Origin: Clostridia bacterium | GTDB lineage: Bacteria > Bacillota > Clostridia > UMGS1883 > UMGS1540 | NCBI GenBank assembly: GCA_017436645.1 | Contig: JAFSCR010000030.1 | Location: forward strand, 10,083 to 74,082 | Direction of reading: 5' to 3' | DNA: 64,000 nucleotides | Part shown: positions 1-64,000 of the stretch, piece after piece | Position numbering within the stretch: position 1 is the first letter of the stretch | Layout of the letters: every line of letters begins with the position of its first letter | Notes under the pieces: model-generated | Seen by the model: only the letters and a program-made list of their open reading frames with translations | The model's database searches: none | Told to the model about the DNA's origin: nothing | Translations under genes and position numbers: made by a program

Positions 1-253
1 CTTCGTCCACATGGATATGGTCAGGCTTCGGTGCACATACGGCATAAGAAGCAACGCCGTACCAAATAGGCGGACAAATTACGACTTCCTTTTCCTTTTC
101 CAGTTCACGAAGACAGCCGTTTACTACCATGGTATCTGTGCCGCAGGATGCGTGGTGTGCATGGTATTCAATGGTACCGATAGGAATGATGAACGGCACC
201 TTTCTTTTAACAGCATCTTCAATCTGGTCATGAAACATATTAATCAGTTGCAT
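1..253 (-). CDS. creatininase (creatinine amidohydrolase) family protein, N-terminal part; the gene runs off the left edge of the window
   Basis: The minus-strand translation from the ATG at 253 reads MQLINMFHDQIEDAVKRKVPFIIPIGTIEYHAHHASCGTDTMVVNG. This matches the creatininase-family N-terminal metal-binding region (PxGxxEqHGpHlplgtD-like). The frame stays open to position 1. Confidence 0.6.
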   Translation of the reverse strand, partial: MQLINMFHDQIEDAVKRKVPFIIPIGTIEYHAHHASCGTDTMVVNGCLRELEKEKEVVICPPIWYGVASYAVCAPKPDHIHVDE

Positions 254-324
254 TTTTAAAGCCTCCTAAAATATTAGATTTAACCTTGTTCCCATTATAT
301 AATAATTTGGAAACCTTGTCAATA

Positions 325-498
325 TCAGCGGTCTTTTTTCTTACAAGTATCCGAGAAGGCACACCCCATACAGTTTCCGCCGCAGGTGTGTCCTTTTTTT
401 CTGTCTTTATAGATTTTGATAAGGGCGAAAATGATGGCCGCAAAAAGAAGTGCGCCAACAAGTATCGTTCCTGCGTTTTTGAAAAGAAAACCGAGCAT
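325..498 (-). CDS. FeoB-associated Cys-rich small membrane protein (57 aa)
   Basis: Translation MLGFLFKNAGTILVGALLFAAIIFALIKIYKDRKKGHTCGGNCMGCAFSDTCKKKDR shows one TM helix followed by a CGGNCMGC Cys cluster, the signature of the FeoB-associated Cys-rich membrane protein family. At 57 aa it is below the cutoff of the ORF track. Confidence 0.55.
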   Translation of the reverse strand: MLGFLFKNAGTILVGALLFAAIIFALIKIYKDRKKGHTCGGNCMGCAFSDTCKKKDR

Positions 499-616
499 GG
501 AAACCCTCCTTTCGGATAGTATAACTATAGCATACAGAAAGAATTTCTGTCAAGAAAATTCGAATGTTCTTTCCGTGGGTTTTCGGGCAGAAAAACGTAA
601 ATATTGCGAAAAACAG

Positions 617-645
617 TTGACATGACAGGTGAGTTTTGATATACT
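617..645 (+). promoter_or_regulatory. sigmaA-type promoter for the PFOR gene (TTGACA-17-TATACT)
   Basis: The sequence reads cagTTGACAtgacaggtgagttttgaTATACTaag, followed by RBS AGGAGGG 8 nt before the ATG at 696. Confidence 0.5.
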
Positions 646-695
646 AAGAAATAGTGAAAAAATAACTTCATATATTTATATAGGAGGGAATAAAT

Positions 696-3600
696 ATGGC
701 AAGAAAAATGAAGACCATGGACGGTAACAACGCCGCCGCATGGGCATCCTATGCCTTTACCGATGTTGCGGCAATCTACCCGATTACCCCGTCCTCGGTT
801 ATGGCAGAGGTTACTGACGAATGGTCAGTAGACAAAAAGAACAATATGTTCGGACAGCCTGTAAAGGTTGTTGAAATGCAGTCTGAAGCAGGTGCTGCAG
901 GTGCTGTGCACGGCTCCCTTGCAGCCGGTGCTCTCACCACTACCTACACCGCTTCTCAGGGTCTGCTCCTTATGATTCCGAATATGTATAAGATGGCAGG
1001 TGAACTTCTGCCTTCCGTAATTCACGTATCGGCTCGCTGCGTAGCAAGCCATGCGCTGAACATTTTCGGCGATCATTCTGACGTTATGGCATGCCGCCAG
1101 ACCGGTTATGCAATGCTCTGCTCCAACAGCCCCCAGGAAGTTATGGACCTTGGCGCAGTAGCACACCTTGCAGCTATTAAGGGAAGAGTGCCTTTCCTCC
1201 ACTTCTTTGACGGTTTCCGTACTTCTCACGAAATCGATAAAATCGAAGTCTGGGATTATGAAGACCTGAAGGAAATGGTTGATATGGATGCAGTACGTGC
1301 ATTCCGCAACGGTTCTCTCAATCCCGAACACCCCGTTCTCCGTGGTAGTGCACAGAACCCTGACATCTTCTTCCAGAACCGTGAAGCATGTAACAAATTC
1401 TATGAAAACGTGCCCGCAGTTGTAGAAGAATACATGAACCGCGTAAACGCCAAAATCGGCACAAACTACGGTCTTGTAAACTACTACGGTGCACCCGATG
1501 CCGAAAAGGTTATCGTTGCAATGGGCTCCATTTGTGATACCATTGAAGAAACCATTGATTACCTTACAGCACGTGGCGAAAAGGTAGGTCTTATTAAGAT
1601 TCGCCTTTACCGTCCGTTCCCCGTTGAAGCATTCCTTAAGGCTCTGCCCGCTACTTGCAAGAAGATTGCAGTACTCGACAGAACAAAGGAACCCGGCTCC
1701 ATCGGTGAACCTCTGTATCTTGACGTTTGCGCCTGCTTTACCGGCAAGGCTGATGCACCCACCATCATCGGCGGCAGATACGGTCTCGGTTCCAAGGATA
1801 CTGTTCCTGCTGATATTATTGCAACTTACAAAAACCTGGATGCAAAAGAACCGGTTCGCGGCTTCACACTTGCAATCACAGACGATGTAACCAACCTTTC
1901 TCTTCCCAGAGAAGAAAATCCCGATACATCCGCAAAGGGTAACACCGCATGTAAGTTCTGGGGTCTCGGCTCTGACGGTACCGTTGGTGCTAACAAGAAC
2001 TCCATTAAGATTATCGGTGACCATACCGACCTTTATGCACAGGCATACTTCTCCTATGACTCTAAGAAGAGTGGCGGTATCACCGTTTCTCACCTTCGCT
2101 TTGGTGAAAAGCCCATCAAGTCCACTTACCTCATCAACAAGGCAAACTTTGTAGCATGTCACAATCCCTCTTATGTGGACAAGTATGACATGGTACAGGA
2201 CCTCGTTCCCGGTGGCAAGTTCCTCTTAAACTGTGCATGGGATGTAAACGAGCTCTCCGACCGTCTGCCCGCAAAGATGAAGCGCTATATTGCAGAGAAC
2301 AACATTTCTCTCTACACTATTGACGCTATCGGCATTGCAAAAGAACTTGGTCTTGGCAACAAGACCTCCATCGTTCTCCAGTCTGCATTCTTTAAGCTCG
2401 CAAACGTAATTCCCTTTGAAGATGCAGTTGGCTATATGCGTGACGCTGTTGTTCGCTCCTTCGCCTCCAAGGGTGAAAAGATTGTAAGCATGAACCATGC
2501 TGCAATTGAAGAAGGCGCAAAGAACATCAAGGAAATCGCTGTTCCTGCTGACTGGAAGGATGCCCAAGATGCAGAAAAGGCTGCAGCTGCCGTTCCGTCC
2601 TTCGTAAAAGATATCTTAAAGCCCTGTGAAAAGCAGGCAGGCGACAAGATTCCCGTATCTACATTCGTAGACTATGTGGACGGTCACCTTCCCCAGGGTA
2701 TGGCTGCTTATGAAAAGCGTGGCATTGCAGTTGACGTTCCTGAATGGATTCCCGAAAACTGTATCCAGTGTAACCAGTGTTCTCTCGTTTGTCCCCATGC
2801 TGCTATCCGTCCTGTTGTTATGACGGCTGAAGAAGCTGCCGCAGCACCGCAGAACATGAAGCACAAGAAGATGAACGGTAAGGACCTCGGTCACTATGAA
2901 TTCGGCATTGCCGTAACGGTTATGGACTGCTCCGGCTGTGGCAACTGCGCTAAGGTTTGCCCCGCTAAGGAAAAGGCTCTCGTTATGAAGCCCATCGATT
3001 CCCAGCGTGACCAGCAGGCATGCTTCGATTATGCAGTAAAAGAAGTTTCCGATAAGGAAGAGCTTCTCGCACTGCCCATTAATGTTAAGAACTCTCAGTT
3101 CCACCAGCCGCTCCTCGAGTTCTCCGGTGCTTGTGCAGGCTGTGGTGAAACACCTTATGCAAAACTCGTTACCCAGATTTGCGGCGACAGAGCATATATC
3201 TCTAACGCTACAGGCTGTTCTTCCATCTGGGGCGGCAGTGCTCCCAGCACACCGTACACCACAAACAAAAAGGGTCATGGTCCCGCTTGGGCAAACTCCC
3301 TCTTTGAAGATAATGCAGAACACGGTCTGGGTATGGCAGTAGGCGCAAAGCAGCTGCGTGAAAGACTTCGCGGTCAGATTGCAGCACTCTCTTGCGAAAC
3401 TGTAAAGGCAGCAGCTGAAGAATGGAATGCAACTTACGATGACGGCGATCTCAATGCCAAGGCTACAGAAGCACTTATCGCAGCACTTGAAGAATGCGGC
3501 AGCGAAGAAGCTAAGGAAATCCTTGCATTTAAGGAATACCTTTCCAAGAAGGCTGTTTGGATCTTCGGTGGTGACGGTTGGGCATACGATATCGGTTACG

Positions 3601-4202
3601 GCGGTCTTGACCACGTTCTCGCTTCCGGCGAAGATGTAAACGTTCTCGTATTCGATACAGAAGTTTACTCCAACACCGGCGGTCAGGCTTCCAAGTCTAC
3701 CCCGACCGGCGCTGTTGCACAGTTCGCTGCAGGCGGTAAGCCCATCAAGAAGAAGAACCTTGCTGAAATGGCAATGAGCTATGGCTATGTATACGTAGCA
3801 CAGGTTGCACTCGGCTATGATATGAATCAGACGGTTAAGGCAATAAAAGAAGCTGTAAGCTACAATGGTCCTTCCATTATCATCGCTTACGCTCCGTGTA
3901 TCAACCACGGTATTAAGGGCGGTATGACCGATACCCAGAAGATTATCAAAAATGCTGTTTTGGCCGGCTACTGGCACACCTTCCGTTTCGATCCGAGACT
4001 GAAGGAAGAAGGCAAGAATCCGTTTACAATGGATTCCAAGGCTCCCGATGCTTCTTACAGAGACTTTATTATGAACGAAGTTCGTTACAGTTCTCTTGCA
4101 CGTAAGTTCCCCGAAAGAGCAGAAGAACTCTTCCAGGAAGCTGAAAAGCAGGCAAAGGAAAAATACGAGCATTGGACAAAGTTCGGCAAACTCTTCGAAT
4201 AA
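696..4202 (+). CDS. nifJ: pyruvate:ferredoxin (flavodoxin) oxidoreductase, single-chain PFOR
   Basis: The 1168-aa ORF carries a 2x[4Fe-4S] ferredoxin domain (CIQCNQCSLVCPH, CSGCGNCAKVCP), a TPP-binding region (GGDGWAYDIGYGG) and an N-terminus typical of NifJ/PorA-type PFOR. Confidence 0.97.
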   Translation: MARKMKTMDGNNAAAWASYAFTDVAAIYPITPSSVMAEVTDEWSVDKKNNMFGQPVKVVEMQSEAGAAGAVHGSLAAGALTTTYTASQGLLLMIPNMYKMAGELLPSVIHVSARCVASHALNIFGDHSDVMACRQTGYAMLCSNSPQEVMDLGAVAHLAAIKGRVPFLHFFDGFRTSHEIDKIEVWDYEDLKEMVDMDAVRAFRNGSLNPEHPVLRGSAQNPDIFFQNREACNKFYENVPAVVEEYMNRVNAKIGTNYGLVNYYGAPDAEKVIVAMGSICDTIEETIDYLTARGEKVGLIKIRLYRPFPVEAFLKALPATCKKIAVLDRTKEPGSIGEPLYLDVCACFTGKADAPTIIGGRYGLGSKDTVPADIIATYKNLDAKEPVRGFTLAITDDVTNLSLPREENPDTSAKGNTACKFWGLGSDGTVGANKNSIKIIGDHTDLYAQAYFSYDSKKSGGITVSHLRFGEKPIKSTYLINKANFVACHNPSYVDKYDMVQDLVPGGKFLLNCAWDVNELSDRLPAKMKRYIAENNISLYTIDAIGIAKELGLGNKTSIVLQSAFFKLANVIPFEDAVGYMRDAVVRSFASKGEKIVSMNHAAIEEGAKNIKEIAVPADWKDAQDAEKAAAAVPSFVKDILKPCEKQAGDKIPVSTFVDYVDGHLPQGMAAYEKRGIAVDVPEWIPENCIQCNQCSLVCPHAAIRPVVMTAEEAAAAPQNMKHKKMNGKDLGHYEFGIAVTVMDCSGCGNCAKVCPAKEKALVMKPIDSQRDQQACFDYAVKEVSDKEELLALPINVKNSQFHQPLLEFSGACAGCGETPYAKLVTQICGDRAYISNATGCSSIWGGSAPSTPYTTNKKGHGPAWANSLFEDNAEHGLGMAVGAKQLRERLRGQIAALSCETVKAAAEEWNATYDDGDLNAKATEALIAALEECGSEEAKEILAFKEYLSKKAVWIFGGDGWAYDIGYGGLDHVLASGEDVNVLVFDTEVYSNTGGQASKSTPTGAVAQFAAGGKPIKKKNLAEMAMSYGYVYVAQVALGYDMNQTVKAIKEAVSYNGPSIIIAYAPCINHGIKGGMTDTQKIIKNAVLAGYWHTFRFDPRLKEEGKNPFTMDSKAPDASYRDFIMNEVRYSSLARKFPERAEELFQEAEKQAKEKYEHWTKFGKLFE

Positions 4203-4212
4203 TAAAATTAAG

Positions 4213-4241
4213 AAAGGTCGCAATTTGCGGCCTTTCTTTTT
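4213..4241 (+). terminator. rho-independent terminator after PFOR
   Basis: A GC hairpin (aaaggtcgcaaatttgcggccttt) is followed by a T-run (ctttttaat). Confidence 0.6.
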
Positions 4242-4251
4242 AATGCAGTAA

Positions 4252-4293
4252 AACGCCTCACAAAACACATGAAATATTGTTTTGTGAGGCGTT
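4252..4293. terminator. long hairpin (16-bp stem) between the convergent PFOR and htrA genes; probable bidirectional terminator
   Basis: aacgcctcacaaaaca / tgttttgtgaggcgtt forms a perfect inverted repeat, flanked by gcttttatt. Confidence 0.5.
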
Positions 4294-4367
4294 TGCTTTT
4301 ATTGTGTTTTGCGGTTCGTCGAGGCCGTCGAACCCTACAAAGTTCAATGATAATTTCTCATTTTTGC

Positions 4368-5594
4368 TTACTGTTTCGGGGACGGTTTTTCTTCTGTCAG
4401 TACCACTTTAATATCCATGACACTGCCGTCACGGTTTACGGTAAGGGTAATCGTATCGCCGGCTTTGAATTTATCCCGAACCGCATTGATTTCATCGGCA
4501 GACTTTACTTCCTCGCCGTTGCACTTTAAAATAACATCGCCTTTCTTAATGCCTGCCGTAGCGGCGCCGCTGCCGGCGGAAACATCACTGACGAAAAGGC
4601 CTTCACAAGGAATATTATAGTACCGTGCTTCCTGTTCGGTAACGTATATCAGTGTCACGCCGATTTGCGGTCTGCCTTTTACGTAGCCGAAGTTCATAAG
4701 GTCTTCAATAATAGGCATGGCGTTTCTGGTGGGGATGGCAAAGCCCAGACCTTCAATTTCGGAAGAGCCGATTTTAACTGTGTTTATGCCGATAACCTCG
4801 CCGTAAGCATTTACGAGCGCACCGCCGCTGTTACCCGGGTTTATGGCGGCATCTGTCTGAATGAGAGTATAGGTCACATTATCAACCGTAAGGGTTCGAT
4901 TGAGTGCGCTGATAATCCCTTGCGTGAGTGACCCTGCAAGTTCCTGCCCTAAAGGGTTGCCGATGGCCACACATCTTTCCCCTGCCTCGAGAATGTCGGA
5001 ATTACCGATGGTTGCGGTGGGAAGGTCAGTAGCGTCCACCTTAATGACGGCAATGTCCGTTCTGGAGTCAGCCCCCACAACGGTGGCATCATATTCCTTG
5101 CCGTTATTTAAAATTACCTTAATACTTTTTGCACCTTCAATAACGTGATTGTTTGTTACAATATATCCGTTTGTGGAGATGATAATACCGCTGCCGCTGC
5201 CCTGCCCTTCCGAGATGGAAGGCTGGCCGAAAAAGGAATAGGACTGCTGCTGAACGACAGTTACAATGCCTACAACCGCAGGGCCGACACGTTTCCCGAT
5301 TTCTACCGTGGAAAGCTCTGTGCGGGTATCGGAAGAGTGGGTAACTTGCATGACCTCCGGCGCTGTGGATGAAACGTTGGAAAAATTGAAACTGCCGCCG
5401 AGCGTAATGGTACCGCCCGGGCCTTTTCCGCCTATAAGACGGGACACGAGGGGAGAGGTACAAGACATGACGAGGGCGCCGATCAGCGCACTCGAAAGTG
5501 CTATGAGCCAGATGCGAGGTTTCTTTTGCGGACTTGGGGGAGTAGGGGGCGTATTTTCTTCGCTATGCCATTGAAACTGATTGAATTCTTGCAT
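4368..5594 (-). CDS. htrA: HtrA/DegP family trypsin-like serine protease with an N-terminal TM helix and a C-terminal PDZ domain
   Basis: The catalytic motif GNSGGALVNAYGEVIGINT and a His/Asp region are present. There is a Pro-rich N-terminus plus a TM segment and a C-terminal PDZ-like domain. Confidence 0.9.
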   Translation of the reverse strand: MQEFNQFQWHSEENTPPTPPSPQKKPRIWLIALSSALIGALVMSCTSPLVSRLIGGKGPGGTITLGGSFNFSNVSSTAPEVMQVTHSSDTRTELSTVEIGKRVGPAVVGIVTVVQQQSYSFFGQPSISEGQGSGSGIIISTNGYIVTNNHVIEGAKSIKVILNNGKEYDATVVGADSRTDIAVIKVDATDLPTATIGNSDILEAGERCVAIGNPLGQELAGSLTQGIISALNRTLTVDNVTYTLIQTDAAINPGNSGGALVNAYGEVIGINTVKIGSSEIEGLGFAIPTRNAMPIIEDLMNFGYVKGRPQIGVTLIYVTEQEARYYNIPCEGLFVSDVSAGSGAATAGIKKGDVILKCNGEEVKSADEINAVRDKFKAGDTITLTVNRDGSVMDIKVVLTEEKPSPKQ

Positions 5595-5676
5595 GTAATA
5601 TCACTCCTTGTTTTTTGTTTTAGTATACCTTATATTTATGAGCAAATTATGAACCGATTGTGAAAAATTCTAAAAA

Positions 5677-7089
5677 TCATTTTTTCGGCAGCGTAAAGGT
5701 GAAACGGGTATATTCTCCGGGACTGCTTTCTGCGCTGATTTTGCCGCCATGGAGAACAATAATATTGCGGACGAGATACAGACCGAGACCTACCCCTGTC
5801 TTGTCTTTTCCACGGCTGCGGTCCGTTTTATAAAATTTATCCCAGATCAGTTTTAAATCCTCTTTTTCAATGCCGTCACCGCTGTTTTCCACGGAAACGG
5901 TAATGGAGGAATCTGCCTGTTTTACCGAAAGACGGACGTAGCCGCCTTCCCGATTAAACTTTAAAGCATTATCAAAAAGATTAATGAACACACGGTCAAG
6001 TGCATCCTTATCGGCCACAATGGGACAGCTTTCCCGGTCAAACGCTATGTCCGCATCAATATTTTTCTCTGTAAATACATTTTCAAACCGCAAAATAGAA
6101 ATACGAATCAGTTCGTTTAAATCAAATGCGGTTTTGTTCAGCTGCAAGCCTTCTTCCATACGGGCAACGAGCAAAAGCTCATTTACAAGCCGTGCCAGCC
6201 GCTTCGTTTCCGAAAGTACGATGGAAAGATATTCCTTGTGTCGCTCGGGCGGGATGGTGTTATCGAGAATGCCTTCAATAAAACCGGAAATGGTCGTCAT
6301 GGGTGTGCGGAGCTCATGGGAAACACTTGCAATAAATCCCGTACGCATATCCTCCAGCTTTTTGAGAGAATAGGTCATCTGATTGAACGTGTCACTTAAA
6401 GCGGCAAGCTCGTTATCGCCCTGCACGGGAACCACAACGGAAAAATCGCCCTTCATAATGGATTTTGCCGCATTTGCAATGTTTTTAAGCGGTTTTGAGA
6501 TGCGGCGGGAAATAAAGTAGGAAATGAGGCATGAAAGGGGAAATGTTAAAAGAATGGCACACAAAACGGTGCGGAAAATATTGTTGCGGTACATATTAAT
6601 ATGGGGCATGGGTACCGCCAAACAAGATACGGCAGGTGTTTCACCGTGATAGGAAATCGGTGCGGAGACCAGAAGATAGGTGTCCGGAAAGAAATGCCCG
6701 AAATGCCCAAGCTGTGCACGTTTCCCTTCAAAGAGGCGGCTTATCTGGGACGAGGGCATGGTGCCTTGTATATGCCCCGGAAGATTGCGGGAGCCTGACA
6801 GGATTTTGCCGCTTCTTTCCATAATAAACACAATGCCGCCTGTTCGCTGTGCTGCCTTATTGATGCTCATTTCATAAAACGATGCGGTCTCGGGGGAAGG
6901 ATTGTCCTGATAAAATACGGTAAGCTCGCTGATGTGTACTGCTTCCTCCGTCAGGGCCGCCTTTTTTTCATCAATGAAATAATTGCCGAAAAAGGCAAAT
7001 AAAATAGTGCCCAGAACCAAAACACAACTGGCAACAATTAAAAAATTGGAAACGAGAATCCGCCCGAAAATGGTTTTCGTTTTAAACAA
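5677..7089 (-). CDS. two-component sensor histidine kinase (2 TM, HAMP, HisKA, HATPase_c)
   Basis: The H-box SHELRTPMTTISGFIEGILD is followed by N, G1 and G2 boxes (GGKISAESSPGEYTRFTF). It overlaps the response regulator gene by 8 nt. Confidence 0.9.
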   Translation of the reverse strand: MFKTKTIFGRILVSNFLIVASCVLVLGTILFAFFGNYFIDEKKAALTEEAVHISELTVFYQDNPSPETASFYEMSINKAAQRTGGIVFIMERSGKILSGSRNLPGHIQGTMPSSQISRLFEGKRAQLGHFGHFFPDTYLLVSAPISYHGETPAVSCLAVPMPHINMYRNNIFRTVLCAILLTFPLSCLISYFISRRISKPLKNIANAAKSIMKGDFSVVVPVQGDNELAALSDTFNQMTYSLKKLEDMRTGFIASVSHELRTPMTTISGFIEGILDNTIPPERHKEYLSIVLSETKRLARLVNELLLVARMEEGLQLNKTAFDLNELIRISILRFENVFTEKNIDADIAFDRESCPIVADKDALDRVFINLFDNALKFNREGGYVRLSVKQADSSITVSVENSGDGIEKEDLKLIWDKFYKTDRSRGKDKTGVGLGLYLVRNIIVLHGGKISAESSPGEYTRFTFTLPKK

Positions 7090-7774
7090 GCGTTTTCACC
7101 TCGAATTTGTATCCCACACCCCAGACGGTTTTCAGCTGCCAGCCGTCCTCATGGCCTTCCAGTTTTTCACGAAGGCGTTTGACGTGTACGTCCACGGTGC
7201 GGGAATCACCGAAATAATCAAAGCCCCACACTTCTTCCAGAAGCTGCTCTCTTGTATAAACACGGTTGGGGTGGGATGCCAGATGATATAAAAGCTCTAA
7301 TTCTTTCGGCGGCAGATTTATGGTTTCCTCGCCCAAAGTCAGCTCGTAATTGACAAGGCTTACCGAAATGCCGCTGTACCGGACAATTTGTTCTTCCGGC
7401 GTTGCTTTTTCGCCGCATCGCCTAAGTACTGCCTTTACTCTTGCCACAAGTTCTTTTGGTTCAAAAGGTTTTACAATATAATCGTCAGCACCCATTTCAA
7501 GGCCCAGAATTTTATCAAGGGTTTCGCCCTTTGCAGTCAGCATAATAATGGGAACGGAGGATGTTTTACGAATTTCTCGGCATACGTCCATTCCGTCAAT
7601 CCCGGGAAGCATCAAATCTAAAATGACAATGTCGGGCGAGGAAGCACGAAAAGCGGCGAGGGCCGTCTGCCCGTCGTACGCCGTGGTAACAGCATAACCG
7701 TCCTTTTCCAGATAAAGGCGCACAAGCTGGCATATATTTTTATCATCATCTACGACTAAACAAGTGCCTTGCAT
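7082..7774 (-). CDS. OmpR-family response regulator (REC plus winged-helix), CssR-like
   Basis: The start is chosen at MQGTCLVVDDD with RBS AGGAGG. The protein has an acidic pocket and D at position 53, and a C-terminal trans_reg_C domain (VWGVGYKF). Confidence 0.9.
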   Translation of the reverse strand: MQGTCLVVDDDKNICQLVRLYLEKDGYAVTTAYDGQTALAAFRASSPDIVILDLMLPGIDGMDVCREIRKTSSVPIIMLTAKGETLDKILGLEMGADDYIVKPFEPKELVARVKAVLRRCGEKATPEEQIVRYSGISVSLVNYELTLGEETINLPPKELELLYHLASHPNRVYTREQLLEEVWGFDYFGDSRTVDVHVKRLREKLEGHEDGWQLKTVWGVGYKFEVKTLV

Positions 7775-7870
7775 TTTTCTTCCTCCTTTTTTATTTAGTA
7801 TATCACAAGGGCGGAAAAAGTGCAATTTTTTTATGAATAGAATATGAACAGATTTCTGTCTTTAATAAAA

Positions 7871-7899
7871 TTGACAAACCCGGAGAAATATGGTATACT
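7871..7899 (+). promoter_or_regulatory. consensus sigmaA-type promoter (TTGACA-17-TATACT) driving the truncated sigG-like ORF
   Basis: TTGACAaacccggagaaatatggTATACT, followed by RBS AGGAGA 9 nt before the ATG at 7915. Confidence 0.5.
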
Positions 7900-7914
7900 G
7901 CAAGGAGAAAGAAA

Positions 7915-8430
7915 ATGCCGCTCTTTTTTCACGTTCCTACGTTCATGCCGATGATTATAGGTGAAATCAGGCGGTATCTTCGGGATAATAATGCCATCCG
8001 TGTCAGCCGTTCTCTGCGGGACACGGCATACCGTGCTCTCTCCGTAAAAGAGCGCCTTTCCAAGGAAAAGGAGCCCACGGTGGAGGATATTGCACGGGAG
8101 ATGGGCATTAAAAAAGAAGAAGTTGTGTTCGCACTTGATGCAATCCTCGATCCGGTTTCCCTTTTTGAACCGGTATATCATGACGGCGGTGATGCGCTGT
8201 ATGTGATGGATCAGGTGAGTGACACACGCAGTACCGACGAAAACTGGACCGAAACCATTGCGCTGAAGGAAGCCATGCGAAGGCTTTCGGAACGGGAAAA
8301 GCTTATTTTGAATCTTCGCTTTTTCCAAGGGCGGACTCAGATGGAAGTGGCGGAGGAAATCGGCATCTCTCAGGCACAGGTTTCAAGGCTTGAAAAAAGT
8401 GCGCTGGAGGATATGCGCCGACATATTTAA
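7915..8430 (+). CDS. sigG: sporulation sigma factor SigG-like protein lacking the N-terminal regions 1.2-2.3 (only regions 2.4/3/4 are encoded)
   Basis: The 171-aa product is near-identical in pattern to the C-terminal two thirds of Bacillus SigG (PMIIGEIRRYLRDNNAIRVSRSLRD ... RFFQGRTQMEVAEEIGISQAQVSRLEKSAL). An in-frame stop lies at 7834-7836, so no longer N-terminus is possible. Confidence 0.7.
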   Translation: MPLFFHVPTFMPMIIGEIRRYLRDNNAIRVSRSLRDTAYRALSVKERLSKEKEPTVEDIAREMGIKKEEVVFALDAILDPVSLFEPVYHDGGDALYVMDQVSDTRSTDENWTETIALKEAMRRLSEREKLILNLRFFQGRTQMEVAEEIGISQAQVSRLEKSALEDMRRHI

Positions 8431-8462
8431 ACGATTATGCGAAAGAGGAAGGAGCCGAAAGA

Positions 8463-8846
8463 ATGCATAAATTATGGGTGGCACTTGTTGCCATGGTATT
8501 TGTTCTGGCAGGCTGTAACGTGCAAAAAATTCCGAATCAGGCAGAGGGCAATGCGCCGGCCATCACCCCTTCTGCTACCCCGGGAACCACGAACTTTTTG
8601 CCGAGACTGGATGTTTCGGGCAATATTATTACAACCGTATATGCCGAGGGCGTGTTTATAAAAGCGGAAGAAGGCACACTTTTTATGACAGAAAACGGGA
8701 AAGAGAGGAAGTTTATCCTTTCCGCCCGTGCTGAAAAGGATATTACGGCCTTGAAAATTACGGAAGGCACAAAGATTATCGTAAACTATAACCGAGTGGA
8801 TGAGGGGCAGGAGGCAGAAGCCTTAAGCCTTGAAAAGCTCTTATAA
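8463..8846 (+). CDS. hypothetical lipoprotein (signal peptide with LAGC lipobox)
   Basis: MHKLWVALVAMVFVLAGC is a lipoprotein signal peptide. RBS GAGGAAGGAG is present. No recognisable domain was found. Confidence 0.65.
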   Translation: MHKLWVALVAMVFVLAGCNVQKIPNQAEGNAPAITPSATPGTTNFLPRLDVSGNIITTVYAEGVFIKAEEGTLFMTENGKERKFILSARAEKDITALKITEGTKIIVNYNRVDEGQEAEALSLEKLL

Positions 8847-8873
8847 AAGCGCAGGCGTTTTGGCGGAGGCAAT

Positions 8874-11225
8874 ATGGATACACTGAAAACATTGGAGTTT
8901 TATAAAATTCGCACGGCGCTTATGGCGGAGGCCGTTGTACCGGCGGCAAGAGAGGCACTTAATGCACTTTTGCCTTCTGCCGATACGGATACGGTCCGTA
9001 CCCTTCTTTCCGAAACGAGCGAAAGCAGAGCGTATACGGCAAAACACGGTACGCCGCCCATTTCCGCCATTTCGGAGGTGCACGGTGCGATCAAAAGAAG
9101 CCGTGTGGGTGCAACCCTTTCCATGGGAGAACTTAAAAATATCGCAGGCGTACTGCGTATGGCAGGGCAGCTGATTCGTTATGCGGATACGGAAGATTTT
9201 AACGTGCAGTATCCGGCTTTGGCGGCCCATTTTTTACGTCTTTCTGCATTTCATGATTTGGCACGGCGCCTTTCCGATGCCATTATCGACGAAAACACCA
9301 TGGACAGCGGCGCTTCTCCCGCCCTTTCCGTTATTCGCCGAAAAATTGCCGGCACTACGGAGAAAATCCGTGATATTCTCGATGAAATCATCAGAAGCCA
9401 GACGTATGCAAAGGTACTGCAGGAACAGCTCGTTACCATGCGTGCCGGCAGATACGTGGTGCCTGTTCGTGCAGAGATGCGAACATCCCTCCCCGGCGTT
9501 GTGCATGACACGAGCCAGACGGGGTCTACCCTTTTCGTAGAACCCATGCGGGTAGTGGAGGCCAATAACGCCCTTCATAAACTGCATGCCGAGGAGAAGG
9601 AAGAAATCCAGCGTATTCTGGCGGCCTTTTCCGAGGAAGTGGCAGCCATTGCTGATGAAATTCTGGAAAACTATGATGCCATCTGGCATCTTGACGTCAT
9701 TTTTGCAAAAGGACGGTATGGGGACCGCCTGGGCGCAGTTTGCCCTATAGTCCGTGCGGACGGCGGCGTGGAAATTTTAAGAGGCCGTCATCCCCTTTTA
9801 AACCCGAAGACGGTAGTGCCCATTGATATTTCCATCGGCACGGATTTTGACACCCTCGTCATCACCGGCCCCAACACAGGCGGCAAGACCGTTTCTCTCA
9901 AAACCTTAGGCCTTTTCGTCCTCATGGCGGCGGCAGGGCTTCACATTCCGGCGGCGGACGGTTCTTCCGTTTCCGTCTTCACCTATGTGTTTGCAGATAT
10001 CGGTGACGAGCAGAGTATTGAACAGTCCCTGTCCACCTTCTCGTCCCACCTTGTCAATATTATTGAAATTCTCCGCCTTTCCGGCGCACGTACGCTGGCC
10101 CTTTTCGACGAACTCGGTGCCGGCACGGACCCCACAGAAGGCGCAGCCCTCGCCCGTGCAGTCCTTTCTGAAATGCAGCGGAAAGGTGCCAAAACCGTGG
10201 CAACCACCCATTACAGCGAAATAAAACTTTATGCCCTTGAAACGGACGGGGTGGAAAATGCCGCTTGCGCCTTTGACGTAGAGACCCTTCGCCCTACATA
10301 CAGGCTCGAAGTGGGGGCGCTGGGGCAGAGTAATGCCTTTGCCATTGCATCTCGCCTTGGAATGCCGGAGGAAATTATTCAAAATGCAAAAGAATTTGTA
10401 ACGGCAGAAAACACACGGTTTGAAGACGTGATTCGTTCTCTCGAAAGTCAGCGCACCCGCCTTCGGGAAGAAAGAGAAACGGCGGCGGAGGACAGAAAAC
10501 GTGCAAGTGCCCTAAAAGAACGCCTTTCTAAGGATGCGGAAACCACCGAGGCAAGACGGCAGAAAATTTTAGAAGATGCCCGAAAAGAAGCACGGCAGAT
10601 GCTGCGGGATGCAAAGGCTGAAATTGATGCCCAGATTAAAGAAGCACAGGCGGCAGAAAACAAAAAAGCCGCCCTTGAAAAAGCACGGCAGAAGGTAACG
10701 AAAAAGCTGGATGCCGTTTCCGGGGAGCTTTCAAAAGATGCGGTTCGCCCTGCAAAGGTGGCAATCAAAAAAGAAGATATTAAAGAAGGCACACCGCTTT
10801 ATCTTGATGCCATGGGGCAGCGAGGCGTAGCCCTTCGTGCGCCCGATAAGGACGGCAACGTGGAAGTGCAGGTCGGCTTTATGAAAGTTAAAACCCATGT
10901 TTCCACCGTTTCTGCGGCGCCGCCCGAGAAAAAACCCAAGGTGAAAACGGCGGCGGTAGCAAGACGAAGTGACTCCTCCGGCGCCAAAACGGAGGTGGAC
11001 CTTCGTGGTATGACCCTCGATGAGGCAGAGCTTGTAGCCGAAAAGTTTATTGATGATGCCGTGTTATCTCATCTTGAAACCGTCACCATTATTCACGGCA
11101 AAGGCACAGGCGTTCTTCGAAGCGGTATTCACAGAATGCTTAAAACAAATAAATCGGTGAAGTTTTTCCGCCTTGGCGTTTATGGCGAAGGGGAAGACGG
11201 GGTCACCATTGTAACGCTTAAATAA
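8874..11225 (+). CDS. mutS2: endonuclease MutS2 (MutS domain V ATPase plus a C-terminal Smr domain)
   Basis: Walker A GPNTGGKTV, a KOW-like linker and a C-terminal Smr domain (DLRGMTLDEAE...HGKGTGVLR) are present across 783 aa. Confidence 0.95.
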   Translation: MDTLKTLEFYKIRTALMAEAVVPAAREALNALLPSADTDTVRTLLSETSESRAYTAKHGTPPISAISEVHGAIKRSRVGATLSMGELKNIAGVLRMAGQLIRYADTEDFNVQYPALAAHFLRLSAFHDLARRLSDAIIDENTMDSGASPALSVIRRKIAGTTEKIRDILDEIIRSQTYAKVLQEQLVTMRAGRYVVPVRAEMRTSLPGVVHDTSQTGSTLFVEPMRVVEANNALHKLHAEEKEEIQRILAAFSEEVAAIADEILENYDAIWHLDVIFAKGRYGDRLGAVCPIVRADGGVEILRGRHPLLNPKTVVPIDISIGTDFDTLVITGPNTGGKTVSLKTLGLFVLMAAAGLHIPAADGSSVSVFTYVFADIGDEQSIEQSLSTFSSHLVNIIEILRLSGARTLALFDELGAGTDPTEGAALARAVLSEMQRKGAKTVATTHYSEIKLYALETDGVENAACAFDVETLRPTYRLEVGALGQSNAFAIASRLGMPEEIIQNAKEFVTAENTRFEDVIRSLESQRTRLREERETAAEDRKRASALKERLSKDAETTEARRQKILEDARKEARQMLRDAKAEIDAQIKEAQAAENKKAALEKARQKVTKKLDAVSGELSKDAVRPAKVAIKKEDIKEGTPLYLDAMGQRGVALRAPDKDGNVEVQVGFMKVKTHVSTVSAAPPEKKPKVKTAAVARRSDSSGAKTEVDLRGMTLDEAELVAEKFIDDAVLSHLETVTIIHGKGTGVLRSGIHRMLKTNKSVKFFRLGVYGEGEDGVTIVTLK

Positions 11226-11237
11226 GGAGAGATAAAA

Positions 11238-11540
11238 ATGGTAAAACACGTAATTTTATGGACACTCAAGGCAGAATATACAGAAGCGGAAAAGAAAAGT
11301 ATTAAGACAGGCATAAAAGAAGGCCTTGAAGGTCTTATGGGCAAAATCCCGGGCCTTACCGAAATTAAGGTATATACGGAAGGCCTTCCCACCTCCAATG
11401 CAGATGTTATGCTGGATTCCACCTTTGAAAGTGCCGAAGCACTCGCCACTTACGCAAAACACCCCGACCACGTTGCCGTGGCAGACGGTAAGGTAAGACC
11501 ATATACAGCGACCCGCTCGTGCCTCGATTTTGAAATCTAG
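11238..11540 (+). CDS. Dabb-family stress-responsive alpha/beta-barrel protein
   Basis: The 100-aa product begins MVKHVILWTLK and ends with a PDHVAV motif, typical of the Dabb/YciI-like dimeric barrel. Confidence 0.65.
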   Translation: MVKHVILWTLKAEYTEAEKKSIKTGIKEGLEGLMGKIPGLTEIKVYTEGLPTSNADVMLDSTFESAEALATYAKHPDHVAVADGKVRPYTATRSCLDFEI

Positions 11541-11547
11541 TCTTTGT

Positions 11548-11590
11548 AATTTAAAAGGCAGAAACGAAATTCGTTTCTGCCTTTTTATTA
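11548..11590. terminator. bidirectional rho-independent terminator
   Basis: The hairpin ggcagaaacgaaattcgtttctgcc is flanked by A- and T-runs. It lies between the convergent Dabb and aroQ genes. Confidence 0.6.
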
Positions 11591-12013
11591 TCTCTTTACT
11601 AAGTACTCCATCGCCTTCTTGTATCCTTCAAACCCAAGACCCATATAGGTCTTTTCGCAGGCTGAGCGGACGAAGGAGATTTGCCGGAAATCCTCTCTTT
11701 TTGTAACGTCCGACAGGTGAACTTCCACCGTGGGAATGGCAACGGATTTTAAGGCATCCAAAATGGCAACGGAAGTATGGGTATAGGCGGCAGGGTTTAT
11801 GACGATGCCGTCTTTTTCCCCGTAAGCTTCCTGGATTTTCGTGACAATATCGCCTTCGTAGTTTGACTGATACACTTCGGCTTCAACGCCAAGGTCTTTT
11901 GCGGTTTTTTCAATAAAGGCAACAAGGTCCCCGTATGTTTCTTTTCCGTAAATGTTCGGCTCCCGTATGCCCAGCATGTTGAGATTCGGGCCGTTAATGA
12001 CAAGAATTTTCAT
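11588..12013 (-). CDS. aroQ: 3-dehydroquinate dehydratase, type II
   Basis: MKILVINGPNLNMLGIREPNIYG is the canonical type II DHQase N-terminus. The start at 12013 overlaps the end of aroE-aroK. Confidence 0.9.
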   Translation of the reverse strand: MKILVINGPNLNMLGIREPNIYGKETYGDLVAFIEKTAKDLGVEAEVYQSNYEGDIVTKIQEAYGEKDGIVINPAAYTHTSVAILDALKSVAIPTVEVHLSDVTKREDFRQISFVRSACEKTYMGLGFEGYKKAMEYLVKR

Positions 12014-13229
12014 AAATGGAAAGCACCCTTTCTGCGATATCTTCTGTTTCAAACCGGTTTTCTACCGTAAAATCGGCAAACCTTTCGTAAAGGGGCCGAC
12101 GGATTTCATACATTTGATGAAGGTCGGCTTTTTCCGACAGGGGCCTGCCGTCCCGTGGAAGCGTTTCAATATCCCGCTTTATCCAAAAGATTACGCCGTT
12201 TTGGTGAAGGAGGGGATAGTTTTCTTCCCTTGTGATGCATCCGCCGCCTGTGGCGAGCACAAGGCCTGACTGCATCCCTAAAGTGGTGAGCACTTCCGTC
12301 TCAATTTTGCGAAAGCCCGCTTCGCCGCTTTCTTTAAAGATTTCAGGGATGGAACAGCCGGCTTTTTCGCAAATTGCCTCATCCGCATCCATAAATTTTC
12401 TGCCCGTTATTTCGGCAAGCTTTTTCCCGAGGGTAGATTTCCCCGAGCCGGGCATCCCGATCAGTACAATATTTTTCTGCTTCATGGAAAGGGAAGCGGT
12501 TACGCTGTCAATGACGGAAAAGGGTAACGCCTTGCCGCCAAAATATTCTGCACTTTCCTTGGCCTGGGCTACCAGCATGGTAAGGCCGTTTGCATGGGGA
12601 ATGCCTAAGTTTTCCGCTTCCAGCAGGAGCGCCGTTTTGTAAGGGTTATAAATTAAATCCAGCACCCCTTCGCATTTTTTAAAATCCGAAAGGACAATGG
12701 GGGACGCACCGGGGTGGGGATACATGCCCACGGGCGTTGTGTTTACAATGACTTCCGCATCCCCGTGGCGGCTTATGTTTTCGTAATTATTCTCGCCACT
12801 TCTTGAAATGACGATAACTTCGCCGGCACCCATATCCCGCAGTACGGCACAAACGGTAACCGAAGCACCGCCGCTACCCAAAACAAGCACCTTTTTGCCT
12901 TTTGGTATAATGCCGCTTTTTTCTACCATATAGGAAAAACCGAAATAGTCCGTGTTGTGGCCGAAAAGCGTGCCGTCCTCCCGTTTTACCACCGTGTTGA
13001 CGCTGCCGAGGCGCTTTGCCGAGTCAGAAAGTTCGTCCATAAACGGCACCACGGTTTTTTTGTAGGGAATGGTAACGTTTATGCCGTCAAAAGGCTTATT
13101 TTGCATAAAGGATTCCACTTCGTCCTTATCTTTTTCAAAAAGGTCGTAGCTGTAATCACCGAGGCAGGAATGAATCTGGGGAGAAAAACTGTGAGAAAGC
13201 TTTTCTCCCAAAAGTCCGCACTTTTTCAT
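11994..13229 (-). CDS. aroE: bifunctional shikimate dehydrogenase (N-terminal) / shikimate kinase (C-terminal) fusion
   Basis: The N-terminal half carries NVTIPYK, GHNTD and VLGSGGAS (AroE). The C-terminal half carries the NIVLIGMPGSGKST P-loop and the shikimate kinase fold (AroK). Confidence 0.9.
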   Translation of the reverse strand: MKKCGLLGEKLSHSFSPQIHSCLGDYSYDLFEKDKDEVESFMQNKPFDGINVTIPYKKTVVPFMDELSDSAKRLGSVNTVVKREDGTLFGHNTDYFGFSYMVEKSGIIPKGKKVLVLGSGGASVTVCAVLRDMGAGEVIVISRSGENNYENISRHGDAEVIVNTTPVGMYPHPGASPIVLSDFKKCEGVLDLIYNPYKTALLLEAENLGIPHANGLTMLVAQAKESAEYFGGKALPFSVIDSVTASLSMKQKNIVLIGMPGSGKSTLGKKLAEITGRKFMDADEAICEKAGCSIPEIFKESGEAGFRKIETEVLTTLGMQSGLVLATGGGCITREENYPLLHQNGVIFWIKRDIETLPRDGRPLSEKADLHQMYEIRRPLYERFADFTVENRFETEDIAERVLSIYENSCH

Positions 13230-13231
13230 GA

Positions 13232-14386
13232 TTACACCATTTCCGTGTAACTGCCGAGATAACGGAAATCTTCGCTGATTTTATCCAGCTCGCAAATAAG
13301 CTGCACGAAGGCCTCGGAATATACGCTTGTCTCTAAATCAAAGTAGAACATAAATTCAAAATTGCGGTTCGGCATGGGACGGCTTTCCAGTTTAATAAGG
13401 TTTATGCCAATGGTATAAAGCCGAGCCAGCACCTTATAAAGTGCACCGGGTCTGTGGGGGAGAATCATCATGATACTCGTTTTGTCAGCACCCGGATAAA
13501 TTTCCAGCTTTCTCGAAATGCAGATAAAGCGGGTATAGTTGTTATCGGAATTCTGTGCTGCTTCCGCAAGACAGCGCAGACCGTAAAGGGAAGCACAGTA
13601 ACGGGAGCTTAAGGCCGCTACATCTCTTCTGTCAGACTCGGCAACCATTTTTGCCGCCAGCGCCGTATTTTCCACCGCTGTCACTTTCACATCGGGACCG
13701 AGGGAGGAGATAAAGTCAGCACACTGGCGGATTGCCTGCTCGTGGGTGTAAATTTCACGGATTTCCGAAAGGTCCACCCCTTCTTTTGCGAGAAGGTTAT
13801 GGTCAACTTTAATGCGAACACTTTTTACAATATAGAAATTATGTTCGAGCATCAGGTCATACACTTTATTTACAGAACCTGCCGTGCTGTTTTCAATGGG
13901 CAGAACACCATAGCGGCAAAGGCCCTTTTCAATGGCGGAGAAAACCTTATCAAAGGTGTCAAAATACATAATGTTGGCACCGGAGAACATTCTGTCGCAG
14001 GCAATCTGGGAATAAGCACCGTCCACGCCTTGACAGGCAATCATGGCGTTTTGGGGAAATTCCATGTTGGTGTTTTCGGCGATGGCATCGGCAATGGTTT
14101 TGTGCAGTTCGTTTTCCGTGTCCAGCACCTTTTCCTGATAGGAACGGCTCAGTTCAAAGAGAAGGGAATATAAAGCGCCTGTATAAGAGGCAAACTTTTC
14201 TTCGGATTTTGCCTGTACGTCCGCAAGCTTTGCACGCTCACGGGCAGCGTCCAGAACTGGAAGCCCGTTTTCCTTTTTAAACGATGCAATCTTTCCGGCA
14301 ACTTCCATTCTTTCGCCGAAAAGACGGACGAGCTCGTCATCAATGCGGTTAATTTCGTCACGATAGGTATGCAGATTGTTTTCCAT
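13232..14386 (-). CDS. pheA: bifunctional chorismate mutase / prephenate dehydratase (P-protein) with a C-terminal ACT domain
   Basis: An N-terminal CM domain (RDEINRIDDELVRLFGERMEV) precedes a PDT domain and an ACT domain (ESRPMPNRNFEFMFYFDLE). The start is chosen at the second ATG, which has a GGAGAA RBS; an alternative ATG lies at 14401. Confidence 0.88.
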   Translation of the reverse strand: MENNLHTYRDEINRIDDELVRLFGERMEVAGKIASFKKENGLPVLDAARERAKLADVQAKSEEKFASYTGALYSLLFELSRSYQEKVLDTENELHKTIADAIAENTNMEFPQNAMIACQGVDGAYSQIACDRMFSGANIMYFDTFDKVFSAIEKGLCRYGVLPIENSTAGSVNKVYDLMLEHNFYIVKSVRIKVDHNLLAKEGVDLSEIREIYTHEQAIRQCADFISSLGPDVKVTAVENTALAAKMVAESDRRDVAALSSRYCASLYGLRCLAEAAQNSDNNYTRFICISRKLEIYPGADKTSIMMILPHRPGALYKVLARLYTIGINLIKLESRPMPNRNFEFMFYFDLETSVYSEAFVQLICELDKISEDFRYLGSYTEMV

Positions 14387-14390
14387 TTTT

Positions 14391-15493
14391 TTATTCTCCA
14401 TTTTTCCAAATCATTTCGTGGTCAAAAAGTGTATCTAAAAGCACCAGCGCCGTCACAGCTTCCATGACGGGCACGGCACGGGGGACGATGCAAGGGTCGT
14501 GTCTGCCGTGGACGGAAACGGGCGTTTCCGTTTTTTTCGAAAGGCTGATGCTCTTTTGTTCTTTACCGATAGATGGTGTGGGCTTTATGCCGACTCGGTA
14601 GACAAACGGCATGCCTGTGGTAATCCCGCCTAAAGTCCCGCCACACCGATTGGTTTCCGTTTTTGCGGTGCCGTTTTCATATAGAAAGGCATCGTTATTT
14701 TCGCTGCCGTAAAGAAGCGTCGCCTCAAAGCCGTTGCCAAATTCAATTCCCCGGATGGCAGGAATGCCGAAAACGGCATGGGCCATTTTGCCTTCCAGAC
14801 GGGAAAACATAGGCGAGCCAAGCCCGGCAGGAAGACCCATGGCACTAACTTCGATTATGCCACCGACGGAATCGGCTTCCTCTCGTGCCTTGTCGATTTC
14901 TGCCTGCATTTTTTCACCGGCATCATCGTCAAATGCGGGGAACGGTTTTCCGGCAACAGAGCGAAGGGCAGGCAGGTCGCTTTCTCTATAGCATGGAGCC
15001 TTGCCTTCCACACCGTGAACCGAGCGGATATGGGCAAAGACCTCGATGCCTTTTTCTTTCAGCATCTGGAGAGCGATGCCGCCGGCTATCGCAATGGGCG
15101 CGGTCAGCCGACCGGAAAAGTGGCCGCCGCCACGCATATCGGCATAACCGCCGTATTTGATTTCCGCCGTAAGATCCGCATGGCCGGGGCGGGGAATGTC
15201 AAGGTGGGCGTTATAATCGGCACTTCTTGTGTTGGTGTTTTGGATGATGGCCATAATGGGACTGCCTGTCGTTACATTTTCATAAACACCGGATAAAAAC
15301 AGGGGCGCATCTCCTTCTTTTCGGGGCGTGGAGAAACGGTTTTGCCCCGGTGCACGGCGCTTAAAAAAGCGGAAAGTGCTTCCATATCAATGGTAAAGCC
15401 TGCAGGAATGCCGGAAAGAATCATGCCGATGGCGTCGCCGTGAGATTCTCCTGCAATGGAAAACTTGATGTTTTTGCCGAGCGTATTACTCAT
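14391..15493 (-). pseudogene. aroC: chorismate synthase interrupted by a +1 frameshift in an A6/T6 homopolymer (15363-15368), or a sequencing error at that homopolymer
   Basis: The N-terminal 73 aa (15272-15493, MSNTLGKNIKFSIAGESHGDAIGMILSGIPAG) and the C-terminal 287 aa (14391-15254) are in different frames. Removing one T from gcttttttaagc restores ...[46 protein letters not shown]..., a canonical AroC sequence. Confidence 0.8.
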
Positions 15494-16764
15494 TTTAGGT
15501 CTCTCCTTTCAATACTGCCGCCGAGGAGGGAAAAGTGTTCCCAGAACTTCGGATAGGACTTCATAACAGCCTCTGCGCCCTGTACGGTGACGGGGCCTGT
15601 GCATAAAATGGAGGCAATGGCAGCGCTCATGGCAATGCGGTGGTCGCCTGCGCTTTGTGCGGTGCCGCCGGAAAGGGGTGTGCCGCCACGGACGATAAGG
15701 CCGTCGTCCGTCTGAAGGACTTTGCCGCCTAAGGCGGTGAGCATATCACAAACAGTCAGGAGTCGGTCGCTTTCCTTAAGGCGCAGCCGCTCGGCACCGT
15801 AAATTTTCGTTTCGCCTTCTGCCGCTGCGGCAAGAACGGCTAAAATCGGTACAAGGTCGGGAATTTGCGAAGCATCAATTTCCATGCCATGCATATTCCC
15901 TTTTGAAACCGAAACAGCGTCCCCGTTACATTCTACCTTTGCACCAAACTGCTTTAAAAGGCTTACAATCGCTTTGTCGCCCTGCAAGGAAGCGTGGTTT
16001 ACGCCAAAAAGGGTAATCCCGCCTCCCAAAGCACCGGCAACGAGCCAGAAGGCGGCATTGGACCAGTCGCCCTCGACCTTAAGAGGCGTTTTTTCAGGAT
16101 AGGACGGGCGCTGATTGCCCGAAATAGAATATGTAGAATCTTTATAAGTAAAGTCAATTTGAAACTGCCGGATGGCTTCCTCTGTCATAGCAATATACTG
16201 TGCCGATTCTGTTTTGCCCGTAAGACGGAGCGTGCTTTCGCCCGAAAGAAGGGGCAGGGCAAAAAGGAGACCGGAAATAAACTGGGATGAGATATTGCCG
16301 GGGAGGGTATAGGTGCCGCTACGGAGTTTTCCACCGCAGGAAATGGTGTTTTCGTTTTCCCAAGAGAGGGTCATGCCACCGCGCACAAGTTCTTCCCAAA
16401 GGGGAGAGAGGGGGCGGCTCGGGAGCCTTCCCGAAAGCTTCAGCTTGGCCTCTGCACCAAGGGCACCCACGACGGGGAGAATGAAGCGGAGGGTAGAACC
16501 GCTTTCGCCACAGTCCAGTATGGGGCTTTTGGGCACCGTTTTTATGGGCGAGACGGAAAAACCGTCCGCTGTTTTTACAATCTTTGCGCCAAGGGAAATG
16601 AGGCAACGTACCGTTGCATCAATATCTTCAGAAGATTCGTTTATCAGTAAATTTACAGGTGCATCGGAAAGGGCGGCACAGATGAGAAGACGATGCGCCC
16701 GGGATTTGGATGCGATACATGTAATTTTTCCCCCAAGACTTTGGGGAGAAATTATGATTTCCAT
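15490..16764 (-). CDS. aroA: 3-phosphoshikimate 1-carboxyvinyltransferase (EPSP synthase)
   Basis: The 424-aa product has the EPSPS fold signatures (LGNSGTT-like, RPL...) and overlaps aroC by 4 nt. Confidence 0.95.
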   Translation of the reverse strand: MEIIISPQSLGGKITCIASKSRAHRLLICAALSDAPVNLLINESSEDIDATVRCLISLGAKIVKTADGFSVSPIKTVPKSPILDCGESGSTLRFILPVVGALGAEAKLKLSGRLPSRPLSPLWEELVRGGMTLSWENENTISCGGKLRSGTYTLPGNISSQFISGLLFALPLLSGESTLRLTGKTESAQYIAMTEEAIRQFQIDFTYKDSTYSISGNQRPSYPEKTPLKVEGDWSNAAFWLVAGALGGGITLFGVNHASLQGDKAIVSLLKQFGAKVECNGDAVSVSKGNMHGMEIDASQIPDLVPILAVLAAAAEGETKIYGAERLRLKESDRLLTVCDMLTALGGKVLQTDDGLIVRGGTPLSGGTAQSAGDHRIAMSAAIASILCTGPVTVQGAEAVMKSYPKFWEHFSLLGGSIERRDLK

Positions 16765-16774
16765 AGTAAGCTCC

Positions 16775-17830
16775 TTATATAACGGCGGATTCTAAAAAGG
16801 AAAGAAGGGAATCCGTTGATTTTTTGAGAAGTGTGCATTTGCCGATTTCGGAGGGAATTACAACGGTTAAACTGTCACCGCTTCGTTTTTTATCGGAAAG
16901 CATGATGCCATATAGGTCTTTTGCCGAATAGTCTGTTTCCAGGGGAAGGGAAAAGGCTTTTAGCACAGCTTCAATTTCGTCCGGCACTTCCTCCTCGCAA
17001 AGGGAGGCGGCAAGGGCACTTTTTGCCATAAGCATCATGCCGATGGAAACAGCCCGACCGTGAGAAAGGGAAAAATTACTCATTTTTTCCACGGCGTGGC
17101 CGAAGGTGTGGCCGAAATTCAGGAGCATCCGCTGTCCTGATTCAAACTCGTCCGCACGGACAATTTCGCTTTTCATTTCGATACATTTGGCGATTACCCA
17201 TGTGCGGTCGAAGTTCTCTCCCTTTTCCTTCAGGTGCATAAAAAGGTCACGGCTTCCGAGTACGCCGTATTTAATCACTTCTGCCGAGCCGTCCCTGAAA
17301 ATATCCTGCGGTAGTGTATTCAAAACAGCAGGGTCGCAGAGAACCATTTTCGGCTGGTAAAATGCACCTGCCAGATTTTTTCCTGCTCGCAGGTCAATGG
17401 CGGTTTTGCCGCCAACGGAAGAATCCACCATGGCAAGAAGGGTGGTGGGAATTTGCACAAAGGAAATGCCTCTTAAATATGTTGCCGCCGCAAACCCTGC
17501 CATGTCACCCACAACACCGCCGCCGAGGGCGATAATAAGGTCACTTCTCGTCAGATGGTTTTCGGCTAAAAATTCAAGTATTTCGATATAGGTTTCGGCG
17601 CTTTTGGACTGTTCGCCATGGGGAAAAACAAATTTTACCGTGCGGATGCCTTCTTTTAAAAGAGAAGCCTCCAAAACTGTGCTGTATAGGGCGTTTACGG
17701 TGTCATCTGTTATGATGGCGGCGTAGTCGTTTTTGCAAAAAGGGGCAATATGGGTGCCTGCATCCGCAAGAATGCCGTTTTCGAGAAGGACATCATAAGG
17801 GCAGGATGCATCAACATGAATTTTTTTCAT
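16775..17830 (-). CDS. aroB: 3-dehydroquinate synthase
   Basis: GGGVVGDMAGFAAATYLRGISFVQIPTTLLAMVDSSVGGKTAIDL is the DHQS NAD/metal-binding core. Confidence 0.95.
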   Translation of the reverse strand: MKKIHVDASCPYDVLLENGILADAGTHIAPFCKNDYAAIITDDTVNALYSTVLEASLLKEGIRTVKFVFPHGEQSKSAETYIEILEFLAENHLTRSDLIIALGGGVVGDMAGFAAATYLRGISFVQIPTTLLAMVDSSVGGKTAIDLRAGKNLAGAFYQPKMVLCDPAVLNTLPQDIFRDGSAEVIKYGVLGSRDLFMHLKEKGENFDRTWVIAKCIEMKSEIVRADEFESGQRMLLNFGHTFGHAVEKMSNFSLSHGRAVSIGMMLMAKSALAASLCEEEVPDEIEAVLKAFSLPLETDYSAKDLYGIMLSDKKRSGDSLTVVIPSEIGKCTLLKKSTDSLLSFLESAVI

Positions 17831-18657
17831 CCGTCAATTTCTCCTTTCATGCGGCGGCCGTCCTCTAAAAGGGCACGGAGCGTTTGGGCATCGTCACGCT
17901 CCATGGCGTCACGGTATTCGGAAAGGCGTTCGATTATGCCGCTAAGTTCCTTTAAAAGGTGGGTTTTGTTTTCTAAAAACAGCTCCGTCCACATATCGGG
18001 GTTCAGCCATGCAACACGGGTTAAGTCCTTGTAACTTCCGGCGGAAAGACCTTTATGGTTCTTGGCACCGGGGGACTTAATGTATGCATTGGAAACGACG
18101 TGGGCAAGCTGGGAGGTGAAAGCAATCATTTCGTCGTGCTTGTCTGCATCCGTGACGGAAAAAGAGCCAAAGCCTAAAGGCGAAAGAACGGATTTGATAT
18201 GTTCGAAAAGCTCTATATCGTCATAGACAGGCGGAACAATTACCATAGGCGCACCGACGAACATATCGCTTCGGCTGTATTTAAATCCCGAATGATGGGT
18301 GCCTGCCATGGGATGACCGCCTACGAAAATAAAACCGTGTTCTTTGGAAAGGGCGAAACCGGCTTCGCAGATTCCCTTTTTCGTGCCGCAAAAATCAATG
18401 ACGAATTTGCCTTTCGGAAAAAGAGCAGCGTTTTCATGTAGATATGCAATAGAAGCTTTGGGATAAAGGCAGAGAAGCACAAGGTCGCATTCTCCCAGCG
18501 CCTCGCTCGTCAGCACACCGTCTGCGGCGCCGCAAAGGATGGCGTAGTCCAGCATGACCTTATCTTTATCATATGCCAAAACAGTATGGCCTGCTTCCTT
18601 ATATGCTCTTGCGGCACTGCCGCCGATAAGGCCAAGCCCTAAAATACCGACTTGCAT
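17827..18657 (-). CDS. tyrA: prephenate dehydrogenase
   Basis: An N-terminal Rossmann motif GILGLGLIGGS and the PDH fold are present. It overlaps aroB by 4 nt. Confidence 0.9.
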   Translation of the reverse strand: MQVGILGLGLIGGSAARAYKEAGHTVLAYDKDKVMLDYAILCGAADGVLTSEALGECDLVLLCLYPKASIAYLHENAALFPKGKFVIDFCGTKKGICEAGFALSKEHGFIFVGGHPMAGTHHSGFKYSRSDMFVGAPMVIVPPVYDDIELFEHIKSVLSPLGFGSFSVTDADKHDEMIAFTSQLAHVVSNAYIKSPGAKNHKGLSAGSYKDLTRVAWLNPDMWTELFLENKTHLLKELSGIIERLSEYRDAMERDDAQTLRALLEDGRRMKGEIDG

Positions 18658-18669
18658 TTTAATCGCTCC

Positions 18670-19668
18670 TTATATAATTTCACGCACTTTTTGAATTTTG
18701 CCTGCAAGATGGGCAAAATTATCGGGGGTCAGGGATTGGGCACCGTCACAAAGGGCGTGTGCAGGGTCGTTGTGTACTTCAATCATCAGTCCGTCTGCGC
18801 CTGCCGCCACAGAAGCCATGGCCATGGGTTCTACAAGGCGGGATTTACCCGTGGCATGACTAGGGTCAGCAATAACGGGCAGGTGAGAAAGCTCATGGAG
18901 AAGAGGAATTGCGGAAATATCCATGGTGTTTCTCGTGTAGGTTTCATAGGTGCGGATGCCCCGCTCACAAAGAATGATGTTGCCGTTTCCTTCGCTCATG
19001 ATATATTCGGCACTCATTAAAAATTCTTTTAAGGTGTTTGCAAGGCCACGCTTTAAAAGAATGGTCTTCTTCGTTTTTCCAAGCTCCTTTAAAAGTTCGA
19101 AATTCTGCATATTTCGTGCGCCGACCTGAATGACATCCACATCTTCGAAAAGGGGCAGGTGGTTAGCGTTCATAATTTCCGTTACAATCGGCATGCCCGT
19201 TTCTTTTTTCGCTTCCAATAAATACTCGATGCCGTGGGCCTTAAGACCCTGAAAGTCATAGGGGGAGGTGCGGGGTTTGAAGGCACCGCCACGAAGCAGC
19301 GTGGCGCCTGCCGCTTTTACGCTTTTTGCAACCGCAATCATTTGTTCTCTGGATTCTACCGAGCAGGGGCCTGCAATCATGGCAAAATGGCCGCCGCCGA
19401 TTTTCACACCGCCGATGTCGATTACCGTGTCTTCGGGATGAAAGTTTCGGTTGCACTGCTTGAAGGGGTCAGAAATCCGCTTTACCGTATCTACAATGGC
19501 AAGGCTGTCGAGAAGCTCCATGTCAATCTTGGAGGTGTCACCCACAAGGCCTAAAACGGTATAATCCACGCCATAGGAAGGATGTACCTCAACGCCCTGT
19601 TCCTCAAGCCAGCTCGTCAAATGTGCAATTTGTTCCTTCGATGTGTTCTTTTTAATTACGGCAATCAT
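18670..19668 (-). CDS. aroF: 3-deoxy-7-phosphoheptulonate (DAHP) synthase, type I-beta with an N-terminal ACT/FL regulatory domain
   Basis: The start is chosen at MIAVIKK with RBS AAAGGAG. The KDSA-like TIM barrel carries GPCSVES and LRGGAFKPRTSPY motifs. A regulatory domain of about 70 aa sits at the N-terminus. Confidence 0.9.
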   Translation of the reverse strand: MIAVIKKNTSKEQIAHLTSWLEEQGVEVHPSYGVDYTVLGLVGDTSKIDMELLDSLAIVDTVKRISDPFKQCNRNFHPEDTVIDIGGVKIGGGHFAMIAGPCSVESREQMIAVAKSVKAAGATLLRGGAFKPRTSPYDFQGLKAHGIEYLLEAKKETGMPIVTEIMNANHLPLFEDVDVIQVGARNMQNFELLKELGKTKKTILLKRGLANTLKEFLMSAEYIMSEGNGNIILCERGIRTYETYTRNTMDISAIPLLHELSHLPVIADPSHATGKSRLVEPMAMASVAAGADGLMIEVHNDPAHALCDGAQSLTPDNFAHLAGKIQKVREII

Positions 19669-19701
19669 GATAAACGCTCCTTTAAAAAAGATAAAATAAA
19701 A

Positions 19702-19746
19702 GGCCACACAGAGGATTTCTGTGTAGCCGAATTCGCTTTTGCGGAC
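19702..19746 (-). terminator. intrinsic terminator (attenuator) in the aro operon leader, about 25 nt upstream of the DAHP synthase RBS
   Basis: On the minus strand GGCUACACAGAAAUCCUCUGUGUGGCC forms a 10/11-bp stem and is followed by UUUUAUUUUAUCUUUUUU. Confidence 0.6.
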
Positions 19747-19760
19747 CTTAAAAGTTCTTC

Positions 19761-19850
19761 CTATTTGTCTGCAACACAAAAATCCTTTACTTCGCTGTTT
19801 CTAAAGTAAAAGTAAAAGAAATATTCATATGCAAACGTATTCTTATGCAT
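19761..19850 (-). CDS. candidate aromatic-amino-acid leader peptide (29 aa) containing YEYFFYFYF
   Basis: The ATG at 19850 sits 7 nt after an AAAGGGAAG RBS. The product is MHKNTFAYEYFFYFYFRNSEVKDFCVADK*, in which 8 of 9 consecutive codons are Tyr or Phe. It lies between the promoter and the terminator hairpin. Confidence 0.5.
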   Translation of the reverse strand: MHKNTFAYEYFFYFYFRNSEVKDFCVADK

Positions 19851-19884
19851 AATAGGCTTCCCTTTCAGTTTATTAGATATACCC

Positions 19885-19913
19885 AGTATACTCTCGAGCA
19901 TGCGGTTTGTCAA
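19885..19913 (-). promoter_or_regulatory. sigmaA-type promoter of the aro supraoperon (TTGACA-17-TATACT on the minus strand)
   Basis: The minus strand reads cTTGACAaaccgcatgctcgagagTATACTggg. The leader peptide RBS begins about 25 nt downstream. Confidence 0.5.
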
Positions 19914-19946
19914 GTGTTTTTTTGAAGAATTTATATTTTTTTCGGA

Positions 19947-19975
19947 TTGACAGAAAATACATTCCATAGTATAAT
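19947..19975 (+). promoter_or_regulatory. sigmaA-type promoter for the PPIase gene (TTGACA-17-TATAAT)
   Basis: gaTTGACAgaaaatacattccatagTATAATc, with RBS AAAGGAGA before the ATG at 20006. Confidence 0.5.
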
Positions 19976-20005
19976 CAAAAGAAAAAAGCGTAAAGGAGAA
20001 ACACG

Positions 20006-21232
20006 ATGAATAAGAAGGTTTTAGCCATGCTTTTGGCAGGGCTCGTCCTGTTCACTTCCGCTTCTGCAGCTTCCATGGAGTTTACCGTTGGCGGCACAGC
20101 GCTGAAGGTGGAAAAAGAAGGCGAAATAGAAGAAAAGGCTTTAGAGGCGGCACCGTTTATTAATGCAGAGAGCCGTACTATGGTACCTGTCCGTGCCATT
20201 TCCGAAGCGTTTGGCGCAGAGGTGGGCTGGGATGAGAACAGCCGCACCGTTACGGTAAAGAAAGACGGCGTGGAAATAAAACTTGTAATTGATAAGAATG
20301 AAGCTACGGTAAACGGCGAAGTGAAAAAGCTGGATACCTGTCCCGTTATTGTGGCGGACAGGACAATGGTGCCCCTTCGCTTTATCGGCGAAGCACTTTC
20401 CTGTAATGTACAGTATGCATCCGTTACAAAACAGATTTTAATTGACGACAGCGAGCCGGTGCTTTCTTGCGGCGATCAGACGTTTGGCTTTGCAGAATTT
20501 AAGGCGCTGTACGATGTTTTTTATTTAGGAAATCTGGAGAACGCCACGTCTTCCGGCATGGATGATGCCGCATATGGCCAGCTTGTGGCGCAGATTGCGC
20601 TGAAGACGGCAGAAAACATGCTTTGGATGAAGGCGGCATACCCTGCAGCTGTGCTTTCGGCCGAAGATATAGAAGAACTGCGCCCCATGACGGAAGAAAC
20701 TGCGGCAGTCTTGACCGGGCTGGATGGATATCTCGCATTGATATTTGAAAAGAATCATATCGCTTCCGGCAAACCCGTTCTGCGTCTGGTGCAGGCAACG
20801 GAAGATGTGAAAGCATTTTATGAAGAAAACTACGTTTTGGCAAAACACGTTCTGGTATTCGATGAAGCATCAGCCAATATGATTTATGAAAAGGCTGTGA
20901 GCGGTGCGGATTTTGATATCCTGGTGGCGGAAAACGGTCAGGATACCGGCATGCTGACAAACCCCGAAGGCTATGTTTTCACAAAAGGTGAAATGGTGGC
21001 AGAATTTGAGGAAGCCACTTTTGCCGCCGCCATAGGTGAGATTACAAAACCCGTTAAGAGCGAATTCGGCTACCATGTTATACAGCGCCTGCCCCTTCCC
21101 GCTTTTTCGGCAGAACAGGCAGAGTTGGTTTCCGCCAGAATTGCAAATGCAAAACTGGAACAAACGGAAAAACCGAAAACCGTGATGGAAATTGAAACGC
21201 TTTATGAAAAACTGGGCGTAAATACAAAATAA
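20006..21232 (+). CDS. secreted PpiC/parvulin-type peptidyl-prolyl isomerase (PrsA-like) with an N-terminal copper-amine-oxidase-like (stalk) domain
   Basis: A signal peptide is followed by a Cu_amine_oxidN1-like repeat (PFINAESRTMVPVRAISEAFGAEVGWDENSRTVTV; VIVADRTMVPLRFIGEAL). The C-terminal rotamase domain contains GEITKPVKSEFGYHVIQRL. Confidence 0.75.
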   Translation: MNKKVLAMLLAGLVLFTSASAASMEFTVGGTALKVEKEGEIEEKALEAAPFINAESRTMVPVRAISEAFGAEVGWDENSRTVTVKKDGVEIKLVIDKNEATVNGEVKKLDTCPVIVADRTMVPLRFIGEALSCNVQYASVTKQILIDDSEPVLSCGDQTFGFAEFKALYDVFYLGNLENATSSGMDDAAYGQLVAQIALKTAENMLWMKAAYPAAVLSAEDIEELRPMTEETAAVLTGLDGYLALIFEKNHIASGKPVLRLVQATEDVKAFYEENYVLAKHVLVFDEASANMIYEKAVSGADFDILVAENGQDTGMLTNPEGYVFTKGEMVAEFEEATFAAAIGEITKPVKSEFGYHVIQRLPLPAFSAEQAELVSARIANAKLEQTEKPKTVMEIETLYEKLGVNTK

Positions 21233-21235
21233 AGA

Positions 21236-21270
21236 AGAGGGTGTAAATTTTACACCCTCTTTTTTATTTG
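21236..21270. terminator. bidirectional terminator hairpin
   Basis: aagagggtgtaaattttacaccctctt with flanking A/T runs. Confidence 0.6.
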
Positions 21271-21767
21271 GCTTCTACAATTTTAATATTTGCGGCCGGA
21301 ATGCCTGTTTGCCCTGTGATAATGTCCACAATTTTGGCAACATCCGCCTCTTCCAGTTTTTCCGCTTTCACGATGACGGTGGCACTTTCATCATGAATAT
21401 ATACAACCGCATCGGAAAAGCCTTTGGCCATAATCATGCTTTCCACGCTGGATTCTGTTTCGGAAAGGCGGGAAAGCTTTACCATTTCCGCCTCTGCCAT
21501 GGCACGTCCTTCTGCACTTGTGGAAGTATCCTGTACCATGGTCTGGAGAGAGGCAACGCTTTGCGACCTGCCGATTTCACGTTCCAGCCTTGCTTCGCTG
21601 AAGAAATCTGACGTGTCCGAACTGTCATTGCTAACAAGACGGACCTCTCCGAGCGTTTCACCCGGGCCGTTTTCTGAATTTCCGTAGGAAAAATTCAGAT
21701 ACCCTGCAATCGCCACCATGGCGGCAATCCCGACAATGAGGACTTGTTTCTTTTTCAGTACAACCAT
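21264..21767 (-). CDS. spoIIIAH: stage III sporulation protein AH
   Basis: It is the last gene of the spoIIIA operon. It has an N-terminal TM helix, an acidic linker and a C-terminal YscJ/FliF-like domain. Confidence 0.8.
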   Translation of the reverse strand: MVVLKKKQVLIVGIAAMVAIAGYLNFSYGNSENGPGETLGEVRLVSNDSSDTSDFFSEARLEREIGRSQSVASLQTMVQDTSTSAEGRAMAEAEMVKLSRLSETESSVESMIMAKGFSDAVVYIHDESATVIVKAEKLEEADVAKIVDIITGQTGIPAANIKIVEAK

Positions 21768-21783
21768 CTAAACCATCCTTTCT

Positions 21784-22260
21784 TTATTTCAAAGGGAATA
21801 CTGCAATGCTGTATGGCGGGGCACCGGAAAGCGCACCGACAGCGGACAGAATATCCGCACGGACGCTTTTGCTTTTTGCACCCTCTGCCACAACAATTAC
21901 GCCCCGCACTCTGGGGCTGATTTCTTTTGTGGCAGCAACTTTGGCGGAAGAGCCGGAGCCTAAAGTTACCACGGAATCCGAATCGCCGTGAGAGTTTACG
22001 GCGGGCACGGTTTCAGGGCCGGTCTCATATGTGACTGCCACCCGCACCTTGCCCACGCCTTGTATATTGGATAATATACGCTCAAGCTTTTTTTCAAGAA
22101 TCTGACCGTCCGGCGGGGACGTGGAAATGCTTTCCGTTTTTTCTTTTGGACTGCAACCGGCAAACGCCAATAACAGGATACAGATACTTACTATGCCGTA
22201 AAGGAGATAAATATTCTTCTTTTTCGAGAAAAAAGTTTCCGCATTATCGAATTTCCACAC
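21784..22260 (-). CDS. spoIIIAG: stage III sporulation protein AG
   Basis: An N-terminal TM helix and the C-terminal RGVIVVAEGAKS motif are typical of SpoIIIAG. Confidence 0.85.
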   Translation of the reverse strand: MWKFDNAETFFSKKKNIYLLYGIVSICILLLAFAGCSPKEKTESISTSPPDGQILEKKLERILSNIQGVGKVRVAVTYETGPETVPAVNSHGDSDSVVTLGSGSSAKVAATKEISPRVRGVIVVAEGAKSKSVRADILSAVGALSGAPPYSIAVFPLK

Positions 22261-22663
22261 AGCTTCTTGGCACCTCCAGTTCTATTGTAATATAATGCAT
22301 CATGCGATTTGTAACGTTTCCCGAAAGAACAATGCGGGAAACGGAGAAATTTTTGCCCAGGGAAACTTCTGCAGTAGCATCGCCGAATTTTTCTATGGAA
22401 GCCTCTATACGGCGGACATATTCTTCGGCCACCTTCGTTTCAAAGGCATGTTCGGATGCGGCTGCTTCCACTTGGGGGAGAAGGTCGTAAAGCGCCTCGC
22501 CGCCGCCACTAAAAAGAGAAATGCATGGCAGAAGAACGGATGCGGTGACGGCAAGGGATAAAAGCGGTGCGGCAAACCGACGGACCTTGCCCGCAGGCAG
22601 CAGAAATTCAAAAACAGCACTGAAAAGCGAAATGGAAAGTAACCTTAAAAGATAAGCTCTCAC
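22244..22663 (-). CDS. spoIIIAF: stage III sporulation protein AF
   Basis: The product has two N-terminal TM helices and a soluble C-terminal domain, and sits at the expected operon position. Confidence 0.8.
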   Translation of the reverse strand: MRAYLLRLLSISLFSAVFEFLLPAGKVRRFAAPLLSLAVTASVLLPCISLFSGGGEALYDLLPQVEAAASEHAFETKVAEEYVRRIEASIEKFGDATAEVSLGKNFSVSRIVLSGNVTNRMMHYITIELEVPRSCVEIR

Positions 22664-23769
22664 CTTAGCATCACCCCCATGTCACCTATGCGGAGAAGCA
22701 TCCCTACGGAAAGCATGGAAAGCATACCTGCCGCCGCCGTCATGCCCGAGAGGGCAGAGAGCATATCCGCCATGTCGGAAAAGGCCGAAGAGATACGTGT
22801 ATCAGCGGCGGTGCTTGACAGGGCGGCAGCCAGACGATAGGCAAAGGAATGGAGAATGGTTTTTATAACGGGATATAATGTGAGAAGGAGAATGAGAAGC
22901 ATGCCGGCACCCCCTGCTGCATTTTTAACGGTCAAGGCGCTGAAACTGACGGCTTCCGCCGACTCGGACAATATGCCGCCAAGGACCGGAACAAGACTGC
23001 CAACGGCAAATTTGATGCCCTTTGCCGCCACACCGCCCAAAGTGCCGGCGGCATACCCCGTTACGCTGATGACAGCCCCGAAAACCGTCAGGCTTCCCGT
23101 CACAACAAAAAATGCACACTTTCTGATGAGGGCGGAAAGCTTTCTGAGAACGGTATGGGAGGAAAGACCGGAAATCACCGAAAGGGAGAGAGAAACATAA
23201 AGGGAGGGAATCCCGATGCGGGAAAGAAGGAGCGAGGAAGCGGAAGAGGCAGCCAGAAGAAGGGGGTGCACCGCTGCGGCGCCACCGCCCGTACCGACAG
23301 ACAAAACGGCCAGCGAAGGCATAACCGAATTTGTAAATGCGGCCATGTCCTGCGAAAATCCGCGTGCCAGCTCTGCCGCATCGCCTACCGCTGCAATCGC
23401 AAGGCCAATGGATGCGGCATACGTGATTAAAAATGCCATTTCCGAAGTACTGCCATCACCGCCGAGCCGCCCGAGAAGGCTGCAAAGCACCGCAACGGCT
23501 GCCGCTGTGAGGGGAACAGAGAGGCTTGTGCCTGCTTCCTGAAAGAAAAACGAAACGAGGCCGTTCCAAAGACGGTGCAGAAAGCCTGCGTCACTGTTTT
23601 CAGACAGAGATTGTACCGCCGAGCGGAAGTCAAAATCCGGCATGACAGACTGAATTTGTGCCTGCCCCCGGGGACTGAGACCGTCGGCAGCATTGTATAT
23701 TTCTTCTTCGGCTGTGGCCGAGAGGGGGAAAAGACAAACAAGAAGTAAAGCAATAAATATTTTTCGCAT
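22660..23769 (-). CDS. spoIIIAE: stage III sporulation protein AE (polytopic membrane protein with a signal peptide)
   Basis: It has a signal peptide and multiple TM helices and sits at the expected operon position with a 4-nt overlap. Confidence 0.85.
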   Translation of the reverse strand: MRKIFIALLLVCLFPLSATAEEEIYNAADGLSPRGQAQIQSVMPDFDFRSAVQSLSENSDAGFLHRLWNGLVSFFFQEAGTSLSVPLTAAAVAVLCSLLGRLGGDGSTSEMAFLITYAASIGLAIAAVGDAAELARGFSQDMAAFTNSVMPSLAVLSVGTGGGAAAVHPLLLAASSASSLLLSRIGIPSLYVSLSLSVISGLSSHTVLRKLSALIRKCAFFVVTGSLTVFGAVISVTGYAAGTLGGVAAKGIKFAVGSLVPVLGGILSESAEAVSFSALTVKNAAGGAGMLLILLLTLYPVIKTILHSFAYRLAAALSSTAADTRISSAFSDMADMLSALSGMTAAAGMLSMLSVGMLLRIGDMGVMLR

Positions 23770-23782
23770 CGTATCCTTCTTT

Positions 23783-24169
23783 CTAGGGGATTACCGTGAT
23801 AACTGTTTCAAAAAACGAAGTGATGAGAGGCAGAGAAATTCCAAGAATAATGAGTTTCCCCGCCATTTCCAGATTTTGTGCAAGAGCGCCCTCGCCTGCA
23901 TCCCGACAAAGTGCCGCCGTACACTCTGTAATAAACGTGATGCCGATTACTTTTAAAAGCGCATCCATAAACGGAATGTGCAGACTGACTTTTTCCGACA
24001 TTGCCTCGGCAAACAGAAATGCATCCCGAAGATAGGGAATTGTATAAAACAGCAAAAGGCATCCGCCTGTAAGGGTGACGGGCACGGCGAGAGGACTTTT
24101 ATACTGTTTTAAAAGAACGGCGGATAATGCCGTGACAACCGAAATGGCGCAAAGCCGCAGGATTTCCAA
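23783..24169 (-). CDS. spoIIIAD: stage III sporulation protein AD
   Basis: The 128-aa product has four TM helices and the SpoIIIAD pattern. Confidence 0.85.
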   Translation of the reverse strand: MEILRLCAISVVTALSAVLLKQYKSPLAVPVTLTGGCLLLFYTIPYLRDAFLFAEAMSEKVSLHIPFMDALLKVIGITFITECTAALCRDAGEGALAQNLEMAGKLIILGISLPLITSFFETVITVIP

Positions 24170-24182
24170 CTTTAAATGCCTC

Positions 24183-24377
24183 CTAAAGACCGAAAATGCT
24201 TTTTATGGTTTCAAAAAGGGTACTGATTTCTTTGACAAGAATCATCAGCACCACGATAAGGCCGGCAAGGGTAGTCAGCATTGCCTGCTCTTCCCGTCCG
24301 CTCCGGACGAGAAGCTGATGCAGAACAGAAACAATAATGCCGATGGCGGCAATGCGAAAAATCAAATCTACGTCCAT
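24183..24377 (-). CDS. spoIIIAC: stage III sporulation protein AC
   Basis: The 64-aa product has two TM helices and begins MDVDLIFRIAAIGI. Confidence 0.85.
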   Translation of the reverse strand: MDVDLIFRIAAIGIIVSVLHQLLVRSGREEQAMLTTLAGLIVVLMILVKEISTLFETIKSIFGL

Positions 24378-24386
24378 ATTCGCTCC

Positions 24387-24869
24387 TTAAAAAAGTAAAA
24401 TCACAACGAGCAGCCCAAGCATCATGCCGCCGCCTGAATATAGGCGGCCGAGCCGTGCAGCATCGAGCTGGGCGGCTGAATAGATTGCCGAAAGCCTTTT
24501 GCGACATGCAGAAAGGTTTTGCAGCTGTCCTCTTTCATCGGTGGCTGTAAGACCGACGCTGAAAACAGAGAGGACCTCCCGTTCCGCTTTTTCCAGATGA
24601 TCTTCTTCTATTGCTTTTGAAAAGGCGGAGCCTATGTCCGTTTCCATTGCAAGACGTGCCGCATTTTGGAAAAGCGGGTCATATCTGCCTGCTTCCGAAA
24701 GGGCGAAGGGGATGGGAGAAAGGCAGGTGCGGATTTCGCCTTCCATGCATAAAAGACCGTCCAAAATTTTACCGAGCCGTGTGGCACGGCTTTTCAGGCG
24801 GACTCGTTTTCCAAGCCCGATGCACCACATACTGCCTATAAGCAGAACAGCCACTGCACACTTTAACAT
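24387..24869 (-). CDS. spoIIIAB: stage III sporulation protein AB
   Basis: The 160-aa product carries a GspF-like domain flanked by an N-terminal and a C-terminal TM helix. Confidence 0.85.
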   Translation of the reverse strand: MLKCAVAVLLIGSMWCIGLGKRVRLKSRATRLGKILDGLLCMEGEIRTCLSPIPFALSEAGRYDPLFQNAARLAMETDIGSAFSKAIEEDHLEKAEREVLSVFSVGLTATDERGQLQNLSACRKRLSAIYSAAQLDAARLGRLYSGGGMMLGLLVVILLF

Positions 24870-24963
24870 GTCACATCACCTCTTTCTGTGACTATCGTAT
24901 GAAGGCCCGTCCCCATTTATGATTAAAAATACGGCTGCCAAAGAAACGAAATCTTGTATTTTG

Positions 24964-24992
24964 TTGACAAAACAATGAACTTACAGTATAAT
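24964..24992 (+). promoter_or_regulatory. sigmaA-type promoter (TTGACA-17-TATAAT) for the zinc-ribbon protein gene
   Basis: TTGACAaaacaatgaacttacagTATAAT, followed by RBS AAAGGGGAAA. Confidence 0.5.
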
Positions 24993-25029
24993 AAAATTAG
25001 AAACGCTGAAGAAGAAAGGGGAAATATAT

Positions 25030-26871
25030 ATGTTTTGCAGAAATTGCGGTAATGCCATAGGCGAAGGCGTAAAATTTTGCAACAAGTGCGGCACACGGGT
25101 TTTAACCGAAAGTGCAGCCGAAGAGGTAACGGCTAACGTAGAGGCAGCCATGCCTTCAGAACCCGAAATACCGGAAGCGGCGTCGGCTAAGGTGGAAACG
25201 GTGGTGGAAACGATGCAGCCGCCCATGAATGAAACACCGGAAAAACCGGCAAAAAAGAAAGGCGGATTTAAGACAAAAGCCATTGTTGCATGCATTTTGG
25301 CCGCTGTGATTTTAACAACCTCAGGCCTTGCGGCACTTTTTGTACCGAGCGTGGGGAACTTCTTTGCCAAAACAGTTATGCCTGCCGACAAGTATTTTGC
25401 ATATGTGCAGAAAAACAATGCCGAAACGCTGGCGGCGGACCTTTCGTCCATGATCAGCATGCTTGGTACGAAAAAATATACTATTTCTGCGGCGACAGCC
25501 GATGCGGAAATTACAATTGGTGAAGGCATGAAAGAACTTCTGCGGACGGAGGGTGGTTCCGAAGCGGCAGAAGTCCTCGGCTGGATTCAAACGATTGGCA
25601 TGCACATGGATGCAGACATAACCGGCAACGTATACGGAACAAACAGCAGCGTCAGCATTAATGGTAAAGCATTTATCAATGCCAAAATGATTTGGGATAT
25701 GGAAAGGGGATATATCTATCTTTCTTTACCCGGTATTCAGGACCAGGCATTGCAGCTTTATACAGGTATCACCCTGTCCCAGGCTGATTACGATAAACTG
25801 GCAAGCACAGTAGGCCGCTTTGTCGAGATTGTTCCGGATGAAAAAACTCTTGAAAAAATGCTGACAAGATACATATCCGCAATAACAGACGAGGTAACGA
25901 ATGCGGAGAAGAAATCTGAGACCATCAAGGCAGGCGAGGTTTCCCAGAGAGTTACTCGCATTGATGTGCCCATTACGGAAAAAATGATGGTCAACGTCGC
26001 AAAAGCCGTTCTTGCAGAAGTGAAAAAAGATGGCGATATCAAGGATATTATCAAAAAATTTGATGCACTCGCAGAAGAACTCGGTGTATCCTTTGATGCA
26101 GACAAGGTATGGGATGAACTGGTAGAAGATATTAACGAAACCATGGAAGACCTTAAAGAGGCAGACCCGTCCGCAAAGAAACTGGGCACGCTCAAATGCT
26201 GGGTGGATGCAAGCGGTGACATCGTCGGCCTCGGGTTCCGTGCGGATGAAGTGGAACTGAAGGCATATGCAGTTGAAAAAGGCGATCAGTATGGCGTATA
26301 TATGCTGGCAGATGCAGGCGGAAGAGTATATAAGCTTGACGGTGGCGGTGTCGTTTCCGGCGACAAGCGCAGCGGCGAGTTTAATCTCTCCGTTGGCGGA
26401 AGCAATATCGTAAAGGTGACACTTTCGGATGTTGACGATGCAAAGCTTAAGAATGCAGGACTCTTCAGCGGAAAACTCACCATTGAGCCTGCTGATTCCA
26501 TTAGTGGACTTTTAGGCATGGCGGGCGGCGATGCTGCACGCTACTTAAGAGGTGCAAAGTTTGTACTTACATCGGATATGGTTTCCGATTACGAAGGCAC
26601 GGCTGAAATGGAAGTGCATCTTGGCGGCAAGCATTTTGTCACCATGAAAGTGAATGCAAAAGTCAAGGATGGATCCGGCCTCGTACAGATTCCTGCGGAT
26701 TATACCGGCGAATATGATGCGGAAAGCTGGGCTGCAGGTATGAATCAGGGAGAACTTGGGGCTGCACTTGAGAAGGTAGATGCACCGGAGGAAGTAAAGC
26801 GCAAGTTGGTGGCACCGCCGGCACCGACTGAAACGGAAGTAACATTCGGCACGGGCGTAGCGCTTCCGTAA
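25030..26871 (+). CDS. zinc-ribbon domain membrane protein with a large extracytoplasmic domain (hypothetical)
   Basis: An N-terminal CxxC-x13-CxxC zinc ribbon (CRNCGN...CNKCGT) is followed by a Pro/Glu-rich linker, a single TM helix and an extracellular domain of about 500 aa with no recognisable catalytic motifs. Confidence 0.7.
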   Translation: MFCRNCGNAIGEGVKFCNKCGTRVLTESAAEEVTANVEAAMPSEPEIPEAASAKVETVVETMQPPMNETPEKPAKKKGGFKTKAIVACILAAVILTTSGLAALFVPSVGNFFAKTVMPADKYFAYVQKNNAETLAADLSSMISMLGTKKYTISAATADAEITIGEGMKELLRTEGGSEAAEVLGWIQTIGMHMDADITGNVYGTNSSVSINGKAFINAKMIWDMERGYIYLSLPGIQDQALQLYTGITLSQADYDKLASTVGRFVEIVPDEKTLEKMLTRYISAITDEVTNAEKKSETIKAGEVSQRVTRIDVPITEKMMVNVAKAVLAEVKKDGDIKDIIKKFDALAEELGVSFDADKVWDELVEDINETMEDLKEADPSAKKLGTLKCWVDASGDIVGLGFRADEVELKAYAVEKGDQYGVYMLADAGGRVYKLDGGGVVSGDKRSGEFNLSVGGSNIVKVTLSDVDDAKLKNAGLFSGKLTIEPADSISGLLGMAGGDAARYLRGAKFVLTSDMVSDYEGTAEMEVHLGGKHFVTMKVNAKVKDGSGLVQIPADYTGEYDAESWAAGMNQGELGAALEKVDAPEEVKRKLVAPPAPTETEVTFGTGVALP

Positions 26872-26936
26872 ACGGATACAATCAATCCATAACAGGGGTC
26901 GGCTTTTTCCGGCCCCTTTTTAAAAGAGGCTACAAG

Positions 26937-27599
26937 ATGAAAATAGAGCATATTCAAAAAAACTATGGCAAAAAAGTAGTGCTGCGGGATATTACCCTTT
27001 CAGCCGAAAAAGGGTCTTGCATCGGCATTCTGGGCGGAAACGGCAGCGGAAAATCCACACTGCTAAATATTCTTGCAGGCGTTCTTCGGACAGATGGTGG
27101 CTCCTTTTCTTATGACGGACATGATTTACTGCGTGATACGGCCTTTCGCACAAAGCATGTTGGTTTTGTGCCGCAAAGTACGCCGCTCATGGAAGAACTT
27201 TCAGCACGGGATAATTTGCGGTTGTGGTATGAAAAAGAGGAAATGGAAGCGTCACTTTCGGACGGGGTTCTTGCCATGCTCGGCATAGGGGATTTCCTGA
27301 AGGTTCGTGTGGAAAAGATGTCAGGCGGCATGAAAAAACGGCTTGCCATTGGCTGTGCGGTGGCGCATAATCCGGATGTTCTTCTTCTGGACGAACCCAG
27401 TGCGGCGCTGGACCTTGTGTGCAAAGAACGGATTGCAACGTACTTAAAATCGTTTAAAGAAGAGGGCGGCATTATTCTTCTGGCTACACATGATGTGCAG
27501 GAACTGCCGCTTTGTGATGCACTCTATATCCTGAAAAACGGCAGGCTTGCGCCTTATGTTTTTGATGGCGATGTACACAGATTGGTGGGTAAACTGTAA
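26937..27599 (+). CDS. ABC transporter ATP-binding protein
   Basis: Walker A GGNGSGKST, the signature motif MSGGMKKRLAI and Walker B LLLDEPSAALD are present. Confidence 0.9.
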   Translation: MKIEHIQKNYGKKVVLRDITLSAEKGSCIGILGGNGSGKSTLLNILAGVLRTDGGSFSYDGHDLLRDTAFRTKHVGFVPQSTPLMEELSARDNLRLWYEKEEMEASLSDGVLAMLGIGDFLKVRVEKMSGGMKKRLAIGCAVAHNPDVLLLDEPSAALDLVCKERIATYLKSFKEEGGIILLATHDVQELPLCDALYILKNGRLAPYVFDGDVHRLVGKL

Positions 27600-28841
27600 A
27601 TGAGAAAAAACGTGTATGCGGCGCTTCAGATAAAGCGTGCATGGAAAATCTATCCGTCAGTTCTCGGCATTACAGCTTTGATGCTTTGCGCTGTTTTGCT
27701 TGTGGGTTCTCTGGCGCTCGGCAGCTTTATAAACGGTGCGGATAAACAGAAGGTGAATATCGGCATTGTCGGAGATATTTCCGATTCCTATCTCGGCGTG
27801 GGCATATATGCGCTCACGAATATGGACAGCTCCCGTTTTTCCATTTCATTTCTGGAGATGGAGGAGAAAGAGGCGCTGGCGGCGTTGGAGGCACGGAAAA
27901 TTACAGGCTATGTCAAGGTGCCGCCTTCCTATATCAGCGGCATTATAAACGGGGAAAACGTGCCGGCAACATTTGTGACCTACGGCGGACCCGAGGGGTT
28001 CGGTTCGGTGATGACAGCAGAAATCACAGGCACGGTATCGGATCTTGTAACGGAATGCCAAAGGGCCATGTACGCCATGCAGGATTTAGCGCATGATGCG
28101 GGAGAAACTGAAGAATTATGGGATAAAGTGAAAACCATAAACATAGAATATATTGATTTTATTTTATCCCGCACAAGCATTTACGAGGTCGAAACGCTCG
28201 GCATCAGGGATGCAGTTTCTATGGGCGGATATTATATTTGCGGCATAATCATTTTCTTCCTTTTATTATGGGGGATTTCTGCCGGTAGGTTTTTTACCGG
28301 ACGAAACCGTCGGGCGGATCGCCATTTTTTTGCACATGGAATGGGCGTGGGCAGGCAAATTCTCAGCGAATATTTTGCCTATTGTTTGATGACCTTCCTG
28401 ACTGTTCTTCTCCTGTCTCTTGTGGCAGGGGCATTGGTAGCACGGCACGATTTCGGTATTCCCGAGCTTTTGGGACGTGGCTTTTTTGCTCCCTTAGGAT
28501 TTGCCTTTGCAATGATTCCGGTTATTCTTATGCTTTCCGCCATGCAGTTTTTTCTTTATGAAACAACAGAGAATACGGTCAGCGCAATCCTCTTGCAGTT
28601 TTTGGCAGCAATCGGAATGGGATATATATGCGGTTGTCTTTATCCCACTACATTTTTTCCGGTGCCATTGCAAAAAATCGGGGCGGCTTTACCTGCCGGC
28701 GTAGGCTTTTCTTATTTACGGCAGAGTCTTTGCGGCATGCCGCGCATCACCGTGTGGTGCGGCGTTTTCGGATATACCGCACTCTTCCTTGTGGCGGCCA
28801 TAGCCGTTCGAAAACACAAAATGGCAGGTGACTGCAGATGA
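27600..28841 (+). CDS. ABC-2 family transporter permease
   Basis: The 413-aa product has an N-terminal TM helix, a large extracytoplasmic loop and a C-terminal bundle of about five TM helices. It is translationally coupled to the ATPase gene. Confidence 0.7.
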   Translation: MRKNVYAALQIKRAWKIYPSVLGITALMLCAVLLVGSLALGSFINGADKQKVNIGIVGDISDSYLGVGIYALTNMDSSRFSISFLEMEEKEALAALEARKITGYVKVPPSYISGIINGENVPATFVTYGGPEGFGSVMTAEITGTVSDLVTECQRAMYAMQDLAHDAGETEELWDKVKTINIEYIDFILSRTSIYEVETLGIRDAVSMGGYYICGIIIFFLLLWGISAGRFFTGRNRRADRHFFAHGMGVGRQILSEYFAYCLMTFLTVLLLSLVAGALVARHDFGIPELLGRGFFAPLGFAFAMIPVILMLSAMQFFLYETTENTVSAILLQFLAAIGMGYICGCLYPTTFFPVPLQKIGAALPAGVGFSYLRQSLCGMPRITVWCGVFGYTALFLVAAIAVRKHKMAGDCR

Positions 28842-29977
28842 AAAAAGTCAGACAAACAGCCCTTTGGTTTTTCATGACTTGCAAGCGGCTGTGCAGAAAG
28901 TACAGTTTTTTGGTTATTCTTTTGATGATTCCAATTTTGTTGCCCCTTGCCAATATGGCTATGCAGGGGGAAAGCGGTGTTTTGAAAATCGCCCTTTCTT
29001 ATGAAGAGGAAGAAAATCCGGGCGCACAGGCCGTTGTTGAAAAACTGAAAAGCGAAAAAAGTGTTCTTTTATATACAGTGTATGAAACGCCCGAAAAAGC
29101 ACAGGAGGCTGTGGAAAACGGGCAGGCAGATGGCGCATGGGTTTTTGCTGAAAATTTTAGCGAGGCGGTGCGGGCGCATGCCGAAAGAAGACGGAGTGCA
29201 CCGCTGGTTACCGTTTTGGAGCGGGAAAGCACAGTGCCGCTGGGCCTTGCACGTGAAAAACTGTATGGCGCCGTGTATCCGCAAATTTCTTATGCAATAT
29301 ATGAGAACTTTGTGCAGAAATCGTTCTCAGCGGATGCGGCAGAAAAAGCGGAAAAGTATTATCTGGACACGGCGCACAGCCGAAGCGTAATTCAAACGGA
29401 AAAATTACACGAATCGAAATCGGCGGCAGAAACAAATTATCTTACAGCACCACTTCGGGGACTGCTTTCCGTTTTGATTCTTCTTATAAGTCTTGCATCG
29501 GCGCTGTATTATCTGGAGGACGACTGCCTCGGACGGTATGACCAATTACCCCGACCAAAGCGAATTCTGTCGGCAATCGGTATTTGCACGGCAGGTACCC
29601 TGATGGCCGGCGTGGCCGTTTTTCTGGCACTTTTCGTCAGCGGCATCCATACATCTTTTTGGCGGGAAGCGGCAGCAATGGCGCTTTATGTTCCGGCGGC
29701 GGCCGGTTTTGGCGTAGCTGTGGCGATGCTGTTTAAAAGCACGGTGCGATTCGGTGCCTGTATTCCTTTTATAATAATAGGAAGTATTGCATTGTCACCC
29801 ATCTTCTTTCATGTCAAGACGCTTCCGCTGCTTCGTGTCCTTTTGCCGACAACATATTATCTGAAAGCAATACATGACATCCGATACCTTTTGTATATGG
29901 TGATTTACATTGTCTGTGTATTCGGATTTGCGGTCTGTATTTCTGCCTGCAAAAGCAAAATGAGAAAATCACTATAA
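28838..29977 (+). CDS. ABC-2 family transporter permease (second membrane subunit)
   Basis: The 379-aa product has an N-terminal TM helix, an extracytoplasmic loop and a C-terminal polytopic region. It overlaps the previous gene by 4 nt. Confidence 0.65.
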   Translation: MKKVRQTALWFFMTCKRLCRKYSFLVILLMIPILLPLANMAMQGESGVLKIALSYEEEENPGAQAVVEKLKSEKSVLLYTVYETPEKAQEAVENGQADGAWVFAENFSEAVRAHAERRRSAPLVTVLERESTVPLGLAREKLYGAVYPQISYAIYENFVQKSFSADAAEKAEKYYLDTAHSRSVIQTEKLHESKSAAETNYLTAPLRGLLSVLILLISLASALYYLEDDCLGRYDQLPRPKRILSAIGICTAGTLMAGVAVFLALFVSGIHTSFWREAAAMALYVPAAAGFGVAVAMLFKSTVRFGACIPFIIIGSIALSPIFFHVKTLPLLRVLLPTTYYLKAIHDIRYLLYMVIYIVCVFGFAVCISACKSKMRKSL

Positions 29978-30106
29978 AATTATAAAAGAATCACAATAAG
30001 ACTAGAAAAGCAAAATGAAACCTGTTAAAATAATTGTATATTAGTGTAGACAGCAAGGTATACCCAGAATTAAAAATTTATTTAATATAAAAAAGGAGAG
30101 CAAAAA

Positions 30107-30286
30107 ATGAAGGAAAGAAAACGGTACGAAAACCCGGACATCAAAGTTATCAGCATCCGTGAGAACAGCGACATTATTCAGACAAGTGGTGAAATTCTGA
30201 GTAAATTCGCAAACATTGCTAACGCACCTACCAGTGCACAGTCTATTGTAAACAGCAACAATAACATTCGTGGTCTGTTTCAGTAA
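30107..30286 (+). CDS. small hypothetical protein (59 aa), Cys-free and Asn/Ser/Ile-rich
   Basis: A strong RBS AAAGGAGAG lies 7 nt before the ATG. The product is MKERKRYENPDIKVISIRENSDIIQTSGEILSKFANIANAPTSAQSIVNSNNNIRGLFQ. It sits 24 nt upstream of the secreted-protein gene and is below the size cutoff of the ORF track. Confidence 0.45.
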   Translation: MKERKRYENPDIKVISIRENSDIIQTSGEILSKFANIANAPTSAQSIVNSNNNIRGLFQ

Positions 30287-30310
30287 TTGCAGAAAGGAAG
30301 GAATAGTATA

Positions 30311-31321
30311 ATGAAAAAGTTTAAGCTTTTAACTCTTACACTTTTAGTGCTCGCAATTTGCATGACTTCTGTTTCTGCAACAGCAGCACTCAACCCCGTA
30401 GGTACATATGAAGAAGGTATTGTTACAGTAACTGCCAGCGGTGAAGCCGGTGCAGCTGATGCAACAATCATCGCAACTCGCCAGGATGGCGAATTAGATT
30501 CTGCTCCCGCCACTTTCTCTGAAGCAGACATTCTGGCTTCTGTTGTTTACATTGACCAGTTCGATGCAGCAGCAGACATGAGCGTAAGCTTTGCTCCTGA
30601 ACGTGTTGCAGAAGGCGACACAGTATCTGTATTTATGGCAGGCGCAGGCGCATCCGGTATTGAAATTGAAAACGTTTCTCTTGAAGAAGAAGAACCGGTT
30701 GACAGAACACTTGTTCTGACTCTCAACGGTGGTACTTTAGATCCCGCTGCTCCCGGTACATACCCCGAAGCAGGTTATGTTCTTCCCGAACCCACAAAGG
30801 CTGGCTTCACATTTGGCGGTTGGTACGCAAACGGTGAATTTACCGGTGATGCTGTTACCGAAATTGCTGCAGCAGAAGCTGCAATCGGTGGCGCAAAAAC
30901 ATTCTATGCAAAATGGTTAGAAAACGTTGCTTCCTTTGTATATGATTCCGGTTACTGTGCACCTGAAGAAGAAAGCGTAGAAGATGTTACTGGTGTTATC
31001 TCCGTAACAGTTTCTTTTGCAAGTCACATTGATAATGTTACAAATGCCGGTTTCTATGTATACCTGACAGGTGGTTTTAATGACAAGGTTGACATTAGTG
31101 GTGAATGCGCTGCATCTGACTTCTACACAGTTGTTTACGATATTCCTGAAGAAGAATTCGACACTACTATCATCTTCATGCCTTACGTTGTAACAGATGA
31201 AGGAACTGTATTCGGCACAGCACGTGAACTTACCGTTAATAGTGCATCTGCTCTCGGTGAACTCCAGTACTTAGGCACAATCGAAGATCTCGCAGCAGAA
31301 CTTGCTTTAGATGCTGAATAA
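30311..31321 (+). CDS. secreted protein with a Listeria-Bacteroides repeat (Flg_new) domain
   Basis: A signal peptide MKKFKLLTLTLLVLAICMTSVSA is present. One canonical repeat reads YVLPEPTKAGFTFGGWYANGEFTGDAVTEI...KTFYAKW. The product is acidic and has codon usage typical of a highly expressed gene. Confidence 0.7.
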   Translation: MKKFKLLTLTLLVLAICMTSVSATAALNPVGTYEEGIVTVTASGEAGAADATIIATRQDGELDSAPATFSEADILASVVYIDQFDAAADMSVSFAPERVAEGDTVSVFMAGAGASGIEIENVSLEEEEPVDRTLVLTLNGGTLDPAAPGTYPEAGYVLPEPTKAGFTFGGWYANGEFTGDAVTEIAAAEAAIGGAKTFYAKWLENVASFVYDSGYCAPEEESVEDVTGVISVTVSFASHIDNVTNAGFYVYLTGGFNDKVDISGECAASDFYTVVYDIPEEEFDTTIIFMPYVVTDEGTVFGTARELTVNSASALGELQYLGTIEDLAAELALDAE

Positions 31322-31336
31322 TTTCTGAAAATTTTA

Positions 31337-31365
31337 GAGGACGGAACATTCCGTCCTCTTTTTTT
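31337..31365 (+). terminator. rho-independent terminator
   Basis: agaggacggaacattccgtcctct followed by ttttttta. Confidence 0.65.
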
Positions 31366-31466
31366 ATAAAAATTTAGAGAACACCCATGGCCAAAAGAAA
31401 CGGGAATAAGGCCTTTTATTAAAATTCAAGTTGTTAATTATAGTAATATATATTTAATTGCAAATA

Positions 31467-31504
31467 AAAAGGTGCTGTAAATTTATTTACAGCACCTTTT
31501 TAGG
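31467..31504. terminator. second, bidirectional terminator hairpin
   Basis: aaaaaggtgctgtaaatttatttacagcacctttttag. Confidence 0.55.
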
Positions 31505-31860
31505 GGATAGGAAAAAATGTTCAGAATGGACAAACTGAGCCAAAGCCGCAGGCTTTGGGATACCCGAAGCTGTACTTCGTCAAAGCAAAGTCCACACGCT
31601 ACTTTTACCTAATCGGTAAAAATCCGCTTTGCTTCCTTGCTTTTCCTCCTCTCCAAAAGTCCGGTGGACTTTCCGGGGCCCCCGAAAGTCGCAAGACTTT
31701 AAGGGGAAAAGGAGTAACCGAGCGGAAAAGTGACTGTTTGCGAAAGCAAACGGAACATAAGCGAGAGTTGCGACGCCATCGAGCGGCGAAGTTTGTTTCA
31801 TAGCAAAAAGGCATATATGCAAAGAAAAACTTCAAAAATTTGAAGTTTTTCTTCATTTTG
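31505..31860. ncRNA. candidate structured non-coding RNA in a 600-bp ORF-free convergent intergenic region; class and strand unresolved
   Basis: The region contains dense nested helices: ccaaagccGCAGggctttgg, gtttgcGAAAgcaaac with a GNRA loop, aaagtccGGTggacttt, and the near-palindrome ggactttccggggcccccgaaagtc. It is flanked by terminator hairpins on both sides (31467-31504 and 31822-31851). There is no convincing ORF or RBS. Confidence 0.3.
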
Positions 31861-31965
31861 TGAATAATGTTAGTTTTCTCGTTTCTGTTTTTATTGTGTT
31901 TTCTGCCTTTTTGCGGTCTGGACTTTTTTTGCAGCCCCTTATTTCTGTTTATATTTTAAATTGAA

Positions 31966-32895
31966 TTATTCCGAAAAGAGAGGGGTGGAAAGATATCTGT
32001 CTCCCGTATCAGGCAGGAGAACCACAATGGTTTTGCCTTGGTTTTTCTCATCCCTTGCAAGCGTAACTGCAGCAGAAAGCGCTGCACCGGCAGAAATGCC
32101 TACAAGAAGTCCTTCTGTTTTTGCAAGAGAACGTGCGGCAAGATAGGCTTCTTCTTCTGTAACGGGCAAAACTTTGTCTAAAAGCGCCGTATTTAACACA
32201 GTCGGCACAAACCCTGCGCCAATGCCCTGGAGCCCGTGTGCGCCTTTTATTCCGCCGGAGAGAACAGGGGAACCGGCAGGCTCTACGCCGACGATTTGAA
32301 TGGACGGATTTTTTTCTTTTAAAAAAGAACCTACGCCCGTAATCGTGCCGCCTGTGCCGATACCTGAAACGAATATATCAAGATTTCCATCCGTGTCTTC
32401 CCAGATTTCCGGACCCGTTCCGTCAAAGTGAGCCTTCGGGTTTGCAGGATTATCAAATTGTCCGGGAATAAAGCTATTGGGAATTTTCTCGGCAAGTTCC
32501 TCGGCTTTTCGGATTGCCCCGTCCATACCTTCCGCACCCGGTGTTAAAACAATTTCGGCGCCAAAGGCTTTTAAAAGTTTTTGCCTTTCCACGCTCATGG
32601 AATCAGGCATGGTTAAAATGATGCGGTACCCTCTTGGAGCAGATACGGCCGCAAGACCAATGCCTGTGTTTCCGCTTGTGGGTTCAATGATGACACTACC
32701 TTCTTTTAAAAGACCGGCCGCTTCTGCTTCTTCAATCATTTTGCGTGCCACCCTGTCTTTTGCACTGCCTGCAGGATTAAAAGATTCCATTTTGGCAAGT
32801 AGTGCTATGGATATATGATTCGCCTTTTCAAAAGCAGAAAGACGTACCAAGGGTGTTTTTCCAATGCATGCACTAATATTCGGATAAATTTTCAT
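31966..32895 (-). CDS. cysK: cysteine synthase A (O-acetylserine sulfhydrylase)
   Basis: The PLP lysine motif [11 protein letters not shown], GxTGG ([10 protein letters not shown]) and the 309-aa length are canonical. Confidence 0.95.
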
Positions 32896-32905
32896 TTCAT
32901 ATACC

Positions 32906-35065
32906 TCATTTTATGGCTTTGTAAAGATTCATCATAATCTGTGCAACTTGCGCTCTTGTTGCAGTTTCCGAAAGTGCAAGAAGGCCATTGCCCATGCCGC
33001 TGATAATCTTTTTGCCTACGCACCATGTGGAGGCATCCTTAAGGTCTGAAGAAAGGTCGGCGTAATCGGTAAAACCGGCTGTAGTTCTTCTGTCCAGCGT
33101 CATATCCACTTTTTTGAATGCGCCAAATTTATAAGCGCAGAGCACCATTTCACCCCTCGTTACAGGTGCAGAGGGACTGAACATTGCCGTATCTCCAAAG
33201 GGAAGAAGCTTTTTCTCATAAGCCCAGGCAACATAGGGCGCATAATAGGCCGAGGCGTCGACGTCCAGATAGGGAAGGGCAGAAATGTCTGCTTCAATCG
33301 TTTTCCCTTTTGATTCATACAGTCTTCCCAAAACGGTAATAAACATTGCACGGGTCATGGTAATGTCCGGCGAGAAGGTGGTTTCGGTAGTGCCGTTAAA
33401 GAGCTTTAGCGAAACGGCAGAATTCACAACCTCTTTTGCCCAGTGATTTTCCATATCCGTAAAGGCAATAGGCGCCACGATGGGATTCTCCGTTTTACCC
33501 GGATCTTTTTCCGGATCTTCAGAAGGCTTATTTTCACCTGATGTGTTTTCTCCTTCAATGGGGTCATCTTCGCCTTCTACCTCAAGTGTAATTGCCGCCA
33601 TACCGCCGCCGGAAAGAAAAGCATACAAGGTTGCCTTTCCGGGTGCTTTTGCCTTGACAAGTCCGCCTTCATTGACGCTTAAAACATTTCTGTTTGTATT
33701 TTCCCAGTAAATCGTACCGCTTTTTAAGGAAACAACGGGATCTAGCTCAATTTCATCGCCTACGGCAAGTGTTTCGGAAGGCGTTAAATTTATGTATGAG
33801 GCGCTGACATATCCTCGCACCCTGCCCACCTTCACTTCGTACCAATACGGGTTTTCCAGTACGTGCATACGGTCAGAGGAATCGGTACGGGTACCGCTTA
33901 AAACGGTGGCTTTCGCACCGCTTTCCAGTCTGCCAACCGTGTCGTGGAGGACGGAGGGGCCGGAACGGATATTTACGCCGCCGCCCGATGAGGTTCCTTC
34001 GATTGACGGGTAGGCTGAAAATGCAATTGTGGTTTTTTCTGCGGGCATATTCTTGAAGGTGGGGATATAAAATACCTTGGAATCTGCAAGCGTGCCGGCG
34101 GATTGATAGCCTGTAAATGTGGATTTGGACTGACCTGCCACGGCATATACATTCGTCATGTACTGGTGGGTATAAAGCGCATAGCCGGTGTCGGGCGCAA
34201 CATTAAACCGTTCAAAATACATGGTGTTTTGCCCTTTGGAAATATAAAGCTCGCCAATCCAGATGGCACCGTTTATAATGGAAAGCTCAGGGGTAGTCCA
34301 GGGTCTGCCGTAGGATTTGCCGAGGCTCGCCCAATTGAGGCCGTTGGCGATTGGGTTTGCTCCGTCATTTGCACCGATATTATAGAAATTATAAAGACCT
34401 TCATACCCTTCATATGTACCCGAAACGCTGCCGGAAGGTTTGATGCCGATTTCCGTGCGGATTTTCGAGGCCAGATAATAGGGGCTGACCATGCTTTTTT
34501 CAGCAGCTTCCATAATCACTTCGCCGTAGGTTTTTTCTGTTTCCACCGTTTCGCCTTCGGCTGTTACATAGGTGATGAGCGCTTCATGCATAAAAGTACC
34601 TTTTAAAATCAGTTCAACGCCGTCAATAGTGTGATAATTCCGGTCATAGGAAAGGGCCTCGAACTGAAAAATATACGTTTCGTTGAGGAAGTTTGCCGGA
34701 TTCATAAAGTAGTCCACCATAGCGGCAGAGGCAGAAACCCAGGTGGAAGCATCATGATATGTATAGGCGCCTGTTTCAGGATTATAATGGCCTTCACCCG
34801 TGTTTCGGAGAAGGGTATTATAATACTTTTCCACAAGGCTTTTCTTACCGGTTTCCGCTTTAACAACCTCCTGCCAGGAAAGACCCGTCGGCACGGCAAC
34901 AAACATCCATTCGGGGTATTTTTCGTGCAGCGCTGTCAGCTTTTCCTGCCATGCGGTGGGAAAGGCGGAAAGCTCCGTTGTAAAAGAGTCAGTCGCCGCA
35001 AGGGCAGCTGCCGGCACGGTAAATAGTATAAGACTTAAGACCAGTGTAAAAATTCGTTTTATCAT
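32906..35065 (-). CDS. cell-wall hydrolase with an N-terminal GH73 glucosaminidase domain, an SH3b domain, a Big_2 domain and two C-terminal SLH domains
   Basis: The start is chosen at MIKRIF, which has a GGAGAG RBS and a signal peptide. The glucosaminidase core reads [12 protein letters not shown]...NFYNIGA. The SH3b domain reads [10 protein letters not shown]...WYEV. The SLH repeats begin FTDMENHWA... and [11 protein letters not shown].... Confidence 0.85.
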
Positions 35066-35224
35066 TGGTATTCTCTCCAATATTAAAAAGTTAAAAGGGG
35101 TATACTACTATACTCTATATCATATCGTTTATTGTTTTTCCTGTCAAGGCGCATGGCCGTTTTCTTAAAGGAAATACACAGATTTTTAACTGTTCTGTAA
35201 CATTATCGGGGGAGAATTTTGGAA

Positions 35225-35253
35225 TTGACAGAAAAGGGAAAATGTGGTATAGT
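35225..35253 (+). promoter_or_regulatory. sigmaA-type promoter for mrp (TTGACA-17-TATAGT)
   Basis: TTGACAgaaaagggaaaatgtggTATAGT, with RBS AAGGAGG before the ATG at 35281. Confidence 0.5.
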
Positions 35254-35280
35254 ATAAAAAGAATTAAGGAGGCGAATACA

Positions 35281-36120
35281 ATGAGTGAATGTTCACACGA
35301 TTGCTCCTCCTGCAGCTCGTCCTGCAGTGAGCGCACGGCTCCCCAGAGCTTTCTGGCGGATCCGCATCCCATGTCCAGCGTAAAGAAGGTTATCGGCATT
35401 GTCAGCGGTAAGGGTGGCGTAGGTAAATCCCTCGTTACAAGCCTTTTGGCAGTCGGTATGCAGAGAAAGGGTTATTCCGGCGCTATTCTCGATGCAGATA
35501 TCACCGGTCCTTCCATCCCGAAAGCGTTTGGCATCAAAGAACGTGCAAAAGCCATTGAATCCGGTCTTTTGCCGGTTGTTACCAAAACGGGTATTGAAAT
35601 TATGTCTTTAAATCTGCTTCTGGAAAACGATACGGACCCTGTGGTATGGCGTGGTCCGGTTATTGCAGGCACAGTCAAGCAGTTCTGGAGCGATGTAATC
35701 TGGGAAGATATTGATTATATGTTTGTAGATATGCCCCCGGGAACAGGCGATGTACCTCTCACGGTATATCAGTCCCTGCCTCTTGACGGCATTGTGGTTG
35801 TTACTTCTCCGCAGGAACTTGTAGGCATGATTGTAGGCAAGGCGGTTCGCATGGCAGAAATGCTTTCCATTCCCATTTTGGGCGTTGTGGAAAATATGTC
35901 TTACTTCGAATGCCCCGATTGCGGCGGCAAACATAGTATCTTCGGTGAGAGCCACGTAGAAGATTTTGCAAAAGAATACGGCATCGAAACAGTTGCCCGC
36001 ATTCCTATGACCCCCGCACTTGCGGCGGCCTGTGACAAGGGTGAAATCGAAACGTTTGATGGGGATTATCTTGCCGCTTTAACGGATAAAATTGAAAAAA
36101 CCGTTAAAATTGAAAAGTAA
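35281..36120 (+). CDS. mrp: Mrp/NBP35 (ApbC) family iron-sulfur cluster carrier ATPase with an N-terminal Cys/Ser-rich extension
   Basis: The N-terminus MSECSHDCSSCSSSCSE precedes a deviant Walker A GKGGVGKS. The ParA/MinD fold and the C-terminal CPDCGG motif are present. Confidence 0.9.
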   Translation: MSECSHDCSSCSSSCSERTAPQSFLADPHPMSSVKKVIGIVSGKGGVGKSLVTSLLAVGMQRKGYSGAILDADITGPSIPKAFGIKERAKAIESGLLPVVTKTGIEIMSLNLLLENDTDPVVWRGPVIAGTVKQFWSDVIWEDIDYMFVDMPPGTGDVPLTVYQSLPLDGIVVVTSPQELVGMIVGKAVRMAEMLSIPILGVVENMSYFECPDCGGKHSIFGESHVEDFAKEYGIETVARIPMTPALAAACDKGEIETFDGDYLAALTDKIEKTVKIEK

Positions 36121-36132
36121 AAAAACAGGCTG

Positions 36133-36819
36133 TCACGCACGTGACGGCCTGTTCTTCTCTATTAAAGTATAAAGCGTCTCGATTGCATCATGGATTGTGC
36201 CCACACGGTCGATAAGACCGCAAGAAACCGCATCCTCGCCAAGAAGTACCGTTCCCATATCCCCTAAAAGCTCGCCCGTGGTGAGAATCATGCGGCGGAA
36301 ATCCGCACTCGGCATTTTTGAATGTGCCGAAACGAAGCGGATAACCCGTTCTTGCATGCGGGTAAGATATGCGAAGGTCTGGGGTGCACCGATGACGGTG
36401 CCGCTTAAACGGATGGGATGGAGCGTCATAGAGGCGGTAGGGGAAATGAAGGAAACATCTGCCGAAACGGCAAGGGGGACCCCGATGCTGTGTCCGCCGC
36501 CAAGGACCAGAGAAACCGTTGGCTTTTTCATGCCGGCAATCATTTCCGAGATGGCAAGGCCGGCTTCCACATCGCCACCCATGGTGTTGAGCAGCAGTAA
36601 AAGGCCGTCTGCTTCCTCGCTTTCCTCGACGGCAACCAGTCGGGGCAGCACATGCTCGTATTTGGTCGTTTTATTCTGCGGCGGCAGAAGAATATGACCT
36701 TCAATCTGGCCGATAACCGTAAGGCAATGGATTTTTCCTTTGGGGGACTGAATCAGCGTGCTGCCGTCAGGCGGTGCAGCCGTGCTCGGGGTCTCAGGCG
36801 TCTTTTCCTCGTTTTCCAT
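36133..36819 (-). CDS. ClpP-family (S14) serine protease homolog, TepA-like
   Basis: NTMGGDVEAGLAISEMIAGM resembles the ClpP active-site region. The 228-aa product has a Pro-rich N-terminus. Confidence 0.7.
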   Translation of the reverse strand: MENEEKTPETPSTAAPPDGSTLIQSPKGKIHCLTVIGQIEGHILLPPQNKTTKYEHVLPRLVAVEESEEADGLLLLLNTMGGDVEAGLAISEMIAGMKKPTVSLVLGGGHSIGVPLAVSADVSFISPTASMTLHPIRLSGTVIGAPQTFAYLTRMQERVIRFVSAHSKMPSADFRRMILTTGELLGDMGTVLLGEDAVSCGLIDRVGTIHDAIETLYTLIEKNRPSRA

Positions 36820-36882
36820 TTTGCACCTCCTTTATGCTATGTAAATGCACGGCAAAGGAATGCTTTGCCTGTGCGGACAAGA

Positions 36883-37098
36883 TTAGTCGTTTCTGTTTGC
36901 CGGCAGTTTTTCTTTAAACAGAAGCGTAATGCTCCAAAGACCTGCAAGCCCTACCACGGAAAAAACGATACGGGCAAGAACCGAGGCCTGGCCGCCTAAA
37001 AGCGTGCCTAAAATGTCAACGCCAAACAAACCGATGGCACCCCAGTTCAGTGCCCCAAGGATTACAAGTACAAGTGCGGTGTTATCCAAAAAATCCAA
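36883..37098 (-). CDS. DUF378 family small membrane protein
   Basis: The 71-aa product has two TM helices, and ALNWGAIGLFGVD is the DUF378 hallmark. Confidence 0.7.
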   Translation of the reverse strand: MDFLDNTALVLVILGALNWGAIGLFGVDILGTLLGGQASVLARIVFSVVGLAGLWSITLLFKEKLPANRND

Positions 37099-37297
37099 CT
37101 CCTTTATTTCGGCAACATGTAAAGTATTTTACGCTTGCCGTACTTGATTCCTTTCCCAGTTTGTGTATTTTTATTGAAAATAAACGAGGGAAAAATTGGT
37201 AAAATTGATTTTTTTTGAAAAATTAAAAAAAAGCCTTGCTTTTAGGAAAAAAATGTGTTATACTAGTTGACGTTACTGAAGACCAGGAGGTGAAACC

Positions 37298-37561
37298 ATG
37301 CCTAACATTAAATCTGCAAAGAAAAGAGTTCTTGTAATTGAAAAGAAGACGCTGAGAAATCAGATGATTAAGTCTGCTCTGAAGACTGCAATCAAGCGTT
37401 TCGACGTAGCTCTGGGAAACAAGGATGTTGATGCTGCCAATGCTGCATTCCGTTTCGCAGTTAAGAAGCTGGACCAGGCTGTTGCTAAGGGCGTTCTGCA
37501 TAAGAACACAGCTTCCCACAAAAAGTCTCAGATGGCGCTGAAGCTTAAAGCGATTGCCTAA
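37298..37561 (+). CDS. rpsT: 30S ribosomal protein S20
   Basis: MPNIKSAKKRVLVIEKKTLRN... is canonical bS20. RBS GGAGGTGA is present. Confidence 0.95.
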   Translation: MPNIKSAKKRVLVIEKKTLRNQMIKSALKTAIKRFDVALGNKDVDAANAAFRFAVKKLDQAVAKGVLHKNTASHKKSQMALKLKAIA

Positions 37562-37654
37562 TTTTCTGAACAAAACAGCATTTCAATCAGCCATGGCCGA
37601 AGGCTTATGGTTGATTTGTTGTATTCGGATTTAGAAACACCCGGGGGTGAAAGC

Positions 37655-38353
37655 GTGAAAACAGCTATAGTTTCCGGCGGTGCCGGCGGCATAGGCAGTG
37701 CAATCTGCCGCCGATTTCAAAACGAAGGATATCATGTGATTATCGGGTACCATAAGTCCCGTGAAAAGGCAGAAGCGCTGGCGATAGAACTTGGCGGCAC
37801 GGCGATGGAGCTTGATGTGACAAGTGCAGATTCTGTCGAGAATTTTGCCCGCAAGGTGGGCAGAGCGGATGTTCTCATCCATAATGCCGGCATTGCAGGG
37901 CAAAAGCTTTTTACCGAGATTACCGAGCAGGAATGGGACGAGATGTTCTCGGTGCATGCAAAAGGTGCATTCCTTTTATGCCGTGCATTTTTGCCCGGAA
38001 TGATTCGTGAAAAAAGCGGAAGTATTGTAACGGTGGCATCTATGTGGGGGCAGGTCGGTGCATCCTGTGAGGTGCATTATTCCGCTGCTAAGGCGGCCCT
38101 GATCGGCATGACCCGAGCACTTGCAAAGGAAGTCGGCCCCAGTGGCATTCGGGTAAATTGTGTTTCACCCGGCGTTATTGATACGCCCATGATGGCAGGG
38201 TTTACGGAAGAAGATAAAAAAGCCCTCGCAGAGGAAACGCCTCTGGGAAGGCTGGGAACGCCTCAGGATGTGGCGGATGCCGTTTTTTATGCGGCTACCG
38301 CAGAATTTCTGACGGGACAAGTAATTGCGCCAAATGGTGGCTTTATCATTTAA
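37655..38353 (+). CDS. SDR-family oxidoreductase (3-oxoacyl-ACP reductase-like)
   Basis: A GTG start with RBS GGGGGTGA is chosen. The motifs TGGAGGIG, NAG and YxxxK (YSAAKAA) are present. Confidence 0.8.
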   Translation: MKTAIVSGGAGGIGSAICRRFQNEGYHVIIGYHKSREKAEALAIELGGTAMELDVTSADSVENFARKVGRADVLIHNAGIAGQKLFTEITEQEWDEMFSVHAKGAFLLCRAFLPGMIREKSGSIVTVASMWGQVGASCEVHYSAAKAALIGMTRALAKEVGPSGIRVNCVSPGVIDTPMMAGFTEEDKKALAEETPLGRLGTPQDVADAVFYAATAEFLTGQVIAPNGGFII

Positions 38354-38414
38354 TTTTATCATATAAAAAAAGGCTGTTTAAAATCATTTTAAACAGCCTT
38401 TTTTAGTGTTTTAT

Positions 38415-39500
38415 TTATTTATTTTGAATTGTATCTGTCGAAAGAATCATCATGCGAATGGATGCCACAATCGGCACGCCGAGAAGCATACCCCACGGTC
38501 CCCAGATACCACCGAAAAGAAGAACGGCAAAGATGACCCAGAAGGGGCTGATACCTACGGAATTTCCAATAATACGGGGCTGGATAACGTTGCCGTCAAT
38601 CTGCCCGAGCACAATCTGGAAAAGAAGAAACCAGAGTGCCTTGATGGGCCCGAGAGAAATGGCGGCAATGAAGGTGACCACGCCGGCCGAAATGATAGGC
38701 CCGAAGAAGGGAATCATGTTTCCGACGCCTACGATAAGACCTAAAAGCCACGGATAGGGCGCTTTGAATACGATATAAAATACGGTAGAAATAATGCCCA
38801 CTACCACCGCGTCAATTGCAAGCCCCGTAAAATAAGAATAGAACATATCGATAAGGCGACGGGAATAACGGGAAATAGTTTCCACACGGGTGGGGCGTGC
38901 AACAAGGCTCAGTGCTTTCTTTGCAATATCCTTGAGAGATTCTTTTTCCAAAATCGTATAAATGGAAATGATAATACCCGTAAACACGGAAACGAGAGAG
39001 CTGGCAATACCGCCCACGATATTTCCGGCCTTAAAAAGGACCTCTGTTTCCAGAAGATTTGTGAGGAACAGATTTGCCTTATCCAGCCATTCCTGTTTTT
39101 GCGGCAGGTTAACCGAATTGAAAATATCAAAGAAACGGGCAGAAATGATATCCCAGTTGGCAATAATGTCAGCAATGTTTCTGTAGATTGCTTCAATCAA
39201 ATAACTGAGGAGGAAAAAGCAGGCAAATAAAAAAGCGGCATAAACAATTATAAGGGAAAGAAGCATGGAAAATTTCTGCACAATGGGAAGGCGGACTTTT
39301 TTAAACAGTTTATCAAGTTTCCCAACGGGTTTATGCAGAAAAAATGCAATAATACCGCCGATGACAAACGGGGTCAGAATATTTACAATCATGCTTAAAT
39401 ACCCCAGAATGCGGGGGAAATTATCAATAATCTTATAGCCGATGACGAACAGAAGGGCAAACCCCAGCGCACGCCACCAGGTGCCTGACATTTTTTGCAT
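38415..39500 (-). CDS. AI-2E family transporter (PerM/UPF0118)
   Basis: The 361-aa polytopic protein carries the characteristic LGPIKALWFLLFQIVLGQIDGNVIQPRIIG segment. Confidence 0.9.
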   Translation of the reverse strand: MQKMSGTWWRALGFALLFVIGYKIIDNFPRILGYLSMIVNILTPFVIGGIIAFFLHKPVGKLDKLFKKVRLPIVQKFSMLLSLIIVYAAFLFACFFLLSYLIEAIYRNIADIIANWDIISARFFDIFNSVNLPQKQEWLDKANLFLTNLLETEVLFKAGNIVGGIASSLVSVFTGIIISIYTILEKESLKDIAKKALSLVARPTRVETISRYSRRLIDMFYSYFTGLAIDAVVVGIISTVFYIVFKAPYPWLLGLIVGVGNMIPFFGPIISAGVVTFIAAISLGPIKALWFLLFQIVLGQIDGNVIQPRIIGNSVGISPFWVIFAVLLFGGIWGPWGMLLGVPIVASIRMMILSTDTIQNK

Positions 39501-39639
39501 AAAAAAACCTCCCAGTTTATTCCTTATCTATAATGATAACATACTTTCTTTTTGCCGTCAAGTGGCTTTCCCGGCTATATCTGTCGTATTTACAAAAAAA
39601 TCAAAAAACAGAGTATGTTTTACTTGACAAATGGGGAAG

Positions 39640-39760
39640 AACATGGTAAACTATATAAGATAAATCTTTAAGCACGATACAGAGAGATCGGCAAGATTGT
39701 AATAAAGAGCAGCCAATAGGCTGTTTTTGGTGCGTCTTGCCTTCGGAAGGGCGCTTTTTT
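39640..39760 (+). promoter_or_regulatory. pyr operon leader with a PyrR-binding-loop-like motif and two terminator-like hairpins (candidate attenuator)
   Basis: After the promoter TTGACAaatggggaagaacatggTAAACT, the leader contains AUACAGAGAGAUCGG (compare the PyrR box AGUCCAGAGAGGCU). This is followed by hairpins gcagccaataggctgttttt and gcgtcttgccttcggaagggcgctttttt, immediately upstream of the pyrC RBS. Confidence 0.3.
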
Positions 39761-39781
39761 GTTGCCCGGAAAGGAAATGAC

Positions 39782-40975
39782 ATGCGGGAAATTCTGGATA
39801 TGTTTCATATGAATACCTCAAGCGACAGAAAAGAAGCGTTTATCCGTCGCTTTGCACCCCATTTTTCTCATTTTGACGATGTAACTATTATACCCGGCTT
39901 TTGCGATGTGCATGTGCATTTTCGTGAGCCGGGTTTTTCGTATAAAGAAACCATGCACACAGGCACCATGGCGGCGGCCCGTGGCGGCGTGACGGCGGCA
40001 GTTACCATGCCGAATCTTTCGCCCGTGCCGGATAGCTGTGCTTCTCTGGCGGTGCAAAAAGAAATCATAAATAAAGATGCGGTCATTTCCGTCTATCCCT
40101 TAGGCTCTATTACGAAAGGGCAGAGCGGGGAAGCACTTTCCGACATGGAGGAAATGGACGTTATCGGCTTTTCTGATGACGGACGGGGCGTGCAAAATGA
40201 AAGCATGATGCGCTCTGCCATGGAAAAAGCAAAAAAATGCGGCAAAATCATCGTAGCCCATTGTGAGGATAACAGTCTTCTCCACGGCGGCTACATTCAT
40301 GACGGTGCATATGCCCGTGCCCACGGTCACCGTGGCATCTGTTCAGAGAGTGAATACGGCCCTATCGCCCGTGATATAAAGCTTTTAAAAGAAACCGGTG
40401 CAAAATACCACGTGTGCCATGTTTCTACCAAAGAAAGCGTGGAAATCATCCGCAACGCCAAGAAAGACGGCGTGAACATTACCTGTGAAACGGCACCCCA
40501 CTACCTTATTTTAGATGACAGTTACCTTCAGGAGGACGGCCGGTTTAAAATGAATCCGCCCCTTCGAGGGAAGGAAGACAGGGAAGCACTTATGGAAGGC
40601 ATTTTAGACGGCACCGTGGATATGATTGCCACCGACCATGCACCCCACTCGGCAGAGGAAAAGGGGAAAGGCCTTGAAAAAAGTGCATTCGGCATTGTGG
40701 GCATTGAAACTTCTTTTCAGGCAATGTACACCCACTTTGTAAAAACGGGCATTCTCTCCATGGAAAAGCTGATAGAGCTTATGTGCATAAATCCAAGGGC
40801 ACGGTTCGCTATTCCTTTCGGCGAAGAATTTTCCCTCTGGAATCTTTCCGAGAAGGAAACCGTAACGGCGGAAAACCTCGTATCCATGGGCAAGGCAACA
40901 CCGTTTTTGGGCGAAACGTTTGATGCAGTAAATTACCTTACCGTATGTGGCGGAAAGGTTGTATATGAGAAATAG
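39782..40975 (+). CDS. pyrC: dihydroorotase
   Basis: The metal-binding motif FCDVHVHFREPG, a carboxylated Lys region and DHAPH are present. RBS AAAGGAA is present. Confidence 0.9.
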   Translation: MREILDMFHMNTSSDRKEAFIRRFAPHFSHFDDVTIIPGFCDVHVHFREPGFSYKETMHTGTMAAARGGVTAAVTMPNLSPVPDSCASLAVQKEIINKDAVISVYPLGSITKGQSGEALSDMEEMDVIGFSDDGRGVQNESMMRSAMEKAKKCGKIIVAHCEDNSLLHGGYIHDGAYARAHGHRGICSESEYGPIARDIKLLKETGAKYHVCHVSTKESVEIIRNAKKDGVNITCETAPHYLILDDSYLQEDGRFKMNPPLRGKEDREALMEGILDGTVDMIATDHAPHSAEEKGKGLEKSAFGIVGIETSFQAMYTHFVKTGILSMEKLIELMCINPRARFAIPFGEEFSLWNLSEKETVTAENLVSMGKATPFLGETFDAVNYLTVCGGKVVYEK

Positions 40976-40987
40976 GAGGAAATGAAA

Positions 40988-43900
40988 ATGGCAAAAAGAC
41001 AGGATCTCAAAAAAATCTTAATTATCGGTTCCGGCCCCATTGTTATCGGACAGGCGGCGGAATTTGACTATGCCGGCACACAGGCATGTCTGGCACTGAA
41101 GGAAGAGGGGTACGAAGTGGTTCTTTGTAACTCCAATCCTGCCACCATTATGACAGACACCACCATTGCAGACAAGGTTTATATGGAACCTTTGACCCTC
41201 GAGTATGTGGCAAAAATTCTGCGGTATGAACGCCCCGACGCTATTGTGCCCGGTATTGGCGGCCAGACGGGTTTAAACCTTGCCATGCAGCTTGAAAAGA
41301 AGGGCATCTTGAAGGAATGCGGCGTCGAGCTTTTGGGAACTACAAGCGAAAGCATTGAAAGAGCAGAGGACAGAGAACTCTTTAAAGAGCTTTGCCAGTC
41401 CATCGGCGAGCCTACCATCCCTTCCGAAATTACATATGATCTGGAAGAAGCCAAGAAAGCAGCGAAGGCCATCGGCTACCCTGTTGTTCTTCGTCCCGCC
41501 TTTACCTTGGGCGGTACGGGCGGCGGCTTTGCAAACGATGAAGCAGAACTCATTGAAATCGGCAAAAATGCCTTTAAGCTTTCTCCTGTGCATCAGGTGC
41601 TCATTGAAAAGAGCGTAAAAGGCTATAAGGAAATTGAATTTGAAGTTATGCGCGATGCAGATGACAATGCCATTACCATTTGCGGCATGGAAAACGTAGA
41701 CCCCGTTGGCGTGCATACGGGTGACTCCATCGTTGTAGCACCGATCATGACCCTTTCTAAAGAAGACGAGAAAATGCTCAATGACAGCGCCATTAAGATT
41801 ATCCGTGCCCTTAAGATTGAAGGCGGCTGTAACGTCCAGTTTGCGCTGGATCCCCACACAAGCGAATACTACCTCATCGAGGTAAACCCCCGTGTGTCCC
41901 GTTCCTCCGCGCTTGCCTCCAAGGCCAGCGGCTATCCCATTGCCCGTGTTACGGCAAAAATTGCGGTGGGCATGCGCCTTTCCGATATTCAGATTGCAAA
42001 TACCACGGCGGCAAAGGAACCGAGCCTTGACTACGTTATTGCCAAGTTCCCCCGTTTCCCCTTCGATAAATTTGCATCTGCACCCAACACATTAGGCACA
42101 CAGATGAAGGCAACAGGTGAGGTTATGGGTATCGGCTCGTGCCTTGAGGAATGTTTCCTCAAATCCGTTCGCTCTCTTGAAACGGGTGCATACCATTTCC
42201 ACCTGCCGAAGTTTGACGGGAAAACGAAAGCAGAACTTCTTAGCTATATTTCCGAATTTAAGGATGATAATATCTTTGCCATTGCAGAGCTGATGCGCCT
42301 CGGCACCTCCGTTGAAGAGCTTTATGACGTAACAAAGATTACGCCCTTCTTCCTCGAATCTGTAAAGCGGATTGTGGAGATGGAAAAGGAAATCGCCGCA
42401 AAGCCCGGATGCGTGGAAACACTCAAAGCTGCAAAGAAAATGGGCTTTGGCGATAAATTTATTGCAAAGCTCTGGAATATGGCGGAAATTGAAGTATTTA
42501 ACATGAGAAAACAGGAAAATATTTTCCCTGTATATAAAATGGTGGATACGTTCCACACGGATGCATACATTCCCTACTTCTATTCCACCTACACGGGCGA
42601 AAATGCTTCCCGCCTGACAGACCGGAAGAAAATTGTGGTTCTCGGTGCAGGCCCTATCCGTATCGGTCAGGGCGTAGAGTTTGACTATTCTACCGTCCAT
42701 GCCGTAACTACCATTAAAAACTCCGGCTATGAAGCCATTATTATCAATAACAACCCCGAAACGGTTTCCACCGACTACACTACGGCAGACAAGCTCTATT
42801 TTGAACCCCTTTGCACAGAAGATGTTATGAACATTTTAGAGTTTGAAAAGCCGGAAGGCGTTATCGCATCACTTGGCGGCCAGACAGCTATCAATCTCGC
42901 CGAACCCCTTCGTGATCGTGGCGTTAAGATTATCGGTACGGACTGTGATGCCATTGAGCGTGCCGAAAACCGTGACAGTTTCGAAAAAATTCTTGAAGAA
43001 CTGGAGATTCCCCAGCCGAAGGGCAGAGCCGTTACAAATATTGAGGACGGCATCCGTGCCGCTGAGGAAATCGGCTATCCCGTTTTGGTTCGCCCCAGCT
43101 TCGTTTTAGGCGGCAGAGCCATGCAGATTGTTGCAAAGGAAGAGCATTTAAGACAGTATCTGAAAACGGCGGTTGAAATTGACGAGGACAAGCCCGTTCT
43201 TGTTGATAAATACATCCAAGGCAGAGAAGTTGAGGTTGATGCAATCTGCGACGGACGTGATGTGTTTGTTCCCGGTATTATGGAACTTGTTGAGAGAACA
43301 GGTGTTCATAGCGGTGACTCCATAAGCGTATACCCCACCTTCAGCGTATCCGATAAGGTAAAAGGCACCATTTTGGGATATGCAAAGAAACTGGGTCTTG
43401 GCATCGGCATTATCGGTCTTTACAATATTCAGTTTATCGTAGATGAAAAGGATGATGTTTATATCATCGAAGTAAATCCCCGCTCGTCAAGAACGGTTCC
43501 CTTCCTTTCCAAGGCAACAGGCTATAGCCTTGCAGATATTGCAACGGAAGTTATCCTCGGCAGAAGCCTCAAGGAACAGGGCATCTTCGATTTATATTCG
43601 GAAGAAAAGAAGCGGTACTATGTAAAGGTACCGGTATTCTCCTCCAATAAAATCCGTGGTCTGGATGCATATCTCTCACCGGAAATGAAGTCCACCGGTG
43701 AAGCTATCGGTTATGATGATAAGTTAAACCGTGCCCTTTATAAGGCGCTGCAGGCATCCGGCATGCATCTCCAAAATTACGGCACCGTTTTGGTAACCCT
43801 TGCGGACGAGGATAAGGAAGAAGCGCTTCCCATGATTCGCCGTTTTTACGATATGGGCTTTAACATTGAAGCCACAATCGGCACGGCAGATTTCTTAAAA

Positions 43901-44161
43901 GAACACGGCATCAGAACAAAAGTGCTCAGAAAGCTTTCCGAAGGCAGCACAGAGATACTCGATGCCATCCGTGCAGGCTATGTAAGCTATGTGATTAATA
44001 CACGTGCAATCCTGTCCGGTGTTCACTATGAAGACGGCGTTGAAATCAGAAGAACGGCAAATGAAAATAACGTAACACTCTTTACGTCCCTTGATACCGT
44101 AAGAGTTCTTCTCGATGTTCTGGAAGAAATCACACTTACAATCTCCACCATTGACGCCTAA
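40988..44161 (+). CDS. carB: carbamoyl-phosphate synthase large subunit
   Basis: Duplicated ATP-grasp halves are present across 1057 aa, with ILIIGSGPIVIGQAAEFDYAGTQ at the N-terminus and an MGS-like C-terminal domain. Confidence 0.97.
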   Translation: MAKRQDLKKILIIGSGPIVIGQAAEFDYAGTQACLALKEEGYEVVLCNSNPATIMTDTTIADKVYMEPLTLEYVAKILRYERPDAIVPGIGGQTGLNLAMQLEKKGILKECGVELLGTTSESIERAEDRELFKELCQSIGEPTIPSEITYDLEEAKKAAKAIGYPVVLRPAFTLGGTGGGFANDEAELIEIGKNAFKLSPVHQVLIEKSVKGYKEIEFEVMRDADDNAITICGMENVDPVGVHTGDSIVVAPIMTLSKEDEKMLNDSAIKIIRALKIEGGCNVQFALDPHTSEYYLIEVNPRVSRSSALASKASGYPIARVTAKIAVGMRLSDIQIANTTAAKEPSLDYVIAKFPRFPFDKFASAPNTLGTQMKATGEVMGIGSCLEECFLKSVRSLETGAYHFHLPKFDGKTKAELLSYISEFKDDNIFAIAELMRLGTSVEELYDVTKITPFFLESVKRIVEMEKEIAAKPGCVETLKAAKKMGFGDKFIAKLWNMAEIEVFNMRKQENIFPVYKMVDTFHTDAYIPYFYSTYTGENASRLTDRKKIVVLGAGPIRIGQGVEFDYSTVHAVTTIKNSGYEAIIINNNPETVSTDYTTADKLYFEPLCTEDVMNILEFEKPEGVIASLGGQTAINLAEPLRDRGVKIIGTDCDAIERAENRDSFEKILEELEIPQPKGRAVTNIEDGIRAAEEIGYPVLVRPSFVLGGRAMQIVAKEEHLRQYLKTAVEIDEDKPVLVDKYIQGREVEVDAICDGRDVFVPGIMELVERTGVHSGDSISVYPTFSVSDKVKGTILGYAKKLGLGIGIIGLYNIQFIVDEKDDVYIIEVNPRSSRTVPFLSKATGYSLADIATEVILGRSLKEQGIFDLYSEEKKRYYVKVPVFSSNKIRGLDAYLSPEMKSTGEAIGYDDKLNRALYKALQASGMHLQNYGTVLVTLADEDKEEALPMIRRFYDMGFNIEATIGTADFLKEHGIRTKVLRKLSEGSTEILDAIRAGYVSYVINTRAILSGVHYEDGVEIRRTANENNVTLFTSLDTVRVLLDVLEEITLTISTIDA

Positions 44162-44171
44162 AGGAGTAGCC

Positions 44172-44897
44172 ATGAAACAGGGATTATTTGAAATTATAGA
44201 AAATACACCGCTTACAAAAGACGTATATAAAATGCGTCTTTTGGGCGATACTTCGGCCATTACCGCACCCGGCCAGTTTGTCAATATTAAACTAGATGGT
44301 CTGTTCCTCCGCCGCCCCATTTCCGTTTGTGACGTGGAGGGAAACGTACTCACCATTCTTTATAAAGTGGTCGGTCGGGGCACGGAAGAAATGGCAAAAA
44401 TGGAAAGCGGAACGCTCGATATACTAACGGGCCTCGGCAACGGATATAATACGGCGCCTTCGGGAGATGCTCCCCTTCTTCTCGGTGGTGGTGTTGGCGT
44501 GCCTCCCATGTTTATGCTTTGCAAAAAGCTTCTTTCCGAGGGGAAAAAGGTCAGAGTTGTCCTCGGCTTTAATACCAAAGATGAAGTCTTTTATGAAGAT
44601 GAATTCCGCACTATAGGGGCAGAAGTCACGGTTACCACGGTAGACGGTTCCTACGGTGAGAAAGGCTTTGTAACCGATGCCCTTGGGGAAGGATACACCT
44701 ATTTTTACACCTGCGGACCCGAGCCTATGCTGAAAGCCGTATTTCATGCTGCAAAAACAGACGGACAGCTCAGCTTTGAAGAAAGAATGGGTTGCGGCTT
44801 TGGCGCTTGTATGGGATGCTCCTGCAAGACCATTTACGGGAACAAAAGAATCTGCAAGGAAGGCCCCGTGCTTTTGAAGGAGGAGATTTTATGGTAA
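44172..44897 (+). CDS. pyrK: dihydroorotate dehydrogenase electron transfer subunit (FAD / 2Fe-2S)
   Basis: RBS AAGGAG is present. A ferredoxin-reductase-like fold precedes a C-terminal CGFGACMGC cluster. Confidence 0.9.
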   Translation: MKQGLFEIIENTPLTKDVYKMRLLGDTSAITAPGQFVNIKLDGLFLRRPISVCDVEGNVLTILYKVVGRGTEEMAKMESGTLDILTGLGNGYNTAPSGDAPLLLGGGVGVPPMFMLCKKLLSEGKKVRVVLGFNTKDEVFYEDEFRTIGAEVTVTTVDGSYGEKGFVTDALGEGYTYFYTCGPEPMLKAVFHAAKTDGQLSFEERMGCGFGACMGCSCKTIYGNKRICKEGPVLLKEEILW

Positions 44898-45802
44898 ACA
44901 CAAAGGTTACACTTTGCGGCATAGAACTGGATAATCCCATAATTCCTGCCAGCGGCACCTTCGGCTTCGGGTACGAATTTGCAGAAATTTATGATATTAA
45001 TTGCCTCGGCACGTTTTCCTTTAAAGGCACCACGAAGGAACCGAGGTTCGGAAACCCCACCCCCAGAATTGCAGAATGCACGAGTGGTATGATTAACGCC
45101 GTGGGTCTGCAGAACCCGGGCGTTGACAAAGTAATTGCCGAAGAACTTCCCAAAATGGAGAAGGTTTTTCATAAAAAAGTAATGGCGAATATCAGCGGTT
45201 TTTCCGTTGATGAATACGTCCACTGTGCAGAAAAGCTGGATGCCGAGCCTTCGGTCGGCTGGCTGGAAATTAACGTCAGCTGCCCCAACGTCCACGGCGG
45301 CGGTATGAGCTTTGGCACAGAGCCCGGGGCGGCGGCAGAGGTAACGGCGGCGGTGAAGGCAAAAACAAAAAAACCCGTAATCATTAAGCTTTCGCCAAAT
45401 GTTACCGATATTGTATCCATTGCCCGTGCCTGCGAAGAGGCAGGTGCGGACGGCATAAGCCTTATAAACACCCTCCTCGGGATGCGAATTAATCTCAAAA
45501 CCGGAAGGCCCGTGATTGCAAACAAAATGGGCGGTTTTTCCGGTGCGGCCATTTTCCCTGTGGCACTTCGCATGGTGTATCAGGTGGCAAACGCCGTAAA
45601 GATTCCCGTTGTTGGTATGGGCGGCGTGGAAAAAGCAGAAGATGTTATTGAAATGATGATGGCGGGGGCCACGGCTGTGGAGGTCGGTGCGGCAAACCTT
45701 GTAAATCCCTTTGCTTGCCGTGATATTATAAATGATTTACCTTCCGTTATGGAAAAATATAAAATCAGTGCACTTTCCGACATTATCGGCTGTGCAAAAT
45801 AG
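44891..45802 (+). CDS. pyrD: dihydroorotate dehydrogenase catalytic subunit (class 1B)
   Basis: [27 protein letters not shown] and the active-site region [11 protein letters not shown] are present. It overlaps pyrK by 7 nt. Confidence 0.92.
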
Positions 45803-45818
45803 AAAGGAAGCGAGAAAA

Positions 45819-46517
45819 ATGGGAAAAGACGTAATCATCGCCTGTGATTTTGACAGTGCGGAAAAATGCCTTGCATTTTTGGACAAGTTCGAAGGAGAAA
45901 AGCCTTTCGTAAAAATCGGCATGGAACTTTTCTATGGTGCAGGCCCCGATATTGTGCGGCAGATTAAAGAAAGAGGGCACAAAATTTTCCTCGATTTGAA
46001 ACTGCATGATATTCCCAACACCGTAAAAAAATCCATGGCAGTTTTATCAAAACTCGATGTGGATATGACGAATCTGCACGCCTCGGGCACCATCCCCATG
46101 ATGGAAGCGGCCATTGAAGGCCTGACCCGTCCCGACGGCACACGCCCCATTCTCATTGCCGTAACCCAGCTGACGAGTACGGACGAAGAACACATGAAAA
46201 ATGATCTTCTTATCCATGAACCCATTGACAAAGTGGTTATGCACTATGCAGAGAATGCGAAAAAAGCAGGACTTGACGGCGTTGTATGCTCTCCCCTTGA
46301 AGCAGGTAAAGTGCATTCCGTTTGCGGCGAAGGCTTTGTAACCGTAACCCCCGGCGTCCGCTTCCGGGATGGGGACGTAGGCGACCAAAAACGTATTACA
46401 ACACCGGAAGGCGCAAAGGCACTCGGTTCCGATTATATTGTTGTGGGAAGACCCATCACGGCGGCAGAAGACCCCGTGGCAGCATACCGCCGCTGCATGA
46501 AAGAATTTGTTGGTTAA
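45819..46517 (+). CDS. pyrF: orotidine 5'-phosphate decarboxylase
   Basis: The motifs DFD, KIGMELF and [10 protein letters not shown] are present. Confidence 0.92.
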
Positions 46518-46536
46518 AGGAAAGGAGAAAAGTACT

Positions 46537-47175
46537 ATGGAAAAAAGAATTGCAAAAGATTTACTTTCAATTAAAGCTGTTTTCTTCAGACCCGACGAGC
46601 CCTTCACCTGGGCAAGCGGTATTAAGAGCCCGGTTTACTGCGATAACCGCCTGACCTTAACGGCACCCAAGGTTCGTACAGACGTTGAGGAAGGTCTTGC
46701 CGAGCTTATTAAAACACATTATCCCGAGGCAGAAGTTTTAATGGGTACTTCCACCGCCGGCATTGCCCACGCCGCAATCACCGCACATATTCTCGATATG
46801 CCCATGGGATATGTCCGTGCAGGGAAGAAGGACCACGGCAGACAGAATCAGATTGAAGGCCGACTTGAAAAAGGCCAGAAGGTTGTCGTTGTAGAAGACC
46901 TGATTTCCACAGGCGGCAGTGTTCTTGAGGTTGTAGAAGTGCTTCGTGAGGCAGGCGCCGATGTTTTAGGTGTTGTGAGCATCTTTACCTACGGTATGGC
47001 AAAAGGTGTAAAGCGTCTTGAAGAAGCAAACGTAAAGAACATTTCCCTTACAAACTTTGATGTTATTGCAGAGATTGCCGCTGAGGAAGGCTACATCCGT
47101 CCCGAAGATGTTGCACGCCTCATTGCATTTCGAAATAATCCTTCCGATGAATCCTGGATTGGCGGAGGTAAATAA
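46537..47175 (+). CDS. pyrE: orotate phosphoribosyltransferase
   Basis: The PRPP-binding motif [13 protein letters not shown] is present. RBS AAGGAAAGGAG is present. Confidence 0.92.
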
Positions 47176-47176
47176 A

Positions 47177-48265
47177 ATGAAAAGAAGTGTAATTGATATA
47201 CTGGACCTGTCAACGGCGGAAATCGATGCACTGCTTTCCACTGCCGAAGATATTATGGACCATCCCGAAAAGTATGCGGAAAAATGTCACGGCAAAAAAC
47301 TGGCGACCCTCTTTTTTGAGCCTTCCACAAGAACACGCCTTAGCTTTGAAGCGGCCATGATGGAGCTAGGCGGCAATGTTTTAGGCTTTTCAGAAGCCAG
47401 CAGTTCTTCCGCATCAAAAGGGGAGAGCATGGCGGACACAGCAAAGGTCCTTTCCTGTTATGCCGATATTATGGCAATTCGTCACCCTATGGCGGGTGCA
47501 CCGTTTGTAGCGGCGCAAAACGCTTCCGTACCCGTTATAAATGCCGGAGACGGCGGACATGCCCATCCCACCCAGACCCTTGCAGACCTTCTCACCATTA
47601 AACGTAAAAAAGGCACCCTTGAAAACCTTACCATCGGTTTTTGCGGTGACCTGAAGTACGGCAGAACGGTACATTCTTTAATTGCGGCGCTTTCAAGATA
47701 TAAGGGAACGAAGGTTGTCCTCATTTCGCCGAAAGAACTGGCACTGCCGAGTTATGTAAAATATGAAAATATGGAACCGGCAGGCGTACCGTATACGGAA
47801 ACGACGGACCTTGAATCTGCCCTTCCCGAGCTTGATATTTTATATATGACCCGTATCCAGAGAGAGCGGTTCCCCGATCCGTATGAATATGAGCGCCTGA
47901 AAGACAGTTATATTCTGACGGCGGAGAAAATGGAAAGGGCAAAAGATGATGCAATCGTCATGCATCCCTTGCCCCGTGTGAACGAAATCAGTGTGGCGGT
48001 GGATAAAGATGACCGTGCATGTTATTTTCTTCAGGTGCTGTGCGGCAAATTTATGCGGATGGCACTTATCTTAAAGCTTCTGGAAAGCGCAAAGGAGGAT
48101 ATTGTACCTGCAGAGAACGGCATTGTACGGGAGGATGTTATGTGTAAGAACCCTGCCTGTATCACGGCAAAAGAACAGGAGCTTGTGCAGAAATTCCGTC
48201 TCGTTAATGCGGAGAATAAAATTTACCGCTGTATTTACTGCGAAGAAAAAGTGCAGTTATCATAA
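47177..48265 (+). CDS. pyrB: aspartate carbamoyltransferase catalytic chain fused at its C-terminus to a PyrI-type zinc-binding regulatory domain (no allosteric domain)
   Basis: STRTR and HPTQ catalytic motifs lie within a PyrB fold of about 305 aa. An extension of about 85 aa follows, reading [15 protein letters not shown]...[10 protein letters not shown] (a C-x4-C ... C-x2-C zinc domain like the PyrI C-terminus). Confidence 0.85.
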
Positions 48266-48275
48266 GCCAATAAAA

Positions 48276-48310
48276 AAAGACTTGCTTTGCAAGTCTTTTT
48301 TTTTATTGGT
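48276..48310. terminator. bidirectional terminator
   Basis: aaaaaagacttgctttgcaagtcttttttttt. Confidence 0.65.
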
Positions 48311-48315
48311 AAATT

Positions 48316-50142
48316 TTATTTTCTATACCGATAGGTCGGCACAACAGACGCCAGAATTTCTTTAATCTTTTCAGCACTTTCGTCTGAAACTTTTTCAAGG
48401 GCACGAAGCTTTTCATTTAAAGTTTCTGTGCTGATTTTAACTTGTTTACCGACGAAAATTTTACTGTGTGCTGTTTTCTCAAGGCCTTCCTCCGCCATCA
48501 GTATTTCCTCATAAAGCTTTTCACCGGGACGAAGACCGGTAAATTGGATGGGGATATCCACATCGGGTTTTAGCCCTGAAAGGTGAATCATTTTCCGTGC
48601 AAGGTCATAAATCTTGACGGGTTTCCCCATGTCAAGCACAAAAATTTCACCGCCTTTGGCGTAGGCCGCCGCCTGCAGTACAAGCTGTGCTGCTTCGGGG
48701 ATTGTCATAAAGAAACGGGTGATTTCAGGGTCGGTAACCGTAACGGGGCCGCCGGCAGCAATCTGCTTTTTAAAGCGGGGAATTACAGAACCGTTAGAGC
48801 CGAGAACATTGCCGAACCGAACGGCTACAAAATCTGTTTCGCATGTATCTTCAAAGGATTCCACAATCATTTCACACATACGTTTTGTTGCGCCCATGAC
48901 GTTTGTGGGATTTACCGCCTTGTCAGTAGAAATCATCACGAATCTGCGTGCACCGTATTTCTTGGCACAAAGGGCAGTATTGTAGGTGCCGAATACGTTA
49001 TTCTTAATTGCTTCTCCGGGACTGTATTCCATAAGCGGCACGTGTTTATGGGCTGCAGCGTGGAATACGATTTCCGGACGGTAATGATCAAAAATCTGTT
49101 CCATACGCTTTTGGTCTCTGACAGAAGCGATGAGAACGCTGATTTTTTGCGACGGGAACTTTTCTTCCAAATCATTTTGCAGTTCATAAGTGGTATTCTC
49201 ATAAACGTCCAGAATAATGAGATGCTCCGGTCGGTATTTTATAATCTGCCGGCAAAGCTCGGAACCGATGCTGCCGCCGCCCCCGGTAACCAGAACGACT
49301 TTTCCGAATATATCCTGCTGAATAAGCTGGTTATCCAAAACAATGGGATCACGGTCCAGAAGGTCTTCAATATCCAGTTCACGGATTCTTTTGAGCGGGT
49401 CGGACCCAAGAAGCAGCTGCTCCATACCATGCACAACCTTTACTTTTTTGCCGGTGGAGCTGCATATATCCAAGATTTCCGTTTTGTCTTTGGAAGGAAG
49501 GTTACAAATGGCAAAAACAATTTCCTCAACCTTTTTCTCTTCGCAAATACGGACGATATCATTTCGGGTGCCAAGCACATGTGCACCGTATATCCGCTGT
49601 CTTGCCTTCTGCGGATTATCGTCAACGAGGCCGACTACCGTATAGTGCAGGCGGTCGTTTTCCGCAATGCTCCGAAGAAGCGTTACGGCAAGGTTGCCTG
49701 CGCCAACGACAAGGATTCGTGTGCCATCCCCGACAAAAGAGGCTGTCTGCAGTTTGCAGACAAGACGGACTGCGTAGCGAATAAAACAAATAAGTGCAGA
49801 TGCACTGAACAGTGCTGCAAGGGTAATTTTAAAATGCAGCACTTTAAACACAAATATGTTTAGGAGAAATGAAACGGTACTGGCCAAAAAGCAGGAAAGC
49901 AGAAGGGTAAAATGTTCCTTAACACCTGCATATAGCCAGTCCACCTGATAAAGATGTGCCAGTAACAAGACGAAAACAAAAATAAACGTACTGGTTACAA
50001 TAAGCGGCAACGCTTTCAAAAAAACATGATGAAACTCTGCCGAAGCAGAAACAATTAATGCCAGAATCATGGCATAGGACATAAAACAAACTAAGATGTC
50101 AGCTAAACAAAGATGTCGGTTTTTAATATGCAATTTTATCAT
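48316..50142 (-). CDS. capD: membrane-anchored polysaccharide biosynthesis protein CapD/PglF-like (UDP-sugar 4,6-dehydratase)
   Basis: Four N-terminal TM helices precede two Rossmann domains (ILVVGAGNLA; VLVTGGGGSIGSEL). The start is chosen at MIKLH, which has a GGTGA RBS. Confidence 0.88.
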   Translation of the reverse strand: MIKLHIKNRHLCLADILVCFMSYAMILALIVSASAEFHHVFLKALPLIVTSTFIFVFVLLLAHLYQVDWLYAGVKEHFTLLLSCFLASTVSFLLNIFVFKVLHFKITLAALFSASALICFIRYAVRLVCKLQTASFVGDGTRILVVGAGNLAVTLLRSIAENDRLHYTVVGLVDDNPQKARQRIYGAHVLGTRNDIVRICEEKKVEEIVFAICNLPSKDKTEILDICSSTGKKVKVVHGMEQLLLGSDPLKRIRELDIEDLLDRDPIVLDNQLIQQDIFGKVVLVTGGGGSIGSELCRQIIKYRPEHLIILDVYENTTYELQNDLEEKFPSQKISVLIASVRDQKRMEQIFDHYRPEIVFHAAAHKHVPLMEYSPGEAIKNNVFGTYNTALCAKKYGARRFVMISTDKAVNPTNVMGATKRMCEMIVESFEDTCETDFVAVRFGNVLGSNGSVIPRFKKQIAAGGPVTVTDPEITRFFMTIPEAAQLVLQAAAYAKGGEIFVLDMGKPVKIYDLARKMIHLSGLKPDVDIPIQFTGLRPGEKLYEEILMAEEGLEKTAHSKIFVGKQVKISTETLNEKLRALEKVSDESAEKIKEILASVVPTYRYRK

Positions 50143-50857
50143 ATTTTTCACCGCCAAAGTAAGGTTTTAGCATCTGCATTGCAGTGCCGGAAAAAAGCGC
50201 TTCGGCTTTTTTCGGAAATTTTTTGTTTGCTTTTGTAAATGCGATTTGTATGTCACAGTTTCGCACGGCCATATTATGCATGTCACTTCCGACGATGCAA
50301 GGCGCAGCTTCGGAAAGAAGACGGCCGACAAAGCGGCGCCCCGAAAAAGAACGAAACCGTGCGGCGTTAATCTGGTACGTTATGGCCAGCCCATGAAAGT
50401 CTGATAACATTTTTTCCGCATGCAAATAACGGTCAATGTGTGCCACAATCGGGCGAAACCCTCGAACAATCAATGAGTGTAACCATTCACTCCAATAAGG
50501 GTTGTATGGGGCTGACAGGGGGAATTCTACCAAAATATATGGGGTTTCTTCCAGACAGAGCGCTTTGAGCGCATCGTGCCTTGTAATGTCATGGTCTAAA
50601 AAAACTTCGGCGCCTAAAATAAGCTTGGGAAAAGAAAGCGAGGCTTTTTCCATTTCTGCTGAAAGTGCCCTGTAGCTTTCTTGCCGTTTTTTTATAAAAT
50701 GAGCAATTGCATCTTCCTGATGCAAAACTACATGCGGTGTAGCGCCGCAAAGGCGGACACCCTGCTTATAAGCATCTGCAAGCATCCTGATGCTTTCTTC
50801 CGCTTTTTTAGGTCCGTCATCAATGCCGGGGAGAACGTGGGTATGCAAATCAATCAT
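50123..50857 (-). CDS. cpsB: PHP-family tyrosine-protein phosphatase CpsB/YwqE
   Basis: MIDLHTHVLPGIDDGP is the PHP metal-binding N-terminus. Confidence 0.9.
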   Translation of the reverse strand: MIDLHTHVLPGIDDGPKKAEESIRMLADAYKQGVRLCGATPHVVLHQEDAIAHFIKKRQESYRALSAEMEKASLSFPKLILGAEVFLDHDITRHDALKALCLEETPYILVEFPLSAPYNPYWSEWLHSLIVRGFRPIVAHIDRYLHAEKMLSDFHGLAITYQINAARFRSFSGRRFVGRLLSEAAPCIVGSDMHNMAVRNCDIQIAFTKANKKFPKKAEALFSGTAMQMLKPYFGGEKYDKIAY

Positions 50858-50864
50858 GCATTCA

Positions 50865-51647
50865 TCACTTCTTCTTCTTTTCTTCTACTTCATCACCGTA
50901 ACGGTAGTTGTAGCCGTACTTATAGCTGTAACGGTACCCGTATTTATATTTATAACCGTGCTTGCCTCGTTTGTAATAGCTGTAACGGGCTGCACGCTCG
51001 TTGCAGTCAACCATTACAACACCGAGAATTTTTGCATCTGCAATTTTGAGGTTTTCCATTGTTTCGTCCAGAAGATCGTAGGTTGTATAATTTTCACGAA
51101 CAATAACAATGGCGCCCGTGCTGTACTTGGTAACGATGAGCGCATCCGTAACAACGGTGACGGGAGGTGTGTCAATAAAGATGTAATCGTAGGACTTGCG
51201 AAGCGTAGCTAAAAGCGCAGCAAATTCCTCTGTTTCCAGAAGTTCTGCAGGGTTTGGCGGAATGGCACCGGCCGTCAGGCAATCCAAGTTTTCACGTACG
51301 TTATGTTTAATTGTTTTTTCCAGTTCTGAAAAACCGCAAAGTACATTGGAAAGACCGTCCGTTCTTTCCAGCCCTAAATACTTGTGCACTCTTGCTTTTC
51401 GAAGGTCAGCATCTATGAGGATTACTCTTGCACCCATCTGTGCAAAGGTGATGGCAAGGTTTATGGAAGTTGTGGTTTTACCTTCATTCGGAGAGGAACT
51501 TGTAACAACAATTACTTTTCCGCCTTCCGATTTCGGCATGGAGAACATAATATTTGTACGGATGGATTTATAAGTTTCAATGGTGTTAAAATCTGTCTGG
51601 TCTGTCAGAACAAAATTGATTTCATGGTCATTTTTTACTTTAGCCAT
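50865..51647 (-). CDS. cpsD: BY-kinase (CpsD/YwqD-type tyrosine autokinase) with a long C-terminal Tyr/Lys/Gly-rich tail
   Basis: Walker A SSPNEGKTTTSINLA and Walker A'/B motifs are present. The C-terminus reads YSYYKRGKHGYKYKYGYRYSYKYGYNYRYG. Confidence 0.9.
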   Translation of the reverse strand: MAKVKNDHEINFVLTDQTDFNTIETYKSIRTNIMFSMPKSEGGKVIVVTSSSPNEGKTTTSINLAITFAQMGARVILIDADLRKARVHKYLGLERTDGLSNVLCGFSELEKTIKHNVRENLDCLTAGAIPPNPAELLETEEFAALLATLRKSYDYIFIDTPPVTVVTDALIVTKYSTGAIVIVRENYTTYDLLDETMENLKIADAKILGVVMVDCNERAARYSYYKRGKHGYKYKYGYRYSYKYGYNYRYGDEVEEKKKK

Positions 51648-51662
51648 TTTCATGCACCTCCC

Positions 51663-52340
51663 TTACTGACTGATGTTGCCCAAGATAGATACATCGTATC
51701 GTTTGGCAACATCTTCGCCTTTGTGCACTTTTTTATCAAACAAATTCAAAAGAAATGCGATTACAGCACCCAGGAAGGCACCAATGGCGAACCCGAGAAC
51801 GGTTTTCCGGCCTGTGCCCGGATCTACCAGCGTACCTACGCTGTTAATTTCGTCAATAATTTCAACGGCACCGCCATTGAGAACACTCTGCAGCTTGCCC
51901 GGCGCTTTTTGCATAATTGTGGATGCAATGGCACCGGCGTCTTCAGCAGAGGTGGCTTTGACGGAAATGGTAAGAAGCTCTGTTTCGTTCACGGAGTTAA
52001 TTGTGAGCATGGATTTGATTTCTTTCCAGGTGTATTTGGACCCGGTTGCCTCACTGACATCCGTCAAAAAAGAACGGGACTTTAAAATTTCAATATAACT
52101 GTTAATAAGAGAACGGGAGGTGGAAATGTCACTTCCGGAAATTACGCCCTCAATGCTCTGCTCGGTACGGTTGCGGACATAAAGCATGCCGTCTGCCACA
52201 TATTGGTCGTCGGTAAAATACACGGTTTTCACCAAAAATAGTGTTGCCATAAGGCAGGCCAGCGTGATAATCAAAAATTTGTTAAGCCAAAATATACGCA
52301 AAATGTCGGTTACAGCCAGATCTTTTGCTTGTTCGTTCAT
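51663..52340 (-). CDS. cpsC: Wzz/CpsC-type chain-length regulator (BY-kinase transmembrane activator)
   Basis: The start is chosen at MNEQAKD, which has a GGAGGATGG RBS. Two TM helices flank a periplasmic-type domain, and the product is 225 aa. Confidence 0.85.
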   Translation of the reverse strand: MNEQAKDLAVTDILRIFWLNKFLIITLACLMATLFLVKTVYFTDDQYVADGMLYVRNRTEQSIEGVISGSDISTSRSLINSYIEILKSRSFLTDVSEATGSKYTWKEIKSMLTINSVNETELLTISVKATSAEDAGAIASTIMQKAPGKLQSVLNGGAVEIIDEINSVGTLVDPGTGRKTVLGFAIGAFLGAVIAFLLNLFDKKVHKGEDVAKRYDVSILGNISQ

Positions 52341-52505
52341 ATTCCATCCTCCTAAAAATACTATTATAACCTTATTAATTCTATCACAGACAAAAGACAA
52401 TGTCAACATTAAATTGTGCTTTCGGGGCGAGTTTTTTGTGGAAAAGTACTTGCAAGATTCGTTTGGGTGTGGTATACTGAATAAAAAAAAGGAGTTCTTT
52501 TGAAA

Positions 52506-53156
52506 ATGGCCGAAAACGCTGAAAAACCAAAGGGAATAAAGAAGAAGCTGGAAAACTTTTGGTATCATCATCAAATTGCAACCTTGGTTACTGTGTTTAT
52601 TGTCTGCAGTGCCATTTTTCTGACGGTGGATTATCTGAGGAAACAGGATCCTGACATGGTTCTGACTTACGTAGGAGCGGAATTTGGGGATAAGACCCAG
52701 TTTATCCGTGCAGAGGACGACCTTCTTGCGGTTGTGGGCGATATAAACGGTGACGGAAAAAAGAAAATGAATTACCGCATGATTGTCATACGGGAGGACT
52801 GGACGACCTATGACGTGGACAAAGAACAGCACTTTAATTATTCCTTTATTGATAAAAATGTGCGCCTCTATGTTATAGAAGAACGGTTTTTTGAGCAAAA
52901 GAAAATATTCTTTGAACCGCTGGAAGGCATTTTGCCTGACGAGTTTCTCAAAGAGGGACTTAAAAACGATGAGGGTCAGGTTTGTGCAGTGCCTCTTGCA
53001 GGCAGCGAAGTGGCAGAGAAAATGGATTTCGCAAGACCCGGTCTGTATGTGGGCATAAAGCGCATGATTGATACGGAAAAGCACGAGAAACTGGTGCCGG
53101 CCCAGTTTGAAAAGTCCAAAGACCTGATTCGTTACATTGTAACGGGGGAGAAATAA
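52506..53156 (+). CDS. hypothetical membrane-anchored protein
   Basis: An extended -10 element (TGgTATACT) and an AAGGAG RBS precede the gene. A single N-terminal TM helix is present, and there are no recognisable domains. Confidence 0.6.
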   Translation: MAENAEKPKGIKKKLENFWYHHQIATLVTVFIVCSAIFLTVDYLRKQDPDMVLTYVGAEFGDKTQFIRAEDDLLAVVGDINGDGKKKMNYRMIVIREDWTTYDVDKEQHFNYSFIDKNVRLYVIEERFFEQKKIFFEPLEGILPDEFLKEGLKNDEGQVCAVPLAGSEVAEKMDFARPGLYVGIKRMIDTEKHEKLVPAQFEKSKDLIRYIVTGEK

Positions 53157-53168
53157 AAAAACAGTAAA

Positions 53169-53198
53169 GAAAGCACAAAAAGTGCTTTCTTTTTTTGT
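53169..53198 (+). terminator. rho-independent terminator
   Basis: aaagaaagcacaaaaagtgctttcttttttt. Confidence 0.65.
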
Positions 53199-53206
53199 GC
53201 GGATGC

Positions 53207-53235
53207 TTGACTTTTGTGGAAAAATATAGTATAAT
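53207..53235 (+). promoter_or_regulatory. sigmaA-type promoter of the decarboxylase operon (TTGACT-17-TATAAT)
   Basis: TTGACTtttgtggaaaaatatagTATAAT. Confidence 0.5.
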
Positions 53236-53298
53236 CGAAGTCAAATGCGATTATTTTTTGCCAAAAGCAAAAATGAGAGTACATAGGAGGTATTTTTC

Positions 53299-54675
53299 AT
53301 GAAAGTACAATTTACTGAAACCGTGCTGCGTGACGCAAACCAGTCCCTTATTGCAACCCGTTTGCCGTTTGATAAGTACGCCCCCATCCTGGAAACGATG
53401 GACAAGGCCGGCTTTTACTCGGTAGAATGCTGGGGCGGTGCAACATTTGATTCCTGTCTGCGTTTTCTCGATGAGGATCCCTGGGAACGTCTTCGCAAAA
53501 TTAAAGAAAAGTTGCCGAACACGAAGCTCCAGATGCTTCTCCGCGGCCAGAATCTTTTGGGGTACAAGCATTATCCCGATGATGTTGTAAGAAAGTTCAT
53601 TCAGCACTCCGTGTCCAACGGTATTGACATTATCCGTATCTTTGACGCTCTCAACGACCTTCGCAACATCCGTGTTGCCGTTGAAGAAACCAACAAATGC
53701 GGCGCACTCGCTTCCGGTGCGATTTCCTATACCACAAGCCCTGTGCATACCCTTGAAAACTATGCAAAGCTTGCAAAGGAAATGGAAGAAATGGGCGTTG
53801 GCTCCATCTGTGTAAAAGACATGGCAGGTGTTATGAGCCCTCAGGAAGCTTATGACCTTGTAAAGGCAATCAAGAGCGCTGTTAAGGTTCCCGTTGTTGT
53901 GCATACACATTGCACCACAGGTCTTGCATTTATGACTTATATGAAGGCTATCGAAGCCGGTGCAGACGTTGTAGATACTGCAATTTCCTGCTTCTCCGGC
54001 GGTACAAGCCAGCCTGCAACAGAAACACTCGTATATGCAATGCGTCAGGCAGGCTACGAAGTAGACGTTAACGATAAGTGCCTTAAGGAAATCAACGATT
54101 TCTTCAAGCCTATCCGTAACGAATATCTCGAAAGCGGTCTTTTAGAACCCACCGTTTTGGCAACCGATACAAATGCGCTGAACTACCAGATTCCCGGCGG
54201 TATGCTTTCTAACCTCATTTCCCAGCTGAAGGCACAGAATGCGCTTGACCGTCTCGATGAAGTTTTAATTGAAACCCCGAAGGTACGTAAGGACCTTGGC
54301 TATCCGCCGCTCGTAACACCCATGAGCCAGATGGTTGGTGTACAGGCTGCAACAAACGTTCTTATCGGCGAACGCTATAAGAACATCAGTAAGGAAGTTA
54401 AGGCATATCTCCGTGGTGAATACGGTCAGGCTCCCGGCGAAGTCGATAAAGAGCTTATAAAGAAAGCCCTTGGCGACGAAGCACCCGTAACCTGCCGCTT
54501 TGCAGATACTTTGGAAGATGCTTTCGAAAAGACAAAAGCAGAACTCGGCGACAAGGCAAAATGTGATGAAGATGTTCTTTCTTACATTGCATTCCCTCAG
54601 GTTTACGAAAAGTTCAATGAAAAACGTCAGGCAAAACTGGAAAACCGTGCAAAGTACACCATCGAAGAAATGTAA
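53299..54675 (+). CDS. oadA: oxaloacetate decarboxylase alpha-subunit carboxyltransferase domain (5S-type, no biotinyl domain)
   Basis: The N-terminus FTETVLRDANQSLIATRL, an HMGL-like TIM barrel and an OadA-type conserved C-terminal domain are present. At 458 aa it is short and lacks the biotin-attachment domain. Confidence 0.88.
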   Translation: MKVQFTETVLRDANQSLIATRLPFDKYAPILETMDKAGFYSVECWGGATFDSCLRFLDEDPWERLRKIKEKLPNTKLQMLLRGQNLLGYKHYPDDVVRKFIQHSVSNGIDIIRIFDALNDLRNIRVAVEETNKCGALASGAISYTTSPVHTLENYAKLAKEMEEMGVGSICVKDMAGVMSPQEAYDLVKAIKSAVKVPVVVHTHCTTGLAFMTYMKAIEAGADVVDTAISCFSGGTSQPATETLVYAMRQAGYEVDVNDKCLKEINDFFKPIRNEYLESGLLEPTVLATDTNALNYQIPGGMLSNLISQLKAQNALDRLDEVLIETPKVRKDLGYPPLVTPMSQMVGVQAATNVLIGERYKNISKEVKAYLRGEYGQAPGEVDKELIKKALGDEAPVTCRFADTLEDAFEKTKAELGDKAKCDEDVLSYIAFPQVYEKFNEKRQAKLENRAKYTIEEM

Positions 54676-54702
54676 TTACGGAAGTAAGAAAGGATTTTGA
54701 AA

Positions 54703-55008
54703 ATGGTTATCATGTCAACTCTTATTAATGCGATTGTCTGCATGGCGGTTGTTTTCGCTGTTCTCATTGTTCTGATGCTTTTCATTTCTGTAATGAGTAA
54801 GCTGATGAAAAAAGAAGAAGCACCTGCCCCTGCGGCAGCATCTGCAGCTCCTGCACAAGCTCCCATGGCAGCCCGTGGCAGCTGCGGCGAAGTAAAGCTC
54901 TTTGACGTGCCCGATAAAACGGCAGCACAGCTTATGGCAATTACGGCAGATAAGCTCGGCAAACCTTTAAACACACTGCGCTTTGTTTCTATTAAAGAAG
55001 TGAAATAA
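54703..55008 (+). CDS. oadG: Na+-decarboxylase small membrane subunit (OadG-like)
   Basis: A single TM helix is followed by an Ala/Pro-rich linker, as in OadG/MmdD-type subunits. Confidence 0.7.
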   Translation: MVIMSTLINAIVCMAVVFAVLIVLMLFISVMSKLMKKEEAPAPAAASAAPAQAPMAARGSCGEVKLFDVPDKTAAQLMAITADKLGKPLNTLRFVSIKEVK

Positions 55009-55026
55009 GAGAAAGGAAGAAATAAA

Positions 55027-55425
55027 ATGGGAATTTATAAAATCACATTAAACGGAAAAACATATGAAGTAGAAGTAAAAGAAGGCGAAGCCATTGTAGC
55101 TGCAGAATACGAAGCTGCAGCACCCGTAGCCGCCCCTGTAGCCGCTCCCGCAGCACCTGCAGCACCTCAGGCTGCACCTGCACCTACTGCCGCTCCCGCA
55201 GTAACAGGCAGTGGCGAAGTTGTTTCTTCTCCTCTTCCCGGCACCGTTCTTGACATTAAGGTAGCCCAGGGCGCAGCCGTTAAGGCCGGCCAGCTTCTCG
55301 TTATTATCGAAGCTATGAAAATGGAAAATGAAATTTTAGCACCGAAGGATGGCACTGTTTCTCAGATTGTTGCCTCCAAGGGCGCATCCGTTGAAAGCGG
55401 CGCTCCCCTCCTTGTAATTGCATAA
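55027..55425 (+). CDS. biotin carboxyl carrier protein of the decarboxylase
   Basis: An Ala/Pro linker is followed by the biotinyl domain EAMKMENEI. Confidence 0.9.
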   Translation: MGIYKITLNGKTYEVEVKEGEAIVAAEYEAAAPVAAPVAAPAAPAAPQAAPAPTAAPAVTGSGEVVSSPLPGTVLDIKVAQGAAVKAGQLLVIIEAMKMENEILAPKDGTVSQIVASKGASVESGAPLLVIA

Positions 55426-55438
55426 GGAGGACAACCTG

Positions 55439-56629
55439 ATGAAGATTTTAGATGTACTTCAAAAACTCTGGGAAACTTCCGGCATTGCGCAGATTGCGGC
55501 ACAGTTTTCAAGCGACGGTGTTTTACAGCTTATTATGATTGCGCTTGCCTGCGTACTGCTTTATCTCGGTATTGTAAAGAAGTTTGAACCCCTTCTTTTA
55601 GTTGGTATTGCATTTGGTATGCTGCTTACAAACCTGCCCCTCTCCGGCGTGTTTACGCCTGAGTACTGGAACACGGCAGGGGATATTGATTATGCAGAAG
55701 TCCTCCGTCACGGCGGTCTTTTGGATATTCTGTATATTGGCGTTAAAACGGGTCTTTATCCGTCGCTTATCTTCCTTGGAGTTGGTGCTATGACGGACTT
55801 TGGCCCCATGATTGCAAACCCCAAGTCCATGCTCATGGGCGCAGGCGCACAGTTTGGCATTTCCTTCGCACTGGTTATGGCAATTCCGTTCTTTGCACCT
55901 GAAGTAGCCGCTTCCATTGCGATTATCGGCGGTGCTGACGGCCCTACAGCCATCTGGCTGACGAAAACCCTTGCACCCCATATGCTTGCACCCATCGCTA
56001 TTGCAGCATATTCCTATATGGCACTCATTCCCCTCATTCAGCCTCCCATTATGAAGCTGATGACCACGAAAAAAGAACGGGGAATCAAAATGGAACAGCT
56101 CCGTCCCGTTTCCAAAACGGAAAAGATTGTGTTCCCCATTATGGTTACCATCGTAACCTGTCTCGTTCTGCCCTCTGTTGCGCCCCTTCTCGGTTGCCTC
56201 ATGCTTGGTAACCTCCTGAAGGAATGCGGCGTTACGGACCGTCTTTCCGATACCGCACAGAACAACCTCATGAACATTGTTACAATCTTCCTGAGTGTTT
56301 CCGTAGGTGCTACCGCACGTTATGACACATTCCTTAAGACTGATACACTCCTCATTATTGTGCTTGGTCTTACGGCATTCTGCTTTGCAACCTTCGGCGG
56401 TCTTCTCGTTGGTAAGATTATGTGTAAGCTTTCCGGCGGTAAGATTAACCCCCTTATCGGTTCTGCAGGCGTTTCCGCCGTTCCTATGGCGGCACGCGTA
56501 TCTCAGAGCGTAGGGCAGAAAGCAAACCCCTCCAACTTCCTTCTCATGCATGCCATGGGTCCCAACGTTGCAGGTGTTATCGGTTCTGCTGTTGCGGCCG
56601 GATTCCTTCTCGCCGTATTTGGTGGCTGA
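55439..56629 (+). CDS. oadB: Na+-transporting decarboxylase beta subunit
   Basis: The start is chosen at MKILDVL, which has an AAGGAGG RBS. The product is a polytopic OadB/MmdB family protein. Confidence 0.9.
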   Translation: MKILDVLQKLWETSGIAQIAAQFSSDGVLQLIMIALACVLLYLGIVKKFEPLLLVGIAFGMLLTNLPLSGVFTPEYWNTAGDIDYAEVLRHGGLLDILYIGVKTGLYPSLIFLGVGAMTDFGPMIANPKSMLMGAGAQFGISFALVMAIPFFAPEVAASIAIIGGADGPTAIWLTKTLAPHMLAPIAIAAYSYMALIPLIQPPIMKLMTTKKERGIKMEQLRPVSKTEKIVFPIMVTIVTCLVLPSVAPLLGCLMLGNLLKECGVTDRLSDTAQNNLMNIVTIFLSVSVGATARYDTFLKTDTLLIIVLGLTAFCFATFGGLLVGKIMCKLSGGKINPLIGSAGVSAVPMAARVSQSVGQKANPSNFLLMHAMGPNVAGVIGSAVAAGFLLAVFGG

Positions 56630-56642
56630 TAGAAAATATAAA

Positions 56643-56672
56643 AGGCACGGTTTTAAACCGTGCCTTTTTTGT
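56643..56672. terminator. bidirectional terminator
   Basis: aaaaggcacggttttaaaccgtgcctttttt. Confidence 0.65.
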
Positions 56673-56676
56673 ATGC

Positions 56677-57399
56677 TTATTTACGTAATTTCCGGCAATA
56701 TTGTGTGCAAAGCTTGTCCGTACATTCTGAACATCTGAGCGCCATATTGCTGTTTTCCCAGAACCGCTCGGGATAGGTAAAGACGCATACTTCCCAGATG
56801 ATAAAGATAATAACGGAGAGACCAAAGAGGGACCAGGAGAAAAAGCTGTTTACCATAATCAGGGGAGAGAACATCATGAGGTGGTCCCAGTTAAATATGC
56901 GGCAGGTGGTGCAGCATTTGTTTTTCATGATGAGACGAAACGGGCACCAGATGAGAACGCAGATAAGGTCGCATACGTAAAAGAGTACGGAAATGAGCAC
57001 CACACCTGCTGTATCCAGAAACCCTTTTACATATAAAAAGCCAATCAGAACACTCAATGCACCCCATAAAACCATGACTTTATAGGCGGCGGCGGTGGTG
57101 TCCTTCACATATTTTTTTAGATTTTGATAATTTATTTTTTCTTTGATGGGACGGAAGAGGGAGGGAAACAGCTTTTGCGACCCGATGGAAATGTGGGCCC
57201 GAATGGGCAGGAGCTGCAAAATCATGTCCCATATCCATATGCCCCAAAGAATGTGGAGAACGGAAAAAGTTTCAAAAAAATGCATTCCTTCAGCAGGGAA
57301 AAACACATCTTTTCGGAATAAATATAAATATACGGTGAGCGCCAATATGCCGCATCGGGCAAAAAGGCGGATAAAGTAAATTTTTCTTGTCTTTGACAT
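56677..57399 (-). CDS. hypothetical polytopic membrane protein with a C-terminal Cys-rich region
   Basis: The start is chosen at MSKTRK, which has a TGGAGG RBS. Six or so TM helices are present. The C-terminal segment reads KNKCCTTC...RCSECTDKLCTQYC. Confidence 0.55.
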   Translation of the reverse strand: MSKTRKIYFIRLFARCGILALTVYLYLFRKDVFFPAEGMHFFETFSVLHILWGIWIWDMILQLLPIRAHISIGSQKLFPSLFRPIKEKINYQNLKKYVKDTTAAAYKVMVLWGALSVLIGFLYVKGFLDTAGVVLISVLFYVCDLICVLIWCPFRLIMKNKCCTTCRIFNWDHLMMFSPLIMVNSFFSWSLFGLSVIIFIIWEVCVFTYPERFWENSNMALRCSECTDKLCTQYCRKLRK

Positions 57400-57467
57400 A
57401 GTGCCTCCAAAAGTATTAAGTACCTTTTTAGTATAACATTTTTCTGCACAAAAGTCAATGCACACAA

Positions 57468-57498
57468 AAGGCGATTGCATAAAATACAATCGCCTTTA
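57468..57498 (-). terminator. relict lysS terminator displaced by the island insertion
   Basis: The hairpin aaaggcgattg/caatcgccttt lies directly downstream (on the minus strand) of the lysS 3'-end remnant PTMKTLS*. Confidence 0.4.
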
Positions 57499-57518
57499 AT
57501 GCTTATAAAGTTTAGCTC

Positions 57519-57537
57519 AGCGTCTTCATGGTGGGGA
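57519..57537. repeat. attL-like 19-bp direct repeat (AGCGTCTTCATGGTGGGGA), a copy of the lysS 3' end
   Basis: It is identical to 63247-63265. On the minus strand it encodes ...PTMKTLS* followed by the relict terminator. Confidence 0.7.
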
Positions 57538-57722
57538 TTAGGGTCCCAATAATCACATAACTCATTATAACTCTACACAATCCTTTATATAAGGCGTTTT
57601 CAGAATATCCATTTTCACATAAGTCTTCAAGCCTATATAATATATGCACAAAATGGTGTGGTGATTTAGTGTGGTTGGTGTAGTAACCTCTTTAATTACT
57701 AAATAGTATTTCTTCAAATCCC

Positions 57723-57771
57723 TTGACATTTTGCACAAAGTATGTTAGTATGTTTACATACATACTTTGTG
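57723..57771 (+). promoter_or_regulatory. promoter (TTGACA-17-TAGTAT) overlapped by a 12-bp perfect inverted repeat (C-box-like operator)
   Basis: The arms cacaaagtatgt (57734-57745) and acatactttgtg (57760-57771) flank the -10 element. RBS GGAGGTGA follows. Confidence 0.55.
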
Positions 57772-57785
57772 GAGGTGAAAAACGG

Positions 57786-58121
57786 ATGGCTACGGATAAA
57801 AAAGCGTTTGGCAATTTCCTTCGGGAAATGATAAGTCAGACAAAAATATCGCAGGCAGCTTTTTATGAAGCTGTGGGGATTACAAAGCCATATTTTTATG
57901 ACATATTATCCGGCAAAGTCAATCCACCACCACCGGATATACAGTATAAAATGCTTGAAAAATTAACTGTTAATGAAAAACAGCGAAAGCAGTTTTTGAA
58001 CTTGGCTGCTGAGGGACGCAGCGAAATCCCTGCAGACATTGCAAAATTGATTACGGATAATCCGCGGCAGCTTGAAAAAATACGAACAACACTTACAGAA
58101 CTGCTTGTAAAGCAGAGATAG
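57786..58121 (+). CDS. XRE-family HTH regulator (R-M controller C-protein-like)
   Basis: The 111-aa product has an HTH (ISQAAFYEAVGITKPYFYDILSGK). It is the first gene of the R-M cassette and lies immediately downstream of a palindromic operator. Confidence 0.75.
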   Translation: MATDKKAFGNFLREMISQTKISQAAFYEAVGITKPYFYDILSGKVNPPPPDIQYKMLEKLTVNEKQRKQFLNLAAEGRSEIPADIAKLITDNPRQLEKIRTTLTELLVKQR

Positions 58122-58131
58122 GAGGATAGAT

Positions 58132-60234
58132 ATGGCGGCATTACAAGAGCTTATTGCAAAAATAGAAAACCCGGAGCTTCGTGCGCAGATACAGGAAGCA
58201 GCTGACAAGGCATTAAAGCGCAAACAGTTCGGACTTGTATTCGAGGAACACCTGCCAGAATGTACTCCTCTTCACGACGTCCCCGTAAGAAAAGGAAAGC
58301 GTGTATCTCTGAAGACAGGCAAGGTAAGCGAAACTTATAAAGTATTGGAAATTCAAGGAGACAAAGCAATCTGTTTACCAAAGGACAGCAATGAGGCTGT
58401 TGAATTTTCGATAGATGACCTTGTTGTAACGGCAGAATTTGGTGAACCAATCTACCCCTGCTTGAAGCCTCTTGGCGAAGTGTGCAACGCGCCGGACAGC
58501 GAACTTTGGCATACTCTTATTGAGGCAGATAATTATCATGCGCTCCAGCTTCTTGAATATCTTTATGGCGGCAAGGTGGATTGCATTTATATCGACCCTC
58601 CCTATAATACAGGAGCAAAAGACTGGAAATACAATAATGATTACGTAGACGGAACCGATGAATATAGGCACAGCAAGTGGTTATCATTTATAAAAAAGCG
58701 TCTTGAAATTGCAAAACGCCTATTAAACCCAGAAAGTTCAGTGTTATTTATTACAATTGATGACAAAGAATATTTGCATTTGGGTTGCTTATTGGAAGAT
58801 ATGTTTCCAGAAGCAAGAATTCAAATGATAAGCGATGTAATTAATCCAAAAGGGACTATGCAAAGAAAAAAGTTTCCAAGAACAGACGAATACATTTTCT
58901 GTGTATGGCTTGGAGAAGCAGAACCAACCGAATTAACCCTTTCGAAGGATTGGTTAATTGGTGATGCTGATAATACTAATCGCAACAGGTATAGATGGGT
59001 TACATTCATAAGAACGGCCCCAAATGTTAGCAGAAGCAAAACTCCTTCTATGTTTTATCCAATATTTGTAAACAAGGAAGGAACAAAAATTATTAGAGTA
59101 GGTGAATCATTAGGCAAGGAAGTTGATTATCAAACGATAAAACCGCAAGAAGGAGAATGTGTTCTATTTCCGATTAACTCTCAAGGGCGTGAGGTAATTT
59201 GGCATTTGACACAAACCTCCTTAATGGAAGCATATTCAAAAGGATTCGTGAAATTGAGCGGAATTACAAAAAACGGAGTTAGTATTTCATATTTGCCTTC
59301 TGGAATGCAAAAAAAGATTTCAGATGGTGATATACCAATCTTAGGGTATGATGAAAATGGCGCTGTTATTTTTGATGCATCTGATTATGCTCCGCAATTT
59401 ATGCCTGGTACACAGTGGAGAATAAAAACACATGATGCAACAGAACACGGAACGAAATTATTACAGAAATTAATAGGCAACAGATTTTCTTATCCCAAAT
59501 CCTTGTATTCAACCAAAGATTGTATTAACTTTTTTCTGTGTAATAAGCCTAATGCGTTGATTGTGGATTTTTTTGCTGGCTCAGGAACAACTCTCCATGC
59601 AATCAACCTCCTAAATGCAGAGGACGGAGGCAACCGACGTTGTATAATGGTAACAAACAATGAGGTTTCAGGAGACGAAGCGAAGACATTAACAGCAAAA
59701 GGACTTAAGCCAGGGGATAAAGAATGGAATAACCTCGGTATAGCTCGCTATGTCACATGGCCTCGCACAGTATGTTCTATAGAAGGACATGACGTAAACG
59801 GTAATCCGTTAAAGGGGAATTACATAGGAAGTGATATTCCTATGGCAGACGGATTCAAAGCGAACGCCGCTTTCTTCAAATTAGGTTTCCTTGATAAAAC
59901 AAAGGTTTCACTCGGTATGCAGTTCAAAGAACTTCTATCAACCTTGTGGATGAAGGCAGGAGCAATCGGCAGATGTCCTGTCGTTGATGCAACTGTGCCG
60001 GATATGCTGATTCTGCCGGAAAATAAGATGGCAATTCTCAATGATGAAAATCAATTTGGTGTATTTGCAGAAAAACTCGCAGAGCACCCGGAAATTGACG
60101 TTGTATATCTTGTTACAGATTACGAAGGAAGCTTTGTGGCAATGACGCGTGAGCTCCCAGGAAAAACTACATATCAGCTTTATAGAGACTATCTTGATAA
60201 CTTTAGAATTAATGCAGGGAGGAACAGCAGATGA
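58132..60234 (+). CDS. mod: Type III restriction-modification system methyltransferase (Mod, N6-adenine, beta class)
   Basis: Motif IV IYIDPPYNTG precedes motif I DFFAGSGTT, with a variable target-recognition region between them. The N-terminus LLEYLYGGKVD is typical of EcoP15I-like Mod. Confidence 0.88.
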   Translation: MAALQELIAKIENPELRAQIQEAADKALKRKQFGLVFEEHLPECTPLHDVPVRKGKRVSLKTGKVSETYKVLEIQGDKAICLPKDSNEAVEFSIDDLVVTAEFGEPIYPCLKPLGEVCNAPDSELWHTLIEADNYHALQLLEYLYGGKVDCIYIDPPYNTGAKDWKYNNDYVDGTDEYRHSKWLSFIKKRLEIAKRLLNPESSVLFITIDDKEYLHLGCLLEDMFPEARIQMISDVINPKGTMQRKKFPRTDEYIFCVWLGEAEPTELTLSKDWLIGDADNTNRNRYRWVTFIRTAPNVSRSKTPSMFYPIFVNKEGTKIIRVGESLGKEVDYQTIKPQEGECVLFPINSQGREVIWHLTQTSLMEAYSKGFVKLSGITKNGVSISYLPSGMQKKISDGDIPILGYDENGAVIFDASDYAPQFMPGTQWRIKTHDATEHGTKLLQKLIGNRFSYPKSLYSTKDCINFFLCNKPNALIVDFFAGSGTTLHAINLLNAEDGGNRRCIMVTNNEVSGDEAKTLTAKGLKPGDKEWNNLGIARYVTWPRTVCSIEGHDVNGNPLKGNYIGSDIPMADGFKANAAFFKLGFLDKTKVSLGMQFKELLSTLWMKAGAIGRCPVVDATVPDMLILPENKMAILNDENQFGVFAEKLAEHPEIDVVYLVTDYEGSFVAMTRELPGKTTYQLYRDYLDNFRINAGRNSR

Positions 60235-63068
60235 AAATAAATTTAATATCGTTTCAGGACAAGGCTGTTAAAGACCTGCGTAAGAAAATGGCGGTCGCTC
60301 AGAGCAGCTATAAAATAGAAAAAAGCACGCAGGTTGTTTCGCTTCAGGCACCTACAGGTGCAGGCAAAACAATTATTGCAGCAGCGGTTATTGAGGATAT
60401 TTATTTTGGCTCGACACTTGCGGATGGAACTACATTCGACGAACAGCCGGAAGCAATTTTCGTGTGGCTTTCTGACTCGCCGGAGCTCAACACGCAATCA
60501 CGTCAAAAGATTGAGCTTAAAACGAGCAAACTGAAGTATGGTCAGTGCGTGACAATCGAAGACGATTCCTTTGATATGGAAATGCTTGAGGACGGACATG
60601 TTTATTTTCTGAATACACAGACAATAAGTAGAAGCGGCCGACTCACTCAACATTCGGATAATAGACAGTATACAATATGGGAAACTCTTGATAACACCAT
60701 ACAGAACAAATCCGACAGACTGTATTTTATTATCGATGAAGCGCACCGTGGTGCAAAAAGCAAACGCGAAGCAGGCACCGATACCACAATAATGCAGCGC
60801 TTTATCAAAGGGTATGAATATACAGAAAATAATATCAAAAGAAAAATGCGTTCAATGCCTGTCGTTCTTGGCATAAGTGCGACAGCAGAACGTTTTAACA
60901 CTTTGATTAAGAACACCGGCGATGTTGTGCTAAGACAATATGTTGTTACAGCTGATGAAGTCAGAAGCTCCGGCCTTTTAAAAGACAGAATTGTTATCAC
61001 CTATCCGGAAGACCCGACCAAAAACAATGATATGGTGCTTCTGGAAGCAGCCGTGGAAGAATGGCTGAAAAAGTGTAAACGATGGTATCAGTATACTTAC
61101 GAACAGCATTATGCAAACGTTGACCCCGTTCTTGTGGTGCAGGTTTGCAAAGGAAGTGGCGGTGCTGTTTCTGATACCAACCTTGAAGATGTGCTTGCAA
61201 AGATTGAAGAAAAAGCGGGCATTCATTTCAAGGCTGGAGAAGTTGTACATTGCTTCGGAGAAGGAACAACACTTGAATTATGCGGACTTAGTATTCCTCA
61301 TGTGAAAGCATCTGAAATAGTTGATGATCATAAAATCAAGGTGGTTTTCTTCAAGGAAGCATTGTCTACAGGTTGGGACTGTCCGAGAGCAGAAACAATG
61401 ATGTCCTTTGCGGTAAGAAACGACCCGACTTACATTGCACAGCTACTTGGCAGAATGGTGAGAACACCACTTCAAATGCGCGTGCAGCGTGATGAATTCT
61501 TAAACGATGTAAAGCTTTATCTTCCCCATTTTGACAAGGATAACGTTAAAAAGGTTGTAGAGGAACTTCAGAGTAATGAAGGCGGTGACATTCCCACAGA
61601 GATTAACGGTGAATCTTTGGAGGAACCGACTTACATTACATGGACGGTACACACACCTCGTAGAAATCGTCAAAACGAGCAAAACCCGGATCAAATATCA
61701 TTATTTTATGACCAGCTGGCAGAGCAGAATGATAATACTGTTCCATATAATCTCCCGACAGTCGCGAACAATCCTACAAGAGTGTTAAATTCCGGAGACA
61801 ATGTGCCGGAATACATACCACCACAGACGGTTACTGTTCCGGCATCTCCTGTAGCACAGCAACAGACTCCTTTTGAACCGACACCGGCAGGAAAACAGCT
61901 TGAGTTTACTGTAGACATAGACCGAGTTGAAATAATAAACTTTATAAATTCAAAGGGGTATTTGACATATCTTGTAAGACAAGATCGCATAAATGATTAT
62001 TTAAAATCATTGCTCGACCTTGCAACATTGCTGACAATTAATGTCATTTATCAGGGAGCACGTGATGAAGTTATTGACGATATAATAGCTCTCATTCGTG
62101 AATATATTGAAGAATTGCATCACACAGGCAGATACAAAGAACTTGCTGAGCATATTTTGCAGCACAAGTTGTCAGTACAAATATTTGACCCGTTCGGAAA
62201 AGATGTTACAGAAAACTATACCAATGACTTTACTTTGATGTCAGAAACTGACCTTGACAGGCAGTTAAGAAATGCAGATGCCAAAATGGGCAGATATGGT
62301 TTTCCCAATATTTACGGCGGCAGATATTACGATGAAGACAATCCAAATGCTCACAAAATTGATTGTATTCTTTTTGCCGAGGATGAAGCATGCCGAACAA
62401 AGCTGGGTGAGTATGCAAAGGAAAAATTATACGAATTCGTTGCTAAGTTCAGACTCGCAATCGTTAATAAATCCGATGCGTGCAAAAAGAAATATCACGA
62501 CATTCTTGCAGATAGTGATATTGTCAGCGAACAGATTTTTGCTATTCCCGAAAACATCAGTGTAAGAGAAGACCCCGAAGGCAAAGAGTATGAAAACCAT
62601 TTGCTTGCATCTGAAACAACAGGCATTGCAAGAATCAAGTTAAACGGCTGGGAAGCAGACCTTATCGAAGAAGAATCCCGCAGAAATGACTTTGTTTGCT
62701 GGCTCAGAAATCCTGCACGTGCTTCATGGGCACTGTGTTTACCTTACGAAATAGGCGGAGAAAAGAAATCCTTCTATCCGGATTTTCTGATTGTACGCAG
62801 CGATAATGAGCTTGATTATGTCGTTGATATTCTTGAACCTCATGGAAATCAGTATAGCGACAATCTTCCAAAAGCAAAAGCCCTTGCGGAATATGCAAAA
62901 AAGGAAGACCGTATTGGAAGAATACAGCTTATCCATAAGAGCAGCGATGCTGCTGGCGTCAGCCATTTCAGACGTTTGGATTTAACAAACCTTACAGTCC
63001 GTGACAAAGTTCTTCAGGCAATGAATAATGACGAGCTTGATCATATTTTTGATACAGACGGAATATAA
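60231..63068 (+). CDS. res: Type III restriction enzyme Res subunit (SF2 helicase plus C-terminal nuclease)
   Basis: Walker A LQAPTGAGKT, DEAH box IIDEAHRG and motif VI QLLGRMVRTP are present. The C-terminal region has a PD-(D/E)xK-like motif (YPDF...DILEP). It overlaps mod by 4 nt (ATGA). Confidence 0.85.
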   Translation: MKINLISFQDKAVKDLRKKMAVAQSSYKIEKSTQVVSLQAPTGAGKTIIAAAVIEDIYFGSTLADGTTFDEQPEAIFVWLSDSPELNTQSRQKIELKTSKLKYGQCVTIEDDSFDMEMLEDGHVYFLNTQTISRSGRLTQHSDNRQYTIWETLDNTIQNKSDRLYFIIDEAHRGAKSKREAGTDTTIMQRFIKGYEYTENNIKRKMRSMPVVLGISATAERFNTLIKNTGDVVLRQYVVTADEVRSSGLLKDRIVITYPEDPTKNNDMVLLEAAVEEWLKKCKRWYQYTYEQHYANVDPVLVVQVCKGSGGAVSDTNLEDVLAKIEEKAGIHFKAGEVVHCFGEGTTLELCGLSIPHVKASEIVDDHKIKVVFFKEALSTGWDCPRAETMMSFAVRNDPTYIAQLLGRMVRTPLQMRVQRDEFLNDVKLYLPHFDKDNVKKVVEELQSNEGGDIPTEINGESLEEPTYITWTVHTPRRNRQNEQNPDQISLFYDQLAEQNDNTVPYNLPTVANNPTRVLNSGDNVPEYIPPQTVTVPASPVAQQQTPFEPTPAGKQLEFTVDIDRVEIINFINSKGYLTYLVRQDRINDYLKSLLDLATLLTINVIYQGARDEVIDDIIALIREYIEELHHTGRYKELAEHILQHKLSVQIFDPFGKDVTENYTNDFTLMSETDLDRQLRNADAKMGRYGFPNIYGGRYYDEDNPNAHKIDCILFAEDEACRTKLGEYAKEKLYEFVAKFRLAIVNKSDACKKKYHDILADSDIVSEQIFAIPENISVREDPEGKEYENHLLASETTGIARIKLNGWEADLIEEESRRNDFVCWLRNPARASWALCLPYEIGGEKKSFYPDFLIVRSDNELDYVVDILEPHGNQYSDNLPKAKALAEYAKKEDRIGRIQLIHKSSDAAGVSHFRRLDLTNLTVRDKVLQAMNNDELDHIFDTDGI

Positions 63069-63239
63069 AACAAAATGCCGGCAGGGAAATAAACCCCTGC
63101 CGGTTTTGATATTCACAAATAAAAGGACTACGGAAATCCCGTAGTCCTTAAACATTTAGGAACCTTTTTTAATTTTTACACACATTAGTGCACCTTTTTG
63201 GTGTAGTAACACCCTAAAAGCCTTGATTTACACTATTAC

Positions 63240-64000
63240 TCATCCAAGCGTCTTCATGGTGGGGAAGAGGAGCACGTCACGAATGGCGGAGGAATCGGTA
63301 AGGAGCATGCACATTCTGTCAATACCGAAGCCGATACCGCCTGTGGGGGGCATGCCGATTTCGAGGGCGGTCATAAAGTCCTCGTCTGTGGTGTTGGCTT
63401 CTTCGTCACCTTGGGCAAGGAGTGCTTCCTGTGCTTTGAAGCGTTCACGCTGGTCGATGGGGTCATTCAGCTCGGAATAAGCGTTTGCCATTTCCCAGCC
63501 GTTCATGAAGAACTCAAAGCGTTCCACATAGTCGGGGTTACCCGGCTTTTTCTTCGTAAGAGGAGAAATTTCAACCGGATGGTCCATAACAAAGGTGGGC
63601 TGAATGAGATGTTCTTCAACGAATTCTTCAAAGAAGAGGTTTAAGATGTCGCCTTTTCCGTGGCGTTCTTCGTATTCCACATGGTGTTCCTTTGCTACCT
63701 TGCGGGCGTCTTCCAGCGTTTTAATTTCATTAAAGTCTACGCCGGAATATTTCTTTACGGCATCCAGCATGGTGATTCTTTCAAAAGGCTTGCCAAGGTC
63801 CATTTCAATGCCGTTATATACGATTTTGGTGGTGCCGAGTACTTCCTGTGCCACGTGGCGGTAGAGGTTTTCGGTAAGGTCCATCATGCCGTGGTAATCG
63901 GTGTATGCCTGATAGAGTTCCATTAAGGTAAACTCGGGATTATGACGAGTGTCAACCCCTTCGTTACGGAATACTCTGCCGATTTCATACACACGGTCTA
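63240..64000 (-). CDS. lysS: lysyl-tRNA synthetase, class II (C-terminal part; the gene continues beyond the right edge of the window)
   Basis: Class II motif 2/3 region (FRNEG...; [27 protein letters not shown]) is present. The frame is open to position 64000. Confidence 0.92.
63247..63265. repeat. attR-like 19-bp direct repeat within the 3' end of intact lysS
   Basis: AGCGTCTTCATGGTGGGGA is identical to 57519-57537. Confidence 0.7.

Follow-up and report, generated by a model that had tools for sequence, protein, structure and literature searches.

A truncated sigG gene and its surroundings

The window analysed here, a stretch of DNA of 64,000 nucleotides in all, carries on its plus strand an open reading frame (ORF) of 171 codons, protein accession MBQ7037310.1, that is related to the C-terminal part of the sporulation sigma factor SigG. 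The ORF, the signals in front of it and the first gene behind it are as follows.

7871-7899, plus strand: sigma-A-type promoter, with the -35 element TTGACA at 7871-7876, a 17-nt spacer and the TG-extended -10 element TATACT at 7894-7899
7903-7917, plus strand: AGGAGA ribosome-binding site (RBS) at 7903-7908, 6 nt 5' of the ATG at 7915-7917
7915-8430, plus strand: SigG-fragment ORF, 171 aa
within 7915-8430, plus strand: non-homologous 10-aa leader MPLFFHVPTF, encoded in part by the P arm of the recombination scar described below, followed by M and SigG regions 2.4-4.2
7948-8427, plus strand: sigG-derived coding part, PMIIGEIRRYL to MRRHI, with region 2.4, region 3 (Pfam, aa 43-88) and region 4 (Pfam, aa 120-168)
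8463-8846, plus strand: small lipoprotein-like ORF, 127 aa, found 3' of sigG or of its 3' fragment in all related loci

The NCBIfam SigG model TIGR02850 aligns residues 11-171 of the ORF with model positions 92-254 of 254 (E-value 6e-84, 281.5 bits), and SigG, at 281 bits, is a better match than SigF (187 bits) or SigB (80 bits). Identity to bona fide SigG proteins is 74-78%, and the nearest solved structure is that of sigma-F (1L0O chain C, residues 86-241). In Pfam, region 3 (PF04539) and region 4 (PF04545) are both matched; region 2, which is responsible for core binding and melting of the -10 element (PF04542), has no Pfam match in the ORF, and homology to SigG begins only at PMIIGE. The scores fall short of the cut-offs for full-length SigG, both for TIGR02850 (281.5 versus 457 bits) and for the NF006071 equivalog (279.5 versus 372 bits). 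Lacking region 2 and scoring below these cut-offs, the ORF is not a bona fide SigG. The original prediction, made from the sequence alone, of a SigG fragment devoid of regions 1.2-2.3 agrees with the restriction of the TIGR02850 match to positions 92-254 and with the missing Pfam region 2; likewise, the in-frame stop that it had placed 78 nt upstream is indeed there, 26 codons before the ATG. The identical protein (P0001) recurs in several metagenome samples and in one NCBI MAG.

The sigma-A-type promoter and AGGAGA RBS of the original prediction are also confirmed: the promoter agrees with the consensus at 11 of 12 positions, with a TG before the -10 hexamer, and the RBS is spaced 6 nt from the ATG. 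Downstream, the fragment, the lipoprotein-like ORF (which has a weak LytA-lipoprotein match), mutS2 and a Dabb-domain ORF extending to 11540 are separated by gaps of only 12-32 nt. All four genes are probably served by this single consensus promoter, and co-transcription of the fragment with the lipoprotein-like ORF in particular is probable. The promoter may equally be there to drive the downstream lipoprotein-like ORF, mutS2 and Dabb genes.

Upstream of the fragment lie divergent genes for an OmpR-type response regulator (RR), a histidine kinase (HK) and HtrA, together with PFOR; the HtrA/two-component surroundings, in place of spoIIGA-sigE, had thus been read correctly. A minus-strand TTGCAC-17-TGnTATACT sequence is the promoter of the RR-HK-HtrA operon. 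Between the two divergent promoters lies the direct repeat ATGAA-N6-ATGAA (TATGAATAGAATATGAAC), in an arrangement that covers 7834-7852 and 7790-7825 of the window; the block is also kept in two related loci, L001 and L022. The repeat resembles an OmpR-type response-regulator box and, by its sequence and position, could act on both promoters.

Two other gene arrangements in the window deserve mention. The spoIIIA operon (21264-24869, minus strand) consists of AB, AC, AD, AE, AF, AG and AH, with no spoIIIAA; the gene upstream of spoIIIAB is a divergent 613-aa ORF with no family match. The AB and AE products score far below the NCBIfam cut-offs (51 versus 146 bits and 156 versus 247 bits, respectively). 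An AA-less spoIIIA operon is also present at L002 (3085-6727), where the SigG fragment shares 85% identity with that of the window. The chorismate synthase gene aroC, on the minus strand, is divided into two ORFs, at 14391-15254 (287 aa) and 15272-15493 (73 aa). It is split in L009 as well and undivided, with 367 aa, in L010, which comes from the same species in another sample; the split may be due to a frameshift, to polymorphism between strains or to faulty assembly.

The start of SigG homology is a recombination scar

The position at which homology to SigG begins falls within a short composite sequence.

7927-7966, no strand assigned: attR recombination scar, the joint of a P-type and a B'-type half-site
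7927-7947: P-type half-site, with TTTCAC at 7927-7932, a 10-nt spacer and TCATG at 7943-7947
7948-7949: probable crossover dinucleotide CC, in a Pro codon
7951-7966: B'-type half-site inside sigG, with ATGA at 7951-7954, a 6-nt spacer and GTGAAA at 7961-7966

In the alignment, all loci with only the C-terminal half of sigG (hereafter, the C-half), the window included, have in common the sequence TTTC(A/G)C-N10-(T/C)CATG, followed immediately beyond the junction by CCNATGA-N6-GTGAAA. Full-length genes at the same place read ...TAYGSNGTN up to the junction and CCN after it, that is, ...TTYTCNACNTAYGSNGTN and then CCNATGAT. The scar contains inverted repeats, an inner pair TCAT/ATGA and an outer pair TTTCAC/GTGAAA, and the distance from outer to inner repeat is 10 nt on the element side versus 6 nt on the gene side. 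P-type and B-type half-sites of serine integrases are expected to differ by just such a 10- versus 6-nt offset. Comparison of the att arms demonstrated that the P' arms of attL mirror the P arms, and among 52 distinct P arms the information content is highest at TTTC and near the core, with the window matching the consensus. Moreover, the same junction adjoins genes for large serine recombinases (LSRs) in L014, in L087 and in 54 metagenome loci. Because the crossover falls in the CC of a Pro codon, proline is found in both halves of the interrupted gene.

We consider it well supported that the homology start of the fragment is the attR of an LSR family that targets sigG at adjacent Val and Pro codons. 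This origin of the breakpoint had been missed in the original prediction. In the window, only about 25 nt of the P arm of the element are left, joined to core chromosomal DNA.

Elements that split sigG in related genomes

A search of 5.8 billion proteins yielded, besides the identical protein, about 30 further C-half clusters of 159-178 aa that are 77-100% identical to the fragment; all of these begin with (M/V)PMIIGEIRRYL, behind unrelated short leaders. A single close relative is full-length (P0014, 259 aa, 90% identical, encoded at locus L013). When the first 99 residues of P0014 were used as the query, the best 120 matches were all short proteins, and these include at least 96 clusters that consist of the N-terminal half (N-half) only, ending in ...FSTY(A/G)VP and a few unrelated residues. 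A single exact breakpoint that is seen from both sides and in many lineages points to site-specific recombination and not to random deletion.

The candidate recombinase adjoins the breakpoint in several of these relatives. At L006, the N-half is followed directly by a gene for a 472-aa LSR and by defence genes, and at L014 (from IMG/VR) and L087 (a GTDB MAG) an LSR gene stops 10-17 nt 5' of the MPMIIGE C-half. The junction-adjacent LSRs of L014, L087, L006 and L108 form one family, with 36-78% identity among them; these sigG-targeting enzymes have a resolvase, recombinase and zinc-ribbon architecture and are about 29-32% identical to the integrases of A118 and phiFC1. Both halves are captured on the 60,979-bp contig IMGVR_UViG_3300045988_022179, where the N-half occupies 121-396 (L105, 121-396) and the C-half 60,482-60,973 (L014, 10001-10498) on the same strand, and where the serine recombinase gene stops 15 nt before the C-half. 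This contig is a complete prophage of about 60 kb that splits sigG.

Such junctions are numerous. The junction motif CATGCCNATGATHATHGGNGARAT was detected in 100 metagenome-contig loci, nearly all of which continue into an intact C-half of 160-186 aa. Among the 82 junctions with at least 600 nt of upstream sequence, 54 have an LSR of the sigG-targeting family at 10-140 nt, on the same strand. A junction common in human gut, LSR-bearing species reads ...GGATAGCTGTTTTTCCCCTTTGAACGTTCATGCC..., and unannotated 'Bacteriophage sp.' records from human faeces carry LSR and C-half together. Searching genome contigs with the C-half produced, among the matches listed, one close relative of the window (L022), one LSR-bearing case (L087) and otherwise ordinary full-length sigG. 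There are also N-half loci without a neighbouring LSR (L005, L017 and L019). These loci suggest that LSR prophages and other elements commonly integrate into sigG in gut Clostridia, making the gene an apparent hotspot. An N-terminal half lying across a mobile element, which the original prediction had named as the finding that would speak for a split gene and against a truncated factor, is therefore real in many relatives, such as the prophage with 60 kb between the halves; it does not apply to the locus in the window, which has neither an element nor an N-half.

Other arrangements around sigG were observed as well. Just 5' of attR, in L110, L153, L154, L161, L184 and L198, which have no adjacent LSR, a conserved ORF that starts with MTRKQAL (MTRKQAL...PFTGWSERTIFDTIDQF) lies on the opposite strand; in L184, it is found beside a ParA-like gene. 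The ORF probably marks the distal end of elements that integrated in reverse orientation, as at L006 and L108, and these elements are possibly ICE-like. In L117 (Ga0183095_10584, about 2870-4240), both halves of sigG are intact with only about 600 bp between them; the insert contains one small minus-strand acetyltransferase-like ORF and no recombinase, and is either a miniature intervening element or what is left of a larger one. L005 (1-10318) is an N-half-only locus with ftsK and bacA within 10 kb of the N-half, on the opposite strand. Compared with the loci in which bacA-ftsK directly precede the C-half (type B, below), this layout may have come about by an inversion that had one of its ends in sigG.

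In the clade of the window the element and the 5' half are gone

The loci without a recombinase that are most relevant to the window represent two contexts. In type A (the window, L009-L012, L001 and L022), the divergent RR-HK-HtrA operon is followed by about 75 nt that contain the promoter and then by the scar. In type B (L002-L004, L102 and L103, 79-85% identical), the stop codon of an ftsK/spoIIIE gene lies 19-52 nt before the ATG, immediately adjoining the P arm in L002 and L103; in this layout, the fragment would be expected to be co-transcribed with ftsK. The genes 3' of the fragment, namely, the lipoprotein-like ORF followed by amylase, leuA or mutS2, correspond to those that come after the full-length gene of L013, which indicates that the fragment sits at the original sigG locus of the host. 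The possibility that the C-half is a phage-borne gene, prompted by the 'Bacteriophage sp.' records, was rejected for the window on the same evidence, the host genes downstream being those found behind the full-length gene.

The missing parts were sought in several ways. With eight different N-halves as tblastn queries, no SigG N-half was detected from -17 to +56 kb of the locus; nor did tblastn reveal any other sigma-like or region-2-like sequence in the 64-kb window, and the flanks hold no region-2-like partner. No LSR or element DNA was found in the window or within 17 kb upstream, and core genes (RR, HK, HtrA, PFOR and others) abut the scar. Among the 5.8 billion proteins, the best N-half is only 72% identical to that of P0014, with no closer match. 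In full-length SigG proteins, N-half identity tracks C-half identity, reaching about 87-92% where the C-halves are 85-95% identical. Given that the C-half of P0014 is 84-93% identical to the fragments, an N-half identity of about 85-92% would be expected, against the 72% of the best one found. At least in the assemblies sampled (MAGs and metagenomes), this clade probably lacks its N-half. For the few clusters considered, the N-half accessions (MBQ2861412, MBQ4118582, MBQ6700692, MBQ8595576, MBE6914567 and MBE6997389) are far from MBQ7037310.1. No homologue of the LRR protein upstream of L013, through which the attL side might have been reached by synteny, occurs in the database or at any of the loci, and GC content provided no discrimination for pairing N-only with C-only loci.

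The gene in the window is interrupted at an att site with inverted half-sites, but with no element or recombinase at the locus it stands outside the class of gene-intervening elements. The most fitting description is that of an orphan attR half that has been domesticated.

The sequences around the scar are conserved unevenly. In the P arm, the motifs for LSR recognition and their spacing are kept in both recombinase-less contexts while the sequence of the spacer varies, and this retention hints that attR may still be in use. The -35 and TG-extended -10 hexamers are preserved in the type A loci L001 and L022, with diverged spacer and leader; this promoter conservation is based on three type A loci (the window, L001 and L022) that are fairly close kin. 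The AGGAGA RBS and ATG at 7903-7917 are confined to the species of the window. The start context differs in L022, L001, L002 and L103, and relatives without the RBS/ATG of the window type would need to use an ATG in the P arm or other start codons.

The fragment is under purifying selection

Pairwise dN/dS values (Nei-Gojobori) are 0.036 between the window and L022 (dS 1.06) and 0.027 between the window and L001 (dS 2.0); they amount to 0.04-0.06 between the window and L102 or L103 and do not exceed 0.11 elsewhere among the recombinase-less loci. Between types A and B, synonymous changes have reached saturation. All six recombinase-less loci share the same first 30 codons (region 2.4 into 3.0), and no frameshift or stop occurs in six species-level relatives or in the approximately 30 protein clusters. 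We compared per-site divergence in 32 short C-terminal proteins, three of them partial in that they keep part of the N-terminal half, with that in 86 full-length SigG proteins and obtained a Spearman correlation of 0.73. Mean pairwise differences in region 2.4 are 0.029 in the short and 0.020 in the full-length proteins, and the region 3.2 finger FEPVYHDGGDA is invariant in both sets. Furthermore, the distance of the fragments from standard SigG does not exceed that of their full-length sister P0014.

These comparisons show strong purifying selection on a fragment that is not a decaying pseudogene. The suggestion in the original prediction of a decayed sporulation gene does not hold up against dN/dS values of 0.03-0.1, the absence of frameshifts and a constraint profile like that of full-length SigG. 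Being intact under selection, the fragment probably still has some role.

Origin and possible roles of the fragment

The origin of the ORF as the attR-side 3' part of the host sigG, left after integration of an LSR element, is well supported. In this account, an LSR-bearing mobile element integrated at the attB of sigG, between the Val and Pro codons of FSTYAV and PMIIGE at the boundary of regions 2.3 and 2.4. The element, its recombinase and the 5' half were later lost from the locus in the lineage of the window, with the attR-side 3' part staying in place. To judge from the signals in the DNA, the fragment would now be transcribed from the conserved sigma-A-type promoter and translated from the ATG, giving a predicted N-terminally truncated sigma-G with regions 2.4, 3.0-3.2 and 4. 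Such a product would keep the surfaces that contact the -35 and -12/extended -10 elements, the RNA polymerase flap, the active-site channel and anti-sigma factors. Because regions 2.1-2.3, the main core-binding and DNA-melting parts, are absent, the fragment would not be able to start transcription by itself.

The interpretation that we rank first, and hold tentatively, is that the product is a free-standing, non-melting sigma fragment comprising regions 2.4-4.2. A module of this kind may sit on sigma-F/G-type promoters, on core polymerase or on anti-sigma factors, and the forespore regulon would then be modulated rather than driven by it. The decoy of the original prediction, a sigma fragment that does not initiate, would be of this kind and is possible. 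The interpretation comes first because the absence of an N-half and of an LSR agrees with it, as does the vegetative type of the promoter. Counting against it, the constraint profile is the same as in the complete, initiating sigma-G, as one would expect of a fragment that continues to act together with a sigma-2 domain. The conserved attR motifs, the start contexts that are not conserved, and a promoter that is perhaps kept for the lipoprotein-mutS2 genes also weigh against it. In a broader formulation, a phage integration created a sigma-G fragment that the host then domesticated, either as the large subunit of a two-piece forespore sigma factor or as a non-melting sigma that acts on sigma-F/G promoters, RNA polymerase or anti-sigma factors; this we regard as possible, with considerable doubt.

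The foremost competing explanation is that the split sigG is still functional, with the N-half (regions 1.2-2.3) and attL located elsewhere in the genome. A trans-acting LSR could rejoin the DNA by inversion or excision, or two polypeptides could combine to form a two-piece sigma-G. Production of the C-half would then be constitutive, and the N-half would provide the developmental control. Such an arrangement would account for per-site constraint like that of full-length SigG, with invariant region 2.4 and sigma finger, and for the persistence of the half-site motifs and spacing of attR in two different flanking contexts. Both halves are retained in many other lineages, and the N-half loci without a neighbouring LSR are also in its favour, as is the position of the full-length L013/P0014, which is the sister of the group of the window, closer to it than the FtsK-linked truncated group; this position fits precise excision in the L013 lineage. 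Nevertheless, despite the approximately 30 C-half clusters of the clade, the 5.8 billion proteins yielded no N-half that exceeds 72% identity to that of P0014, none is encoded from -17 to +56 kb, and the N-half accession numbers examined are distant from that of the ORF. Excision would, in addition, delete core genes, sigma-G works in the forespore, that is, the germ line, and we found no precedent for a sigma factor split inside the region 2.3/2.4 helix. On balance, we consider a still functional split gene unlikely.

It is far less plausible that the fragment is an inert remnant, a piece of a pseudogene that is transcribed only since the promoter serves the downstream lipoprotein-mutS2 operon. 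The lack of region 2 precludes sigma action of the fragment alone, downstream genes are tightly packed behind it, translation signals vary among the relatives, and the absence of spoIIIAA from the spoIIIA operon could mean that sporulation is eroding. All of this is outweighed by dN/dS of 0.03-0.1 at dS of at least 1, by reading frames free of frameshifts and stops in six species-level relatives and about 30 clusters, and by a divergence from standard SigG no greater than that of the full-length sister; we saw no sign of an overlapping DNA-level function that could explain the conservation.

Equally improbable is an origin without site-specific recombination, in which sigG lost codons ~17-98 through an internal in-frame deletion and retained its first start codon: upstream 'MVYC/MIYCNKVKI' peptides (P0004, P0005 and L022) are weakly similar to the SigG N-terminus MYYNKVEICG, but the junction is a canonical P-type half-site common to LSR-bearing prophage junctions, the putative old ATG falls within the -10 box, the window does not share the reading frame with L022 or L001, and the FtsK-linked relatives lack that upstream sequence yet have the same junction. 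The survival of the old SigG N-terminus upstream of the fragment is thus largely refuted by the anatomy of the att site.

Implications for sporulation

Split sporulation genes of the sigK/skin type are the textbook case of developmentally programmed DNA rearrangement. To our knowledge, all described split cases are in mother-cell genes, where loss of the element is free of cost to progeny. In the relatives of the window, a forespore gene, sigG, is often cut at one exact site by a dedicated recombinase family. The question that follows is how, or whether, such lysogens sporulate. Either excision takes place in the forespore or before sporulation, or the lysogens are blocked in sporulation; this would be a phage regulatory switch of a kind with no described counterpart among the mother-cell genes. 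The window would represent a later stage, in which the element is gone and the orphan 3' half is preserved across species by selection. Such preservation points either to a sigma fragment that has its own function or to a two-piece sigma factor, and each would be new for sporulation sigma factors. With the att site, the fragment and the family of recombinases now defined, both readings can be tested directly.

Comparison with known systems

SigG acts in the forespore, the germ line, and the established targets of intervening elements that are listed next are mother-cell genes. Known sporulation-gene-intervening elements include skin in sigK (with the recombinases SpoIVCA in B. subtilis and CD1231 in C. 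difficile), SPbeta in spsM, vfbin in spoVFB, gin in gerE and yin in yabG (PMC10747680, PMC5595907). The phenomenon in the relatives of the window adds a new member to this class, in that a sporulation gene, in this case again one for a sigma factor, is split by an LSR-carrying prophage or prophage-like element, the att sites have inverted half-sites and both gene halves are intact. They differ in the target, which is the forespore gene sigG as opposed to the mother-cell genes of the listed cases; in the literature searched, we found no report of a sigG-intervening element. The locus in the window departs further from the class, as it has no element, recombinase or 5' half locally and consists of an attR scar and a selected 3' half only.

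The integrases of A118, which targets comK, and of phiFC1 share with the sigG-targeting LSRs the resolvase, recombinase and zinc-ribbon build and integration inside a conserved regulatory gene; unlike these, they use another attB, their kinship is distant and no such gene is present in the window.

Sigma factors of two subunits are represented by sigma-O (YvrI) with RsoA (YvrHa) of B. subtilis and by gp55 with gp33 of phage T4. In these pairs, too, function is divided between a region-2-like and a region-3/4-like part, and the ORF in the window would be the larger, region-4-bearing piece. Their partners are known and co-regulated, in contrast to the window and its flanks, where none was found, and the split in the window lies within the region 2.3/2.4 helix and was made by a mobile element.

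Finally, phage-encoded SigF/SigG-like sigma factors lower sporulation (PMC9429907). Those factors are complete phage genes, whereas the window holds the 3' part of the host's own sigG. The two cases are alike in linking phages with forespore sigma factors, and a protein of the type encoded in the window could likewise disturb the sporulation programme.

Follow-up and report, generated by a model that had tools for sequence, protein, structure and literature searches.

The leader region in front of an aromatic amino acid operon very probably acts as a ribosome-mediated, leader-peptide transcription attenuator, which would sense charged tRNA-Tyr and tRNA-Phe and control the genes aroF-tyrA-aroB-aroA-aroC-pheA-aroEK-aroQ. 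It lies in the 64,000-nt stretch of Clostridia bacterium DNA analysed here (hereafter the window). Most likely, this leader would turn the eight-gene aromatic pathway on only when Tyr/Phe run short. The proposal is carried by the sequence elements of the leader, their reading frame, their competing pairings and the conservation of all of these in related loci. Leader and operon are on the minus strand, and all coordinates given for them below refer to this strand.

The leader/aro transcript is preceded by a sigma-70-type promoter (19885-19913) matching the consensus at 11 of 12 positions, with a -35 box TTGACA at 19913-19908, a 17-nt spacer and a -10 box TATACT at 19890-19885, in agreement with an earlier note on this DNA. 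From its position we infer a transcription start near 19878. A Shine-Dalgarno (SD) sequence, GAAAGGG (19860-19866), is located about 9 nt 5′ of the AUG of a leader ORF of 29 codons plus UAG (19761-19850; ATG at 19850, UAG at 19763-19761), the product of which reads MHKNTFAYEYFFYFYFRNSEVKDFCVADK. Codons 8–16 (19803-19829) encode Y E Y F F Y F Y F, that is 8 Tyr or Phe in 9 codons, as already noticed earlier together with the good ribosome-binding site of this ORF; at these codons ribosomes are proposed to stall when Tyr-tRNA or Phe-tRNA runs low. With a threshold of at least 7 aromatic residues in 9, the leader ORF was the only such small ORF on both strands of the window. Longer versions of the ORF, with starts at 19967, 19913 or 19901, were rejected: they have no SD, and their starts precede the predicted transcription start. 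After the terminator described below come the ribosome-binding site AAAGGAG and the ATG of aroF (DAHP synthase) at 19668, so that promoter, SD, ORF, terminator and structural gene stand in the order that an attenuator requires. The leader is not an assembly artefact, since the 322-nt intergenic sequence that contains it is 100% identical in two independent metagenome assemblies.

Two further features of this locus can be mentioned. On the plus strand, an opposite-facing promoter with a complete 12/12 sigma-70 consensus (TTGACA-17-TATAAT, 19947-19975) faces a gene for a PrsA-like peptidyl-prolyl isomerase with a Cu_amine_oxidN1-type N-terminal domain (20006-21232), and the -35 box of this promoter is 34 nt away from that of the aro leader promoter. 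Secondly, in one metagenome contig (L081, 1768-1908) a gene caller annotated a 46-aa protein which is an N-terminally extended leader ORF, with a start preceding the predicted transcription start. The leader ORFs of this aroF-leader family are likely mis-annotated or missed in databases: neither Rfam nor genome annotation includes the family, and gene callers skip the ORF or call it in an over-long version.

Downstream of the leader, NCBIfam matches identified eight co-directional and tightly packed genes (11588-19668), bearing out the eight-gene aro operon of the earlier note. These are, in order, aroF (DAHP synthase, 19668-18670), tyrA (prephenate dehydrogenase), aroB (3-dehydroquinate synthase), aroA (EPSP synthase), aroC (chorismate synthase, frameshifted in the window), pheA (chorismate mutase/prephenate dehydratase), an aroE-aroK fusion (shikimate dehydrogenase-shikimate kinase) and aroQ (type II dehydroquinase, ending at 11588). 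No strong or convincing internal promoter or terminator was found within the operon. The genes encode the common pathway and the Tyr and Phe branches, and trp genes are absent; the presence of tyrA and pheA without trp genes thus matches a leader with Tyr and Phe codons and without Trp.

We also noted several features of the operon itself. Just 3′ of aroQ, a hairpin of 15 perfect base pairs between A and T runs (11553-11585) would act as a two-way terminator marking the operon end. The aroE-aroK fusion is a single 411-aa ORF (11994-13229) with shikimate dehydrogenase at residues 1–245 and shikimate kinase at residues 247–407. Four-base overlaps between aroA (TGA) and aroC (ATG) at 15490-15493, where the ATGA was confirmed in the sequence, and between tyrA and aroB at 17827-17830, from ORF coordinates alone, suggest translational coupling inside the operon. 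In the window, aroC (14391-15493) is split by a 1-nt deletion at about 15362 (TTTTTTAAAGC to TTTTTTAAGC) into a 73-aa N-terminal fragment (15493-15275) and a 287-aa C-terminal ORF (15254-14391). Among same-species assemblies, aroC is intact (367 aa) in L083 and L084 while L085 carries the same deletion; the defect is a true frameshift at strain level or else a homopolymer error that recurs. Two compensating indels were ruled out as its origin, the intact alleles showing a single 1-nt deletion. Finally, the window differs from three other assemblies by a T/A polymorphism at 14400, which provides pheA with an upstream ATG and gives a PheA of 389 aa against 384 aa called elsewhere; because of this start-site polymorphism, the exact-sequence look-up returned no record for the exact window PheA protein.

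The intrinsic terminator (19692-19728, read from sequence and fold) consists of an 11-bp stem with a 5-nt loop (19728-19702) and the U tract UUUUAUUUUA (19701-19692). Its arms, GGCUACACAGA/UCUGUGUGGCC, are GC-rich and the hairpin has a stability of -17.7 kcal/mol. The earlier note had recognised a strong terminator with a U tract but had drawn its span as 19746-19702; the stem is the shorter 19728-19702 and ends 33 nt before the aroF ATG. Upstream of it, the minimum free energy (MFE) fold contains a hairpin P1 whose 5′ strand, region 1 (19809-19836; GUUUGCAUAUGAA...UUCUUUUACUU), overlaps the aromatic codons. The 3′ strand of P1 is region 2 (19767-19793; MFE and constrained folds), and the 3′ part of this region, GGAUUUUUGUGUUGC (19785-19771), is the antiterminator strand. 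A segment proposed earlier as antiterminator, UUUGUGUUGC, is indeed a pairing candidate, but it maps at 19780-19771, inside codons 24–27 of the ORF and not past its stop. Region 3 (19713-19728) comprises the 5′ arm and loop of the terminator (GGCUACACAGAAAUCC) and pairs, in constrained folds, with either region 2 or region 4.

The unconstrained fold of the leader contained P1 and the terminator (-49 kcal/mol, z=-4.2 against shuffles), and the antiterminator never appeared in plain MFE folds of the full-length leader. We then used constrained folds, in which all RNA up to the 3′ edge of the ribosome was masked and the RNA ended before the 3′ arm of the terminator. With the ribosomal A site on codons 8–16 and the 3′ arm not yet made, the MFE structure was the antiterminator, GGAUUUUUGUGU(U)GC with GC(U)ACACAGAAAUCC, with 12 contiguous pairs and 2 further ones. 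When the ribosome was placed on the stop codon instead, it masked region 2 and the terminator alone formed. At equilibrium, in the full-length RNA, the terminator is always more stable than the antiterminator (-31.0 versus -22.2 kcal/mol); the choice must therefore be kinetic, as in classical systems. Mutually exclusive 1:2, 2:3 (antiterminator) and 3:4 pairings are thus present in the folds of the window and are kept in its relatives, placed so that the position of the ribosome would decide between them. Such mutually exclusive folding was one of the checks proposed for the pheL/trpL-type architecture, of which the ORF, the codon cluster, the terminator and the exclusive pairings are all present.

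A simple model of regulation can be drawn from this arrangement. Transcription would begin near 19878 and the leader ORF would be translated while emerging. When Tyr and Phe are plentiful, the ribosome would reach the UAG and cover region 2 (19785-19771), or, alternatively, it would leave and hairpin P1 (1:2) would re-form. By either route region 3 would pair with region 4, the terminator would form and RNA polymerase would halt at the U tract (19701-19692), with an expected short RNA of about 180 nt. When Tyr or Phe is scarce, the ribosome would stall on codons 8–16 and keep region 1 open; region 2 (GGAUUUUUGUGU.GC) would then pair with region 3 (GC.ACACAGAAAUCC) before the 3′ arm of the terminator exists. 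Once the antiterminator is formed, polymerase would continue into aroF. In this model we infer the stalling, the timing of the kinetic competition and the response to amino acids.

Since the equilibrium favours the terminator, the switch would depend on kinetics and on ribosomes keeping pace with the polymerase. Bacillus subtilis, another Firmicute, is reported to lack ribosome-polymerase coupling (PMC7858274). Data from Clostridioides difficile argue against runaway transcription in that organism, where premature termination was also mapped 5′ of aroF (PMC8237595). The leader would offer a test case of whether ribosomes keep pace with RNA polymerase in gut Clostridia.

The conservation of the leader was examined in the 80 closest loci retrieved by a DAHP synthase protein scan with one genome per species (63–81% identity). 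Most of them come from uncultured Clostridia (Oscillospiraceae, Faecousia, Lachnospiraceae, Agathobacter, Emergencia/Anaerovoracaceae and Christensenellaceae), and Angelakisella massiliensis and a Pseudoflavonifractor isolate are also represented. A small ORF with a Tyr/Phe run was present in about 70 of the 80 loci, typically 70–180 nt 5′ of the gene, and about 10 lacked the element. The F/Y leader was absent at L010, L022, L023, L029, L030, L038, L053, L064 and L068, contigs labelled Bacteroidaceae and Treponema among them, and no Rfam family was detected upstream of such leaderless DAHP synthase loci (L010, L022, etc.). We scored codon runs in 79 scorable upstream regions, 790 dinucleotide shuffles and 79 reverse complements. 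A stretch of 9 residues with at least 7 aromatic ones was found in 46 of the 79 real sequences and in none of the shuffles (0/790) or reverse complements (0/79); with at least 6, the counts were 63/79 real, 8/790 shuffled and 2/79 reversed. The aromatic run is thus conserved in orthologous loci to a degree well above chance, a point on which the earlier reading had been made to depend. Over 51 aligned leaders, 18% of the residues are F and 17% are Y, with hardly any W. Counting the window together with its relatives, 70 leaders were scored for a downstream terminator; 69 of them have a strong intrinsic one, and the mean stability is -20 kcal/mol.

The positions of the pairing regions relative to the reading frame are also constrained. 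Region 2 begins 13–25 nt (mode 21) past the last aromatic codon and would not be covered by a stalled ribosome. Stop codons fall in two classes: in 19 loci the ORF ends 6–13 nt before region 2, often with tandem UAA UAG inside the P1 3′ arm, and in 13 loci, including the window, it ends 13–51 nt past the start of region 2, resulting in recurrent '..LCC..' or 'FCV' peptide tails. The shortest leader peptide has 14 aa and the longest 47 aa. Where residues outside the aromatic run are conserved, they follow the RNA pairing, as for FAAE, which corresponds to UUUGCAGCnGAA, a mimic of the terminator 5′ arm. As a side observation made on L012, L015, L020, L025, L031, L034, L035, L051, L054 and others (leader regions at about 2810-2990), the tandem UAA UAG stops of the short-peptide class sit in a conserved P1 3′ arm (GUAAUAG), the window exemplifies the long-peptide class, and the '..LCC..' and 'FCV' tails of long peptides are simply translated antiterminator sequence.

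The reading frame itself bears on a first alternative, a TRAP-like or PyrR-like protein-mediated attenuator, in which an amino-acid-activated RNA-binding protein would read UAY/UUY repeats and the ORF would be incidental. TRAP is known to act on trp genes in Firmicutes, and a site for protein binding could just as well account for the triplet periodicity of UAC/UAU/UUU and for the unusually strong nucleotide conservation of the core UACUUUUACUUU...AAGUAAAAGUGAUUUGUGCUGCAA. However, in the model-based alignment of 51 leaders, where the SD column is conserved, an SD and a start codon followed by an open frame through the run were found in the F/Y frame of 50/51 leaders, versus 1/51 in each of the other two frames, and in-frame stops occupy constrained positions beside region 2. 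A protein-only mechanism needs neither. Moreover, no candidate regulator gene adjoins the operon, the divergent neighbour being the PrsA-like isomerase. We therefore regard regulation by an RNA-binding protein as very unlikely, and ribosome-mediated attenuation remains the preferred explanation of the conserved frame.

Conservation of the RNA structure was analysed on an alignment of 24 leaders, which revealed a strongly conserved core. In this alignment the aromatic codons, with consensus CUACUAUUACUUUUUU (UACUUUUACUUU in the window), form the 5′ arm of hairpin P1; the P1 3′ arm has the consensus AAAAAGUAAUAG (AAGUAAAGG in the window) and is followed by AUUUGUGCUGCA, a motif conserved in relatives. 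Beyond a variable spacer comes the terminator, with GCCGCACAGA as its 5′ arm. A covariance model built on the same 24 leaders was searched against 81 sources: 51 gave a match at E<0.01, every one of them just 5′ of a DAHP synthase gene. In the window, the sole match was the leader itself (19693-19868), without any second copy.

Upper P1 stem and terminator are paired at 97% in the 51-sequence alignment, which was fitted to the structure of the model, as compared with 34–52% in slid controls. All 18 pairs of these two elements change on both sides (18/18), and none of 500 column shuffles reached the observed values. For the antiterminator, AUUUGUGCUGC with GCnGCACAGAA, pairing was scored on a MAFFT alignment of the 24 selected leaders, this pairing being part of no model; it was kept in 93.5% of cells versus 27–65% in slid registers. 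Covariation of the antiterminator is thin because the sequence is highly conserved, with one position varying C-G / U-A / U-G together with the terminator's own partner. In tests that need no alignment, the mean z was -1.26 for 2:3 pairing and -1.8 for 1:2 pairing; 33% and 49% of loci, respectively, were at p<0.05. The lower P1 stem (UUUGCAGC with GCUGCAAA) was paired at 68.5% column-wise, a low value in a poorly aligned region where the alignment slips register.

A second possibility is direct sensing of tRNA or of a metabolite, the leader being a T-box, a riboswitch or another catalogued structured RNA. Firmicutes usually rely on T-boxes to sense amino acids. Nevertheless, no Rfam 15 family (riboswitch, T-box, sRNA, rRNA and tRNA models) reached its gathering score anywhere in the 64-kb window, no T-box match was found even at E≤10 in the interval 19400-20200, and neither T-boxes nor riboswitches or other Rfam families at threshold were detected in 25 related loci. 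The covariance-model check that the earlier note had called for thus came back empty for this leader. What speaks for a catalogued RNA is one weak match of the trpB motif (RF04312) overlapping the leader (19692-19831, minus strand; E=0.33); its 25.7 bits are far under the gathering score of 59, and ten related leaders gave no trpB-motif match at E≤1. A relationship to this motif was consequently rejected: the single sub-threshold match does not recur in relatives and we take it as a resemblance of architecture alone. In addition, a T-box would be larger and more elaborate than this leader, which is about 185 nt long and has one simple hairpin. Direct sensing of this kind appears to us extremely improbable.

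Hardly any credit can finally be given to the idea that the small ORF codes for a hydrophobic micro-protein with a function, or that it arose by chance in a U-rich leader (such leaders readily give Phe codons), next to a constitutive or partial terminator: the 46-aa version annotated in one metagenome contig might support it but starts 5′ of the predicted transcription start, peptide length varies from 14 to 47 aa, residues outside the F/Y run are conserved only where RNA pairing demands it (FAAE is UUUGCAGC and LCC is CUGUGCUGC), shuffle and reverse-strand controls exclude a chance ORF, and with a promoter immediately upstream there is no same-strand upstream gene in need of a terminator.

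Read as a translation-coupled attenuator, the leader would give many gut anaerobes a single tRNA-charging sensor for their entire Tyr/Phe pathway. It would also represent a clean and strongly conserved case of translation-coupled attenuation in Clostridia, a group usually credited with T-boxes, TRAP and riboswitches. The element with the core UACUUUUACUUU...AAGUAAAAGUGAUUUGUGCUGCAA was found in 51 species-level genomes labelled Oscillospiraceae, Lachnospiraceae, Anaerovoracaceae and other unclassified Clostridia, and it is absent from Rfam. One may speculate that it forms a family distinct from the published uORF-12 and uORF-13 motifs, working as a two-amino-acid sensor (Tyr or Phe) and implying tight coupling of ribosome and polymerase; we consider this doubtful. 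If true, the prevalence of such a family would point to gut Clostridia being tightly coupled, unlike B. subtilis, for which runaway transcription has been reported.

In the pheL-pheA and trpL-trpEDCBA systems of Escherichia coli, attenuation follows a four-region logic (1:2, 2:3 and 3:4) with regulatory codons in region 1, a stop codon that lets the terminating ribosome block region 2, and an intrinsic terminator formed by 3:4. The window leader shares this logic, together with the placement of codons and stop and the 3:4 terminator. Unlike pheL and trpL, to which it has no sequence relationship, it occurs in a Gram-positive lineage, and whereas each E. coli leader responds to one amino acid and serves a single branch, it carries both Tyr and Phe codons in front of the common pathway and both branches.

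An experimentally supported counterpart is the aroR leader 5′ of aroF in Corynebacterium glutamicum (Neshat et al. 2014, as summarised in PMC11802643). According to that summary, a Phe-Tyr-Phe leader peptide precedes a DAHP synthase operon, as in our case, and read-through rises when ribosomes stall on these codons. The C. glutamicum system belongs to Actinobacteria and has a much shorter aromatic run than the window leader, and the same summary describes a response to Phe limitation, not to Tyr. Its peptide and RNA structure were considered distinct from the Firmicutes motifs by Stav et al. (PMC6429828).

Two other RNAs are comparable in part. The uORFC-13-1 motif of Acholeplasma is likewise a candidate uORF with Phe codons beside a terminator, 5′ of aroF; it differs in being restricted to Acholeplasma and environmental sequences (24 representatives) and is described with at least one Phe codon and no Tyr/Phe run (PMC8632094). 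The trpB motif (RF04312) has a similar two-hairpin architecture in Firmicutes, with the antiterminator in the right shoulder of P1 and the terminator as second hairpin, but it occurs mostly with transporter genes; its authors called it a 'strong riboswitch candidate' and could not exclude a classic attenuator (PMC11109978).

Attenuation of this type had been presented in the earlier note as unusual for Firmicutes. This view does not stand: the F/Y leader lies 5′ of most of the 80 nearest DAHP synthase genes, and Firmicutes already have documented or predicted leader-peptide attenuators for his and ilv-leu and, in Clostridia specifically, F/Y uORFs associated with aroF. Those for his come from PMC2965389 and PMC9413887, and a leucine-rich attenuator peptide for branched-chain amino acid synthesis is reported for Staphylococcus aureus in PMC5794164.

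The closest precedent is found in the supplement of Stav et al. 2019 (BMC Microbiol 19:66, PMC6429828), with two 'aromatic amino acid attenuators', uORF-12 and uORF-13, found from Clostridium novyi (type example in C. novyi NT, NC_008593.1/2309418-2308872). Their uORF-12 has 1258 representatives, mostly 5′ of transporters. uORF-13 has 336, from Bacillales, Clostridiales, Thermoanaerobacterales, Negativicutes and environmental DNA; about half are located 5′ of aroF, and a short ORF with F-Y-F within P1 is followed by a terminator (PMC6429828). The motif is a prediction, for which its authors proposed a trp-attenuator-like working (PMC6429828), and it is absent from Rfam 15. Compared by verbal description, our leaders resemble it in having a short ORF with F/Y codons enclosed by P1 and then a terminator; both occur in Firmicutes including Clostridiales and in many environmental sequences, 5′ of aroF, tyrA and other shikimate genes. 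They differ in carrying 6–9 aromatic codons, as against the short published F-Y-F consensus. The window leader is thus best filed as a well-supported further case of an already predicted kind of attenuator, which would leave the repertoire of mechanisms unchanged; its Tyr/Phe run is longer than F-Y-F, its core is deeply conserved and it is widely distributed in gut Clostridia.

Follow-up and report, generated by a model that had tools for sequence, protein, structure and literature searches.

A spoIIIA operon that begins at spoIIIAB, with no spoIIIAA ATPase gene at the locus, in a lineage of uncultured gut Clostridia

The spoIIIA locus and its boundaries

The window, that is, the whole 64-kb stretch of DNA that was analysed, contains seven tightly packed and intact open reading frames on the minus strand, which read spoIIIAB-AC-AD-AE-AF-AG-AH and occupy positions 21264 to 24869 (Table 1). 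This seven-gene unit is bounded by a sigmaE-type promoter on one side and by a strong intrinsic terminator on the other. The presence of the seven genes had been proposed in a first-pass annotation made from the letters alone. It was confirmed here by the reading frames and by Pfam, NCBIfam and structure matches, the match being weak for AF. Homologues of AB, AC, AD, AE and AH follow each other in spoIIIA order, with Pfam scores above the gathering cut-off. In addition, a profile built from the AB proteins of the clade matches the B. subtilis SpoIIIAB structure 6BS9 (E 1.3e-4). The TIGR02830 score of AG lies below the equivalog cut-off, and the corresponding clade profile matches the SpoIIIAG ring structure 5WC3 (E 4e-14); from these two matches, AG was accepted as a SpoIIIAG homologue. 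The family matches of AF were PF09581, with 23.4 bits for a cut-off of 28.3, and TIGR02896, with an E value of 1e-4 over the N-terminal 78 aa only. The clade AF profile gave no match in the PDB. The AE protein of the window is a 100% match to a protein from an NCBI rumen metagenome-assembled genome (MAG) ("Clostridia bacterium", locus tag IJN74_07590). As regards the forespore partner SpoIIQ, no M23/LytM gene was noted among the window reading frames scanned.

Table 1. Features of the spoIIIA locus and of the sigG genes. Positions refer to the window unless another sequence is named.
Feature	Position	Strand	Description
spoIIIAB	24387-24869	-	160 aa, first gene of the operon; PF09548 88.8 bits, full model, above cut-off
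spoIIIAC	24183-24377	-	64 aa; PF06686 and TIGR02848 (90.5 bits), both above cut-off
spoIIIAD	23783-24169	-	128 aa; two PF06686 repeats (SpoIIIAC/AD); TIGR02849 E 2e-21
spoIIIAE	22660-23769	-	369 aa; PF09546 182.7 bits
spoIIIAF	22244-22663	-	139 aa; assigned by position and clade-wide conservation; family matches weak
spoIIIAG	21784-22260	-	158 aa, GTG start, 17-nt overlap with AF; TIGR02830 E 1.3e-18
spoIIIAH	21264-21767	-	167 aa, last gene of the operon; PF12685 151.9 bits
sigmaE-type promoter	24894-24920	-	-35 ATAAAT (24920-24915), 13-nt spacer with GGAC box, -10 CATACGAT (24901-24894)
Ribosome-binding site GAAAGAGGTGA	24876-24886	-	6 nt 5' of the AB start codon (24869-24867); read from sequence
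Intrinsic terminator closing the operon	21235-21261	-	12-bp stem followed by T-run; terminator scan
Divergent sigmaA promoter TTGACA-17-TATAAT	24964-24992	+	12/12 consensus; promoter scan; outside the operon, marks its upstream boundary
sigG	7915-8427	+	
sigG, L021	12055-12549		
sigG, L024	17220-17735		
sigG, L036	428-1207		

AB is separated from the next gene upstream by exactly 160 nt (24870-25029). As already pointed out in the first-pass annotation, this interval has no room for SpoIIIAA. The gene on its other side (25030-26871) codes for a zinc-ribbon membrane protein (Zn_Ribbon_1 match) and is served by the divergent sigmaA promoter that the annotation had placed there and that the promoter scan recovered. 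The element ATAAAT-N13-CATACGAT, previously described as sigmaE-like, also stood up to the analysis, the motif being unique in the window and conserved in 12 relatives. At the level of sequence, it has the -35 ATA and the -10 CATAcA-T of a sigmaE-type promoter. In both B. subtilis (PMC517825) and C. difficile (PMC3789822), the combination of -35 ATA and -10 CATA at this spacing is the hallmark of sigmaE.

A single copy of the extended motif ATA-N5-GGAC-N7-CATA-N3-W is present in the 64 kb, and none was obtained in 100 shuffles. All 12 relatives carry (C/T)ATA-N5-GGAC-N7-CATA(T/C)A, once per locus, 25 to 35 nt upstream of the AB ribosome-binding site. The same architecture, with the same spacing, lies directly 5' of spoIIIAA in the outgroups L009 and L035. 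When JGI metagenomes were scanned for exact matches to ATA-N5-GGACAACCGTTCATA, eight were obtained, of which two (L026 and L033) lie directly 5' of a canonical spoIIIAA. No orphan AA behind this promoter and no clade locus was found among the eight. Since the same motif precedes canonical spoIIIAA genes, the promoter before AB would be the ancestral spoIIIA promoter, AA having been removed from between the two. The motif ATA-N5-GGAC-N7-CATA is also usable as a marker, or search key, for spoIIIA promoters across distant Clostridia.

The GGAC(AA) box holds a fixed position in the promoter spacer (window, 24902-24914; L009, about 5875-5905; L026, 3185-3207; L033, 1567-1589; L035, about 5955-5985). 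It is conserved across very distant Clostridia, in some of them as the identical 15-mer GGACAACCGTTCATA. We take this box to fit the SpoIIID consensus, and it is probably a SpoIIID operator. Such a site is consistent with the reported binding and repression of spoIIIA by SpoIIID (PMC517825, PMC3789822). Indeed, the B. subtilis spoIIIA promoter is sigmaE-dependent and SpoIIID-repressed, with a SpoIIID footprint that overlaps the -35 (PMC517825), and sigmaE dependence and SpoIIID repression also apply to the C. difficile promoter (PMC3789822).

A SpoIIIAA homologue was sought by tblastn with canonical SpoIIIAA. Only noise was obtained in the 64-kb window (best E value 3.7), and no homologue was detected in the 9.3 kb beyond its left end, which brings the sequence inspected in this genome to about 73 kb. 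No homologue of SpoIIIAA (PF19568/TIGR02858), canonically encoded at the head of the operon, was detected in the window, L024 or the clade loci. Seven AA queries failed to detect AA in the clade loci L005-L008 and L011-L021, all of them MAGs, over flanks of up to 20 kb around the operon. The same queries detected AA in the outgroups L009, L010, L022, L023, L026 and L033, the first four of which display the canonical order AA-AB-...-AH. Four reading frames of the window contain a Walker A motif and correspond to MutS2, an ABC ATPase, shikimate kinase and a Mrp/ParA protein. The neighbouring ABC-transporter ATPase (26937-27599) and the Mrp/ParA ATPase (35242-36120) were considered as substitutes for AA and rejected. 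Neither family is related to SpoIIIAA, and half of the relatives have no ABC cluster near the operon. Finally, a protein database was searched with canonical SpoIIIAA, and the best 120 of 4597 matches were examined and clustered. Three candidate groups for an orphan AA (P0124, P0134 and P0118) were obtained among these 120, and all three are located in canonical AA-AB-...-AH operons of other lineages.

Conservation of the layout and of the genes among relatives

Relatives were gathered by contig look-ups and by scanning the GTDB species representatives with the clade AE alignment; the genome of the window is not part of the latter collection. In the database, 28 relatives of the AE protein of the window were found at 47-80% identity, the next match being at 29%. 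The 5' region of AB is included in 12 lineages, and one more lineage is partial. The operon begins at AB in all 12 species-level relatives, whose SpoIIIAE proteins are 47-95% identical. All are MAGs of uncultured organisms, for the most part from ruminant gut. What lies upstream of AB varies: six lineages have the divergent zinc-ribbon gene there, one has a gene for an SLH protein followed by a terminator, and another has other genes. At least seven contigs from independent assemblies (ENA, Logan and NCBI) show the identical junction of zinc-ribbon gene, 160 nt and AB.

The contigs of five relatives stop 200-380 bp upstream of AB, behind one or two divergent sigmaA-type promoters, arranged in tandem, and the sigmaE promoter is still contiguous with AB. 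Tandem sigmaA promoters are typical of rRNA operons, which metagenome assemblers cannot resolve. These contig ends probably mark an unassembled rRNA operon adjoining the spoIIIA operon. The idea that AA is hidden by the contig breaks was rejected, given the continuity between sigmaE promoter and AB and the position of the breaks behind rRNA-like promoters. The stretches between contig end and AB (L012, 1-335; L005, 1-228; L007/L018, 1-233; L016, 1-270; L020, 1-201) have conserved flanking sequence. In L012, the divergent promoters at the contig end read TTGACA-N17-TACAAT and TTGACT-N17-TAATAT.

The seven genes are maintained at nearly constant length. Across lineages, the proteins measure 159-160 aa for AB (12 lineages), 64 for AC, 128-129 for AD, 364-373 for AE, 136-141 for AF (13 lineages), 153-162 for AG and 165-167 for AH. 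No frameshifts or length changes of AB-AH were found across the 12-13 lineages. The identity of SpoIIIAC within the clade is 73-100%. Over the informative pairs, dN/dS ranged from 0.01 to 0.32 for all seven genes and from 0.10 to 0.32 for AB. In the least saturated pair, L005/L012 (dS 0.2-0.7), it was 0.11 for AB, 0.02 for AC, 0.04 for AD, 0.05 for AE, 0.20 for AF, 0.11 for AG and 0.03 for AH. All seven spoIIIA genes, AB included, are under purifying selection. Within the clade, AB evolves faster than any other gene of the operon, with a mean identity of 45% versus 59% for AE, whereas the two diverge about equally in canonical lineages. This difference possibly reflects a mild relaxation of constraint, and not decay.

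The sigG gene of the window encodes a 171-aa protein matching positions 92-254 of the 254-position SigG equivalog model (281 bits), which means that regions 3-4 are present and region 2 is not. The gene is preceded by a sigmaA-like promoter of its own, TTGACA-N17-TATACT. The first-pass annotation had cited the truncation together with the missing AA when it raised a recent loss of sporulation as one of two options; as a sign of decay, the truncation does not agree with the comparison. Of the 31 closest SigG homologues in the database (77-100% identity), 30 share a start at one position ahead of PMIIGEIRRY; these 30 have 159-178 aa and no Pfam Sigma70_r2 domain. The homologue from L008/L021 is 83-85% identical to that of the window, in a genome whose SpoIIIAE is only 48% identical. 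The short form was reproduced in seven assemblies, and none of the sequences retrieved contained a coding sequence for region 2. The one full-length homologue (P0169, 259 aa, from relative L036) lies in the same sigG-lipoprotein-amylase synteny as the gene of L021. As the short SigG is clade-wide and strongly conserved, it does not result from decay and provides no evidence for a recent loss of sporulation. The protein could belong to a two-piece sigma factor, act as a regulator that consists of just regions 3-4, or come from a gene whose 5' half is elsewhere.

Origin of the layout and fate of the ATPase gene

With considerable confidence, we propose that AB-AH constitutes a complete, self-contained transcription unit and the normal state of a lineage of uncultured gut and rumen Clostridia, in whose ancestor AA would have been excised and its promoter inherited by AB. 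A clean removal of the AA reading frame, which lay between AB and the ancestral spoIIIA promoter, would have left AB with the sigmaE -35 ATA, the -10 CATA and the GGAC(AA) spacer box. A precise deletion, with or without earlier copying of AA, is favoured, since a rearrangement that split the operon between AA and AB would have kept AA, not AB, behind the promoter. By analogy with B. subtilis and C. difficile, the seven genes would be transcribed by mother-cell sigmaE RNA polymerase and the promoter later dampened by SpoIIID, and the seven membrane proteins would form the mother-cell half of the SpoIIIA-SpoIIQ channel. Judged from the sequences, the spoIIIA promoter would be functional, the GGAC(AA) box would bind SpoIIID and the clade would sporulate.

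An assembly or binning artefact, in which AA was dropped by misassembly at the 5' end of AB, is barely credible. The five contigs that end shortly upstream of AB might be read in this manner, but they end behind rRNA-type tandem sigmaA promoters with the sigmaE promoter contiguous with AB, and junctions of the same type as in the window are present in L006/L013, L011, L014 and L015. Moreover, the recovery of the window junction in at least seven independent assemblies indicates that its layout is not an assembly artefact. A recent loss of sporulation with a decaying locus, which the first-pass annotation had given as its second option from the missing AA and the short sigG, is highly improbable. 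Both of these features are common to lineages as distant as 47% SpoIIIAE identity, and the short SigG is 83-100% conserved. The hypothesis is also contradicted by the intactness of the seven genes in 12-13 lineages, by dN/dS values far below 1 for all of them, and by the conservation of promoter, ribosome-binding site and terminator. The other possibility raised in the annotation was an unusual organisation with spoIIIAA elsewhere; the unusual organisation itself proved to be real and a trait of the whole clade, the AB-first layout being common to the 12 relatives (all uncultured MAGs). Relatives with an AB-first layout are one half of what the annotation had named as refuting its reading, the other half being that such relatives sporulate. 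As the layout is clade-wide and the genes are intact, it is an old trait of the lineage and not the result of recent decay.

The ATPase activity of SpoIIIAA is treated as the engine of the feeding-tube channel. Its ATPase motifs are essential in B. subtilis, where AB has been proposed to be the GspF-like platform protein of this secretion-type ATPase, and co-immunoprecipitation recovered AB, and not AA, in a membrane complex (PMC2703783). In our opinion, there is an even chance that spoIIIAA is truly gone, the channel working either without a dedicated ATPase (driven by membrane potential, or purely structural) or with a non-homologous one. AB would then be retained as a structural part of the membrane complex, a role that it may indeed have, since it was recovered in this complex without AA. 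A true loss requires a single event, and a simple deletion yields a clean excision with the promoter left at AB. It has a precedent in the Planococcaceae, which form spores without AA (10.1101/2022.02.25.481979); thus AA is not universally required. The faster evolution of AB in this clade is compatible with a partly relaxed constraint, and the SigG of the same clade lacks region 2, so that the late forespore module is already atypical. However, the three genes that Planococcaceae lost along with AA, namely AB, AD and AF, are kept in this clade under purifying selection. The essential nature of the AA motifs in B. subtilis also speaks against a loss, and the evidence for absence extends over about 73 kb here and, for the MAG relatives, over 20 kb or less around the operon.

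Alternatively, spoIIIAA may have been duplicated or moved to an unlinked locus and the operon copy then deleted, the ATPase acting in trans on AB, and to this we give a chance a little under even. AB keeps the family-wide motifs, its full length and a low dN/dS across deep divergence, and the maintenance under selection of a GspF-like protein, the proposed partner of AA, argues for an ATPase partner somewhere. The same conclusion is favoured by the essential ATPase motifs and by the usually strong conservation of AA; in canonical lineages, AA ranks with the best conserved SpoIIIA proteins, its identity being 41-47% where that of AE is 26-35%. An unlinked AA would nevertheless require two events, copying and precise deletion, instead of one. 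No AA was found within the 73 kb or so inspected here or in the available flanks of the 12 relatives, and none of the three candidate groups whose context was checked proved to be an orphan. It is very unlikely that anything other than a loss or an unlinked copy accounts for the missing ATPase. Tentatively, and as a possibility that we rate below even, we suggest that this deep-branching lineage dispensed with SpoIIIAA and keeps AB-AH as an ATPase-less or differently energised channel from mother cell to forespore; together with the SigG without region 2, the region that binds core polymerase and recognises the -10 element, this would point to a rewired late-forespore programme.

Comparison with known systems and neighbourhood of the operon

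As in the present operon, the canonical spoIIIAA-AH operons of B. subtilis and C. difficile hold the seven membrane-protein genes in this order, behind a sigmaE-type promoter that likely includes a SpoIIID box; their gene junctions are tight or overlapping, and AH is followed by a terminator. They differ from the present one by the gene for the secretion-type ATPase SpoIIIAA, which is missing here, so that the promoter abuts AB. They also have a second promoter upstream of AG, whereas no internal sigmaE promoter with the strict pattern was found at this place in the window. SpoIIIAA resembles the ATPase, and SpoIIIAB the platform protein, of the GspE/GspF (PilB/PilC) pairs of type II secretion and type IV pili (PMC2703783). 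Here, the platform homologue stands without an adjacent ATPase gene and still matches the 6BS9 structure.

Reduced sets of spoIIIA genes have been described. Planococcaceae, which lack AA, AB, AD and AF (10.1101/2022.02.25.481979), show that lineages can lack AA and still sporulate. In contrast, the present locus lacks AA alone, and AB, AD and AF are present and under purifying selection; it does not show the combined loss of AA, AB, AD and AF in which AC, AE, AG and AH are kept. In Erysipelotrichaceae, only AH and SpoIIQ are kept (10.1101/2022.02.25.481979). According to the gene list of Galperin et al., every spore former has all eight spoIIIA genes (PMC3533761), and a survey of engulfment genes contained scattered single genomes in which AA was not detected (PMC7924749). 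A clade-wide absence of AA alone from the operon, with AB-AH and the promoter kept, is not among the reduced sets in these three publications (PMC3533761, PMC7924749, 10.1101/2022.02.25.481979).

A lineage in which seven membrane components are kept under selection and the ATPase gene has been excised from the operon amounts to a natural experiment. A true loss of the ATPase would mean that the membrane complex, of which the GspF-like AB is a part, has a role independent of this ATPase. If the gene is unlinked, this is a rare case of operon splitting in which the promoter was preserved. Predictors of sporulation based on gene signatures would misjudge these abundant rumen and gut MAGs.

Several features of the neighbourhood were also recorded. 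On the plus strand of the window, positions 25030-29977 encode a 613-aa protein (zinc ribbon, transmembrane segment and a large domain without family match), an ABC ATPase and two ABC-2 permeases. This zinc-ribbon/ABC cluster is divergently linked to spoIIIA in six lineages (window, L006/L013, L011, L014 and L015). On the other side of the operon, phage genes lie a few kb downstream of spoIIIAH in L005 (5457-10432), L006 (12584-17110) and L007 (4032-10425). They code for SU10-like portal and adaptor proteins, a Mu-like gpT capsid protein and an amidase, and their position suggests a recurrent site of prophage integration near the 3' end of spoIIIA. At the corresponding place, the window has a gene for a PrsA-like lipoprotein and an aromatic amino-acid operon. 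Further away, a type III-like restriction-modification pair (N6/N4 DNA methylase and Res helicase; 58132-63068, plus strand) is located behind a small HTH gene (57783-58121), and a gene for an MmeI-family enzyme lies just past the left end of the window (L024, 1-1372).

Follow-up and report, generated by a model that had tools for sequence, protein, structure and literature searches.

A structured, probably mobile repeat inserted behind cysK in an uncultured Clostridia genome and shared with a phage

Introduction

The DNA between a gene with a Flg_new domain and cysK in the analysed stretch of 64 kb from a Clostridia bacterium (hereafter the window) holds, at positions 31502-31939, what is probably a copy of a non-autonomous, MITE-like, multi-copy structured mobile repeat of uncultured gut Clostridia/Oscillospiraceae and of one phage. 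Insertion polymorphism, dispersal in many copies including those of the phage, inverted-repeat ends and nested as well as truncated copies were observed, together with reshuffled flanks, a covarying three-way junction and specificity of position and orientation. The family is new in that it is covered by no Rfam 15 model and that no description of it was found in the searchable literature.

The segment had been singled out in a sequence-only reading as a gene-free region between convergent genes and a candidate for an unclassified structured ncRNA. It is indeed non-coding, structured and member of no Rfam family, though it is not a stand-alone housekeeping RNA; the alternative offered there in passing, the remnant of a mobile element, came nearest to the evidence reported below.

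Results

The locus and the parts of the element

The repeat-bearing segment is flanked by the Flg_new-domain gene on the plus strand and by cysK on the minus strand; the stop codon of the latter lies 26 nt from the right end of the element, which is placed antisense in the cysK 3' region. GC content amounts to 0.46-0.52 in this island versus 0.24-0.34 in the surrounding AT-rich spacer, in agreement with the earlier description of the segment as GC-normal. Same-species metagenome contigs are 99.8-100% identical to the window locus. The features are as follows.

30287-31321, plus strand: gene with Flg_new domain, with its own terminator at 31336-31359
31465-31502, no strand assigned: ancestral bidirectional cysK terminator hairpin, an 18-bp perfect palindrome, with a homologue directly after cysK in L090
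31502-31939, plus strand: whole element, long form, from the nhmmer halves, ends matching the left and right ends of the family, and the MFE fold
31503-31527, plus strand: left end and 5' strand of P0, GGGGATAGGAAAAAATGTTCAGAAT, shared without change by the phage and 51 metagenome copies; pairs with 31915-31938
31530-31541, plus strand: 5' arm of P1, ACAAACTGAGCC, with a tandem G.A mismatch; pairs with 31785-31796, with covariation in the family
31540-31558, plus strand: hairpin A, a variable module, replaced by a hairpin of other sequence in the phage, L123-type, L105, L130 and L151 copies
31559-31578, plus strand: 5' remnant of hairpin B, GATACCCGAAGCTGTACTTC, aligning with CCCGAAGCTGTA of other copies
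31579-31776, plus strand: private insertion of 198 nt in hairpin B, corresponding to the stretch that separates the nhmmer hits
31777-31784, plus strand: 3' remnant of hairpin B, CATCGAGC, aligning with the conserved CGAG(A)GG
31785-31796, plus strand: 3' arm of P1, GGCGAAGTTTGT; pairs with the 5' arm of P1, with covariation
31797-31802, plus strand: junction with the conserved RTA of RTAGCAAA; AGCAA invariant in alignment A1
31803-31812, plus strand: 5' arm of P2, GCAAAAAGGC; pairs with 31905-31914, and six of ten P2 pairs covary
31813-31904, plus strand: variable, AT-rich stretch inside P2, in which the 15-bp palindrome 31822-31853 lies
31905-31914, plus strand: 3' arm of P2, GCCTTTTTGC; pairs with the 5' arm of P2, with covariation
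31915-31939, plus strand: right end and 3' strand of P0, GGTCTGGACTTTTTTTGCAGCCCCT, matching the right end of the family, TGCGGTCTGGGCWTTTTTWACAKCCCC
31966-32895, minus strand: cysK (cysteine synthase A), an ORF with Pfam PALP, named cysteine synthase A in the source, a Clostridia bacterium MAG

A search with the family profile (nhmmer) returned two hits in this region, 31503-31578 (E 8e-13) and 31777-31938 (E 3e-17), and the gap between them indicates that hairpin B is interrupted by an insertion of 198 nt. The window copy thus has the left and right ends and the P0/P1/P2 junction of the family, with hairpin B interrupted. The insertion is present in the same-species loci L001, L002 and L149 and absent from L092; no homologue was detected in any collected locus or in IMG/VR, and it is therefore without covariation support. 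Folded alone it reached z -4.1 on the plus and -2.6 on the minus strand.

All helices and motifs listed in the sequence-only reading are real and lie at most 1-3 nt from where it had put them: the hairpin CCAAAGCC-GCA-GGCTTTGG at 31540-31558 (with the loop GCA, not GCAG), AAAGTCC-GGT-GGACTTT at 31656-31672, a 24-nt palindrome at 31667-31690, the GNRA hairpin GTTTGC-GAAA-GCAAAC at 31736-31751, CGAGCGG repeats at 31719 and 31780, GGACTTTCC at 31666-31674 and TGCTTCCTT at 31630-31638. The segment is therefore dense in helices, as claimed, but most of those cited (31656-31690, 31736-31751 and CGAGCGG) belong to the private insertion, as do the motifs resembling RNase P and SRP RNA. The parts backed by covariation, namely P0, P1, hairpin A and P2, had largely been missed, and the structure extends to 31939, beyond the supposed right terminator. 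Concerning the two perfect palindromes that were thought to bracket the segment as terminators, only the left one (31465-31502, 18 bp) keeps this role, whereas the right one (31822-31853, 15 bp) is internal to the P2 arm.

Insertion at the cysK locus

Four relatives (L089, L090, L091, L150) lack the 437-438 nt of 31502-31939 at the same cysK/Flg_new locus. Their cysK is 75-81% identical to that of the window, the neighbours are the same (an SLH/SH3 protein, cysK, then the convergent Flg_new gene), and the spacer measures only 151-215 nt. In L090 a hairpin homologous to 31465-31502 follows directly after cysK, which identifies 31465-31502 as the ancestral cysK or bidirectional terminator; it is the target hairpin and lies outside the element. 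The insertion thus placed approximately 440 nt between this ancestral terminator and the stop codon of cysK. The notion of a novel single-copy sRNA gene conserved at this locus does not survive the comparison with these syntenic relatives.

Closer relatives display different alleles. Locus L149 (cysK 97% identical) carries the window-type form. In L092 (cysK 98% identical) both ends of the insert are kept around an interior of 66 nt versus 270 nt, and the closing stem of P1 reads CAATTTGTGCC/GGCACAAATTG instead of ACAAACTGAGCC/GGCGAAGTTTGT, a difference of two compensatory pairs and two repaired mismatches. The DNA to the left of the L092 insert is unrelated to that of the window, and a 48-aa gene end beside this copy had no homologue.

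Copies, dispersal and hosts

The conserved left end, GGATAGGAAAAAATGTTCAG[AA], occurs in 53 metagenome loci, 51 of which are true copies and most of which derive from human gut, and also in three contigs of one small phage with genes for a terminase, an N4-gp56-type capsid, a holin and an amidase, where the copy starts 3 nt after the capsid stop codon. The repeat was also present in one further contig of the viral collection. It is common to bacterial chromosomes and a phage. An additional copy, L151, came from a search with the right end only and has a variant left end without the ATG. Host MAGs are labelled Clostridia, Ruminococcaceae or Oscillospiraceae.

Metagenome copies were fished with an exact 20-mer of the left end, and the invariance of that end is partly an artefact of this search pattern. 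The right end (TTTGCGGTCTGGGCWTTTTTWACAKCCCC) and the junction RTAGCAAA, by contrast, are conserved independently of it.

Unit length ranges from 205-245 nt in the short form to 438-498 nt in the long forms. More than one copy per contig or assembly was encountered, and many contigs end within the element. Tandem junctions of a right end with a left end were found in L120, L123 and L151, truncated copies in L109, L131 and L139, and a nested element of 275 nt in L100, L133 and L141. Flanks are reshuffled, since one left flank is combined with various right flanks and vice versa.

Placement and flanks

In at least 11 independent loci, and with no clear counter-example, a gene encoded on the opposite strand has its stop codon 0-27 nt before the right end. 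Genes at this distance encode Fe-ADH, ThrRS, a LivF-like ATPase, ProA, a GNAT protein, SpoIVA, the phage capsid, a 174-aa protein, an unannotated partial ORF and the cysteine synthase of the window; in three further loci the distance to the gene (a MiaB-like enzyme, a second cysK, a 137-aa ORF) is 54-199 nt. A hairpin with a T-run of 2-7 T directly adjoins the left end in approximately 15 of 22 flank contexts, the remaining left flanks showing a remnant of a right end or no hairpin. Often this left-flank hairpin is a perfect palindrome of right-end sequence, GGGGCTGTAAAAAAA...TTTTTTTACAGCCCC. These positions result in a common layout of stop codon, right end, left end and terminator hairpin, with the folding strand antisense to the gene.

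In approximately 0.4 Mb of flanking DNA neither a transposase, a recombinase or a reverse transcriptase nor an insertion sequence with matching ends was found, and clustering of the flanking ORFs gave orthologous housekeeping genes only. No consistent target-site duplication was seen in 22 flank pairs; recombination between copies may have erased it.

Structure, covariation and strand

Alignment A1 comprised 20 distinct copies of the short form. RNAalifold folded it into a three-way junction of 44 pairs, 18 of them with double changes. P0 joins both ends of the unit (GGGGAU/AUCCCC, A6/U6-7 and GUUCAGA/UCUGGGC), P1 bears the optional hairpin A and hairpin B, and P2 is a stem, GCAAARRRS/..., around approximately 100 nt of AT-rich variable sequence. 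Pairing is intact in 98.4% of 857 cells (99% of the cells in P0), compared with 38-55% when the partners are slid. Changes on both sides affect 18 of 43 pairs (8 of 10 in P1, 3 of 7 in hairpin B and 6 of 10 in P2), and none of 500 shuffles reached the observed values. Hairpin A comes in at least six versions unrelated in sequence, the tandem G.A is kept in P1, AGCAA is invariant, and U5-7 comes after the closing stem in all aligned copies.

Wobble pairs are distributed asymmetrically: G.U occupies 87 cells at 14 positions, A.C two cells at two positions, and without P0, the left strand of which was fixed by the search, the figures are 44 cells at eight positions versus two cells at two positions. 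Pairing consequently drops from 98.4% on the window plus strand to 88.4% on the minus strand, and the wobble pairs mark the plus strand, antisense to cysK, as the one that folds. Independent wobble events are few, roughly 8-14 versus 2.

The core delimited earlier, 31503-31821, folds only modestly better than its shuffles (z -2.3 on the plus, -2.6 on the minus strand). As plus-strand RNA the full unit 31502-31939 reached -150.5 kcal/mol (MFE, z -6.2) and reproduced P0, P1 and P2; the values were -140.7 kcal/mol (z -5.4) for minus-strand RNA and z -6.9 for plus-strand DNA.

Known RNA families and coding potential

The Rfam scan that had been proposed for the segment was run with Rfam 15 and assigned no family. 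The whole 64-kb window gave no hit at the gathering score, and 31200-32100 at E <= 10 yielded terminator-like noise only, with no RNase P, 6S, SRP, tmRNA or group II model among the matches. Scans by E-value of the phage copy and of a long form likewise returned terminator-like noise only, the HEARO and IS605-orfB models gave no hit, and ARAGORN reported neither tmRNA nor tRNA in the window and six loci. Bacterial RNase P RNA (RF00010/RF00011) was rejected, as its covariance models were without match both in the window at the gathering score and in 31200-32100 at E <= 10, and so were 6S, SRP RNA and tmRNA. The resemblance to 6S RNA suggested by the earlier reading thereby lapses, and its short matches to the P4 strand of RNase P and to SRP domain IV fall within an insertion that has no homologues.

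BLAST of the 580 nt against phages and plasmids retrieved nothing relevant, the matches to a Terrisporobacter plasmid being confined to the terminator hairpin. A cysK-based scan of genome contigs found the element in none of 80 loci, the best of which was 69% identical. In the literature, searched by sequence and keywords, no description of the repeat was found, and TTGCGGTCTGGGC matches only papers on miR-129, by coincidence.

The description of the segment as gene-free is in essence correct. An ORF of 31 codons (31517-31612) is preceded by a weak AGGA, 4 nt ahead of the ATG, and its peptide, frame and even the ATG are unconserved across other copies; the corresponding mini-ORF MFR... behind AGGA-N4-ATG has a frame and length that differ from copy to copy and is missing from L151. 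Three ORFs of approximately 80 aa had no Pfam hit, nor had any other ORF of the segment. A hammerhead-like core, a K-turn, attC core sites, the IS200/IS605 target tetranucleotide and Tn3-type 38-bp inverted repeats were rejected on reading the sequence.

Discussion

Weighing the explanations

With regard to the nature of the segment, the view that it is a housekeeping RNA (RNase P, 6S, SRP, tmRNA) that has degenerated or diverged, or else a decayed protein gene, can be put aside quickly. It is favoured by the short motif matches GGAAAGUCC and AAGGAAGCA and the three 80-aa ORFs and by nothing else, while the covariance models stayed without such a match even at E <= 10, ARAGORN was negative, the ORFs lack Pfam hits, the motifs sit in the private insertion and the whole region is missing from relatives. 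Both variants are so improbable that they are refuted for practical purposes. More weight is due to a reading in which the copies are expressed plus-strand ncRNA genes, Y-shaped, approximately 200 nt long and ending in the closing stem (GUUCAGA/UCUGGRC) and a terminator-like U-run, which would act in trans or as antisense RNA against the convergent gene (cysK in the window) at its 3' end, mobility being secondary. Strong covariation in P1, hairpin B and P2, the nearly exclusive occurrence of wobble pairs on the plus strand, the tandem G.A conserved in P1, the conserved junctions RTAGCAAA and TTTGCGGTCTGGGC, peripheral helices that tolerate large insertions and the U5-7 directly after the closing stem in all copies would suit such genes. 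At the right end in the window there is moreover a -35-like TTTGCA, spaced 16 nt from TATATT and directed antisense into cysK; this outward site is unconserved in other copies, judging from flanks read by eye. Upstream of the left end, where flanking DNA differs per locus, no conserved promoter was seen, and in the window and the phage that position is taken by a terminator hairpin. Furthermore, copies are truncated, interrupted (including that of the window) and polymorphic between close strains. We consider this reading possible but rather unlikely. Two further promoter candidates were discarded by reading: TGCTAY on the minus strand as a -10 box, the sixth position of which is never T, and TTTACA-N17-AAAAAT at the junction of right and left ends, which fits about half of the contexts and not the window.

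Quite improbable, in our estimation, is a cis element in the mRNA of the upstream gene (minus strand, cysK 3' UTR), i.e., a 3' stabiliser or processing site before the terminator, as has been shown for ERIC, REP and Correia repeats. The repeat always lies between stop codon and terminator-like hairpin and should therefore be co-transcribed with the gene, the minus strand folds well too (z -5.4), and the phage copy stands behind the gene of the major capsid protein, for which high expression is expected. However, the wobble asymmetry favours the opposite strand, with pairing falling to 88.4% on that of the mRNA, and close relatives manage without the element. The mobile repeat, which we regard as the best explanation, has difficulties of its own: neither a transposase, recombinase or reverse transcriptase with matching ends nor a consistent target-site duplication accompanies it, its flanks being housekeeping genes; the 64-kb window has one copy only; and the invariance of the left end is in part produced by the exact 20-mer. 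A fold specific to one strand, with G.U pairs and a tandem G.A, would moreover be expected of a functional RNA and not of a double-stranded inverted-repeat transposon, and the independent wobble events are few.

For the mobile repeat we propose movement via a single-stranded plus-strand intermediate, either ssDNA or RNA, which would be recognised by its shape together with the conserved end sequences and joined just 3' of a hairpin and T-run resembling the right end of the element itself. Such joining would put the element harmlessly between stop codon and terminator, and would explain the tandem arrays as well as the placement before terminators. The copy in the window would later have been disrupted by the 198-nt insertion in hairpin B. 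For the host, the likely effect is a cysK 3' untranslated region that is approximately 440 nt longer and more structured. A bolder version, which we put forward only tentatively and think unlikely, would see here a new kind of hairpin-targeting mobile element, a self-contained, single-stranded Y-shaped guide or substrate (plus-strand RNA or ssDNA) that is inserted beside terminator-like stem-loops by a trans-acting enzyme of HUH, DEDD or RT type and doubles as an expressed antisense or structured RNA of uncultured, abundant Clostridia of the gut and of their phages.

Comparison with known systems

The nearest systems in behaviour and architecture are Correia, ERIC, RUP, BOX and REPIN/BIME, and in placement the group IIC introns. 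As in MITEs, the unit is small and non-coding (205-498 nt, lacking conserved ORFs as well as Pfam hits), it ends in terminal inverted repeats, the left end GGGGATAGGAAAAAATGTTCAGA pairing as P0 with the right end (reverse complement GGGGATGTAAAAAAAGCCCAGA), and it is dispersed and polymorphic, with 51 metagenome loci and the phage copies, several copies per contig and empty sites in relatives. A target-site duplication of fixed length was not seen in the 22 flank pairs, nor was an autonomous insertion sequence with the same ends in approximately 0.4 Mb of flanks.

Correia/CREE of Neisseria, ERIC/IRU of enterobacteria, and RUP and BOX of Streptococcus pneumoniae are MITE-like structured intergenic repeats. 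The repeat described here resembles them in being 0.2-0.5 kb long, non-coding and multi-copy, with imperfect terminal inverted repeats that fold the unit into a long stem, in its intergenic position near gene ends with co-transcription with neighbours, in its modular variable interior and in insertion polymorphism between strains. Correia and RUP duplicate TA, whereas a consistent target-site duplication is lacking here. Further differences are the strand-specific wobble pairs and the three-way junction in place of a simple palindrome, the strict order of stop codon, right end, left end and hairpin, and carriage by a phage.

REP, REPIN and BIME sequences are mobilised by RAYT, Y1 HUH transposases similar to those of IS200/IS605; a REP unit is a palindrome 20-40 nt long with GTAG at its head, REPINs measure approximately 100 nt, and their hosts are Proteobacteria. 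Similarities comprise the extragenic position at gene 3' ends, hairpins kept by compensatory changes, mosaic and tandem arrangements, the role as recombination breakpoint and, plausibly, a fold specific to one strand. Assignment to a REP/REPIN-RAYT system was rejected nevertheless, for the unit here has at least 200 nt and three arms forming a junction, the hosts are Clostridia, and the flanks revealed no RAYT gene.

Class C (IIC) group II introns insert just after the stem-loops of intrinsic terminators. Read in its own sense orientation, the element likewise stands directly 3' of a stem-loop with T-run, its structure is selected on one strand, and it does little harm to the host. Unlike these introns the repeat has only 200 nt and is without domain V, a GUGYG 5' end (it begins with GGGGAUAGG) or an intron-encoded protein; as there were no group II hits in Rfam and no ORF either, a group IIC intron was rejected, and the terminator-adjacent placement is a resemblance only.

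A structured RNA of 150-300 nt tied to the ends of an element is also known from the IS110 bridge RNA and IS1111 seekRNA, the omega RNA of TnpB/IscB (HEARO) and the retron msr-msd, the last of which (a1/a2 with msr and msd) shares the two variable stem-loop arms closed by terminal pairing. Unlike in these systems, none of the loci has a gene for a recombinase, TnpB/IscB or a reverse transcriptase next to the element. The Rfam model RT-2 reached 19 bits against a threshold of 40, matching inside the private insertion and P2, and with no RT in any flank a retron was rejected. Integron attC sites have 57-141 nt with R''/R' core sites RYYYAAC / GTTRRRY and stand in cassette arrays with intI; the present unit of at least 205 nt showed no core sites on reading its ends, and its housekeeping neighbours likewise led to rejection.

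Conclusions

What had appeared to be an orphan structured RNA was resolved into one copy of a repeat family for which Rfam has no model, and its carriage by a phage is one route by which the repeat can spread. Its recognition helps in the annotation of gut Clostridia MAGs, in which such repeats break assemblies and mimic ncRNA genes. The strict placement together with the strand-specific, covarying junction makes the family a tractable case for studying how non-autonomous elements find terminators, and suits the question of whether such elements alter 3'-end formation or yield antisense RNA.

Promoter-like sites and search for RNA genes

Around the copy of the Y-shaped element at 31502-31939 (+), two promoter-like sites were recognized:

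31437-31464 (-): TTTGCA-N16-TATAAT, 10/12, the best of the region
31928-31955 (+): hybrid outward site, -35-like TTTGCA and TATATT, 16 nt apart

The first is located just outside the terminator hairpin and faces the Flg_new-domain gene at its 3' end, and because of this orientation an antisense transcript is possible. The hybrid site, in which TTTGCA is contributed by the right end of the element and TATATT by the flank, is directed into cysK, in antisense, and was not conserved among the other element copies. Over the entire 64-kb window (1-64000) no Rfam family reached the gathering score, and tRNA and tmRNA genes were likewise absent.

Additional repeats in and beside element copies

Some element copies harbor, at the position of hairpin A, a second repeat, likewise structured, which is 275 nt long and closed by the pair GGCTGATGAT/ATCATCAGCC; relatives of this repeat also stand alone:

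L100 4539-4813: nested repeat; further cases in L133, L141, L145 and L108
L123 8388-8623: stand-alone relative
L077 about 2569-2724: stand-alone relative

Both stand-alone relatives possess inverted ends of ~25 nt, which resemble a tRNA T-arm (GGGTTCAAGTCCCGTCAGCC), and have TA on either side. Neither Rfam nor ARAGORN yielded a match for this second repeat. In the three phage contigs with an element copy, TGCACTT tandem repeats were found in the spacer just upstream of it (L094 2859-2949; the same in L093 and L095), and these form an imperfect hairpin of ~80 nt, which led to spurious matches with miRNA models.

Genomic context at related loci

A cysK-like ORF of 441 aa on a JGI contig (625 bits against the CysK of the window) differs in context, as it immediately precedes a type III-A CRISPR-Cas operon (Cas6, Cas10/Csm1, Csm2, RAMPs), and this locus (L088 5001-11326) is devoid of an element copy. 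In the close relative L092 (cysK 98% identical) the DNA on the left side of the element, read in the orientation of the window (7189-7412), contains neither the terminator nor the Flg_new gene; an unrelated gene's 3' end (...NIDRRHQNNLFKLQLMPSFMPEGLKEGM*) lies beyond the left end, followed by the contig end, and the 48-aa fragment there has no homologue and no Pfam match. The element copy of L092 is the marker of a rearrangement breakpoint. In a second, unrelated species (L123), tandem element copies (10481-10761) lie downstream of a cysK homologue at a distance of 199 nt, and this repeated association with cysK could be coincidence or could reflect a preference for certain terminators.
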